Below, piece by piece: positions 1 to 64,000 of a stretch of DNA of 64,000 bases (its first letter is position 1; each line of letters opens with the position of its first letter). The stretch is from Yuukianura sp. NJ FZ-2021 (Eukaryota). Position numbers and translations under genes: made by a program. The stretch lies in assembly GCA_046563655.1 (NCBI GenBank), contig CM102284.1:9114001-9178000 (forward strand), written 5' to 3'. Under the pieces are notes generated by a model, which made no database searches, was not told the DNA's origin, and worked only from the letters and a program-made list of their open reading frames with translations.

Positions 1-1560
1 AATGTTTCTTACAAGTAAACAATGCTTGTGATTCGTTTGAATTCCTAGCGTTGATCCAGGGTACTTTGGCCACTTCATTTTGAGCGTAGAGCTCATCTGG
101 AGATGCTGTCAGAAAGGCTCCAGTCACGTTTCGCTCAATCACGGCTCCAAGGGGAACCGGGGGTAGCAGTGGTAGGTCCTGAAAAAAGTAACAAAACAGG
201 AATTGGTTTTTCGAAAATTGGAATTGGAATTGGAAAAAAATTCCAAAACTTCCGTTTTGTCCAAAATTTGAATCTTACGAAAGTGAAAAGCAGCATTTTA
301 GCCAGCATACTTCCACGAATTTTTTTGAGGCAACTGACGAATGCTTGACTGGGTTTCTCCGGACAATTAGCAGCTCTGGCGACTTTTTGGCTGCGGTATT
401 TCAACGTCTTCGGACTCATGATGGCCCAGGAACTGTAAGCATTTCCACTGATTGAGATTGCCTTTGAAAACTTTCCGCGACTCAACGGTGACATCATATG
501 CAAGTGGACACTGGCAGCTCCAGAAGATTGACCTGTCAAGTTTAAAAAAAATTGTTCTAACTTTGAATGTTGAATGGTTCTAAGTTTAAAAAAGTTTGAA
601 TTTCGACCTGCAATTGTAATCTCGGACGGATTCCCCCCGAAGGCCTTGATATTTTTGTGAATCCAAGTCAAAGCCAGTGATTGGTCCTTGAGTCCATTGT
701 TTCCCGGAAGGACTTCGTCTCCAGTACTTAGGAATCCTAGGACAAGAAATTTCAGAGTAATTGGCACCTAAACTGGTTTTGAATACTGGATGCTGGATGC
801 TGCTTACCAAGTACACCCAGTCGGTAGTTGACCGTGACCAGAATGACGTCGTGTTCCAGAAGATATGCTGGACCATATTCAGAACCAGCCCCAAAATACC
901 AACTTCCGCCATGGATGAACACGAGTACTGGATAGTTCGGGCGCTTCCTCTTGGTCGGAACCTGGAATTTCAAAATTTAGTTTTTCAAAAATTCAAATTC
1001 CCAAAATTTCAAATTTCGAAAATTGTGAAAAATTTACCTGAGGTGTGTAGATGTTCAGGGACAAGCAGTCTTCACTGCCCACCAATTGCATAACATGGAC
1101 GACGTGTAGCTGGAGACACTTCTCAGTTGGACTCTTCGCTTGTCTGACTCCAGTCCAACTCCTCTTCGGAATCGGAGGCTGCAAGGTCAAAGGTCAGCCA
1201 AAGTGTTCAAAATTTTCAAAAAATTCACAATTTCAAAATACAAAATGTATGAACTTTATAAAGATTGGTTACCTGGAACCGGTTTTTGCCGCCTGTGTCT
1301 TCTGCGTATAGAATTCCTTCAAATGCTGCAATTGACCTGCCTTTGATAGTACTCATGCGGTATCCTTCCAGGAATCCAGAACTGGTTTTGACAATGGGGT
1401 AGTCCGACTTGTCAATGTCATTGAAATTATAGTCTCGTCCACTTCGGTCACCAATCCCAGTGTTAACTGACCTTTGACCTTGCAAAGGGTCACTCGGATA
1501 CTCATGTTCACACCGAAACAGGGAACAAAACACAGCTACCAGCATTTTCCTAATCTCCAT
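1..1560 (-). CDS. Secreted type-B carboxylesterase (beta-esterase/JHE-like clade), 3' end runs off window
   Basis: Exons approx 1560-1273, 1178-1038, 961-808, 736-608, 532-279, 178-13 joined by GT-AG introns. Hydrophobic N-terminus, then GILYAE..NRFQPP, SEDCLSLNIYTP, VLVFIHGGSW, VTVNYRLGVLGFLS, GNNGLKDQ..W, FGGNPSEITIAGQSSGA (GxSxG nucleophile elbow), AISISG. Confidence 0.93.
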
Positions 1561-3599
1561 TTTTAACTATCGTTTTCTCTCCAGTTTTACAATTGCAAAG
1601 TTGCAATTCTTACTTAAAAGATGCTAGAAATTGTTCTGGACGGTGCGCACTCTGATTCTTATATAATTTTCTTATCATAATATTCTAATCTGATTCTTAT
1701 ATAATTATAATAATACACAAATAATTAGTTTAATTAATTCCAGTTCTAGAAGTCTGAGATTCCAGAACGACGATGACTTGCGCTTGAGCTAACAATTGAC
1801 AATGCCGCATAGTTTTTGTTGCAATTGAAGCAGGAAAATTTCTTGGCCAAAATGATTATGGACAAAGGAAAAACTAAACTTGGAAGTACACAAAAACTGG
1901 ATTTTCGCACCTACACGTGAAACACATCGATTATAATTCCGTAATGAGAATGACTTGATGCTTCAAGCGACCTTCGACCCCACAAACCAACACAAAAAAA
2001 TTTTACGAGCTGTTAGAACTGTAACTAACATAAAAACTAAAAAAACAACAATTTTCCTCGGATTTTCCTAATTACTTCTGATTCTGCTAAGATTACGAGA
2101 ATTAGGATTTAGGATTGATTCTCAACTGCGTCAATTGATCAACTGAAAGTGGAATGACGATGGTCAGTCGGCAAAAATGGACAATGTCAACCTGACATGA
2201 TTTATGAAGGTCACCAGCATAAGTTAGAGTTATACCGCGCATGACCTCGCAAACCATTATGGTATGGCACATCACATGTATTTAAGCGACATTGAAAATG
2301 GTTAGGTTCAAACTTCTCACAGTTCGCAGGTCAAACCGGTTTTGTTTAATTTTAAACCAACATAACAAGATTTTCTAAACATAATTCTAGAAGCGATAAA
2401 TGATCCCGATTAGACGCTAAAGTTTTCTCAAGAACTTTTAGAGTAAGTACAGCAATTAAATTTTGCACGAGTCATGTAAAGTCAAAGTTACATAAAAGTA
2501 ACACTGCGCAGTCATTTTGAGAAATTGTTCAATAATTGAACAATTATTGTTCAATTGTTAAGTTTCAGAACGAAGACAAAAACAAGATTACTCAAAACAT
2601 AGCTTGACAGACGAATCTTTAGTGGAACAATAACTTTTGATATTGTTCAGACTCTATAATCTTGGTAGTAAATCAAGTCATTGAATTTTTTCATTGTTGA
2701 GAATTTGGTTTTTGTTATATAAGATTTTTGCTATTGAAAACCAAACGTTCTTGAAAATTCTGCATTTTGTTGACCTCAGAATGACCTCAAAGAACCACAC
2801 AAAAAATAGCACTAATCCCCCCATTTTTCAGTTTCTAATTAGTTCTGATTTGTATCAAGAAAGATTTTGACCGTTCTTTGCTCCAAAGTGACAAAATTTA
2901 ACAATTTAAAAAAAATCCAAAATATTCTTTTAAAAAACACCTTTTAAATGTTTTGCATACACGCCACTCAGCGCCTGTTTTTAACGTAAATTAAAATTAA
3001 ATAAATTTTGAATCAATTCTGAAAGGCGAATTTGTACTGTTCTTCAATGAGATCATCACATTATGGAAATGGCACGCACTTTATGAGCAGTTGTATAACA
3101 CGTGTAAACTTCAATGTAATAAAAATTACTACATGTAAAATTCAAAAATTACATGAATTATTTATGTAATTTTTCAATTTTACAGAAAACATGAACTTGA
3201 AATGGGATTTTGGCGTTGAAGTTATTCACCTTGTGTAAATTTTTCTCAGGTGTTTCCATTTTCCAAAACTGTTTTTAAAAACATCCTTGTCCTAATTCGC
3301 ATGTTTCTAGGTGCTAAAATTCCTTGACTCAACTTCCTTCCATTGTTTCCTTCTATGCATATTATGATTTAAGGAAATGCGTTAAATGCGTAAGTGGAAA
3401 TGCGGTGATCATAAAACTTCAACTTAAGAGGAACCTCAAATTCAAAGGAAAAGGAAATGCTCGAATCTTAATTTTTAATTCCTAAAACACTTTTTCGAAA
3501 AAACTAGTATAAGTAGTAGTTTAGCAAATTCAGCTGAACTTGAGAAGAAAAAAAATGGACGTACCTCTTCTGTGAATTTGTGAATCTGAATTCCAGAGT

Positions 3600-5126
3600 T
3601 CAATCTTGATCGATCTTGATGCTGGAGATGATTGTGGGTTTCCAGGCTCTGATGTTTCCATCCGTATATCCAGCAAACAAAGTGTTTCCGTCGATGCTCC
3701 ACTTCAAACACACGATCTCCGGCTTGGATTTGTTTCCAGCCGAGGCAGAAGCGGTAGTCGACGTTTCCAAAATGGCTTCATCTAACAGAACTTTCCGAAC
3801 AAGGTCCTAAAAAAACATCACAAACGTCAAGTAATTGGTGTTAATTAGTTGATTAATTGTTGATTAGTTAAACTCTGGTGTTTTAGAAGTACTGGCTTAC
3901 GTAGACAAAGATGCTGCTGTTGACAGCAACACAAACTTGGTACGAGTTGGGAGCAAATGCAATGGCCTTGACCTCTCCCGGCATTGCCACTGACCAGAGG
4001 TAGGAGTACGTCTCCAAGTCCCACAGATTGATCGTGTTGTCCTACACAAAAGCAATGATTAATCAATTAGCGCAATTAAATCTATTATTATATTTATATT
4101 ATATATTATAATATAATATATTAACATCACCTTAGTTCCGAAGGCAACGAGGGAAATATCTGGCGAAATCTGCATGGTGACCACGGGAGAGCCCTTCTGT
4201 CCACAGACCATCGTCTTCTGCACTTGGTAAGTCCTGGAGTTAATCACCTAGGATTTAGTTTAAATACAATTAATTAAGCTAATTACCAAAATTCATTAGG
4301 AAACTATGTTTGAAACACCAGTACTGTTAAAATATTGCCAATACTATGCTGGCCATACCTTGATTGTGGAGTCCCAGCTAGCCGAGAAGCAATTCGGAGG
4401 TAGCAGATCATACTGCGGAGCCAGGGCAACACTGGACACCCAGTCATTGTGTCCTCCTTGTGCTGGACCAACTGTATGGTGACAAGTGCCTGTCACACTC
4501 CAGAACTTCACTGTCTTATCCCGACTTCCGGTCACCACTTGACGATTGTCGTGCGACAGAGAAATGCTCGTAACGTCCTCAAAACCATATCAAAATACTG
4601 TAAAAACTACAGAAAAAGTGAATTTGACCTTTGACCTTGCGACCTAAGTTAACTTACCCCTGTATGACCTTTGAACAGTTGCGTAGTTTTTCCTTGCACT
4701 AAATCCCAGAGACGTAAAGTTCTGTCCCAAGATGTCGTGATGGCATGTGTAGAATCTGTTGACGTGACAATTCCAGTAACAAAGTGGGAGTGGCCAGTAT
4801 ATCGCTTAAACGGTTTTCCATGGATCGTACTTCCAGCGAATTCAGAATCCCCTGCACCGTCACCGCGGTTCAACTTCCAGACCAGGACAGTTTTATCTAC
4901 AAAAAAAAAGTGACTTAGCAAAAATTCTTTCAAAAATCTTGCAATTTTAGAAAATTTTCAGAGAATTTGACCTTTGACCTGACTGACCTCTTGACGTTGA
5001 GATGATTCTGTCCGGGAACTTGTAGAGTGTCCCAATTGACAGTACATGGTCATTGTGACCACCACGGAAACACCCAACTTGGACCAACTTCTCCTTCTTC
5101 TCGTTAGTAATCGTCAGGGATGCCAT
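3600..5126 (-). CDS. RACK1-like 7-bladed WD40 protein, divergent paralog (about 353 aa)
   Basis: Exons 5126-4988, 4896-4658, 4577-4359, 4247-4131, 4041-3901, 3806-3600 sum to 1062 nt in frame. Collinear with RACK1: [93 protein letters not shown]. Confidence 0.88.
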
Positions 5127-5689
5127 ACTTAGCGATTACCGATTGCCAAACACAAACTTAACGATTGATTGACCCCGACTGGACACAGTAATTAGCAATC
5201 TCACTCAAATTGTTCAACTTCTAACTTGAAACTGCAAGGACTGACAAAAGACGATCAAAGATGACGAAAGTCCAACAAAAATGAGACAAAGGAAAACTTT
5301 TTCGCTTATTTGCGCATGTCCACGCTGAAAAAGTTCAACGACCTCTTGATTCCTTTGTCTCCTCACATTTCGCAAAAAAAAAATACAAAATTTTTTGCAA
5401 AATTTTAAGAAATGGCAATGTTGTTTTAATAGTAAGTTTCGTCCCATAAGTGTCAGAATGTTGATCATGATCATGGTTCATTACGTTTTACGTTTTAGAC
5501 TAATTAATTATATTAAGTAATTAAAACTAGATTTGTGTTGCTTATATTCATAAAATAAGAAATTATATCCGTTATAGAATTCAGAATTATTGATTACTCG
5601 TTGTGGAAGACACCGAATTAAGCACTTTGCACCGCATTACCCCAATTACCTTAAGTAATTCGGTAATTAATTGAGTTAACTTAATTACT

Positions 5690-8600
5690 TTAAACTTCAC
5701 TATGAATTTCTGTATCACCTGTGTTCAGCATCTTTTTACTACTGGCTGACTGATCTTCAACTATTGAAATTTCAAAAGGCGGGTAACAACTTACGTTATG
5801 TTCAGGTTGAGTGTCAAGGTCGATTACCCCTTCCCTCAGGTCCTCCATACTTCCGACACTTATCACAGTACTTTTCCGTTTGGCCTCTGCTGAAGGAAAC
5901 TTGCGATGCTTGTTTCGGTACCGAGACCGTTTGGATTTGAAACTAGATCGGAGACACTGTTTCGTCAGACCAGAATAATGCAAGTCTTCGACACTCAGTT
6001 CCTCCATTTCAGCCCACTCACTACTGTCATTATCCAGTACAGCATCTTCTTCCAGGTTCAAACTCTCCATGGCACTGGCAAACTCCTTCAGTGCAAGCAC
6101 TAAACTACTCACACTTTGGTTACGATTACTTGACTCAGCTGGAGACATTGAACGTGTCACTCGGGCAACAGCAGGTTCCGACGGAGTGATTCGATCAGGG
6201 TCCGAAGGTACTACTCGGCCAACATCAGAAGTATCAGAAGGTCTCACATGGTCAACATCAGTTTCAGTCGGAAGTGGTTTCACAGTTTCTGACTCCGGAC
6301 ACTCCACAAGTATTGGCTGATTATCTTCGGTTATCGCTGGAAACACTTCGCTGGAAGGACTAATGATGTCCAGCACTTCAGAAGTAGCACTGGAAGATGA
6401 ATTTCTGGAATACTTGACACTTTGTCGATGTCCAGAAAGTATCGTCACCTCTCCCTCGCCAATACTGTGCTGACTCCTCCTCCTGACACAAGTATCGACC
6501 TTTCCATCTTCACTACTTCCAGAACTGACTCGTCTAGCCTCAGCATCTTCCACGCTGATTCTGATTCCAGGAGAGGTCAAATATTCCACTTTGTTGATGA
6601 GGCGACTGGGCAAGGCATCTGGCGGCAGAGAAAACTTCCGCAGCGGAGGAGCATAAAAATGACGATGAGTTTTCTTCTTTGACTTTGTTCTGGGAAGGGA
6701 ATGAGTACTGTAAGTACTGGCAGCATTCTTGGACCCAGCAGCATTTGACTTGATTTCATCATCACTGTGACCCAAGTACTCTCCACTTCCGTCATAAGCA
6801 AGATTTGACGTTGAAGACGTCGTGGAGGCAAAGTATTCATGTGGATCCTTCCCCACAGTGCGATCTGGTGACAGTAAATCGGAGTAAGGAATGTGATTAG
6901 TGGACTTGGCCAGGTCAGAGCGGGTAATGGGCAGACCAATTTGAGACTTCCGGACAGCTCCAGGACTTTGTCCAACAGAAATCGCTGATGCTCCTTGTGG
7001 ACTCAGAAACGTTTGGTTTCTCTTGACAGTTCTGGATCGCTGTTGCGCTTCGAGCCTGTTCTTCTTCTGAGCCAAAACTGTGTAGAAGTTGTGGTAGGAA
7101 CTGTTTTGATCAATCGCTGTCATCCAGCGATCACGGTCTTCTTTCGTTTTGGTTGCCAAATGATACCGGACATGCCTTCCTGGAAAACAAAATCAGCGAT
7201 TTTAGAACACTTCTTCAAAAATGAGAAGTTTAGAATAGAATTTGAATCTGAAGATTAAAATTCTACAATTTTAGACTCACCCGCAGTCAGTTTTCCATCA
7301 GACGCTTTGCAGGACTTGATGTACTCGGTAACATTCGGATCGCTGCTCTTTTTGTACAAAGTGAAACAAAATTCTTTGCCTAACTCCGGTGCCTTCTTGA
7401 CGCTGATATTTTCTAGAGGAATGATTCCACGCGGATCCTTGTCCGTCGTAAACAGGAAATAGTAGAGACAATTGTTGCTCAAAATGAACCACCTTCGCTT
7501 CCACGCTTTGTACCTCCCACCTTGCTTCCACAACCATCCTAAAATTAATCAAATAAGTTAATTAACAACATCAAACTAATTAACAGGGTTCGAAGGCTGT
7601 AACTTACGTAACTTACGTAAGTAAGTTACGTAATTTTCAGAGGGGTTGTAATTTTCGAAATTTTCATTCTTTTGAATTTTACGCGGGAGGGAGACAGCGT
7701 AGGAGTCAGGGGAGCGGGAGAAGTCCAAAATAACAAAAGAGCAGTGATTTAGATGATTATTTTTTCGGTTTTTTCTCGAGCAGACTGCTCGAGAAATACC
7801 AGGATATTCTTCGAGCAGTCTGCTCGAGAAATACCTGGATAATTCTCGAGCAGTCTGCTCGAGAAATACCAGGATATTCTTCGAGCAGTCTGCTCGAGAA
7901 ATACCAGGATAATTCTCGAGCAGTCTGCTCGAGAAATACCAGGATATGCTTCGAGCAGTCTGCTCGAGAAATACCAGGATAATTCTCGAGCAGTCTGCTC
8001 GAGAAATACCAGGATATTTTTCGAGCAGTCTGCTCGAAAAATACCAGGATATTCTTCGAGCAGTCTGCTCGAGAAATACCAGGATATTTTTCGAGCAGTC
8101 TGCTCGAAAAATACCAGGATATTCTTCGAGCAGTCTGCTCGAGAAATACCAGGATAATTCTCGAGCAGTCTGCTCGAGAAATACCAGGATATTCTTCGAG
8201 TAATCTGCTCGAGAAATACCAGGATAATTCTCGAGCAGTCTGCTCGGGAAATACCAGGATATTCTTCGAGCAGTCTGCTCGAGAAATACCAGGATATTCT
8301 TCGAGCAGTCTGCTCGAGAAATACCAGGATAATTCTCGAGCAGTCTGCTCGAGAAATACCAGGATATTCTTCGAGCAGTCTGCTCGGGAAATACCAGGAT
8401 ATTCTTCGAGCAGTCTGCTCGAGAAATACCAGGATATTCTTCGAGCAGTCTGCTCGACAAATAGGTTAGGTTAGGTTAGGTTAGGTGAGGTTAGGATTGG
8501 TTTGGTTAGGTTAGGTTAGGAAATTTGAAAAAAATCGGTGGTAGTACACGATAGTAAAATTATTCCACAAATTTTTACTTCTAAATATTTTTTTAAGATT

Positions 8601-11600
8601 CAGAAACAAACATATTTTCGAAAAAAAAATTAAGTTAGTGTTGCATGAATAATAACTTCAGAAACAATAAGTTACTTTAAACTAACTAAGAAATATTTAC
8701 TCTTTTAAACTGATCGGTAAAGTTTGAGTGGGAGGTGGAACATGCCGACATGCGACACTAAAAAAAAGGACGGTGTAAGAGGTGATGAGATTGGAGTAAT
8801 CATAAGCGAGGCTGAGGAATAGTTAGATGTGATGGCAATGGAATAATTAGTGTTATGTTTCTCGAACTATTTGTGTTAATTGCGTTAAGTGTGTTAGTTT
8901 AGTCTTAAAAATAAAATAGGAGTAAATATTGTCTACCGCAGTATATTTCTATCAGGCCTTGGTTTGATTTTTAACGCAATTAGATAGTAGATATTAATAG
9001 TTTATGGTTTGGGGATGGGAGTGGGATGCAGGCGGCTTGTTTTGAAAATTACAATCTTACGTATTTTACGTAAGTTACGATAATTACGTAAGTTACGTAG
9101 TTTTCGGCAAAAATACCGAAATTTTCGAACCCTGCTAATTAATCCCACCACATCATCAATTCATCAATTAAGAAACATGCCTTCAATCGCTGGATTGAAG
9201 AAGGTCAACATGAGGTCATTCCCATCTTCTGGTGGAATTTGAAACGGTTCCGTTAGGATAGAGTTGTACAGTGACGTAATAAATTTCCGGTCCAGCGGCT
9301 GTCCATCGTCAATGTCTCGATTCATTTGTATAAATTGTTCCAGACTTGGTTTGTCCTGTTAAAAAGAAACCAAATTATGAAAATTAGCCGCACACTCTCT
9401 GAGGTCATAATTTTAAAACTAATTTGGAAGTGGTTTGACTTTGTGTGGTTTTTGTGGTCAACGTTTCTCAGAATCTTTGCAAAGGAAACTCCGTACATAG
9501 CATTCCAAAAAAAATATGACATAATTTTTTTTTTGGTCAAAACAATTTATAACTCTAATTTAACATTTACCTTAACATTTGGATTGTGAAGAGACGTGTT
9601 GAGCATGATGATGGCAAAGGAGAGGAGGTAGCAAGTATCTGAATTGGCGAATAATGCTGGATTCAACTGCGTGTAGCGTTTTGCAAAGCATTCCATCATG
9701 CGATCAATCTTCTGAGCTTCTCCAGGCAGCCGAAAACTCCATAAAAATTGACGCAGAGCTTCCACAAGCAAAACATTTGTGAAATCGTGCAATTCGACGA
9801 AACAATTTAAAACTTCTAGGTTAAATTCATGGTGTTCACCGAGGTAGTTCCCAATTGCGGACTTGGACAACTGTTCTCCATGTTTCAAAAACTGAAATTT
9901 TCCAAAAGTTAGAATTTCAAAATTTTAAAAATGCCTCAGGAGATTATGATTTGAGCTTAACTTACTTGAGCCACACTCTCCGGTGTCCTCTCCAGCAATC
10001 CACTGAGAATCAAAAAGTCAATGCCTTTTTTCGGATCCATATTGAACTTCTTGGCTCCTTGCAGCATTAACTTCCTCCTTTCAATTTGTGGATCAGTACA
10101 CTGCGAAGACGAGTCCGGATCGAAAGTATCTGAGCGTCCAGCGATACTTGGACACCTCGAGCGACTACTGGCATAACTATCATTTTCACTTACACTGGGA
10201 TTAGTTCCAGCACTGGACAAACTAGTAGAACTACTCTCTACACCAGGTTCTCCATTCACTCTTTGTCCAATGCCAACCACATCGTCACTACTGGCACTTC
10301 GGAGGGAATGACCTCGTGACCTCTCCTCCATGTTAGGAACACTGTGACTACTTTTGATACTAGTTGAGCGACGAGATGACAACGAACGTCGGGGAGTCGT
10401 TAGGCTGAAACTGGAATGCATCGCTGCAACGTCTTCGTGAATCACGCCTTCAACATCTCTCAAACAATGTTCAGTTGTCTTCAGATGCTGAAATTAAAAA
10501 CAATAGAAAACAATTGCAACATCGAAAATGCAATTCGATCTAACATTAACAAAATTTACTAACTTAACAATTGCTTAATTAATACGCAACGTGAGAATTT
10601 ACATGACTTTTACTTTCTGTTTGAAAAGTGAACTCAACTTTTAGTCACTTTTTAGTGCTAAAACTTAAGCTGAACTGAAGTTTTCCAAACAATTATTGAC
10701 CGCTAGCGCTGCAAAATCTAGATTTTGGCCACCACAGGCAGACTGGAACTTAAATTGAAAACTTTAGCACTTTGTCACACTCAATTAATTTGACTTTGAA
10801 AAAAACAAGATAGAAGATAAGCGTTTTACCACAGCAGGGTTTCGTTTTCGTTTTGGCTTCAGCGTCAGTCCTCCAAACGCCAGCATTGTTGACGCTTCAA
10901 AATAAGAATGGAAGCTCATCGACACTGATTTTAAGAACTTCCTAATAACCTTAGTAACTTTTTTGAAAGTGACTAATGCTCAATTACAAAGTACTTCGTC
11001 TCTGTTTAAATATGTCTGATGAGATGACTAATAACTAGACTTACTAGAACTAGTTCTTATCAGTGTCACTAAAAGTTAATCTCATCTGCCTCTAAATATA
11101 AGTATTGATTTCAAACAGTTTTCATCAGTACTTCTCGTCTGTATCCAATTGACACTGATGAACTTTTGATAAGGAACAGCAAGGTCATCTTTGAGTATTT
11201 GTTTTCGGTCGGTAATTGTTCAAAGTGTTTAGAAATTAACGAAAATCATACCGTTGCTGATGCGAAAGCCTTCCGTCGGATGGATTTCGTCTTCTTCACT
11301 CCTGAAGCAGTCGAAACAAGAGTAACGAATCCCCGAAACGCTGAGAATGGTGACTTTGGCGTTGCGAATTCCGGTTTTGCATCTTCTGATACAATGGAAT
11401 GCGAAATAGAAGAGAGACTTGAGGTACTACTGGCACCGCTGGCGGCACGCCGTGGGGATCCCCCTCCACGATCATGTTCCTCATTCGGAAAAATCCGGAA
11501 CGGTGTCCTTGGATTCTTCTCGTAATCGTAATAAATTAGGCCTGACGGGGAGTCATATTGAGAAGTGGAAGCAGCATCAATAGTGTCACAACTTATACTG

Positions 11601-11749
11601 ATACTTCCTCCGTCGACACTGTACAGATTTGGAGTAGACTTGCATAGACTGGTACTGTTCTCTGACTGATCCTTGAGTCCAGTAAGTCCTTGATTAGTCA
11701 CTGAATTCTTTCGACGTCCTTTCTTTCCCAAGGTACCAAAAATTGACAT
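5690..11749 (-). CDS. Cytohesin/steppke-family Sec7-PH ARF guanine-nucleotide exchange factor with long N- and C-terminal extensions (about 1087 aa)
   Basis: Exons 11749-11252, 10487-9966, 9891-9571, 9355-9181, 7538-7281, 7179-5690 (3264 nt, in frame). [46 protein letters not shown] (Glu finger), [20 protein letters not shown] domain [29 protein letters not shown]. The first exon's inclusion is the least certain part. Confidence 0.9.
7773..8461. repeat. 35-bp tandem repeat, 20 copies, each with a palindromic core (TCGAGCAG-T-CTGCTCGA)
   Basis: GAGCAGTCTGCTCG recurs at an exact 35-bp period from 7778 to 8443; unit TCGAGCAGTCTGCTCGAGAAATACCAGGATATTCT, with an AATTC variant at the unit end. Confidence 0.97.
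8462..8520 (+). repeat. (TTAGG)n tract, about 12 units, some degenerate (arthropod telomere-type pentamer, interstitial)
   Basis: taggttaggttaggttaggttaggtgaggttaggattggtttggttaggttaggttagg directly abuts the last satellite unit. Confidence 0.9.
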
Positions 11750-13386
11750 CTTCCTTGAGGAATCTCATGAGAGATGAACCACTTGTTGGATTCAGGATCT
11801 TCCCACTTGACCGTTGACTGTCGTTGTACTATCTGTGATCGTCTGATCCCCCTGCTGTTCTAACGTACCACTGAATTAATCTTGCAGTAATCAGCTGACC
11901 AGTAAATTCTCTCTTCAGATCTAATTCTTTGGTCCTGCTGGTTTGGTTACATGGAGCTTGACCTTTCTATTGTTATCTGGACGAGGATGGCTACCAGACA
12001 CATTGAAATCTGTACAAAAACCAAAACAAAAATAGACAACGGTTGAATCCCAAAATTCATCTACAGAATTAGTTAAGATAATTTTCATAAAATTGTTAAC
12101 TAACTTACCAGTGGTAAGTTACCACCGAACACGATTAAGGTTATTGCGAATCAACTGGACGATGGACGAACGAATTAATCCTCCCAGCCTCAATCCACGT
12201 CCTGGAATAAGGAAAAGTTTCAATTTTTTGTTGACTATTTTTCTGGTTATCGTGGAACACTTCCACTTTATAGACTAAAGTGGAAATTTTAACAGTAAAA
12301 GCTGCTTTACCGGGCTTGAGCTGAACATGAACTTGTGGAGGATGACTAATCAACAACCTCATGAAAATTAACAAGGACAGTCCATCCGTATAAACCCACA
12401 CCACGGACACTGGTTCAACAACAAGGTTATGTTATCAAACGCCCAGTTCAACAACTGCAGTTTATAATAATATAAAATTAATCATTTTATGTTACCCGAA
12501 TAACTAAAACTTACCATTAATCAACCCCCCAGTAAGTTAAGGAGCTTTGATTGATTAACCGATTAACGTCCACTTTAAATTCTTTTTGCCGTGTTTTGTT
12601 GCCAGTCAACTGCAAAACTGAGGGAAAAAGGGTATGAAAAATAAGAATTTTTTTCAAGCGGTGAAAATATTTGACATTTTTTTGGTTTCAAAAATTTAAT
12701 TTGAAAAGTTAAAATGTTAAATTATTAGCTATACGCTTTATGCAATTTTTACGTTCGTAATCAATGTAATCCGCGGTTTGCAAAAAAATGTTTTTTTGGC
12801 AATGCTTGTGGTGAATGCTAAACACTTCTCATAACTTTTGATATGAAAAGAAGAGCTGCAATGTAATGTAACATGAATATTGAGCAGGAAAAGAAAAATT
12901 CCCAACAACAAATTAATTTGCAATGCAATCTTACAACTTGCAAAATTTGCAAACGTTACAGCTCATAAGCTTAACATTTTGCAGTTTGCCTTGGACACTT
13001 TTGTTATTGTGACGCTTCACTTGTAGCGTGCGTTATTCACAGACTCTTTGAATTATGATTGGCGACGACAAAATTGCAAACTTCAAGTGACTCTGCACTC
13101 TTTATCGGCATTATTTGCACGACCGAAAGTTTGCAGCGCAATTTCCAAACAAAAACCAAGTTTGGACCAAATCGCAAACAAAATTTTGTTTGCAATGAGC
13201 AAACTCCTGAATAAATTCTGAAAAGAAATCACAGAAAAGTATGAAAAGTAGAACGCAAGTAAGCGAAAGAAGAGCACAGTCGATCCTAAACTTCCTGTTT
13301 TTCAAAGTTCCAGTTTCTTTTGGTCAATTTTATTCTTAGATTGATTTAATATCACAATGAATTAAAAAATTATCACAAATATTGAC

Positions 13387-16300
13387 TCAAGTCTCTTGAG
13401 ACGACGACGGTCTAAATGCAGTCAGTGTCGACGAAAACGTCAAGCGTCCAGATCTCTTACTAAAAAGAAGCGACACTGGACGATGCGAAAGATGAAACGA
13501 TCTACGACGCTTCCTTTTCATTTTGGCAGTCTAAATTTAGCAATGAAAAATAAAAATTCATGTATCTGTATTAATTTTTCCAAAATTTTCTTTAAAATTT
13601 CAAAATTCACACGTTTAGGTAACAACTTTATAAAACACAGGACAATTTAGGATTGAAGCTTAGGTTCTGAAGCATTTTAGAGTAAAATTAAGCAAAAAGG
13701 AATGTGTTTGAGGTAAAAAAGCAAAGATGTTTGCAGAAAACGTTCAGTTTTATACGTCTTCTGCAGGAGTAACGACAGGAGTGCGCTTAGGATTTGGAAT
13801 TCGACACTTCTGGAAGCAAAAAAGGAAGCATTTTTGACGTATTTGAGGCGATTTAAAGCAATTTTTGGTAGAACTGATTTTTGTTGTCTTTACCCGCTTC
13901 ATTTTCCTCCAAATCTTTTGTAAGGTCGGTTGACTATTGATCAATGCTCTTCCGACGAAGTCTGGCCACAGTGCCAACGCGGTGACGCAGATAAGGATAA
14001 GCCAAAAGTTGACGTAACCTGTGACCTTAAAAAACGTTCCAAAGAAATCGCCGGCATTCAGAGCAGGATAGATCACTCTCCTGTTCAGAATCACAAAAAA
14101 AGTCAAAGGTTAAACAACTTAACCTAACTTTTCAGTTAAAACTTTCCAGTTTAACTCAAAGTTAAAATAAAGTCACGTACAGGTCAACTTCAGTGAAAAT
14201 TCCAGTGAAGAAAATGAGTGTCACGAGCGTGTATCCAAACGAGAACACGGTCCACCCGCTCACAAATTTGATAAACTCGAAAATCTGAAATCAAGTCACA
14301 ATTTTTTCAAAATTCACCAAAATTTTGGCCATTTTGGAAATTTGTATGAGAAGCAGTGCGCATACCTTGACATGAGTGACCATGAGGATGCAGCAGAAGA
14401 TGAGAGTGCCAAAAGACGCCAGATCATTGACCTCCGGATGGAGTTGAGTCCAAGTGTTTCTTGCTATGTAGTAGATGACAGTGGCGTGGTACACCGCCAG
14501 AATATGCCAAATTATAAAATTCTTCCACGTTAATATACTATTTCTTGTCAGTTCTTTGTACAGATGAGGTTGAGAGAGCAGAGTTTGAGCCGGGTAAGGT
14601 TGTTCCTGAAGGCCATAAGTGAAAATCGGACAGGCAGAGAAGAACAGGTTGTACATCGTCAGGAAAAAGCCGCTATACAGAGTCTGTAACAATCAAAAAC
14701 AAGATCATTGTTACACATTCCGAGTTACATAAATTGGCAAACTATTTTGAAAGTTTTTACTTGTCCTGAGAATCCCGAATCGATGCAGTAGTAGAGTTGA
14801 GGAATGATGAAGACCAAGTTTTTGTAGAAAAAGTACATTCCGAGTTTAGCTATTCGCACGTAGTACCAATTCCCATGTACTAAAATCGCTTTTCGTAAAA
14901 AACAGAATCTTGCTAACGCAAAATCCGAACACCGTGCTGCTTGTCTCCCTTCTTTTCCCATGATTCCTACAAAAAAAAATCACAGTTCAACAGCATTTTT
15001 TCAAAAAGTTTCAAATTTAGAAAAGATGTTGATTTTTACCAATTCCGATATGAGCTTCCTGGATCATGGCGACATCGTTGGCTCCATCTCCCACCGCCGC
15101 AGTTATTGGCTTATTCGGACTTGATTTTACCATACTCACGACCTGTATAGACATAGTTTTCGAAATTTTGACAAAATTTTGGAAAAAAAAAAATTTCAAA
15201 ATGTCACAAAATTTTTTGTTACTTGACTCTTGGCCTTCGGTGACATTCTACAAGCAACGACTCTGTAAGCTCCCATAGCCACTTCCCGCACAAGTTCTGG
15301 ACAGTATTTCAGTCCCAGCGACAGCGTCTGCCCGTCGATGATCAGCGTCGTGTTGTCACCAGCTTCAACCTTGTAGCTAACCAAAAATTTCAAAACTGAT
15401 TCATTAAAAAAAAGTTTAAAAAAAATTTAGAATTTGAAAATTTGGTACCTCAGATCTCTAAAATTTGCAACGGCGCTTTGTGGCGTCGTGTTTCCAGTGG
15501 CAAACAATTGTGTTGTTCCAGGAGTCACAAGTCCACAAGAAATGCCAACATTAACGGCCGTCTCCACCTTGTCTCCAGTGATCATCCACACACGAATTCC
15601 AGCAGCTGAAAGTGCCTGGAGAGTTTCTGGAACTCCATCTTGTAACTGATCTTCAACTCCAGTGGCTCCAAGTACAGTTAGATTTCGCTCCATGGAGGCG
15701 TAGATTTCACGCATTCGCTCCTCACGATTTTTCAAAAGACGCCGAGCTTTCTTCACTTTCCGAGAAAAATCTTCGAATTCCGCCGGAGTCAGTTTTCGTT
15801 GAGCGACGGCCAGCGTCCGCATGCCCATCTAAACAAAAACCAAACGTGAAAAACACTGGAATTCGACATTTTTTGATAAAATTTTTAAAAATTGTTTCTA
15901 ACCAAAGCAAAATCGACGATGTGTTTCAAAGTTGCTTTCATTGGACCAGAATCTGACTTGCTCATGATGCTAGTTTCTGCGCCTTTGGACAGAAGCCACA
16001 TCTCACCTTTACTATCTTCTACGATGACAGACATGCATTTTCGATCTAAAGAATTTCAAAAAACACAAAATAAAAATTACAACTTCCAAAAATTTGAAAC
16101 AAATGACCTTTGACCCTAACCTGCGTCAAATTCCAGGACGTAGTGCCGCTTATAAGTTTCAATTTTCCCGAAAACCTCAAGCGTGAGAACATTCTCCTTT
16201 TCACCCATGTAAACCACACCCAGTCTGAAAAAAAAATTCAAAATTTTGATTTAATTTTCAAAAAACATCGAAAAACTTTATTTCTTTGTACCTGCAACAA

Positions 16301-19300
16301 GCTTCCAGAAGAGCTTTTTCGTCCGGACTGCTTGCCTGGAATTCCCAATTGGCCAAAATTCCTGGAAAAACGAACATAAAAGTACATTGCAATAGTTTCA
16401 CTTTTTTTTAACTTTTTTAAAAACTTTGTCCCAAACCTGGAATCGAATGACCTTGTTCCGGTTCGAGCGTAAAAAGAGACGAAGCACCCCTCATCTTGGC
16501 CGTTACTTTTTGTTTTGTAAATGAGAATCCACCACTGGTGACATCGAAACTCGGCCGACGATGAGGCATGAGTTGGACTGTGTGACAGAGAGCCAGTGTG
16601 CGGAAGAATTTGGTCAACTCCGGAGAGTGTGCTGGTTCCACGAGGTCATTGACTCCAAATTCGTTGTCAACTAAATACAACTGATCATCTTCTTTCATGT
16701 CAAAACGCTGTTCAGCTACTGAGCAGAACCGAAACTGCATCACATTCTGGGTTAGAGTCCCTGTTTTGTCAGAAAACAGGTACTCAATTTGACCCAGCTC
16801 TTCGTTGAGATCTGAAGTGTTGCACAGAGGGAGTTGACCTGTCGTGGGACAGCGCATGTCAAGGTCATACACGAAGAACTTGGATCCAAAGAATTTCTGC
16901 AACTCTGCAACATAATACACGAAAATGAAATTCTCACATTACCCCAATTCAAATTCATCCTTTTTAGATACTCACCCATTGTAACATAAAGTGAAATTGG
17001 AATTATATAGTTGAATAAAACCAAAAACGATGCTAATGTATTGATGACGTAACCTTTCGTGACCTCATGTTGGGGAATATACCATGCATTCTCTAAAAAA
17101 AAACAACAAAAGTTTAGTACAATTTTCATTACTTCAAAAAAAGTTGACTTTTTTCAAAATTACTAAACGTGTCCCACTGCCTTATAACGAAATGAAGCGC
17201 AGTGCAAAAAACGACAAGAATCACAAGGAGGATGATAAAAAGACTCAAAAAGGCGTTCACAGATCTGAAAATTTAAAAAAATCATCAAAAAACACTTCTA
17301 AAAAAAGTTTAGAGAAAGTAAAATTCTGGTCGCCGTAAGGACTAACGACCTCCATTGTAGCCGCAATGTGATACTCCGCCATTATAATGGGTGGCTACAC
17401 CTGACTCACCTGAGTGGCAACTTAAGCAACCACTGACCTAACTAAACTGGCAACGTAGGAGGCTGCACAATGTGGAAACCCAGCGTAGCCACTAAAAATG
17501 GCGAAGTGGCAACACTGTGTGGCTACAACGATGATCGTTAAACCTTACCGCAACAGAAATTCTTGAAAAAATGTTCGTTTTAGAAGCGTACTTTTCAACA
17601 GTTGAGAATTTTGTGTTTGTAACTCTGGAATTCAGCGCAAGTCGAGTGTCACGTCCAGTAAAAACGACCAGTCCGTAGATAAAATCCGTATTTTTGACAC
17701 GCGTTCCTCTGAGGGCAATGTTTTCCATTGAAATGGGAATTTGTAGAAAGTTGGACTCTGGTAACTGCTGAGAAAAGTCCAGCGTACTCCGACTTTTGAC
17801 CGGCGGTGACCCAAATGGTGATGGGGCTTCGGAAGTTGCAGATTTTGAACTTGTACGAGAGTGCTTGTCAATGGCGACACTGAGGGGACTGGACGAACTG
17901 GCGACGACATTGGCAGTATTCTTGGCGACCTTTGGCCTTACACTGCCCGACGGTCCGGTTGAATTGCGTTGCTGAGTGTCTTTGGGTATCATGGAATGTG
18001 CTGAGTGGCTGTAAATAGTTGCTGGTGGAATTCGGCTCATGGGGATCAAAATGGAGCCGGTGAAGTCGTACAGGTCGGGTGACGGTTGGTCACATTCGAT
18101 AACTGCATGAAGGTCAAGGAAGTCTTCGTCTGTCTTCAGAAGTGGGAGGCCACCAGGACAGTATCGAATCTGAAATTGGTAACCAAAACTTTCAAATTCG
18201 GTTTTTCAAAATTTTGAATTTTTCAAAATTCTGAGTTTTTCCAAATTCTACTTTGAGGTTTGTCTCTCCATCTAAGTTTGCTGTGCTGATTTGGCATCGC
18301 AGAAATTCGTCGCTGGATCCGACAACTAAAATGTCGGCAGGTACTTGTTCTTCTCCTTCCAGTTTCACGATGTCTCCGACTAATAACTCTTTTGCCTTCA
18401 CAACCTAGACAAATTGGATCAATTGATTAACGTAAATGTTGAAATTAAGCTACCGATTATGCAAAATGTGTCAGAGGTTACCACTAAAGTTCCATTTCGG
18501 ACAACATTGACTGTCCGATTGTTGACAAGGTTGTCAGCACAGTGACGAAGATAGTCTTCGTAACCTTGTTTCATGGCGGTCACCATCAGCACAAAAAAGA
18601 GCGGTGAAGCAGTAGTTACTGGAAAAGCAAAACGAATTTCGGTTTAGCACGTTCTAAAAACGTCGACATTTCGTATTTCCTACCGGGGCTAACTGGACTG
18701 TCAGTAAAAGTCTACAAACCAAAAATCAAACATTACATTTTCAGAAATTTTGATCCAGTTTCCAGAAATGTTTCACTAAATTCTCGGAAAATTTTTCAAA
18801 ATTTTACCTGAATAAAGCACATAAAAACAAAATAAAAGTTGACGACGCGTCGTAGCTGTTCTAGTAGATTTTTGAAAATAAAGTTGTACCAAGTGTACTG
18901 CAGGAATCAGAGAAATCATAAATTATGAAATTGGAAATTTTGAAAAGCTAAAAACTTACCCTGGAAGACACGATTTTGTTAGACGGAAAATTGTCATTTG
19001 TTCCAAGTTTTGGAGGGAGGTCAGGCCGTGTCTTGCCTGCTCCAATACTATTTCTTCTCTTAGCAGTTGAATTTTGAACAGCATGTCCCGGAAGTGGAGC
19101 CATTTTGGACAAGTCCATGTCCGTGTCAGTACTTCCTTCTTCTTCCGTTTCAGCTCCAGTATCCTCTCGACGTCTCCCTTCATCCTCTTCGATTTCCGGT
19201 ACTTCGCCTATGTAGATACGTCGATGGTGACACTCCTTCAACTCCTTCCGCCGGCGCCAAAAATCACGTTGGAAGACATTCCAAATCTGTTCAAAACCAA

Positions 19301-19375
19301 AAGTAATCATCAAAATTTGGAACCAAATCATACTTAATTTCAAAATCAGCAATTCAAAATTGTTTTCCTTACCAT
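13387..19375 (-). CDS. ATP11: P4-type ATPase phospholipid flippase, ATP11 class
   Basis: ATG is the last codon of an exon (19375-19373, preceded by in-frame TAG) and splices to [14 protein letters not shown]. Motifs: [73 protein letters not shown] (phospho-Asp), [59 protein letters not shown]. The last exon (13530-13387) is tentative; the alternative stop is at 13750. Confidence 0.92.
17326..17555. mobile_element. Fold-back MITE-like insertion with about 70-bp imperfect TIRs in an ATP11 intron
   Basis: Left CTGGTCGCCGTAAGGACTAACGA..TTGTAGCC..CGCCATT..GTGGCTAC matches the reverse complement of the right end (CTGTTGCGGTAAGGTTTAACGA..TTGTAGCC..CGCCATT..GTGGCTAC); AAATT flanks both sides (17321-17325, 17556-17560); host intron 17265-17591 is much longer than its neighbours. 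Confidence 0.7.
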
Positions 19376-22161
19376 CTAGAATGCCTGGAAAAGGAGTCCC
19401 AAGGTCAACTCCAAACGTAATTGTTCTACAACACGGCCCCGCGCTTTTCCACGTTGACACTCCTCATCTGCTTGGTCCAGTTGACACCTCGCGAACCTGT
19501 TGGGATAATATCAACTTTAACTCAAGTTAATTGACACTTACATCCTCAAACTCTAGTTAATCACTAAACACAGATAAGAATGTTCACACGTTGGACCACA
19601 CTTCATGTACTCATCGTCAGTACTTTACATTCAAAATCACACTTCAGATTAAACTTTGACTTTTCAAACAAACAAGAATCGCAGAGTTACGCCCATTCCA
19701 TCATCCATCTTTCTGGAAAGTGGAAATGATATAAGCGACAATAGGATTTAGACTTTTAGCACTTGAAAGACAAATAGACTTAAAAAAGACTAACAACTGA
19801 ATAGTCTATGGCTATTCCTGTATCCTGAGTAATTTTAGCAACTATTTAGTATTCGCATTTTCTATTTGCATCAACAGTCAATGGTTTTTAGCTTCGTGAA
19901 AAGTAAATAGTGAGTCACTATCAGACAAAACAGAGAAGATAATTCCATTGAAGAAATCCAACATGTCGTTATTGTCTCCTTAAAAACGACAAAAAAAAAC
20001 GATTAAACCATTGAATTCCTCAATGGCTACCCAGCATTTCCTTGTTTTTAAAGCATCATTAATCACAGTAATTACGTTCAGACTTGATTCTCGTCACCTC
20101 TCTTCCAATGCTAATAGTATTTACGATGATGGCTAATGTCAGTAGTAACAGTTTATGTTATGTCCTTATGTCCTTGCCGTTTCGCTTCAATGCTCCTTTG
20201 AAAGTTGAATCTGCTATGGAATTCTGTCGAGTATCTCTGAAAAGGTGACCTGAGAAGTCCTCTGGTAATTGTCTTGACACTGGATAACTTCAATTAATCC
20301 TTCAGTTGATCAATAACCAATTACCAATTGACTGACATTCACTAATGTAAATTTTGACCGGAGATTATACGAGACAAATTACAAAAATGTCAAAAAATAT
20401 TCTGGATGCGCTTGCGCGAGCCCAAAATGTCAACATTGATCACATGTTTCTTTGTTTACACAAACACAAGATTTAAACTTTTGTTGAGATAACAACGAAT
20501 CAACAAATTTTGAAAAACGTTTAGTAAAGTTACTAAAAATTGCACAAGCACCGACAAAAGTGACCGTTGACGACTATAGCTTGACTGATGCTGGAAGACT
20601 TTTAAGAAAACAGGACTTTCCGTGAGTTAATTTGTTGCACAAATGAGTGAATATTGGTTGCGCAAATACTTTTCGCGTGACGATTTTTCTGGAGATGAAC
20701 TTCAAAGATTTTTTCTAAGAACGTTGATCTAATTGGGTAAGAAAAGAGTTTTTGTGGACTTTAATTCTATAAATGGATTTAACAAGAATAGAGACACAAG
20801 TGCCGAAGGGGATAATGTAATTTACGTCTTTTGGAAAAAAATTTAGCCAAGGTCACAACACCCACTGTTGCGGAGAGACAGACATTATGACATGACACCA
20901 CTGGTTGGACATGCTACATGTCTCCAAGGAGTCTTCACACAATTTGACAATGACAGGGCATAAATCGTTTCAAAGTCAAGGTAAAGACCAACACCTCAAA
21001 CTCATGCAAAAACTCTCAAATTTCTACACTCTAAAATGAAAACGTTTGTACCTTTGCAGGTAGCCAATTCAGCAGTACAGTATGCGTACTTGGCAAGTAC
21101 TTGTACATTCAGATTCAGCAGTAGCAGTGTCTACTTGTACAGAACTAGCGAAGGGTACCGAAGTAATCAACTCTCTGACAGTTAAGAACAATGACAACAC
21201 AATTAAGTTGAACTTGGATGCTCCTACTTAACTCAAAATGTCACCGCAAACAATGCAGGGTCTTGTGACGACTAAACACTTCTCTTTTGGCACTTTTGGT
21301 TTCACTTAATGTAACCACAAAAGTGATGCTGTAATACCGGAGATGACGAGTTCTGCTCAAGTTCGGAAGTAGCTTCATCATCGTCATGTTATTGAGTAAG
21401 GATGAATGTTAAATTAGCCTATTAGTTAAGGTTGTACAGTAGAATATTAATTAAGATTCAAGAGAATAGTGGAACAAGGGCTGAATTTATTAATCCCATT
21501 TTCCACTTAAAGGATTTGCAAATTACAAACTGCGTGCTAAAAGTCCTTCCTGCATTTCCAGGAAATTAACACCTTACAAAAGCATGCAGAATTAATTCGA
21601 CTTGGTGACAAAAATTAGAAATTCACTGGAAAGATTTTGCTAAACTTTACACAAAGTTAAGCTGTTCTAAGCAAAAACCGATCGATAATCGGTTCACCCT
21701 AACGCATGTTGGGGTTTACTATGCTGTTCAAATACTTCCAGCGTTATTTCAACTTTGTTAATTACAAAGACCAAGCACTTATGAATGAGCCAATTACTTC
21801 CAACCATGCAATCTACCCGTTAGATTAACTAATTACATAATATGAAACTTTCTCAGAATCAAAATTTCTTCAATAGCAAACACTCTTCTCTTTTTCTTTT
21901 TGACTAAAAACGCTAAGAAAAGTGACGCTATTTTGCAAAATTTTAAAAAAGTGATTTGATCATAACGAGCTACGGTTACTGAGACGCGATGAAGATGCAG
22001 GGAAAGCTGAAAGTGAAAGTGATCTTCCCTCGCATCGATTTTACTTTCACATCTTTCATCCTCCTGTTTCTGGAAGTGAAACCTACTATAGCGTTAGATC
22101 TTTTACTAAAAAACTAAAAATTTTTGTTAAGTTATGTTTACAATAGTGTCTTAGTATTCAT

Positions 22162-24083
22162 ATGGGTAGCTGGAGTTGGACGGACACTATGAAGTTGATT
22201 CCAGTATTTCTCATACTACTATTTTTTACCGGAGTTCTACTGATTGTTTACATGTCTATTACTACTTTTAGTCGTCGCATGGAAAACAACAGTTTGTTTG
22301 GATCATCTGATGGGGACTGTGGATCTTCTGGATGTGACATTCCCTTTAATCTACGCAAACTAATTAATCCGCAAGTAATTGCTGCTGGCACCGGAGACGA
22401 GATTTGGGTTAACCATGGATTCAGATCTGTGGATGAACTGGCTCTGTACGGTGAAGATCTGCTAAGAGAAGCTGAGAGACTCAAGATGGTCGTAGGAGGG
22501 AAGTTAAGGCGACATGTCATGGCCGGGTCAAAGGTCGCCGGTGAGCAATCAAAAATTTACTAAACAAACTTTACCAATCCTAGTAAAATGCTTAACTTTA
22601 AAAAAAATTGTTTCAATTCCTGTGTCGCAGGTCACTTAAATCACTACGGCGTCAACTTCACGCATTTACGCAAGAGGTCAAAGCCCAACCGAGACAAAAT
22701 GTTATGCCGAATTAAGCGGATCAACTTTGACATCTTGAGTGCTCGGAGCAGTTCGGTTTTTACCGGAAAGCCGTTTCCCGCAGAACCGCTTTTTAGTGAC
22801 TTCCTGTTTGCTAGAGACAACGGATCTCCGTTAATGGAAAAAGAGTTGCATGTTTCAGACGATATCGGTTCGGGCAGAGCAGGAGACGAACCGCTCTACA
22901 AGACATGTGCTGTCGTTCCTAACTCGGCAGCACTCGACGGAGCTCAGCATGGACTTGATATTGGTAAGATCTTTAAAACGTTCGAAAAACGTTGAACTTG
23001 CAAAAAAACGAATTTCTAACGTTTTGTCGAAAAATGTTCGTTTTCCTTTCAGATTCACATGATTTTATACTGCGTTTCAACGATGCTCCGACGAAAGGGT
23101 TTGAAGAAGACGTTGGATCTTTAACGTCCATGAGAATTATCAATTCAAAAGTATTTACTAAAAGACAGTTCCAGTTTCCAAGCTCATCGTACTTCCAGCA
23201 CCAACAACAGTCGCTGCTCAACCTGACTTCAAAATTTCAAAATTTGAGTGACTCGGACACTTTAGCTTCAAAAAACGAAAATTCCTTGGAGGATTTGGAT
23301 AATCTGTGGTCTTCTACCAGAAAATACCTAATCTGGGATCCCTGTAATTTTTCATCTTCAGTAGAACAGGTAAAGTATTTTAGTCTAAACACTTTGTATT
23401 GCTTAAAGTAATTGATTGTCTTAATTAATCGATTGATGTTTCTCCGCAGTGGTACAAACAGCCTGATTATCCGCTATTTGAAAAGTACTTTGAATTAATC
23501 AGCGATACCAAGAAATTCGGACATGACAAGTACTACATCCTCAACTGCCGAGTACTCTGGAAGTTATGGGAACTCCTTCATGAGTTTACGTTTACTAAAA
23601 TTTATGGAAACCCTCCCACCTCTGGATTCATCGGTAAGGTCAAGGACATGACAGCAATTTGCAATTAACGAAACGAACTTGACTTTACGCGCCAAAAGCT
23701 AAAAGCTTTGAAAATGGCAGCCTATAAATTGAAATGATCAGATTACCATGCGTCTAAAGGGCAACCAGCAAGGCGAGAGATTGAGATTGTTGCTTATTCT
23801 GAGGCTTGCTAAATTGCTAAATTTTGTACTTTCAGGTATAATTTTGGCAATGCAAAACTGTGAGAAGGTGAATGTGTACGAGTACATTCCGTCAACCCGG
23901 GAGTCTTCAAGGTGTCACTACTATGGACCCAAGAACGAATCCAATCCGTCATGTACCTACGGCTCTTGGCATCCAGCTTCTGCCGAGAAATTGTTCTTCC
24001 TCAATATCGCCAATGGTTCTGATAAACAAATTTACATGGATGGACTCCTCACGCTTCCTGGTGTGTCAAAGGTCAAATGCTAA
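22162..24083 (+). CDS. ST6Gal: Beta-galactoside alpha-2,6-sialyltransferase-like (GT29, ST6Gal/SiaT type)
   Basis: Exons 22162-22540, 22631-22963, 23053-23369, 23450-23633, 23836-24083. N-terminal type II TM; sialylmotif L ([41 protein letters not shown]), IWDP, motif S (NPPTSGFIGIILAMQNCEKVNVYEY), motif III (CHYY), VS (HPASAEK). Confidence 0.9.
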
Positions 24084-24586
24084 CCACTCCAATTTTTAGA
24101 GCGTCTAAACGTCCAAGCTCAGCTAATAACTTTCTAAATTATTCTAAGATTCTTTTAAGTATAAATACTCCGTTATTTCTGGAGTGTCAAATAATTGTTA
24201 TTATCCTACTTTTCTGAAATGTCGTGCCACGTTTTCTGGAATGTCAAAGGTCAAATGCTACTCAAATTTTTGAATCCTAACTTACACTTTTTAAAAGTTG
24301 CCCACGTCTGTGACATGTTTTGAGATTACGGGATGCGCACAGCTAAAAGTGTAAAATTTAGAACGACCGAACAAATTTCAAAACGCAAAAATAAAAACTA
24401 AACTAAGCAATTCAATTACTAATCGAAGGTGAATCAGTAAATCAGTGGCAGTGCTTACTTTGCTTGGGTGAGGATTTTCTTCACACTTCGATTGGTGACA
24501 CAACAGGTCGGTCGGTAACACACATTTGTAACTTAATTTCAGTTTTCTAACTTCTACTTTTTGATTTTAAAACAGCATAAAATATA

Positions 24587-27278
24587 ATGGACGTACCAAC
24601 CACAACTACTTTTATCGATGAAGACGAACCACCCACTCCGATGGAAATTGACAAAAGTCCTCCCGGAGATGCTGAAGCAACTTCAACCAGCAGAAGGTCA
24701 CGTTCAAGAAGTGTAAGTTCCAATGGATCACAAAAGTCAAACAGATCAAGATCCGGGTCACCTCCTGGATCTGTTAAATCGGCAAGGTCTCGCTCCGGAT
24801 CAGCACAATCCCGCAGTCCAAGTCCATCTGGATCGGCGAAGTCTGTTAGATCTCGATCAGGGTCACGATCACGCAGTCCAAGTCCGTCTGGATCTGTCAA
24901 ATCAGGCGGAAGGTCACGATCGGGATCAAGATCGCGTAGTCCCAGCCCTGCTGGTTCTGCGAAATCAGCCAGATCAGGCTCTCGTTCTCGCTCAAGAAGC
25001 GGTAGTCCTGCTGGATCAGTGAAATCAGGAAGATCCCGATCGGGATCTCGTTCACGCAGTCCAAGTCCTACTGGATCGGCTAAATCAGCACGTTCTCGCT
25101 CAGGTTCTAGAAGTCCAAGTCCTGCAGGATCGGCGAAGTCTGGAAGATCACGATCAGGATCCCGATCTCGCAGTCGTAGTCGTAGTGTTGGGTCACAGAA
25201 ATCAGCCAAATCTCGGTCCCGTAGCCGAAGTGGAAGTCGTAGTAGAAGTCCAAGTCCAGCAGGATCTGCTAAGTCTGGGGGGTCAAGACGAAGCAGAAGT
25301 CGAAGTGCCAGTGTTGGATCCAATAAATCTGGTAAATCCAGATCCAGAAGCAGAAGTGGCAGGTATTCTAATACTTCAAATCAATTAAAACTAACGATTG
25401 ATTAATTACCAATTAGTCTTATACTCCTGATATGTTAATTCTCAGCCCTCGCAGAAGCCGAAGTCGCTCTGGTTCTGTTCGCTCACGCTCTGGATCCCGC
25501 CACAGCTCTCGTGACTCAAGGAAATCAGGCCGAAGTCGTTCTGGATCTTCTGTACGAAGTCGTTCCGGATCACGATCACCGGCAGGTTCTCATCGTTCCA
25601 GATCAAAGAGTCCAACGACAAGCCGTGTCAAGCGACCACGGTCACATTCTGGTTCATCTCGCGGTTCGCAAGGTTCACGGAAATCTGGTACGTTTTCAAT
25701 TTCAGTTATACTTTACGATGATACTATCACTAACTAACTTTTGTTTTATTCAGATGCAGATGAAAAAGCCCAGGACAACCTTGCTGAAGATGGCGACGAA
25801 TTACCAATTGTGGCTCCAGCCAATGACCTCTCTGCTGTACTTCCCGACGTTTCTTCATCTGAAGATGAAGGTGTTGGGGGTTCCAATCGCTTTGGTGATT
25901 CCGGAGTAAGCGATTTTGAGCAGATGCTGCGACGTAAGAAGGAAGAGCAAACTGGCCGACGCAAGAAACGCCGTGATATTGACATCATCAACGACAATGA
26001 TGATCTCATTGGTGAGTTGACGAAAACAGAAACAATATTTTTTCGTTCTGTTAACGTTTGTGGTTGATTTTTTTCGTTCTAGTGGGACTACTTCAGGAAA
26101 TGAAAAATGCTGCCGATGTAAATACCTGTTGTCACAATGGACACCAAGAAACTTGTGAATTAAATTCAGGAAAATATGTGTAATTGTTTTTTTGTAGAGT
26201 GACCGTGAGTTGAACCAACAGTCGAAACCGGCTACTAAGAAAATTGCTCTGCTGAACTCCGTGTTGTCGCAGCTCAAGAAACATGATTTGCAACTAGCGT
26301 TTCTGGAGCATAACGTTTTGAGTTACCTAACTGACTGGTTGGCTCCGATGCCCGATAGAAGCCTTCCTGCTCTCCGAATCCGGGAGAGTTTGCTGAAGAT
26401 CCTTACCGAGGTAAGCCCAGTCCAGACTAAAAGATCTAAAAGTACTTAAAGTTCTAAAAGTACTAAAAGTTTTATAGTACTTTTATCGTTGATCAACTTT
26501 TAAAACAAATACTTTTTCTTGATTTTAGTTTCCACAACTGGAGCAATCCCAGCTGAAGCATTCTGGAATTGGGAAGGCCGTGATGTACCTCTACAAGGTA
26601 AACTTACCATGGAATTACTTAAGTTTGCTTCAATTAATAATCGATTACTCATGATGTTTTTTGTTTTTAGCATCCAAAAGAAACTAAAGCAAACAAAAGT
26701 ATTGCTGGGCGGCTGATCAGCCTCTGGGCTCGCCCGATCTTCAAGTTGTCCACAGATTTCAAAGCTCTGTCTAAAGAAGAACGAGAACTGAGAGATCTGG
26801 AACAAATGCCCAAGCGACGTCGACTGTCCGGAGATGCTTCGTCGTCTCGAGATATCAACAAGGCCATGAGTGGTGAAACTGGGTAAAACTCAAACTTTTG
26901 ATATAATATAAAACAGTAACTTATAATATATAATAATAAGTTAATTTATAAAATAATCGCAGCGGATTGAGACCTGGAGATCCTGGTTGGATTCCGCGTG
27001 CCCGTGTTCCCATGCCCTCCACTAAAGACTATGTCGTACGTCCGAAATGGAGCAGCGACGTGGACATTACTCGCGTAAATTCTCCAACTTTTGAAACTCC
27101 AACTTCAAAATTTCAATTTCCTTTCATTCTAAAAGTTTTTCTTTAACTTTTTCAGTCCAAGGCAAAACAAACTTCAAGATTAGAGAAACACGTTCGTTCT
27201 TTTGCTGAGAGGAAGAAGCAATCCAAAGTGCAGCGAGCTGTGACAATTTCCGTTGAAGGAAGGAAGATGAATTTGTAA
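24587..27278 (+). CDS. IWS1: IWS1/Spn1 transcription elongation factor with N-terminal RS-rich repeats
   Basis: [153 protein letters not shown]; short GT-AG introns. Confidence 0.96.
24760..25350 (+). repeat. Coding degenerate tandem repeat (about 17-23 aa, [18 protein letters not shown]) in IWS1 exon 1
   Basis: Roughly ten recognisable copies with diverged synonymous positions. Confidence 0.85.
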
Positions 27279-27645
27279 AAATCTGATTACTAATTAACTT
27301 AACGCTGCTTTATCCCAAGTAAGTGTCCAATAGATGTCAGAATTGACTAGCAATGTTCTTCCTTGCTTTCCTGATTAATCTTTTCCAATTAATTACTTTA
27401 CAGTTAATTAGTCGAGTAAACGTAAGACTAAGATTCAATTACTTTAATTTATTACATTAATTGACAGGGTCTCATTTCTTGTTCATAATAAAATTACCCT
27501 GAAACTCAATCAAGAATTCAATTTTTCTGAACTTTGGAATTTTGCTATCTAAAATCTACTACCACGCAAGAAAATGCAAGATTTCAAAAAATTTTCATAA
27601 CAAAATTGGAATCATCTTCTAGAAATTGCTAAGTATTTAGCGTAA

Positions 27646-30600
27646 TTACTGACTTTTGGATGCTTTGAGCTTTCGTTTTGAAGCCGCGGAAGCTGCAGAA
27701 CTCTGTAGATACTTGTCCATGCCCTCTTTGAGATACGCTGAAAGTCGCTCAAAGTTGACAATAACCAGGAACACAAGCATCATGAAAGCAAATGCCAAGT
27801 ACGACGACTTCCCAATATCCTGTTCATGATGAATTGGTTCCACGTTGAAATCAAATGCAAAGTGGGCATAGGCTTCTTTGGCTGTAAAATTGATTTGAGG
27901 GGGAAGTTCGTAAGCAAAGTTGGCTTGATTCAGAGTGGACTCGAAGACAATAAAGTAGTCACCACCGTCTTTTGGAATTGGGGGTAAAATGATATAAGGA
28001 ACACCGTTGAATGGAACTGAAAAGAGTGGAGAGTCGGTTGACTTTGTGGAGTAAATCAGCGCTCGCAGCGATTCCAAGTTTCTTGTGTTTTTGGAGTAAA
28101 CACGCAGACTAATGTCCATTCTCTTCACAGGCTGAATCACAACGAAAGTGATGTTATGCACATTTTCATTTCCAATCTGAAAAAAAAATGAAAACACCAG
28201 CATCAGTTTTTTGAAAAACCAAAGTTCTGAAAAGCCCAGACATGAGAAATTTTCGAAAAAGTTCATTTTTACCCGCAGCTCCAACTCTTGTGGAATGGTT
28301 CGCTCAACGCGCTGTGCCTGTTCGTCTTTCTTCACAACGCTGACTTTGTACTTGCACTAGAATTTAAAATTACAGATGAATTAGTTGAATTAATGAATCG
28401 CAAGTGGTAATTACTTGTGAATTACTTCTGAATTACTTACGAACGACTTCAGCGACCAAATCCTGAAGTTTCCATTTTCGTCTGAAACGCCTTCCTCTCC
28501 GTACTCTGAACAATTTGCAATGCCCTTAGCAGTTAACATTAAATTCGGCATCAGCTCTCCGCTCAGTGTCGAAACTTTTCCAAACATGCTGAAAGACTCC
28601 CTCTTCGCACTAAAAAAAATCAAATTCTTTAAGCATATTTTTCAAAATTGCAATAAAACTTTCAAAAAATTGAAAAAGTTTCTTACCTCAGCTTGATCAC
28701 TTTGGTCTCTTGTTCTGCCAATTCAATGTGTAGTGCACTTGGTTCAAATGAAAACTCTGAAAAACAAGAATTTCCATTTACAAAATCCAGTTTTCAAAAT
28801 ATGAAACCAAAAATTGCCCGAAAGTGTAACACTTTGCGAAGATTCCTAACTAATATCAGGCAAACAAAAGGTTTCAGAATAATCTAGATGAAAGTGAAAA
28901 CGGTTACATGGTGTTCTTAATCTAACCGAAAACAAATTGATGAATTCTAATTACTAATCGAACCTTTGAGCAGCGCTTTGAGAAAGTACGTTCCTGGATG
29001 CAAGTCTCCAAATACCATTTCGCCATTCGCATCCGTCACTCGATTTTGTCTGTAGCCACTTGGACCACTGAGGGACAAAAGTACTGGCGACACTGGACTC
29101 TGATTCTGAACTTCCTCCACTCGAACTTGGATTTTGGCCCACTGCAGAGCATTGAACGAGTAGCCATCTCCGGTAGGCTTGAAAGTGTATCCAGCCAGTT
29201 TCGGGGTGACGACGAACCCTTGTGTGTGAATGAACGGTCCAGCGATGTACTCTCCTTGACTATTAGTCGTAACTATAATTCGATCGTCACTTCCCACCAG
29301 TTCAACTTCAATTTCAACTCCATCTGAAAAAATTTCAGCAACACATTAGTTCAAATCCTCAATTAAGAATTAGATTCATTTTGATACCCAATGCTGGAAC
29401 GATTTTTCCTTTCACGACGTGCGACTTCTTCGCAACGACTTCAAAAATTCCCGCTCCGCAGTCATCTCCCGCCACAAATCCTAAAGTGTTGGGCTCAAAG
29501 ATGAAGTCATATGAGAAGAAGTTGAGATTAATCGATTCTCCAGCCTTAGCCGTTAGTTTCAAATTGTATAAAAATTGACCATCTTTTTGATCCAGGAGAG
29601 ACACCGATTTGGTGTCCAGAGGCTGTCCATTTTGTTTCACTTGGAACTCAGTTAGTTTAGCATTTGATGAAATTGTGCCTAAAAATTCATGAGCAATCGC
29701 TTGTAGACTGACTTTTGTAGCAGTAGTTCCTTTTTCGATTAATTTGAAAGTGGTTGGATTGGATTCAAAAGTGTGACAACTCGTCATCTGGAGGTCATAG
29801 CCTTCTGCAGAAAACTGTTTTAGACAAAGTTGCTTTTCGACGTTCTTGTCCAGGGAGACTTCTTCCAGAACGTTGGCCTGTCGTTTCTGTTTGGACAGAA
29901 TCTTGACCTGAGTTGCATGGGACGAAGTAAGGTCAACGGCGAATCCAGTTTGGACAAATTCAAGGTCATCGACGTTTTTGTCCCGAAGTTGGGTGGAGAT
30001 TTCAAGTTCCTTCCAGCAGTAATTAGTTCCGGTAAGTTTAAGAACGTACTGTCCAGATTCCAGGTTATTGAATTTGAAAGTTCCAGTTTTAACTTCCGCT
30101 TCGGCTATAACTTTTCCAGGCTCGGATTTTGATAGGAGTTGAACCTTGACTTCACACTTCAATGTTGTTTTGGACAGGAGCGGACAAAGGACACGTCCAG
30201 AGATGAAGCCACTGAATTCCTTAAACTCAAATCCAGTTGTAGAGGGAACTTGGATTTTAGAAGATGCTGGAACGAAAAACTTCTCTGGACTACTTTGGAT
30301 GCTGGCGGAGTATTTTCCAGGAGGGAGAAAATAGCAGAGCTTCGTAGTTGGAGAAACTATGCTCTCAACTTGAGACGTTTTCTTGTCGTCGCTTTCAAAT
30401 TTCAGTGAAAGTTGAGTCGTGGGGAGCAATTCGCGGACTAATTGAAGACTTCCGCAAACTTGAAACTTCGATGGTTGGAATTCCGGTAGAATCGGATTTG
30501 ATGCGGTGATCTTGATGGTTTGTTTTGCAAATTGGAATTTTTCTAAAAATGAAAAGCAGAATTTCAAAAAAATTGAATGAAAAAAAAAACTTTAATTTTT

Positions 30601-32077
30601 GTGAAATACCAGCGATGATGTCAAACTCGTAAGTCCCGGCTTTCATCTTTTGTATCGAAAACTTTCCATTCTTGTCCGATTTTGCTCGAACTTGACCATT
30701 GACTGAGATGGTAGCTTCGGTAGGGCCTTTGACTGATCCCAAAACGGTAAATCCATCGACTTCAAATCCGCCTAATTCAATTGATTGATGTTTCAAATCG
30801 ACATCGAGACGATCCGGAGACACGTTGTACACAATATTGGCACCCCTAAAACAAACAAAACATTAAAACAACGCTTCAAAATACAACTTTTTGTGGAATG
30901 CGAAAGGGTGGACTCACTTGTAAACAGGAACGACAGTATATTTCCCAGGAGGAACGTTTTTGAATCGATACGTCCCAGTTGCATCGGACACTTGATGACA
31001 AATGACATGTTTGGATTCTGTTTCTGGCAAAACGAAACCTTCCGGTTTACCGGCCTTACAGTTTTGAACGTTCTTAGTTTGTGATTGGCCAAGTAACACG
31101 AGCGAGACACCTTCCACTCCACTCTTGTCGCTGGTCACACGTCCTTTGATTTCATAACCACTGATCGTAATCTGCAAAAACGAAATTGTAACGTTCTTTC
31201 ATTGAACTCAACATCTACCAAGATTATCTTAATTACCTTATTGGCAACGTTATAATTTTCCGTGACTTCGAAAACATGCGTGTCCTTTTCATAAGTAGCT
31301 CCAGTGTGACTAGATCGAAGAGTGTACTTTCCAGGAGGAATACTTCCGAATGAAAAGGAACCACCAGTTTTAGTTTTTGTTTTGAGGAAGAACCCATCCT
31401 CACCAGTCAAGGTCAAAAGAGCATCGGATGGTCCCTCTGAATGACCCAAGGTCTGAATTTGCCCAGTAATTGAGAATCCTTTGAACTCAAAGTTGAGATC
31501 CTCAGAACAAATGTCGGACGATACTCCGTCGAAGTTTATCTTGTACTCAGACGGTTCAAATGTCCATCCCCCGGGTGGACTTATCTGAAATGACACCAAA
31601 CATTTAGCGTAGTTTCTTCCCGTAATCAAGTTCTCAGATGGCACGATGACACGATGTCACCTTAGACTTAAGAAATGACAACCCTTACCTTCATCACATA
31701 TTGGCCCTTAGAATCCAGTGGCATAAAATAATACCTAGAAGACGAAATGAAGTTCAATTAATTAGTTTCATTTGAGCTACTTCTTCGCCAGCCACCATTA
31801 CCCAGTTGTCGGCGCACTCTCAGTTTCCAATTTAAGATTCCCTTGCTTCGTATACCTAAAATCATAAAAATTCATTTGAGTATCGACATAAATCATCGAT
31901 CGAAGTTAGTTAATCTAAAACTTACAATTTAATTTGAATTTTATTGAAATCCAATGGATAAGGACTTTGCACGAATCCACCACAACCGAAAATTTCCTGG
32001 TCTTGTCCAACTACTCCATTTAGTAAAACAATTAGTGTAACTACTACGTTAATCAAAACTAACTTATTCCTCTGCAT
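27646..32077 (-). CDS. NOMO: Nodal modulator (NOMO, BOS complex subunit), type I ER membrane protein
   Basis: Signal peptide MQRNKLVLINVVVTLIVLLNGVVG, then IFGCGGFVQS, YTKQGNLKLETECAPTTG, PPGGWTFEP, ICSEDLNFEFKGFSITG, repeated prealbumin/Ig-like segments, YRQNRVT..LHPGTYFLK, C-terminal TM (YLAFAFMMLVFLVIV) and basic tail. Confidence 0.92.
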
Positions 32078-32459
32078 CGTACTACTTAACGATTACCTAA
32101 CTCGCCTAAATGTCAATCAATGATTGATTTATCTAAGAATACTTGTCGTGTCGTCACTTCACTCTTCAAATCTCAGAACTCATCGCTCAGCTGATTTGGT
32201 AAATTTAATTTGTCCACTTTCAAGCCGGTCATTTGTTCTACGGCGTAAAATCTACGCGCCTCGTGCTTCTGTGTGAGAAAGAGAATCTGCTGTATTCAAT
32301 CAGCCTATTTAAAAATTCAAAAATTTCAAAAAATCAATTAATTTAGCAATGTTAAAAGGTTTTGGATTGCTGAAATTAATTTATTGAAGTTTGAAAGGGA
32401 GTTGTATCCCTCTACGTTTACAATTTATTTAATTAGGTTTAAACGTTACGTTTTGAAAT

Positions 32460-35325
32460 TTATTTATTAATCTCTTCAAACGCTGACCAAGCTTCGTTCA
32501 ATTCAATAAAAATGGCTTTGGCCAGTGCTTCATGTTCACTTCCTACTAATTTATCAGGATGAATAGCCAAACAGGCCTTTCTATAGGATTTCTTGACTCC
32601 AGGCATCGTCACCATTTCAGCCATACTGATTTCCTGCCAGTTACATTCTGGCCATGTCACCGTATGAAGACTGGACAGCAGAGCACGAATGTTCTTCGTC
32701 TTCCCTTCTTTCCAGTTACTCACCTAAAAATTGTCAATTAATCGTCAGTTTCAATTAACATGTCAAGTACTGGCAAGTATTTAGCAGTTCTTTCAGTAGT
32801 TGTGACTGACCTTGATTGAAATCGGATCCATTCCGCTGTTTATCATCTCTTGTTTCCTCATTTCCTGGATCGTTTGATTCTTACTGTTTGAACTGACGTT
32901 GAATCCCTCTGACTTGAGAAATTCTCCGAAAACGTCGTTCAGATTGCTTTTCTTTTGATCTTTGTCCACTGGTGGCTCAAATGCTGATCGACTGTAGTTG
33001 GGTTGACGAGGAGGTTGCGCAGAAGTATAACTATGAGTAACAGGAGCCGCTGGAGCAGCAGTTGGAGCTTGATAACTATTAAACAGTGACTTTTCCTTTT
33101 CTGTAACTAATTCAGTGAGATTTGGAGTGGAAACGTTTTTGACTATGCGCTCAGGTTTGAGCTGAGCAAGTGAACTGAATGACGAACTCGATGGAATCTG
33201 AAAGAACAAAACCACAAATTACTTACAATCAATTAATTAACTGATTAATCAATGGATTCAATTACCGTAGTTGTAATATCATTTCCAAAAAGATCCAGAT
33301 CATCCAGGATGTTTCTGCCTTTGGGAGGATTCGTTGTCTTCGGTTGCTGGGAAACTGTAGGCGACGTCGTCGCCGCTGCAGCGGGATTTAATACCGGAAT
33401 TGTAAAGTCACCAAAAATGTCGTCATTGGCAACTATTTGAGGACTGGGATTAACTGCTGGTGCTGGTTGAAATGCTGGGCCAGCATTTCCAACACTTCCA
33501 CCAAACAAGTCAGCTAAAAGATCCACATTTTGAAGATTATTATTAGGAAGATGTCCATTTTGATCACCATTTCGTCTGGAGGAGTCTTGTGTTTGAGAAT
33601 CTCCGAAATCTAGAAGAATCCCTTCCGTTTCTTCTTCATTTCCGGTACTTGGTTGTTCATCTTCAATTGGCGGAGACTTGCGACCAGAAGTTGGAGTGTT
33701 TTCTTGCGAAGGAATGTAGAATGTTGATGGTCTTACAGCAGGGGGGCTGGGTTTAGGCGGTCGAGGAGGAGGTGCGCTAGATGCTGGAGCTGGATGTGCT
33801 TGATTGTTGTTGGATGCTCGCGGTGGTTGAGGTCGAGCTGGTGCACCATTGTCAGGGCGAGATGCTGATGAAGATGCTGCTGGAATCGCTGTTTCAGCGG
33901 TCATTTCACGGATGTTTTCTTTGATATTTTTGAAAAGCGATTCGGCGCCACCTAAAACGAAAAATGGCTTTGGTACGACTGAAAAACGATTTTTCTAGCT
34001 CATTCCGCACCAGAGCTGGCAAGTATTTTTGAAACACTTACCACGCAACGAACTGAATAAACTTTTTTCTTCTTTCTTGACTTCTGTCACAGGAGTTACG
34101 ACGGGCTTCTTGAATTCAATTTTCGTTATTGTCACACCAGACAAGTGATTAAATATCGTTTCAAAATCCATCCGATCATCCGGGTTTGGTTGAAGTAGTC
34201 CTCCTTTAAAACGGATTGAAAAAATGATGATCGCCAGAAAAAAGTTTGTGAATTGTGTGTGAAAGTTGGATTGACTTACGAATAATAGGAGTAAATGAAT
34301 CTTCATTACGAATTAAGTACTTTGCATTGATAATTGCCAGTTTATTGGAGTCTGGAAAGGGATGACTTCCATAGTCCAGGAGGTACAGGAAACAGCCAAG
34401 GGCCCAAAGGTCAACACGAGTATCAATTTGGTAGTTTTGCCAGAGATCCAACAGTTCAGGAGCACGATACCTAAAAACAAAGAAGAACGTTAAAGAAACG
34501 TTTTACGCATTCAAGCGAAACCTAAGCTCACATTGGAGTAGTTTTTGCAGCAACTTTTTCTTCGACAATTCCGCGTTGCGTGGCGTTCCAATCAATGGTT
34601 GGCCTAATTACTTCACGAGTCGCGGAACCAAAGTCAACGAGCTTAACGTATCCGTCAGCCCCAACTAGAAAGTTCTCCAGCTAAAACGTACAGTTTATAA
34701 ATCAAAACGTTGTTTCGAAACTGAAGTTTGAATTGCTCTAGTAGCTGACCTTAATATCTCTGTGAGCAATGCCTAAGTTATGCATGTATTCAACAGCATT
34801 ACAGCACTGGCGAAAGGCATTTCCAACCAGTGCCTCGTTCCCCTCCGTCGGTGGAAGCGGACAGCAGTATTCCATAATAATGTAGTTTTCAACATTGCTA
34901 GTTTTGACTCCCAGTAGTTTAACAATATTTCGATGAGTCAATCTACTCAGAAGATCAATTTCTCCAGCTACTGCTTCTTCTGCAGCCTTGTCAGGAGTTA
35001 AAATTTTCTAAATCAACAAAAGGTCAATTAAAATCCTTCCGTTTGCTTAATTTCCAATGAATTTGTATGTACTTACCTTTACAGCTACGATTTGACCTCC
35101 GAAGTCACCGAAGTACACGTATGAAAATCCTCCTTCAAAAACAAGCATATAAAATCACTAAATTAGGCTAGGTAACTTTCCGAAATAAGTTAAAATCGTA
35201 TGTCTTACGTTACCTTCTGCAATTAGTTTCGTCAGTTTTAAGTTCCTTCCTTCAAATTTAATTGTTTCCATTGAGGTGTCCGAAGAGGTTTCTGTACTTG
35301 AAGAAAAGTAACTGCGGAATGCCAT
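32460..35325 (-). CDS. GAK: Cyclin G-associated kinase / auxilin (NAK kinase + clathrin-binding region + J domain), no PTEN/C2 module, about 750 aa
   Basis: LIAEGGFSYVY, VAVKK, HRNIVK, AHRDIKLENFLV, DFGSAT, TTPMYRAPELLDLW..VDLWALGCFLY..HPF; SSLRGGAESLFKNIKE; LLDFG and DLL motifs; J domain WKEGKTKNIRALLSSLH..YRKACLAIHPDK..IFIELNEAW. Confidence 0.92.
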
Positions 35326-36327
35326 GCTTCTGCAGTTTTTTAAGTGTCAGCTTCAATTAAAAAGAAGGTCAAACAAGTTAACCCTATGTTGACGTCTCTT
35401 TTCTTAGAATCCGGAATCCCCAGGATTAATTCCTCTGTACTTAGAATCCGGATTAGTTAATGCAGTAGTCTCCCTTCAGTTTCTGCACCCATTTTCTCAC
35501 GTACTGAATTTAAAATACCACCTCCCCAACTAACGTACTTACCTCTAATTATTAATAAATTAAAAACTTTAAACTAATTAATTGAGGCAGAACCAGGACC
35601 GTAAAAGTCCAACTAAAAGTGGGTGGATACACACACAGCTGAGCTTATGCCAAAACACCAAAAGAGCAGCTGTAAAAGCACAAAATTGACAGCAAACAGA
35701 TCAAAATCCAAAAGTTGTGGTCAAAATTCATGTTTTTTTTTCGTAAAATTGCAAAAAGTTGGGCAAAGTTTAAATTTCCCGCCAAAACTTATCGAATTTT
35801 TCTCACAATGCTACTCAGACTCAGGCCCAAAGTACAGTCAAGAAGATTGACCTGATTAGAAAACAAATTGTGCTTTGTAAATGAAATTTCGAACAGTCAA
35901 TCGACAACAATCAAGAGAAAACTGAAAATTTTCAAAATTTTATTAAATTCCTCTCGTACTCTAATAAAATCACAACCGGAAACTTGTAACGACAAATTCT
36001 TATTTGACTAACACTTTTTGAAAAATGTAATTTGAGGTTTTCCGTATTCCATTTTGTCTAATTTCAAAATTTTGGACGAAATAAGCCTTCGCAAGAACAA
36101 AATTTATTTCTCAAACCGGATTCATAACATTTTTTCTCCTTTTAAAATCCGGAATTCAATTTTTTAGTTTTCATGATTTTCCAAAATCTGAAATCCAGAT
36201 TTATCAAATTTCAGTTCTAAGTCTTTCGCTTTTTTTCTTCTTTGATGGTGAAGTGGTTTGTCATTGAAGTTTTAGAAAAAAGATGCTCGTGTCATGCGAC
36301 GAGACAGTTTAGACAGTAAGTTGTTCA

Positions 36328-36340
36328 GTTGCTAGGCAAC
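36328..36340. promoter_or_regulatory. RFX X-box (GTTGCTAGGCAAC) in the GAK/CDKL divergent intergenic region
   Basis: Near-perfect 13-bp GTTGC-NNN-GCAAC palindrome upstream of a ciliary kinase gene; a non-coding exon donor at 37308 and an acceptor at 40079 suggest the CDKL transcript starts near here. Confidence 0.7.
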
Positions 36341-38838
36341 CACAAACTAAAAACAATCGCCTTTCACTTTGAGTTTCACCTTAGTAAATATTTATGGAGG
36401 AGAAAGTCGATGAAGGGGGCTTTCCTCTTCCAAGAACTTCATTAGCACAGGCACGTCCAAAAATTTCGGAATCCACCGCACGACATAAAAAGTTTTTTCA
36501 TAATTTTGCAAATTCTGTAACTCAGGATCTAAAAACTTTAAGAAACAGAAATTCAGAAATTTCAGAATTTTAATAAAAACAGCACAATTTTTTTTTACAT
36601 AATTCAAAGAAAAGGACCAATTTTGGAAAAATTTTGAAAATTCGACAGGATTTGTTAGGCTGTGCGGATTTTTCCGATCAAAAGTACCCTAGCGATTGAT
36701 TGGCTCCACATGGCATTCGGTTTTGTGTTTGCTAAAGGGTGGTTTCTAGAAAATTCAAAGACCCTGGACATGTTTTTTAGAATTCCAAGAAGGTTTTAGT
36801 CCAGAACATGCTCGTCCCCCAAAGTAATAACTCTAGTTAGGCTAGGTTATAGCCAGTTACCTTCGTTTTTAGCTAAAACACGAAAGTTCCATCACTTTCA
36901 CTCCACTTTTAAAACAAAAGGAAAGTGGAAAGGGAAAGTTACGTTTCAAAAGAGACAGGAATCTTCAGTCGATCAGTTGCACAATTAAATTAGTTCCCAA
37001 AACTTACATTTTCTGGACAAAACATAGCTGGAATTATTCAACAGTTTTTTGACATTGACAATCAAAGGTCATTTGAAGCAACTAACAACCTGCAATTGAA
37101 CAGGTTAGGCTCTATCTCAGTCCAACACACAACAGCAGCCACTCAAGTACAATTTAGTCCAACCTTGTCATTACGACGACCATCCTGGCAATCCTTCTCC
37201 AGCGGAATTTCTGCTTTCACAAACATTTTAAAACTACATTTTTAGTAAACTTTCACCATTCCACCCGTGAGCTTCTTCGGCTTATTCCTGGATCGATCTG
37301 GGAACAGGTAAGGTCAAAAGTCATAACTTTTTATATATTATAAAAATATGTTTAAAATATATATGTATTATATAAAAGCATATTCTATGCTATAAGTTAA
37401 TAAACTAATAATTAAGTCTAATGTTTCATAAAGTAATAGATTTCAGAATTTTAAAATTAACAAATTTTGTGATTTTGACCAAGTCAAAAATTCTTTAATT
37501 AATTTTTGGTTTCATTGAAGCATTTATGTTTATAAGTTTTTGAAAACGGAATTTGCTTTTTGGTTGAAGTTTTTTAAAAAATTTCATAAACTTTTGAAAT
37601 GTTTGTGAAAACTGATCATTATCTATTTCCACATGTTTTTTCATGTCCAAGATTGCGAATGTTTGTTAATTGATGAAGGATAAACTGAAATCGATTGTCA
37701 TAAACTATTTAAGCGAAAAGTTCAAGCAAAAATTGCCCAAATATTTTTTTGAATGTTCATTTTGAATGTCACGATCATTCAAAATTGGATTTTTTTTTCC
37801 GAATTGGTTGAAGCTTGAATTAACTTTCCCCACCTTAACAGAAGAAAGTTATTGGTTTTTTTTTTTTGTAATTTCAAAATAATTTGATTCCCATGAGTTG
37901 TTTTTCTCGAAAAGCCAATGATTCAACATGCACAAGGAAAAAAAAAGTTTCCAAAATTCCCTTTTGACATAACAGAGCGCTTCCACTGAATAAATGAGTT
38001 TTAGAAAGTTTATGAACCAATGTCATTCCAAAGTTAATCATTCACTGGATGTTTTGAATCGTCAAGGTCAACATTTTCGGAGAAACCATCACAGAAAATT
38101 TTTTGGCTCAAAATTTCGAAAATTCCGAAAAACTCTGGTCACTGACTCTCCGAAGTGCGTCAGCCACCGTCAATGTCACTCCGTGTCCTGTCATAATTTA
38201 TGTAAACCTAATAACTCCTCCCCATGTTTAACAATTTCCAAACTTTCACTTCTCACCAAAATCAAAATTTTGCATTTCGGAATTCAAAATTTTGGAAATC
38301 CAGTCCAAGTTCCAATCTCATTCCAAAATCCAATAAATCTTTACTTGTGAAAGTTCAGTGTCTTTGATTAAATCTGACCTTGGCAAGAAAACAGCAGAAA
38401 AGAAGAAGAAAATACAATTAAGCATAGAATCAATAGCAATTATTTTATTATTGTTAAACCAATTGATTTCCTTTCTGTTTTTCCTTTTCAATTTCCTTTT
38501 TGCTCGTTTTCTCTGTCGAGAATTCCAATTTTCAGAGAAACCTCCATTTGTAATGAATAATTCACGAAATGCTTAGATTTCTAAAGGTACAAAACCAATT
38601 TTTTGTGAACAATGAGTCAGAACACGATAATTTCCGGAGCTCGTTCCACGTTGACTAGGCTAGCAACTAGCAACAGCATTTTAAATGTTTGACGATGTAT
38701 GCGGTAGATTCCAGAATCGATTCTGGAGTGTTAGTGTTTCCATTCAACTGGAATTTGGTTACACGGAACTTGGGAAAGGCCAGAATCAACCACTTTTTGC
38801 CAAAACGTGATTCAAGCCAGGTTGAGCAAGGGTCATTC

Positions 38839-39040
38839 CCTCTGGTGAAAGCAGAGAAAGCAGGCAGTTCTTTCAGAATTTCACAAATTTCGAGTAAAAA
38901 AAAGTTCAAAATTTTAACAAGTAGTCAAAAGAGATTCAGTACCTCTGGTGAAAGCAGAGAAAACAGTTCCTTTTCCTGGATTTCACTTTTTTTAAAAAAG
39001 GTCAAAATTTTGAAAAGTAGTAAAAAGTGATTCTGTGAGC
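38839..39040. repeat. Degenerate tandem duplication, about 103-bp unit, 2 copies
   Basis: CCTCTGGTGAAAGCAGAGAAA at 38839 and 38942, each followed by similar CAGTTC..ATTTCAC..TCAAAATTTT..AAGTAGT..GATTC blocks. Confidence 0.75.
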
Positions 39041-39990
39041 CTGACCAGGTTAACTTGACCTGTGACCTCAAAAAATGCGTTCCACTTGACTCACTTTGAG
39101 TTTAAGTGGGATGGGAAGAGGGTGTGGCTGTGATAGGCAGAATGACTAAACCTAACCGGTTCTTCAGTAGAGGAATTCTACCGAGCATCTTCTCTGTACA
39201 TCTCTGGGATTTTGGGTATTTTCAAAATTTCAGTTTTCATTTTCAAAAAAGTTCAAAGGCGCATTTTCTCATAAAGTTCCATTCAGATGCTTTTTAGTTT
39301 TGGAAATTGAAGGTGAAAGTGTCCTTGAATGGAGCAAGGGAAGAATTCGCAATTAAGTTTTGCCAAAATGATTTTTTTTTCGGTCAAGGTGACTTTGAGA
39401 ACTTGGCGCCAAAAGTTAAATATTTGATGAAGTTTGGCTTTTCTCTTGGTGCAAAACGTTCTGGAAGCCTCAAAATTACACTTGTGGACTGTACATGGTT
39501 GGATTTGGATCAATTAGCCAATATTGCTTTTGTCTTTGGGATAATTTCCACAAAATTAAAGCATCTCAAACCGAAATTTAGAAATAAAATGGATTTCGAC
39601 ACGGTTGAGTCAGTTGTCAAAAAATGGTGACAGCGAAAACACTCAAAGTGTCACAAATTTCGAAATTTCGAAAAGTTAATTGAAGCTAGAACAAAATTAG
39701 TAACACTTTCTCTGTGTAAATATTTCGTAACTACCGTGACCTGGAACTGCTAAAGTTCAGGTCAAGGTTTTCCGAGTCTTTTCAAAATTGACACAAAAAG
39801 AAATAAAATTTCCCAAAGTTTCAAAATTTCGAAAAACTGTTTGAATGCAGCAGTCACCAATTTTACCGCGTATACACATTTACATGTAAGCAAAGTAAAC
39901 GTCCATTCAAACTTTTAGAATAGAAAAAATCGAATTTTTGAGAAAGGTTTATAGTTGCCGTTTCTTCCCGCACTTCAAAGTCATCTATGA

Positions 39991-41813
<1,823 letters not shown>

Positions 41814-43396
41814 CGCCAAGATAAGTTAAGTATGTGCTTTGGTGGGGCACACAGAGCCACCGGTACGCCACAAGCACAACCCAAAAACCGCAATTACAAT
41901 AATAATCCTGGAGGGGGCGGGGGTGGAAGTGTCCCGAACCACTTGCCGTCCCAGCAGCACTATTCTCATTTCAATGCATAAGTACCCCCCTCCATGTTCG
42001 CATTAATGTTCTTGAAATCAGCTGGAGCTGAAATTTCTGTTAGTATTAAAAACTCGGTTTTTGTAGGAATTCGCATCCACGAACAAATTTTCGGCGCCAA
42101 AATTTTTTCGCGTTTCGACACCAGTGGGCACCAGGCTTAACGTACTGAATTCCTTATTATTGTAATTATTATTATATTTATAAATTCGTGTTTTATGATT
42201 TCGACTTTTTTCATGTTAAGTATAAATTAGTCAACGTGTTACCACGCCGTAGATGACCTTGTGACCTGACGTTGTGCGTCCACTAACTTCAATGTGATTT
42301 GGTGCGTGGATCAAGTTTATGAATGGAAGTGAAAGTATGTGAAAGCATTATTCCATGAGATTGTTTTGCGTAGTTTAGTAAAGTAGTCAAAATCTATTTC
42401 ATCTTTAAAAAAAATGTCACAAAAAGCTATTAAAAAAATTCAAAAAAAAAAACTTTAAAAAGTGGAAATTAACCTTAATTAAACTAACATAAATTTGGAA
42501 AATGCGAGAAAGAGAAAGTAGGAATGCAAATTTTGAATTTTTTTTCGTTCTGTTTGTGTCACATCTGGGAGACGGATCAAAGTGAGTAGATTTAAATTTG
42601 ATGAGAATGAGAGTGTTAATTAAGTAGTCTAACACTTGACAATTGGAAATAAAGGAACCAGTTTTGAGCAATGTCTCTCTTTGCTTGACCTCCAACATTG
42701 CAGATTGTTACGCTTCAAGTTCAAGTTCAAAGGAGAAAGTGACTGCAGACGAGACACACAAGGACACAAAGGGAGAGCACAATTAATTAGTTATGCATTG
42801 AGGCAATCCTCTCTTGTTTAAACTATCACTTTCAAAATCTACGAGTTACAACAGTTACTATCTCTACTCAAAATCATAACAATTAACTTAACAATATAAA
42901 GGAAATTGTTAACTTTGTCCTTTAAAAAATGCATAACATAATCAGATTTTCACCTTTTCATTTTTTTATGTCTGGATTTCTTTTGTTTTTAGTGATTACA
43001 TCTGTCCGTTTTGTATGGTTTACAATGTTGTTAAATTGTTTTACTTTTTAAACACGACTTCTTTGCAAAGGTCAAAGGTCAAAATTTTCATAAAATTCAC
43101 AATTTGAGTTGAAGTAACAATTTTGATGTGGGTTCACTTTTGTTCTAAAATTTTCATGGAGGGATTTGGTGAAATTTTGAACTTGAGAATTATCGATTTT
43201 TTGGAAACTAAAACTTTCTCTGCTTTTTTTTTCCAAAGCGACAAAGTGAAAGTCAAGCCGGAACTACTGCTGCATTGCTGCGTAGAATTTCCAAAAAAGG
43301 TGAAGTTTGAAATCAAAATTTTTCAATTTCAAAAACTTTTTTCGAAAAAGTTGAAATACTGTATTAATAGTTACAACGAACGATGAAATTGGCAAG

Positions 43397-43953
43397 ATGA
43401 GACTCCACATTGTGCTGGCTGTCGGCCTTGCCCTGGTTCTTCCCGAAGCCCTATGTCAACTCATAGGTGTTGGTAAGTGTTAAGTGAGTATATTAATTAA
43501 TTCAAATAAAACTATGAATATGAAACAATAAATATAAAATAAAAAATATTTAATTACCTAAAAATCTTGTTCATTAACCTAATATTTTTGCTGATTGCAG
43601 GGAATATGTGTCTTGGTTCCGACTATACCAAAGGTTGTGACTACGAACTGACGAACCTGGTGTGTTTTGAGGGTCGGTGTGCCTGTCCCGAGTCCGGAGG
43701 GCGCATGTCCAGCCTTGCCCTGCCATGGACGTTGAACACAAAGTGGCACGATGGGCACCACAAGTGCTTTGCCACCCGTGGCTTCATGTGTGACCTCCAC
43801 CCCACCAAGAAGCGCGTGGACTGCCTCCCGGGAGTCAGTTGCATCCAGGATCCAAATAACCCGGGAGCAGGAACCTGTGCTGCCTCTGCCCTTCTACGCC
43901 CACCCTTCCTCGTCTCTGCCCTACTTACACTTCTCATCTTCTTCCAAAAATGA
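43397..43953 (+). CDS. Small secreted 10-Cys protein with probable GPI-anchor signal (EB-module-like)
   Basis: Exon 1 43397-43472 encodes signal peptide MRLHIVLAVGLALVLPEALC; phase-1 intron; exon 2 43601-43953 has 10 Cys including LVCFEGRCAC and ends with small residues plus a hydrophobic tail (AASALLRPPFLVSALLTLLIFFQK). GC-rich relative to flanks. Confidence 0.8.
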
Positions 43954-46900
43954 AAATTTCAACAAAATGAAACACAATTGGAAAACACTTGAAAAGTTGT
44001 ACTTTTGGCCAATTGTCACTTGGCACTTGGTAGTAATAAATTAACATACAATTCAACTCCTACATAACTCGTCTGCTATCATTAGCCACGCACGCGTGTC
44101 GTCTTATGTCGGATCAATGTCAACGCAAATTTCACTTGCCGCAGTCAATTTCAAAGTTTCAATTGTTTCCTTGATCCAAAAAAAGTATAATTCTGCATGT
44201 AAAATTGCAAATTTACGTCGATTTTTGACAAATTTGAGCAATTGCGGTTTTGATTTTTTAAACTTTCAAGGTGAAAGTTTAAAAAAAATGAAAAATTGAC
44301 TTTCTCCTTCTTTTTTATTTTCGTTTTTTTTCACTTTGATATTTTTGGAGTCATTTCCTGAGTACGGGAGCATCAAAAGAGCGGCCGTCATTCAACCGTT
44401 TGAGAGTTGAAAGGAAGTAGCCACTTTTCAAATTTTCGAAAATCTTTTTTTGAAAAAGTAATTTAGAAAAGTAATTTTGGGAGGAAGTCTCGGATTTAGT
44501 CAAATCCCGTTATTAAGTCCAGACTTTTTGAAAGGGAAACGGTGTGAGAAGTGTTGTTGCTTGAAAAAGCCAAATCCGGCATGACTGAGCACAGGAAGGG
44601 GTTGAAGGGACCCCGGGCCCTTGAAGGGCTCAAATTAAAATAAGGATGTTCCAAGAGTTGACAGAGCGGAACCCCCCATGGGGGTGCGGGGGGTCAAAAA
44701 TGTTGTGTCTGACCCCTTGACCTACATCATGTTGTCCACTCACCACGTCCACTTCAATGGCCAACTGGAATGTGGCATCACTCAATATTCAAATTTTTCA
44801 AAATTCAAAATTCAAGTTTTCAAAATTCGAAGAATTCGACAATTTGTTCTTTTTTAAACATAGTACCAGGCCCTTACATTACTTGTAGTGGTTTTGTCGA
44901 GGAAAATTTATAGTCGACAAGTAAGTGGAGAGCCCTTAAGGGTACCGTGCCCACACTCTATAAAAATGTTTCTGTATTTTTAAAACAAGAATTGAAAAAA
45001 CATTTTGAAAAATTTCAAGAATTTTAAATTTCACAGATATTCCGAAATGTAATTTTGAAATTCCGTTTTCTACTTTTGTCAATTTCTACACGCACAATTA
45101 ATTTAGTTAATTATAAAAATCGCAAGATTTGTCAATTTCTAATCATAAAATAATCAAAATTTAATTACAATTTTGTCACCCTGCTGTTCCCACTAATCAA
45201 ACCCAATTCATTCAAATTTTAACAATCCAAAAACAAATCCAAAATTTGACCTACTTTTTCCTCTTTTTTTTTGTTCTAAATTTGAGAACTGATGTTCATA
45301 CTTATTAAATTTTTTATGACCTGTACACATGTAATTTTGGAGTAAAAGTTATGTAAAACTTTGTTCCAAAAGTTGATGATGATGATGATGGTGTTCAGCT
45401 AATTCTTGGTTCTATAAATCACATTGTACTGCTTGCAGTGATGAAGGGGCATTGTATTCAAAAACTTTTTTTCAAAAAACTGTTTTTTCTTCATTTTTTT
45501 GAAAATCTATTCTCCAGGATAGGGGGATGAAGACTAGTAATTTAGGATGACCCAATTCTTGCATAGTGTGTGACCACCTAGCCTACTCACATGAAGAGAG
45601 ATGAAGGGGGAAGACAAGGTTCCTTGACAACAAAAAGCTAATTTACATTAACAGGTTGAGTACTACCTCGCTTGTAGACAAAAAAAAATAAAAAAAAATT
45701 GGTAGGTACCAATCCAAAAAATTTTCACCAATTCGTCTGCAAAATTAAAAAAAATTGGCTGTATTGTTCTGACTACGATACCCGGAAATGAAAAGTTGCA
45801 AAATCGATGAGGTATTAGCCAACAGGTTAAAGAAAATCAAAGTCAAAAACCTTGGGGGAGGGGGATGATTGTGTGGATGTGGATGTATGGGGGATGAATG
45901 CGAGAGTAGGCAAAACTTAGGTTATGGTGAGAAAAATAATGATGCCTCATCTCTTTTCTGAGAATGTTGTTGTTATTCATCCCCTAATTACTATTCCACT
46001 CTGCATGCCTCTCCTACGGGCATTAACATTGTTACTCCCTCGCCCAAAATTTAACATTTTCACGCTCAAATCTCTGCGGGATTTTTCAGCTCAAAGTGAA
46101 TTTCCCGAATTTCTCAAATAAATTACGATACACATCAGTACAAGCAGTTTCAGATGAAAAAGAATTTTATCAAAAAAAGACATGCTAAAGATACAAAAAT
46201 TATTTTACAAGCAGAAAATTTTACACAACAACAAAAAAATTGAAAAAAAAAATCCTAAATTCGATATAAAACACTACAAAAAACTAACATTTTGAACTAT
46301 TCTACAAACTATTCACACTTTTTGAAAAGGCTAAAAATAGGGTTGAAAAAGAGAAAACTTTCTTTTCCGAATATAAATTCTTTCCTAATACCGAAATTTT
46401 TCAAAATACAAAAGACAATTTCTCCTACACACTTTAGAGAAAATGAAAAAGACGAAAAAAGCTCTAACTTTTCAAATCGATTGTGATTTGTATTTCCTTT
46501 TCCTTGTAGATGACTCGACGTGAGTGATGTGAAGTGATTTGTGTCATCAATAACCTAACGTATGCCTTACATGGAGTGATGACAGGTGTAGTTTGTGCCT
46601 GTGATGGTTGATTGGTACTTGAGGACACAATAACTCAGATTGATAGGCCCTTAAGGGCCCCTTCACTTCTCTTTTCCAACTTTGACATCCTTTCATTCAA
46701 AAACTTACATCGGCGCAGTATCATCTTACTCCAATTATTTACTGTAGTCAGCAAATAATAATAGAGCAAACAATCTATCGGAGCAATTTACATTTCGCAG
46801 TAATTGGTTTCGTCGTAATTCATTCGGAGCAATGGCGTGCTACCCCCAAAATGTCTAAACGCTTTTCGCACGCCTTTTTAATTAACTTGGGACGGAATTA

Positions 46901-47835
46901 TGAGGAAAAGTGCTAAAATAATAATTAAAACTATCTTGATGGACAATTTAAATTGAAAGAAGAGGAGATGATGAGGACTTTCTATTTTTAGGAGTAACTG
47001 GGCCACAAATGGCCCAATTGTCGCCACCGTCTTCATTTTGCCTATCTCAAGATCATCTCACGACATTCTCAAAATGAAAATGAAGATGATCTTCCCTTGT
47101 CCTTTCCTAAGTGAAGGTGAAATTTAAAATTGGAGGCGCGAGGGAGGTGAATTGTTATTCAATTATACTTTTCCTTTTTTTGGAAAAAATGAAAAGAAAA
47201 CTGAAATTATTGTTGTGTAAATGGACTTAAATGAGGTGTGAAAAATTCCAAGAGTTGTTCCACTCAATGCTCAAAATGCACCACAATTTGGAGGGGAAGA
47301 AAAAAAACACGTAAAAGAATAAACGAATTTGAAACTGAAATGGAATTTTGTGACACGCGCACCTCATCAGCATCACTAAAAACTCAAAATTACTGCAATT
47401 TTGAAAAATGCAAAATTTCATTTTGTGTATTCAGCGTGCGTGTGAAAAAAGAAATTAAACGAATTTCAAGATTTCAAAAATTAAGTTTTTTTGTATAACT
47501 TAAATTCCAGTTACAACAAAGTGTTTTTTCGTATGCTGATTTTTGTGGTAAATTCGCCAGATTTTTCTGATTGAAAAGTGGAGGAGATTGAAATTCAATA
47601 AACAAACTTTAGTTAATTAAAATAATAAAGAATGAAATTAAAACAGAGTTAAATAAGTTAGTTTATAGGATTGATTTGATTTGATTGTTATTGGTAAATG
47701 AAAAATGTTTAGTCATTTGAGCATGTAGGTTTATAGGGTGAGATGGGGAGGAAGGAGATGAATAGTTGTGTGGCAAGTGGACATTCTTCTTCCAAAAATC
47801 TCAATCTTAAGTGTCATTCTTAACCGAAACAGTCA

Positions 47836-48240
47836 CCTGACATCCATGGACGGATTCTCATGTGGACGGAACTTCATGGACGGAATCTCAAACCCAATGC
47901 TCGCAAAAGCAATCTCCGGCAGGTTGTATCTCCTGCACAAAATATCATCGACGGAATCTCATGTTCAAAATCTCATGGACGAGGACGGAAATCTCATGGA
48001 CGGAATCTCATGGACGGCTATGTAAATCATGCTCCAAATCTGAAGAATTTGGACGGAATTGCATGAGGGCGGCTGTTATTTTTTTTATTGGCGGTGTCTT
48101 GCTACGTCACACTTAACCAAAAATTCCGTCCATAAAATCCTATCGTTCACAGAATTAAGCCGTCCACAAAAATCCGTCCTTAAGCGTCCTAAACCTTTTG
48201 ATTTGCCGGAAAGGTGCTTGGTTTTGGTGAATGCAGGTTG
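47836..48240. repeat. Degenerate MITE-like relic with CATGGACGGAATCT direct repeats and inverted CCGTCC copies
   Basis: About 8 (G)GACGG(A) motifs at 47846-48060, followed by opposite-orientation CCGTCC at about 48126, 48160 and 48174. TIR and TSD are not clearly identifiable. Confidence 0.55.
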
Positions 48241-51200
48241 GTTTGCATCTTGTGATGGATTTTTGAGGAGTTGATTCTTAACCATGCCAGCCCATTGCAG
48301 GCTCTCCGTTTATTTTTTGGTTGTGCTTGAGTGCATGGTGGAAACACGTTGAAATATCGTCCGTCGGTCACTAGTGCCTGAGCAGTAGTTGGTTGGGGTC
48401 GTCCGTTGCCACTACTCACCTCCTGCCCTACTGCCAAGCATTTCCAATTCCACCAGCAACAAAGAACCTGAAAAGTGAGTTTGATTGTGGCCGCAGTCCG
48501 TTACTCTCCTCTTGTCTAAAGTTCACCAACAAAAACTCGTCTTTTTTAATTCAAATTTCACTCAAATGTTGATCCAAAGGGAGCGTAGTTGAAGGGCTTA
48601 AGTGAACCCACACCTACAGTCTTAACCTAACAACCTAACTCTTAGCCTAACAACCTAACCTCTCATTCTCCAAGTCCCACTGAACTCAAAAGACCACTTT
48701 TCATATCCTACTCACTTCAGACGTAGGCACTTTGGAATCAAGTGAGAGACGGTCCAAAGGTGGCACAGGAACTCCCGGATGCACAACAGTATTCAAAATT
48801 TAGTTTTACAAAAAGTGAAAAAAAGTGTGGAAAGTGATTTTTGAACGGTGGAGTTTTGGAGAAAATTTGACAAATTTGGACAACACGGAAAACTGCTTTG
48901 GAGAAAAGTTTGGACAAAATTTTGGCGGAACAGCAAAAGTGGAGTTTTCTTTTTCCGGGGGATTTTGACGAAATTGGAATTGGTAAAAATTTATTACAAA
49001 ATTTGTTAATTTTTTTGAAATTTTTGGAATTTGAAATTATTGGAATCACAAAATTGGGAATGCCTCGACGTCAGGTTTTTTGTTTAACATTTTCACTAAA
49101 AAGTAGTCTACCATAGAGCTTCCTAGGTACAAATGTGTTCTTGTTCTCGGCATGCGTAATTTGTTGAATTTTGAAATTCAGGAATTGCCAAATTGTAGGA
49201 TTGCCTAAAATTTGTAAAATTTGGAGAATTTGATTCGATTCGACGATTCAGGATTTGTCAGAATTCGAAATTCTAAAAATTGGAATTTTTCAACCTCAAA
49301 AGTTTCTCGATTTACATTTTGTGGAAAAAATTGGAACAGGGGAGGAAAGAAGAAAATTTTAGCGAAATTTTGTTTGTAAAATTTTGATGACTTTGATTGG
49401 AAGTGTATTAATTATTATAATTTGGAATTTTAATACTTTTGGGTTGCGGAGTTTATAAAATTGTTTGAGTTGATTTTCTCGCTGTGGTTACGTTGTTGTT
49501 TTGACTCTACTTTGAGTTATCTGGCCCACATCAAAGTAATAATTGACTTTCCATTGTTTCATGAAGAGTAGTTCTTAAAACACTTTCAAAAAATGTATAG
49601 TTCCACCTCACATTTTTATGATTTATTATTATGGAATTCAAAAAAGTGCTCAGAAGGTCAAAGGGCAGGAGCTTTTTTTTGAATAACAATTTTATGCCTT
49701 CAAATTTTCAACTATAAAAATCCACAGACTTACTAAGTTTCTTGACTCTCAATTTTCAAATGTTTTCTAGTCACGAAACACTTACTCAACAAATTCAAAT
49801 TCCAAAAAATTTACGTGCATTTACATGATTAACTTCTTTCTCTTTCAATTTGAACCAAGAAAAAAGTTAATGAAGTTTGTTTGCTCAAATTCGTTCTTCC
49901 AAAAAACTAATTTTGATTTTTACCAATTGCCCTCGATTCGATGATTTTTTTTTAGAAAAACGAAAGTAGATTCAGTAAATTTGATTTTTTTTAGAACAAC
50001 GAAAGTAGATTCCGTGAAATCCGTTTTTTTTCGTAACAAGGTTTTTGGTATCACTTTCATGATTGTGCTTTGTGCTGTTTTTTCGTTCAATTTTTACAAA
50101 GTGAAATGGATACACTATAAATTTTTTCATAAATTGACTTTTTTCGAATTTGAAACTTTTTCAATTTCTTGTTCGTTCTTTTCTTGTTTCTTGAAAACAA
50201 TGACGCAAACGTACTCAAAAGTTAATGGAGATTAGTAGTTTTACAACATTCTTTGAGAACTTTCTTTTTGTTCCGTCTTTACAACAATACATAAAAAAGT
50301 AATCGACATTCGACACAAAAATGTGAACAGTAGCTTCAAAAACTGGGTCAAATTGGTTTTTGACCTCCACCTCACGAACAGAGTTGTATTTTTCAATGCA
50401 ATTTTTAGTGAAACTGAAACAAATTGTTAACATTTTCAAAAAAAAAAAAAGAGTTTGGTCCATGTTAGCAGCAACTTTGGAAATTATGGGAGCACAATTT
50501 GCATATTCGCGGTGTATTTATATTAAAAAAGAAGATAAAGTATAAAATTTTGAAAAGAAGTTATTTTCTTTAAACTTGAGAGAAAATTGAAGTAAACGAG
50601 CGAGAATATGTTTTTAGCGACGTTTCGCCCCCCTTAATTTTTTTAATGACTTGTCACCTTTGGCCATTCGCATACTTTTCTCTCAAATAAAAGTGACTCT
50701 GGTGACCTACAAAACAAAAACACTTTGAAATTCACTTTTTCTCTCTTTTCCGCACATGATACCGTTGTGGTTGGACTAAAAGTTTTCTAGGTTTAAAAAT
50801 GAAGCAGAAGGAAATTAAACAGGATTTGCTTCTAGCACTCCCTTGGATTCCCCAGTTTCAAAAGGTGCGGGATTGAAAACAGTGAATGAATTTTGCTTAA
50901 ACAAAAGAATTCAAATTTTGAACACAAAAGGGAACACTTTCAAGCACAAAAAAACTTTCTTTTCATAAAATTCGCAATTCCTTTGGAACAAAAGGCGGAC
51001 GGACTTGATAACTTCTCGGACAAAAAATGTTCACATGTCGGCCCCCCATGAGTCAATCCACAAACCACAAAACAGTTTACACGGTTTTCGAAAATCTGCT
51101 TTTCAAATTTTTATTTTTGTCTTCTCACCGCATTTTTAAAAAACAAAGAACTACACAATTTTTTGGACATTCTTCATATTTTTTTAAACTTTGGATTCTT

Positions 51201-51304
51201 TTTCGTTTCAATAATAAATTATCACATTTTTGCTCTCTTTTTTTCAGAAAACTGCCGCCCGTGACCCGTGGCGGCCTGTGCCGGCTCTCCCCTCATAGTC
51301 AATA

Positions 51305-54300
51305 ATGTTTTTAATACGAAGTGTTCCAGTTCTTATTCTCCTCTTTTCACTTGCAACGGTAAGCAATAATTAATTCTTAATTAATAAACTAAATATTATA
51401 ATTTGTAATTTATTAGAATTAGAACTTATCAGAAGTGTCTAATTCGTGGAATAACAAAATCGGTTGTTGATCTTGATTCTTGAAGTGATTCGTACACTTA
51501 CCTTTCTTCAACAATCGTTTTTGAAATTTTGATTTTTGCGCGGTGGAAATAGTGTTTAAGAGGTCACGGTGGAATGGGGTCAACAGAAACATGGGTTGTA
51601 GATTGGTTGCAAAAAGACACGTTAAACCTGTTCCCAGTATTTGCAAAAAACCAATCCCTACTTCACCTGCATCACTCCATTCCGCTTCTCACGTCATCTT
51701 CACAAACATTTTTCATTCAAACCCATTTTGAAAAAGAACCTTATTTTTCATAAAAATGACTCCCAATGTCCCAAAATTCTAAACTTTTTCAAAATTTGCA
51801 GTAGCTGCTTGGAGGGAGTAACTATTTCGGTAGAGAAAATGACGGGGCAGTTCAAAATTTTGAAAAAAAAAACCTTTGAGAGCAAGTCTTTCGTGATCAA
51901 TTAATTTTGAAATGTCAAAATGTTTTGTTCTGGGCTTTTAGTCACAGTCAATGCGGAAGACTCTGAAGAAAAGACACACTGTGAGGTGCTAATTACAATG
52001 CAGTTAACTTAATTGTGCTAATTACATTTCACACTGTGACAAATTTAATAAATACTTTGTCTAAAACTAATTCAGGAAAAGAATTATTACCGGTGCAACT
52101 TCTACTTCACCTACAAAAACTACACAAATTTTCACTACATTTTTCAAAATTTGTAGTTAGAAGATAATACAGTTGTGGCTTTTATTAATGTTTTAAATTC
52201 TTTTTAAACTAAATAAGCTAAGTATATTTTTTGTATAACTTTTTTTTTACTAACGTAAGTTTTAAGTTTCAAGTATTTCACGACTGATTAGTCAATTAAG
52301 ATGTGATTGACAAGTAGATTTCCGATGCCTCTTTGCTTAATTTACGACTGTCATTTTTCACAATGAACTTCCCTTTTGATTTAGTGTTTGTGAATTGTGC
52401 AAAGGTACTCCGGCTATACAGCAGAACTAGGCTAAATCCTACTCCTTTTTTGTGAGTTGTAAATTCGGAACGTCTGCTCACTTGCATTTAAAAGATTTGC
52501 GTTACCTTTTAGTCCACTTTAGAATGAGCATAAACACTCAAGTGGAATAGGGAGAACAAGGACGCAGCCAAAAATAAATCATCTCCCAACTTCATTCAAA
52601 AACAAAACAAAGTAACATCCGCCCTTCACTAGTTAGGTGTCAGCCTCAATCAGAAAAATTAAGTAGCATAACCAAAAACAACAAGGTTAGCAAGGTCAAG
52701 GTCAAGGTCAAACTTGCACATTTGTAAGAAAAAATTGACATTTTTCGACAAAAAGTGGAGCAAAACTTCTTCTTTTTTAACTTTCCATTTGGTAGTCGAA
52801 AAATGTAAATGCATTTCAGACATGAATTGCGGTAAATGCGTGCCTAATTTTGAATTGCGTTAAGTATTCAAAAAAAAAGTGATTTATGATGTGATAACGA
52901 AGCTTTTTGTGAATTCAAAGCGACATTTGATTCTATGCATGTCGTGTCATGATCACTGTCACTCACATTTCCAACAGAAAAGAAGCCATCAATTTTCAAA
53001 ATTTGTTGCTTATTCATTGTACAACGAATTTCAGAAATCCAAGCTTATTAAGTTTTACATTGTAAAAGTTTAGTTTTAAAATGAAGGTTTGTTTCAAAAG
53101 TGTTTTTCACATCTTATTGATTTTTTCGCACCTTACTTTTTAATTGTGTTTAGTAAGGTGTTGAGCACCTTGTTTTAAAAAAGTAGAACTTTAAACATAA
53201 CCTCAATTGGGATTTGTTCTTTTTCAATTTGCCTACACAAACTGTTCCAATTTCCACTTGCTTTACTATATCACACTAGTATAAATTTGTAAAAACCTAA
53301 CAATAACGTGTGATTTGTCCAAATTTGGAAGTATCATCAGGAAATACTCGAGGCTACTTGAATCAACAATACCTTTTCATTTACACTTTTTTCAAAAGTG
53401 TACAGTACAACATCTTAATTTTCAAAATTTTCTGTGCTCAATCACCCAAATTTTGTCAATTTGCAAAATTTTTGCAAACAGTTGGGTTCCATATGCCCCA
53501 AATTTCATGTCCGCAAATAACTCACCTAATTCTGTATTTTGAATCTTTCAAATATTAGTTTTGGTGGTGCCAATTTTAAAATTCAAAACACGTACTGCTG
53601 AACATGCTGTGTATTATGATCAAAATGATAAATTAGGTTTTGAATCAGCCAATGGGAGACGCCCTATTCAAATTTCTAGGTTAAGTGAATTTCGTATGTG
53701 CAGAACCATATAAAACTCAATCTCCATTGTAAAGTAATGTAATGAATGAGGCAATTGTTGGTGCTGCTAACCAACACATAAAAGAGATGAGTCTCATCTT
53801 GATACACTTCATTTGCATCTTCGTAACGGTAGTTTTTGCAAAGTTTTTGGCAAAGGTCAACTCACTCATGACTCCCCTTTATACCTAACCCATTCAAATT
53901 GGTTTTGTATTTGAAGTGTTTATGTGATCCAACAAAACCTTTTCACAGGAACAAAAAATGTGCTTTTTAAGTAACTTTTTGATTTCGAGATCACTGAACG
54001 AGAAAGATTTGCCGCTGACCTAACCATGAGATCCTTGTCTACTTGCACAAATTTGCACAGATTGCTGCACTGCTTGTGGTTAGGGATTAAGTTCTTGTGT
54101 CACATTTCAGATGTAGGGCGCTATGAATTACGCGTCTACAAAATTCAATTTAACATACAAAAATGAAATCAAAACGAAAAAAGCGAACAAAAAAATCCGA
54201 ATTTTGAGATTCTTTTGGAAAGTGATTGACAAAAAATGGGGAAAAAATTGGCAAAAATATTCAAACCATGAGGAAGACGAAACCCCAGCACCGATGCAGC

Positions 54301-57300
54301 TGAGAAATTACTTGGTGTATAATGTAATTTTTCCTTTGTGTTTTTAGGTGTCAAGATGCGACAGTAAAGAGGGTGACCCCGATGACCCCTTGAGTAAAGA
54401 GAACCAGTCTGCCAGTAGTTCTGCCACTGCTCAAGAGTCTTTTGCCAAGAAACAAGGTCAATTCGGAGATGTTCCTGATCAGCTTGCGATAGAGTCACAG
54501 CATGAGGCAGTGGAGCATCGGGGGGAGGGGAGGCCCTTCCCCCTGCCCTTCCCCATGAAGGGCCTCCAGGGCTCGGTAGTGCTCCCTATGCCCCCGGGCT
54601 TTAGTCCCCAAGGTCACGGGGCACCAGTTGGCATTCGCTTGCCAGGTCCCGGACATCATATCGGTAAGATTCGGACACTTCCGACTCAAGACTTGAAACA
54701 ATCTTCAATCATTTTAAGGTTCCGTTAGGTATGGCTGCCGTCGTGCGTTTCGTTTCTGTTTTTTGCTAAAAACGGAAACGAAACGGAACGGTAGGCCGCG
54801 AAACAGAAACGGTCACAAAACAGAAAAACGAAAACGGAACAATAAAACGGTTGACTGTATACCGAAATATCAAAAATTAGTTTTCGTATTCTGGCGTTTA
54901 ATAATTGTCTTCTAGTCATTCCAAATGCTGTCAAAATAGTTAGAAAGTTGGACTACAATTTAAACGTTTAATTTTAATTTCCCAAAAATTCAGTATGGGG
55001 TGGTGAAAAATAAATATTTTCATTTTCCCTGGTCTTTCGGCTTTCCGTTTCTCCGTTCTTTGATTTTCGTTTTCGTTTCGTTTCTTGGCGAAAACGGAAA
55101 CGAAACAAATGGTACTGCTTCAAAAAACGAAAACGAAAAAAACGGAAACCGTTTCGTTTCCTGTAATACACGGAAACGGCAGCAGCTCTATCGTTAGGTC
55201 TTGATTCTCCGAAGTTTTCAAAATATTGAATTTCTGAAATCTTTTTTTGAAAAAGGTCCGCAAGGTCAACACTCATCGCCCCACCACCAGTTCATACCGC
55301 ACAGCGGAGAAATCAAATTTCATAAAAGCAAAGAAGTCTATACCGGTGGGCCACCACAGATTCCGGCGGGACAGCCCATTTCTCAACTGCCCCACCAAAA
55401 TCATGCCACCCACCACCAAATCCACGAAAACGTTAAACAACAATTACAGCATCAGTTTCATCAATCCATTTCCGCTGAATCCGGACTTCACCCTAACCAT
55501 AAACCACCAGGACGAGGACCACCAGGGCCGAGCCACCCCAAAATCATGGTCCCACAAGCCCCACCAAAGGCCCCACCAGTCGGCCCACCTCCCTATGTGG
55601 GTCAAGATGCTCAATTGGCCAATTCTGTCTTCCGTGAACTGTTTGACCGACAACAACAAAAGTTAAAACATCACGGTGGCGTTCCCCCTTCGTCAATCAG
55701 GGGTCACAAGGTCGTGACTGGAAATGACCTCACATCTCAGGCAGGTCACTTCCCACCTCCAGCGGTGCAGCAATATGGAGCTCCGGTGGGACCACCAGAG
55801 CCACCGGTGGGGCCTGGATGGCCACAGGGGCCGGATTCTGACATGCCAAAAATTTCGACTTTGGAGGTCAAATGTGAAAAGAGCGTCATGCGCGTGTACA
55901 TCGCTTTTGACAAACCGTTTTTCGGCGTCATTTTTTCCAAGGTCAGTCAATCAAAACATAAACTGCAAAAACATAAAACATAACATTCAAAAACATAACG
56001 TTCAAAACATAACCTAACCATGTCAACTTTGTCACTTTAGGGTCACTACCACAATGTCCACTGTATCCACCTTCCAGCCGGACTTGGTCACACTTCGGCC
56101 AACTTTGACATCGCCATTGACAGTTGTGGAACGCAAGGGAACACGGAAAATGGACTCTATGGCTACGGAGCCCAGTCTGGATCGGGATCCTTCTTTGAAA
56201 ACATTATCGTCATCCAATATGATCCACAGGTTAGTTAACTTAAATAAATTAAGTACAATTAATTAATTAAATGTTAACTAAACTAATTAAAACTTAGGTT
56301 CAAGAAGTGTGGGATCAAGCTCGGAAGTTGCGATGTACTTGGCACGATCAGTACGAGAAGTCCGTCACCTTTAGACCGTTTCCAGTTGACATGCTGGATG
56401 TTGTTAGAGCTGACTTTGCTGGTGACAATGTTGGATGCTGGATGCAGATTCAGGTAAACTTTGAAATTTTTGGAAAAGTGAAATTTTTATTTTGAGATTC
56501 TGAATTTTGAAATCATTTATGAATCAACAGGTCGGCAAAGGTCCTTGGGCGTCCGAAGTGTCCGGATTGGTCAAAATTGGTCAAGCTATGACGATGGTTC
56601 TGGCTATTAAAGATGACGACAATAAATTTGACATGTTAGTTCGGAATTGCATGGCACATGACGGCGTCAGAGCTCCTGTTCAATTGGTCGACCAATGGGG
56701 ATGTGTCACCAGGCCAAAACTTATGTCAAAGTTCACCAAAATTAAGAACTTTGGCCAATCAGCTTCCGTTTTGTCCTACGCCCACTTCCAGGCGTTCAAG
56801 TTTCCAGATTCCATGGAAGTACACTTCCAATGTACCATTCAAATTTGTCGCTACCAATGTCCAGGTAAGACAAAAATTATTGACCTTGACCTTTGACCTC
56901 AATTTTGACCTTGACCTTTGACCTTTTAGAACAATGTACGCAACCTGCTGACGGCGGTGTTGGTGGTTACGGTGGCCACCTTGGCAAGACTGGTTTGTTG
57001 GCAGATCGCGACGAATCGCGACGTAAAAGACGAGCTGCGTCAAACGAAACGACGGAAGAAGCGGACGACGAAATTCTCGAATTTTCAACAACTTTCAAAA
57101 TTCCAACGGACGCTGCAGAAGATGTTGGACTTAACAAAGTTATCACTGTAAGAATTCCAAATTTTGAATTTTTTTTGAAATTGTCCAAATTCTGAACCTT
57201 TGGGTTTCGCTCAGGTCGTTTCCGAAGGTGACCTTGACTTTGTCGGAGGGTCATCAGGGGCAGAAGGTCAAGAGCTCCCTCTGGTAGAGGCTTCGGAGTT

Positions 57301-57427
57301 TCCCGCCGACATTGTGTGCATGTCAACATTTGGCTTCACGACGATGCTCGTGATTCTCATTGGTACGCTCCTCATAGCATGCATCTTCTCCGCAGTCATT
57401 GTGGTCAAGAGGCCCAAGAAGTATTGA
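51305..57427 (+). CDS. Zona pellucida (ZP) domain apical-matrix/cuticle protein, miniature/papillote-like clade
   Basis: Signal-peptide exon 51305-51358 (MFLIRSVPVLILLFSLAT, strong GTAAGC donor, phase 0) joins 54348 (VSRCDSKEG). Pro/His/Gln-rich N-terminus; ZP domain DMPKISTLEVKCEK..QYDPQVQEVWDQARKLRCTW..VGKGPWASEVSG..FQAFKFPDSMEVHFQCTIQICRYQCP; furin site RRKRR; C-terminal TM; stop 57425-57427. Confidence 0.9.
54730..55190. mobile_element. hAT-type MITE in a ZP-gene intron
   Basis: 8-bp TSD CCGTTAGG (54722-54729) / TCGTTAGG (55191-55198); imperfect TIRs TATGGCTGCCGTCGT versus reverse-complement TAGAGCTGCTGCCGT; dense subterminal AAACG(G/A) motifs in both orientations. Confidence 0.72.
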
Positions 57428-57478
57428 ACGTCACTTCGGAGAGAATTGTACTGACTTACATAATGTTAAGCTGCCCTT

Positions 57479-57540
57479 GAAGGTCATTGACCTTTGACCC
57501 CGAAGGTCATTGACCTTTGACCCCATAAGGTCATGGACCC
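57479..57540. promoter_or_regulatory. Tandem 23-bp units each containing an IR1 element AGGTCA-T-TGACCT (EcRE-type) overlapping a near-DR1
   Basis: Perfect AGGTCATTGACCT at 57481-57493 and 57504-57516, degenerate third copy at 57528-57540, about 55 nt after the ZP stop codon. Function not shown. Confidence 0.5.
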
Positions 57541-58271
57541 GTAACCCCAGAAAATACAGTGAAAAAATAGCTCAAGAGAAAGCATGTTCGATTACTTCCA
57601 AAAGGCTCAAAAAATATCCTGCCTAAAATCCCAAATCTGAAGCTAAATAAGTTTTTAAGTTTGATTTAAAATTGTTTTGTTGCGTATTTTTTAAAACTTT
57701 GTTTTGTCATTTTTAAAAAATATTATTTAAAAAACTCGTTCTAAGAACTTGAGCACTGCTATGTTCTTAAGTGTTCGTTTTAGAATGGCTGTACATCCGT
57801 AGAGCTTCTTTGCTTTTTTTTTCTTTTCGTATGTATAGCACGGGTTTGTTAATTAGTTGATTAATTGTTAATTCTAATTAATTGCTAATTGGCAAAATTA
57901 GCAAATGTTTTCCCCTCATGATTTCCCCCCGGTGTTTTAAAAATTTGTTGTTTTTGCAAATGTTGAGTTTAGCATGCTTAAAATAATGCTTTTGAAATAT
58001 ATGACATGCAAAACACTGTGCAAAGTTAATTATTTTGTTAACTAATTGTAATTTATGTGTTAATTATATAATTGTTACAAATACAAAAATGAGATGTTGT
58101 GTTTAGATTAACTCAGGGAGAAGCGTTTTAAGTGTGCAAGTTGTTTCAAAATAAAGTTTTATATTTTTGTCTAATTTGCTTTTCAAGGAATAAAATACAC
58201 TAAAAATGCAAAATAGAAACTATTCGGAACTTTTTTAAAGCTCATTTTTTGAAAAAAAAAATGTGTTGATT

Positions 58272-58285
58272 GTTGCTCTAGCAAC
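58272..58285. promoter_or_regulatory. RFX X-box (GTTGCTCTAGCAAC)
   Basis: 14-bp palindrome GTTGCT-CT-AGCAAC about 420 bp upstream of the CCDC42/CFAP73-like start codon. Confidence 0.72.
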
Positions 58286-58437
58286 AAGTTAATTCGGATG
58301 AAAAATTCAACATACATCAAAATGCAACACTAAAAAAAGTGACAAAAAGGCTCCACAAAAACCGTGAAACTTTCGAAACAAAATGAAAAAGTGATAACTT
58401 TTTCTTGGTTTTTGTATTTGAACATCAAACTTTATCC

Positions 58438-58570
58438 GATTTTGACATTTTGTATAATTTTTTGGCAAACGATTTGTCGGATTTTGACATTTTGTGTAAT
58501 TGCTGAAAAAAGATTCGTCGAATATTGACATTTTGTGTAATTTTGTTCCATCTTTGTGTAATTTTTTGGA
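58438..58570. repeat. Degenerate about 41-bp tandem repeat with TTGACATTTTGTGTAATT core, 3-4 copies
   Basis: Core at about 58442, 58483 and 58524, partial at 58554. Confidence 0.65.
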
Positions 58571-58707
58571 AAATAATTGACTAATTCCCCGCAAAGTACT
58601 GAAAAACTTTTAAAACTTTTTGTAATTCGATCTCACCGACTCATTTGAATAATTAATTGTGTAATAATTTTGGTACAATTAACTAATTGTGTAATAATTA
58701 ACTGAAA

Positions 58708-60447
58708 ATGCCTCTCCCAACGCTTCCAAAAGAGACACTCCTACCTAAACAGCTTGAAGAATACTTTTTAGACGAAGTTGGAGCTCGGAGTCACGGGTAA
58801 GTTTTTACACAACTTTCAGAATAAAAAACCAAAATTTCAGATAATACTTGATGTTAGTAGTTTGGATCGTTTTTTTTTTGAAATTTTAGAATCAAACTTG
58901 AGTATGAAAAACACGACTACTGCCATGCCATGGACCTTCTGCGCAGACGCCAAGAAATTGCTTGTCTCGATTCCATTTTGTCCAAAGAACGTAAGAAGCG
59001 TGCAGAAAAACAAGGGGAATACAGACAGCGATGGCGGGCCGCTGCACATCGAATGAAACAAACAGACGAAGCCATTGTCATCATGAACGATCGTTATCAA
59101 GTAACTTTTCAAAAAAACAAAATTTCAAAAAACTGTGTCTGAAATTTCAATTTCTGAGTTTGTAGGAAGCTCTGGAGGAGAAGAATCGTCAGTTGTTCAT
59201 TGCTGCGCGTCAAGATGAACTGCGCAAAGGGAAAGAAAAGGAAGTTGGACGTTTGAAGAAAGAGGCGATGCTGCTGAAAGAAGTTCAAAATCAGACTAAC
59301 GAGCGTCTTGTTCAATTCAAACCAGTTGAGGAGTACTTAGAACGAGTGAGAGACATGAGTCGAAACGAATTCAAAACAACGCGTGACCTCCTGGACAGAT
59401 TCAATTTACTCAAAGACACACGCGATACTTTGATGGACCGAGACAACTCTAGAGACGCCTTGATCCGACGTCGTCAAAATACTTTAGATGGTCTCCTGGC
59501 CGTAAGTTCAAAATTTCAAAACAAGTTTTCAAAATTTTAAAAAGTTTGACCTTTGACCTTAGACCAAAGAAAACGAAACAGTGTTGCTAAACAACCTCAT
59601 TTTTGAACTGACTGAAGAACTGGAGAACTTGAATACAAAACAGAAGCTACTTGAAGAAGAAGTTGTCAGCATCAAAACAACTGCTTCGCGTCGAGCCAAC
59701 AATTTAAGCAAAATACGCATGGCTACTTATAACCTATACAGTCAAGCTTGCAAAATGATGGAACGCATTCCAGACGTAAGTTTCAAAATTTTGAAAACTT
59801 TTCCAAAAATGAATTTTTCAAAATTTCAGGTTCCTCCAATCGATACTGTCCGGCAACTGCACTATATCCAAGGCACAATGGTCGAAATCAACAAACTGCG
59901 ACGTCAACTTCAAAATATTTTGAAAAAAGCACTGGAAAGAAACGCTTTAGAGCAAAAACTGAAAGAGAAAAAAGAAAAATACGAAGAAGCTCATCATCAT
60001 CACACGATCAAAACGGCAGCGACGACTCGTAACTTCGCAGCGGCCTTTGGCTTGCACCGTGACGCCGCCGCGGCCTCCGTGCAGCACCGTGATCAGTCAA
60101 ATTTCATGAGCGGCAAAATGAAAGCAGTTTTTGCCGTGCCGGGAGAAACGCTTGTTCCAGAAACTGGCGGGAGACAAGTACATGATGCCCTGAGCAAGTG
60201 GGGTCACGAAGAGGTCAAAGGTCAAACGCATGCAAAGATGTCCGTCAAACCAACGATTGCTGCATTGAACCAGTGGCCTGGTGGGGCCAGAGCGGGAACC
60301 ACCGTCAAACATCTTGCCGGGAATTTCAAACCGCACAAAATGTTTGAGGACGGTCAACCACATCCATTAAAGAAACCGAAACGGGTCAAAAAGTCAATGG
60401 GGCATATCACCCGCCCTTCAATGTTACACAAACACGCCCACCATTAA
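58708..60447 (+). CDS. CCDC42/CFAP73-like (DUF4200-type) coiled-coil cilia/flagella protein with His/Ala-rich C-terminal extension
   Basis: Exons approx 58708-58796, 58890-59100, 59166-59501, 59563-59775, 59831-60447. LEEYF, DLLRRRQE, EEYLERV..EF..LLDRF, KENETVLLNN, IKTTA..IRMATYNLY and DTVRQLHYIQ match the block order I recall for CCDC42/CFAP73. Confidence 0.75.
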
Positions 60448-63400
60448 CAACTTAACTAAAGTTAGTTAACCAATTTGTGCTGATTTTGTAATGCTTCGAA
60501 ATACTTTTTGTAGTAATTATTGGTGAATTACGTGTAATTTGTAATTAAATTTTGTAATTACGAAATACACGAGAATTGTGCTAGATTCGAAGCTACTAAA
60601 AAAACTGGATTCTTCAATTTTGAATTTTCTTTAAAAAGTTTGACAAAACAAAATGAAGATTCATTTTTTTTTTCAAAAATGTTGCTAAATACTGGTATAA
60701 AAGTTTCAAAATTCTTGGATTTTGACAAATTAAATTTTACGAAACGATTTTTTTTTCGAATTTTTTTCCCCTTATGGGTCCCCCTGTACCTAACCTGAGG
60801 CGCATAAAATTTTTAGCATTAAACTTTTTCTTTCTGTCAACGACGCTAAAAGGGAGTCTACTTTGAGCAGTGTAGGTTTAAACTGTTTAAGTTAGGTTGT
60901 TAGTGTTTTAACCTATGTTAGGTTAGTTATGTTTTACATTAGGTTAGTTGACAATTGTTAGGTTTAGTTAATTGCACTCGACAGGAGCTTGAAATTGAGG
61001 TAACATTGACAATGCCTCTGTGAATCAATTCATCTTGCAAGTTCCAATGTTCAGAAACAATTGAATCTCGTCTCTTCATTGTTTAGTTTTTGATTGTCCA
61101 CCTTAGGCTTACAAAAAACTTAATTTTTTTTTTGAAACTTTTCCTTGGGCCAAATCAGTTTTACTTACGGAGTGTTTAGTGTGTCTACCTGTTCCTCATC
61201 TTCCAACTCAAAAGTTCCGTTGCTTTTCCTCGCACATCCACATCTTCTCCTTCATCTTCAGTTTGGAGATCTGAGTGGTGGTGGGAGTAACTACAGGGTG
61301 TCCCTAATTCTATTCTAAACCCAAATAAAATAATCTCAGCCCTTCACTTCTCATCCGGTTTCCTTAAGGGTACATCTAAGGATCTCTTTTTGTGCTGGAA
61401 GGGGTCCAAGGGCCCTTAAGTCCACCGAAAGCCCTTAATATCAGGTGAACATACTCAGATTCCGTTAGGAAATTACCGGTTTTGAAATTTCTTGAATTCT
61501 AAAAGCAAAATTCCGTTAAGTTTTCACTTTTGACGCCTAAAGTTTTGACAGGAGTTTCAAAAAAAGAATAAGCTAAGAATTTGGACAACTTTTGTGAAAT
61601 TTTGAATTTGTTTTCAGATATTTGTGAAGTGGCGGCGGTGATGGAAGTTGAGAAGTCAGTGACACACTTTTGACTAAAAAACTAAACTTTCAACTAAAAA
61701 GTAATTATTAGTTTGAATCTCCGTCAAACTGTGAATTCTCAGAAAGTGTCAAACGCAAATACTTCAACTTTGCAAAAAAGATTCCGAAAAATACAGTTTT
61801 GTGTTAAATTTTTGCAGAAATTTTGATTTGTGATGAAGACTGCTTGAGACAGGTTTGAATCGCTCAAGATTTGATTCCGAGTTCAATTACAACAAGATCT
61901 TTCACCAATTCAACAAGAGTTGCAAAACGAGATTTGCAAAAAAACTTTACGAGTTTGTTCGTCTGAAAGCAACAAATGTGAACCAACAAGAGTTTCAAAA
62001 AGTTGCATAGTTTAGTGTTACGTAAAGTTGCAATTTTAATGTTGTGTGACCTTTGATGATACAACGGTGCATGGACAACAGAAGCCACTTTTAAAGGTAA
62101 CTTTTGACCTTTGACCTTGTTTTCACCCGTCTTCATTTTGTACGGTTGTATTTCTTCCACCTAATGGAACATATTAAATCTATTTTCTAATTTTTTCTTC
62201 CAATCTCGCTGTATTTTAAATTTTGAATGGCGTCATGGTTTGTTCAAAATTTTTAAACTTGCCAAATTTTTGGTAACTTTTCGAAAGAAGCAAAAAATAA
62301 GGGCTATCTTTGCTCCAATTTTTGTTGTTACGGTTTCGTTAACTTCATTTTCAAAACAAGAAATTGCTGTGGGTCAAATTGGACTCACGAAAAAAAGTTT
62401 TCTAGCCCGGGTAGATTTGGAATTAATAAATTTGGAATTGGATTGATTGAATAAGAATGGAATAAATTTTTTCTCGTCCAACAAAAGAATAGTGACACCC
62501 CGAAGCAGCATTTGTTGTCACCGTTTATGTTTTTGAATGCTGGCGAATGTTAAGTTTTAGAGTAGAATTGAGCATTGTTGTTGTTACTGCACAAATAAAT
62601 GGGGCTGCTGAACGGAGATTATTTCCGGCATAATTGTAATTATGTGGCAACTAAATTTAGTAAGTGGAGATTACTCTTATGCTTCTTGTTCATGTAATTT
62701 TTGGACCAGAAGACTACAGTAGGGAGCCTACAAATCCTTTGTTTTGGAACGAAGAAGACTCTGTGTGAGTGATTCTAATTAAAAGTTATTGCAAAATGGA
62801 GAGGTTCGTAATGAGGATGATGTGGAAGAGTGGACTGAGGTTTTAAATGGACTTAATCAGAGCGAGCGACTCACAATGTTCAACTTAACTTCCTTGTCTG
62901 CTCCAAATTCAACTTAAATAGGATCTACAAAATCAAAAAAATACCCCGAAACTAAACTAAACTAAAAGAGAATTTAATTAAAGAATTAGAATTAACTTGT
63001 CTAATAATAATAATTATTATTATTGAAATGAAAGCAAAATGGTGTAAACTTCAATAGTTATTTTGAATGTGTTAACTTAATTTCATGAGTTTATTTCACA
63101 AGGCAAAGCAGATAAAACAAAATAGTTAACAGTAATGCGATGCCCATCTATGTTAAAGTGGGCGTGTCAACTGGAGGCGCCGGAATGTCTGGGAAAGCCC
63201 ATGACGTCATAGATTTGAGTGTATAACGGCACTAGTTGTACGCAAAGTGCGTAAGCATGCGCACATCTTCCCGCGTATTTCATTCCTAATTCCTCATTCA
63301 GGAAAATTTTATTCACAAAGTTTCCAGCATGGTAAATGTTTTTTAACTTTCATTCGGCCCTTAAGTTTTACAATTTTTTTCATGAATTGCAAGTTGGATT

Positions 63401-64000
63401 CAGATTAATTAACTAACGATAAGTTAGTTAATTGATATACTTATCTAATTCTTAACCAACTAACGCAATTGTAAAGTATTTTGTTCCATTTAACGAATTG
63501 TGTCAAATCGTTTAGCGTTCGTACATTTTTGGTAAACAAAAGTAGGAAGTAGGTCTACAGGCATTCCTCTTGTGTTGTTCATCCTTCTGCTGCCAATTTG
63601 ATGATTTCATGTGTCAAAATTTTAAAATTTGAACCAAACCAATTTTTTTTCAAAAACCACGAGTGAAACCACATGAATTTGGTGAAAACGCACTGATCCG
63701 TTAAAGCATAAAAAAGCTAACTAGAAATATGAAACCACCGCTGTGACCCACACGGTGACAACTGCTGTTCATACTAAACTGATGGTGACTCTCTAAAAAT
63801 TGAGTGTCGATGTCACGGTGGAGTGGGTCCCACCCATGTCCCACGTCTTTTGATTAACAAATATTCCTTTTCAATGCTATTCTAATGTTCGGTGTATTGT
63901 CCTCCACCAAAACCCAGTAATTAGTAACTGTAGGATGAATGAAAACCCCACCCTTAACGTGTATCGTCTGTGGACCCACTGAAGTTGTGAGTCGTGACAC

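Follow-up and report, generated by a model that had tools for sequence, protein, structure and literature searches.

A CDKL1-class kinase of a springtail-like hexapod with a probable UGA-C readthrough tail

The 64,000-nucleotide stretch of DNA analysed here (the window, in what follows) carries a CDKL1-class kinase gene whose stop codon is followed, in the same frame, by 55 further sense codons, through which the kinase is probably extended by functional readthrough of the UGA-C. That the extension is translated, and that it is reached by readthrough rather than through splicing or editing, we infer from comparison of the window with two related loci. A preliminary description of the region had already proposed functional readthrough at this stop; the open frame, the retention of TGA-C and a constraint acting at the level of the protein speak for that proposal, whereas two of its supporting elements, a hairpin acting as stimulator and an echo of the upstream tail within the extension, do not hold up.

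The kinase gene and its family

The kinase gene is encoded on the plus strand in six exons (Table 1), whose joined frame gives a protein of 376 residues with zero internal stops. All five introns are bounded by GT and AG and are short and AT-rich, with GC fractions of 0.17-0.33, donors of the GTAAGT type and T-rich acceptors (TTTAG or TTCAG). The joined model contains the Pfam Pkinase domain (E 5.5e-36), and the best solved-structure match for exon 1 is human CDKL1 (4agu; E 6.2e-65), with CDKL2 (2.1e-46), CDKL3 (5.8e-41), CDKL5 (5.7e-35) and CDKs (~1e-29) at lower ranks. Over its full length, the model shares 85% of its residues with a protein from the springtail Allacma fusca, 81% with one from Orchesella dallaii and 72% with the 'CDKL4' of the shrimp Macrobrachium. 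By these matches we assign the protein to the CDKL1 class of serine/threonine kinases, and the DNA most likely derives from a springtail or a close hexapod relative. On the grounds of class membership and the literature on CDKL1-class kinases, we further assume a ciliary role for it, comprising localisation to the transition zone and control of cilium length.

Table 1. Features of the kinase gene and of the region following its stop codon, in window coordinates
Feature	Position	Strand	Remarks
Coding exon 1	40102..40479	+	ATG at 40102; runs to ...HRD; CDKL1-class kinase
Coding exon 2	40556..40671	+	joined model
Coding exon 3	40761..40773	+	13 nt; completes W, then YRAP
Coding exon 4	40860..40914	+	joined model
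Coding exon 5	41138..41262	+	joined model
Last coding exon (6)	41370..41810	+	end of kinase domain, low-complexity tail, conserved terminal motif
First stop TGA with base +4 C	41811..41814	+	context ATT-TGA-CGC-CAA
Candidate readthrough extension, 55 sense codons	41814..41978	+	RQDKLSMCFGGAHRATGTPQAQPKNRNYNNNPGGGGGGSVPNHLPSQQHYSHFNA
Hairpin of the preliminary description	41833..41878	+	in minimum-free-energy fold, -18.6 kcal/mol
Second stop TAA	41979..41981	+	conservation with L001 stops here

An ancestral stop behind a conserved C-terminus

The last exon closes on ...SFEHLPNI, directly followed by TGA at 41811-41813. The preliminary description had placed the sequence HLPNI, the TGA-C after it, the run of 55 open codons and the TAA that ends it, and we confirmed all of these in both coordinates and sequence (Table 1).

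The age of this stop can be read from 15 relatives in the protein collection, 3 of which are longer (618 candidates) and 12 of near-equal length (51 candidates); one of the 15, P0015, is a fragment that ends within the kinase domain and was left out of the C-terminus count. In each of the 14 relatives whose sequence gets that far, [HK][LF]P[NT]I forms the C-terminal end of the protein, and it is preceded by a conserved R-D-S-R-[ED]-S-F; this terminal motif is among the best-kept parts of the kinase tail. Because all 14 relatives terminate at the same motif, we regard the TGA as an old, ancestral stop, and a recent nonsense mutation at this position is ruled out.

An open frame after the stop in three loci

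When metagenome contigs were scanned with aligned last-exon sequences, 324 stretches matched, two of which encode relatives of the kinase. One of them (L001) is a 6657-nt contig whose last exon is 80% identical to that of the window and whose exon 1 is 98% identical; the gene downstream of the kinase, at 43591-43944 in the window, follows in the same order in L001, with 58% identity. Judged by sequence and gene order, L001 is orthologous to, and syntenic with, the window locus. The other (L002) is a 2108-nt contig whose last exon is 50% identical to that of the window. All three loci have TGA-CG at the same place (TGA CGC CAA in the window, TGA CGG CAA in L001 and TGA CGA AAT in L002), and in all three the first codon after the stop encodes arginine (CGC, CGG and CGA, respectively), with a third base in L002 that differs from both others.

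Taken by itself, the openness of the frame in the window is unremarkable and lies within chance: about 8% of base shuffles of the extension (1553/20000) remain open in frame and, over the same span, frame +1 has only 1 stop, as have minus frames 0 and 2. The extension, a peptide that starts with RQDKLSMCFGG and ends in HYSHFNA, is indeed GC-rich and lies ahead of an AT-rich UTR, as had been described, with a GC fraction of 0.52 against 0.37 in the following 400 nt; measured per 100 nt, the values are 0.47-0.56 over the extension, then 0.40 and 0.38, and then 0.25-0.30.

It is through comparison with its relatives, not through the window alone, that the extension appears to exceed chance. In L001, frame 0 after the TGA stays open for 58 codons before a TAG is reached, and in L002 for 100 codons before a TGA; of the six frames this is the only one free of stops in every one of the three loci, with 1-15 stops in the others. 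Shuffled extensions remain open in 518/20000 cases for L001 and in 48/50000 for L002, and the product of the three shuffle fractions gives a chance of ~2e-6 that all three frames are open, on an assumption of independence that is reasonable because synonymous sites are saturated (see below). Alignment of orthologs past the stop, the check that had been suggested for the readthrough claim, came out in its favour, with zero in-frame stops or frameshifting indels in L001 and L002 and with TGA-C kept in both.

Among the three loci compared, similarity in the sequence of the extension is confined to one pair, the window and L001. The L002 extension scores z 0.3 (700/2000 shuffles) and z 1.8 (124/2000 shuffles) against the other two, and its long open frame lies in AT-rich DNA. 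In all three extensions, YS(x)[FY]N stands as an end motif, 1-2 residues ahead of the second stop; the motif was defined post hoc, and it occurs at that place in 189/200000 shuffles of the L002 residues.

A word-based search with the 55-residue extension returned zero candidates, and scans of genome contigs and viral contigs for relatives of the extension found none. Among 1.84 billion representatives, a profile search with a cutoff of E 0.001 returned 4 matches, of which the top one (P0017) is the extension of L001 itself, called as a 40-residue ORF from its ATG; besides P0017 and P0018, the matches are two long, unrelated repeat proteins.

The call of P0017 from an internal ATG would be in keeping with a separate small ORF, translated by reinitiation or from a transcript of its own and beginning with MCFGG... 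in the window, and an in-frame ATG is indeed found inside each extension. These ATGs, however, are at non-homologous positions (codons 7, 19 and 18 in the window, L001 and L002, respectively). Conservation between the window and L001 starts at the first post-stop codon, and its RQ.K, FGG and TPQ blocks precede the first in-frame ATG in the L001 extension; moreover, the ORF is in the phase of the kinase CDS in all three loci, which a separate ORF would not need. We therefore consider a separate ORF very improbable: since the frame starts in phase in all three loci and conservation runs from the first post-stop codon, readthrough fits better.

At the other end of the extension, the frame of the window is open for 52 further codons past the TAA. 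Double readthrough was rejected, as L001 reaches a stop 8 codons after its second stop and the sequence there is without conservation.

Protein-level constraint on the extension

The window and L001 share 74/75 residues over the kinase part of the last exon, yet pS there is 0.87, and by this measure we take synonymous sites between the two loci to be saturated. Beyond the second stop, the next 165 nt are 40% identical in a MAFFT alignment, which is the background level for the aligner. Between these two segments, the DNA of the extension is 61% identical (0.63, 0.67 and 0.53 for first, second and third codon positions); the alignment is interrupted by two gaps, one of 12 and one of 18 nt, and all 153 aligned columns share codon phase.

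In a protein-guided alignment, 29 of the 46 aligned residues of the extension are identical, and the nucleotide differences are distributed as 10, 11 and 23 over the three codon positions. The preliminary description had proposed a comparison of replacement and silent change, and this too favours a coding extension: pN is 0.23 against a pS of 0.63 (dN/dS ~0.2), with a pN of 0.20 in the upstream tail. Protein-guided counts of this kind lean toward a coding appearance by construction, and under DNA guidance third positions show a modest excess of change. The two loci write 13/29 conserved residues of the extension with different codons, against 22/48 in the tail and 40/70 in the kinase part; because conserved residues of the extension change codons at a rate like that of the tail, it is the amino acids, rather than the nucleotides, that are constrained.

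When the extensions of the window and L001 were compared in all 18 same-strand frame pairs, the pairing of frame 0 with frame 0 gave the top local score, 85 (z 8.7, reached in 0/2000 shuffles), and the runner-up scored 59. The conserved blocks are RQ.K right after the stop, FGG, TPQ, YNN, GGGGGGSVP and the terminal QHYS.[FY]N. The pair displays the signature of protein-coding evolution, namely frame-preserving indels, an excess of synonymous change and conservation that breaks off at the second stop, and from these comparisons we conclude that the extension has evolved under amino-acid-level constraint between the window and L001.

These observations can be set against an untranslated extension, that is, a chance open frame in a GC-rich 3'UTR that is conserved for a function in RNA or DNA, for instance as a UTR regulatory element. 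Such a reading would be compatible with the insignificance of the window ORF (open in 1553/20000 shuffles), with the near-openness of the other frames in the window and L001, where the stretch is Gly-rich and GC-rich, with the readiness of low-complexity Gly/Asn runs to align, and with an L002 extension that lacks significant similarity and a third-position excess that is modest under DNA guidance. It is opposed by the three open frames taken together (shuffle product ~2e-6), by gaps that are both multiples of 3, by conservation that ends with the second stop and by the use of different codons for 13/29 conserved residues, as in the true coding tail; in addition, neither a conserved structure nor an Rfam match was found that would point to an RNA element. 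We regard an untranslated extension as unlikely, and a coding one reached by readthrough as the reading to be preferred.

Possible routes past the stop codon other than readthrough

A coding extension might also be reached at the RNA level, either by a splice that removes the TGA or by A-to-I editing of UGA to UGG, stop codons being known to be recoded by RNA editing. In-frame GT..AG pairs that could drop the TGA number 32 in the window, 27 in L001 and 30 in L002, and one of them is orthologous between the window and L001, having its donor in conserved SNY codons and, as its acceptor, the AG of ...TGACG[CG]CAAG. This pair, however, is missing in L002, and the candidate introns are unlike the real introns of the gene in their GC fraction of 0.47-0.5 and their purine-rich acceptors. 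Every one of them would also remove the conserved terminal motif, the best-kept part of the tail, and splicing has no need of a frame that is open from the first post-stop codon, in the phase of the CDS, in all three loci. A route through splicing or editing is thus, in our estimation, quite unlikely.

An in-frame UGA that is kept in three species and followed by coding sequence is also what a selenocysteine codon would look like. Here, however, the UGA follows the C-terminal motif at which 14/14 relatives end, and it is flanked by low-complexity sequence without a redox motif. A search for SECIS elements, run at E up to 10 over 2.1 kb of the window, the whole of L001, including 4.6 kb downstream, and L002, found none, and the 9 weak Rfam matches over the three loci (3 + 6) include no SECIS family. 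With the SECIS search of the three loci empty, selenocysteine recoding was rejected as vanishingly improbable, and readthrough of an ordinary stop remains our preferred account of the UGA.

RNA structure and the upstream tail

The preliminary description had pointed to a hairpin shortly after the stop as a possible stimulator. The hairpin does form part of the minimum-free-energy fold (Table 1), but its stability is not exceptional, at z -1.4 over 52 nt (23/200 shuffles equally stable) and z -0.5 in a 90-nt context (63/200 shuffles equally stable), and its equivalent is absent from both L001 (z +0.2 to +1.0) and L002 (-0.7 to -0.9 kcal/mol). The two-sequence consensus fold is weak, with 6 pairs and -3.65 kcal/mol, and no conserved stimulatory structure was found in it. 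The hairpin is probably not a functional part of the system. Some readthrough genes have an RNA structure after the stop that stimulates readthrough, but such a structure is not a requirement; if readthrough occurs, the conserved UGA-CG context is the sole candidate signal that we found for it.

The extension had likewise been said to echo the upstream tail, in its NNN and GGG runs, a QHY and a further HLP motif. This likeness turned out to be one of composition only (z 1.4, with 185/2000 residue shuffles scoring as high). An origin of the extension by internal duplication of the tail was tried and rejected, as the comparison of tail and extension gives a z of only 1.4, 0.7 and 1.3 in the three loci.

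A model for the two products

Under readthrough, the majority of ribosomes would stop at the UGA (41811-41813) and yield a protein of 376 residues ending in ...FEHLPNI, and some would decode the UGA by a near-cognate tRNA and go on for 55 codons to the UAA (41979-41981). By analogy with yeast and human cells, Trp, Cys or Arg would be expected at the UGA. The stop sits in the leaky UGA-C context, which is UGA-CG in three of three species. The long product, which had been proposed to be regulated, would be an isoform of 432 residues with a disordered tail rich in Gly, Asn, Gln and Pro and with a conserved end of its own, QHYS.[FY]N. As a guess, the extension would make HLP[NT]I internal and add a second signal for interaction or turnover.

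More speculatively, and as an idea that we ourselves hold to be doubtful, springtail CDKL1 might carry an old switch between two C-termini, perhaps more widespread in hexapods or pancrustaceans, in which readthrough masks a terminal signal. Termination would then expose F[ED]HLP[NT]I-COOH, a motif kept from shrimp through to springtails, and readthrough at UGA-CG would bury it and present QHYS.[FY]N in its place. Were this true, the location of the kinase (e.g., at the ciliary base) or its lifetime would be altered, and readthrough would act as much through masking a terminal signal as through adding one.

Significance and comparison with known systems

In the literature searched, no paper ties programmed readthrough to CDKL genes or to springtails, the papers retrieved for Collembola or Folsomia being unrelated, and none deals with readthrough of CG7236; the CDKL ortholog of flies or mosquitoes may figure in a published list of readthrough genes. 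Among the matches listed, the papers on CDKL and readthrough deal with the therapeutic suppression of disease nonsense mutations, mostly in CDKL5 or neurological disorders, and a term search in a phylogenetic paper on the CDKL family (PMC12075339) found readthrough unmentioned. Within the searched literature, the CDKL1-class gene and the springtail-like group are new for readthrough, and the type of mechanism is already known.

Taken by itself, the case adds one further candidate of a known type and no new mechanism. Its interest lies in a stop, a context and an extension that are kept across species with saturated silent sites, and in a host protein whose normal C-terminus is sharply conserved and whose kinase family is small, of medical relevance and ciliary in role. 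It would offer a testable example of a longer tail that possibly alters the localisation or the partners of a kinase. Functional readthrough is thought to touch hundreds of genes in insects and crustaceans, few of them with a known purpose, and to our knowledge the non-insect hexapods have hardly been examined for it. The present locus would thereby be a data point on how old abundant readthrough is within Pancrustacea. Jungreis et al. (PMC5100048) infer abundant functional readthrough for insects and Daphnia, not for a centipede, and place its origin in Pancrustacea; springtails lie inside Pancrustacea, so that the lineage of the window falls where readthrough is inferred to be abundant.

Several features are shared with the candidates described in Drosophila and Anopheles, in which a second ORF with a coding signature likewise follows a conserved stop in frame (PMC5100048; PMC13278127). 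The signatures of Drosophila readthrough genes given in a 2026 preprint (PMC13278127) are UGA, C at +4, raised GC, long 3'UTRs and disordered extensions, of which the CDKL1-class case has the UGA, the +4 C, the raised GC and a low-complexity extension. The downstream context differs, being CGN-CAA/AAT here and the motif UGA-CA[A/G]N[U/C/G]A in the preprint, and so does the kind of evidence, which consists here of three loci and pairwise statistics and not, as for the Drosophila and Anopheles candidates, of many-genome PhyloCSF or ribosome profiling. For the Drosophila POU factor Drifter/vvl, readthrough is reported to have been measured in vivo and to change the activity of the protein (PMC8417969); the kinase would resemble it as a regulatory protein with a conserved C-terminal extension made by readthrough.

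With selenocysteine recoding, the locus has in common a conserved in-frame UGA followed by coding sequence, and it differs in that a SECIS was not found and in that the known relatives all terminate at the UGA. In mammals, the readthrough extensions of MDH1 and LDHB add a terminal targeting signal, PTS1. As in these two enzymes, a short extension of the CDKL1-class kinase would change what the C-terminus of the protein presents; unlike in MDH1 and LDHB, where PTS1 is added, the extension would bury HLP[NT]I and present YS.[FY]N.

Open frames and splice-site motifs around the stops

Beyond the second stop of the kinase gene (TAA, 41979-41981), 52 further codons of the window stay open in frame 0, up to another TAA (42138-42140). 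We considered double readthrough and rejected it: in L001, the metagenome contig carrying the orthologous and syntenic kinase gene, the next frame-0 stop comes only 8 codons after its second stop, and DNA identity between the two beyond the second stop is only 40%. This openness looks like chance.

On the minus strand, the extension is covered in part or whole by two open frames, 55 and 58 codons long from one stop to the next. They are by-products of the GC-rich, glycine-coding sequence, because stop codons interrupt both of them in the orthologous regions of L001 and of L002, the metagenome contig with the more distant relative.

Three codons past the TGA, L001 carries a good-looking 5' splice-site motif, CAAG|GTAAAT; at the equivalent position, the window has the weaker GT motifs ATAA|GTTAAGT and TTAA|GTATGT; no such motif is present in L002. 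The L001 motif may be due to chance, and a donor there would sit downstream of the TGA and would not remove the stop.

Intron differences and neighbouring genes

In L001, one ORF spans the counterparts of window exons 1, 2 and 4, so that at least two of the short introns of the window seem to be missing there. L002 likewise lacks an intron between QIFR and NEFF, the site of intron 5 in the window. Together, these absences point to intron gain or loss in the kinase gene between close relatives.

About 5 kb upstream, on the minus strand, a segment weakly resembles a kinase, with 25% identity to the CDKL exon-1 ORF of L001; it probably belongs to a second protein kinase gene. Downstream, the neighbouring gene codes for a Cys-rich stretch, possibly preceded by a signal-peptide exon, and is 58% identical between the window and L001, with order and orientation kept.

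Coordinates of features in and near the kinase gene
Feature	Window	Strand	L001
Exons 1, 2 and 4 (one ORF in L001)	40066-40922		392-1039
5' splice-site motif			1860-1869
Frame open past second stop	41982-42140		
Minus-strand frames	41803-42002	-	
Kinase-like match	34621-34992	-	
Cys-rich gene	43543-43953	+	3552-3905
Possible signal-peptide exon	near 43386-43483
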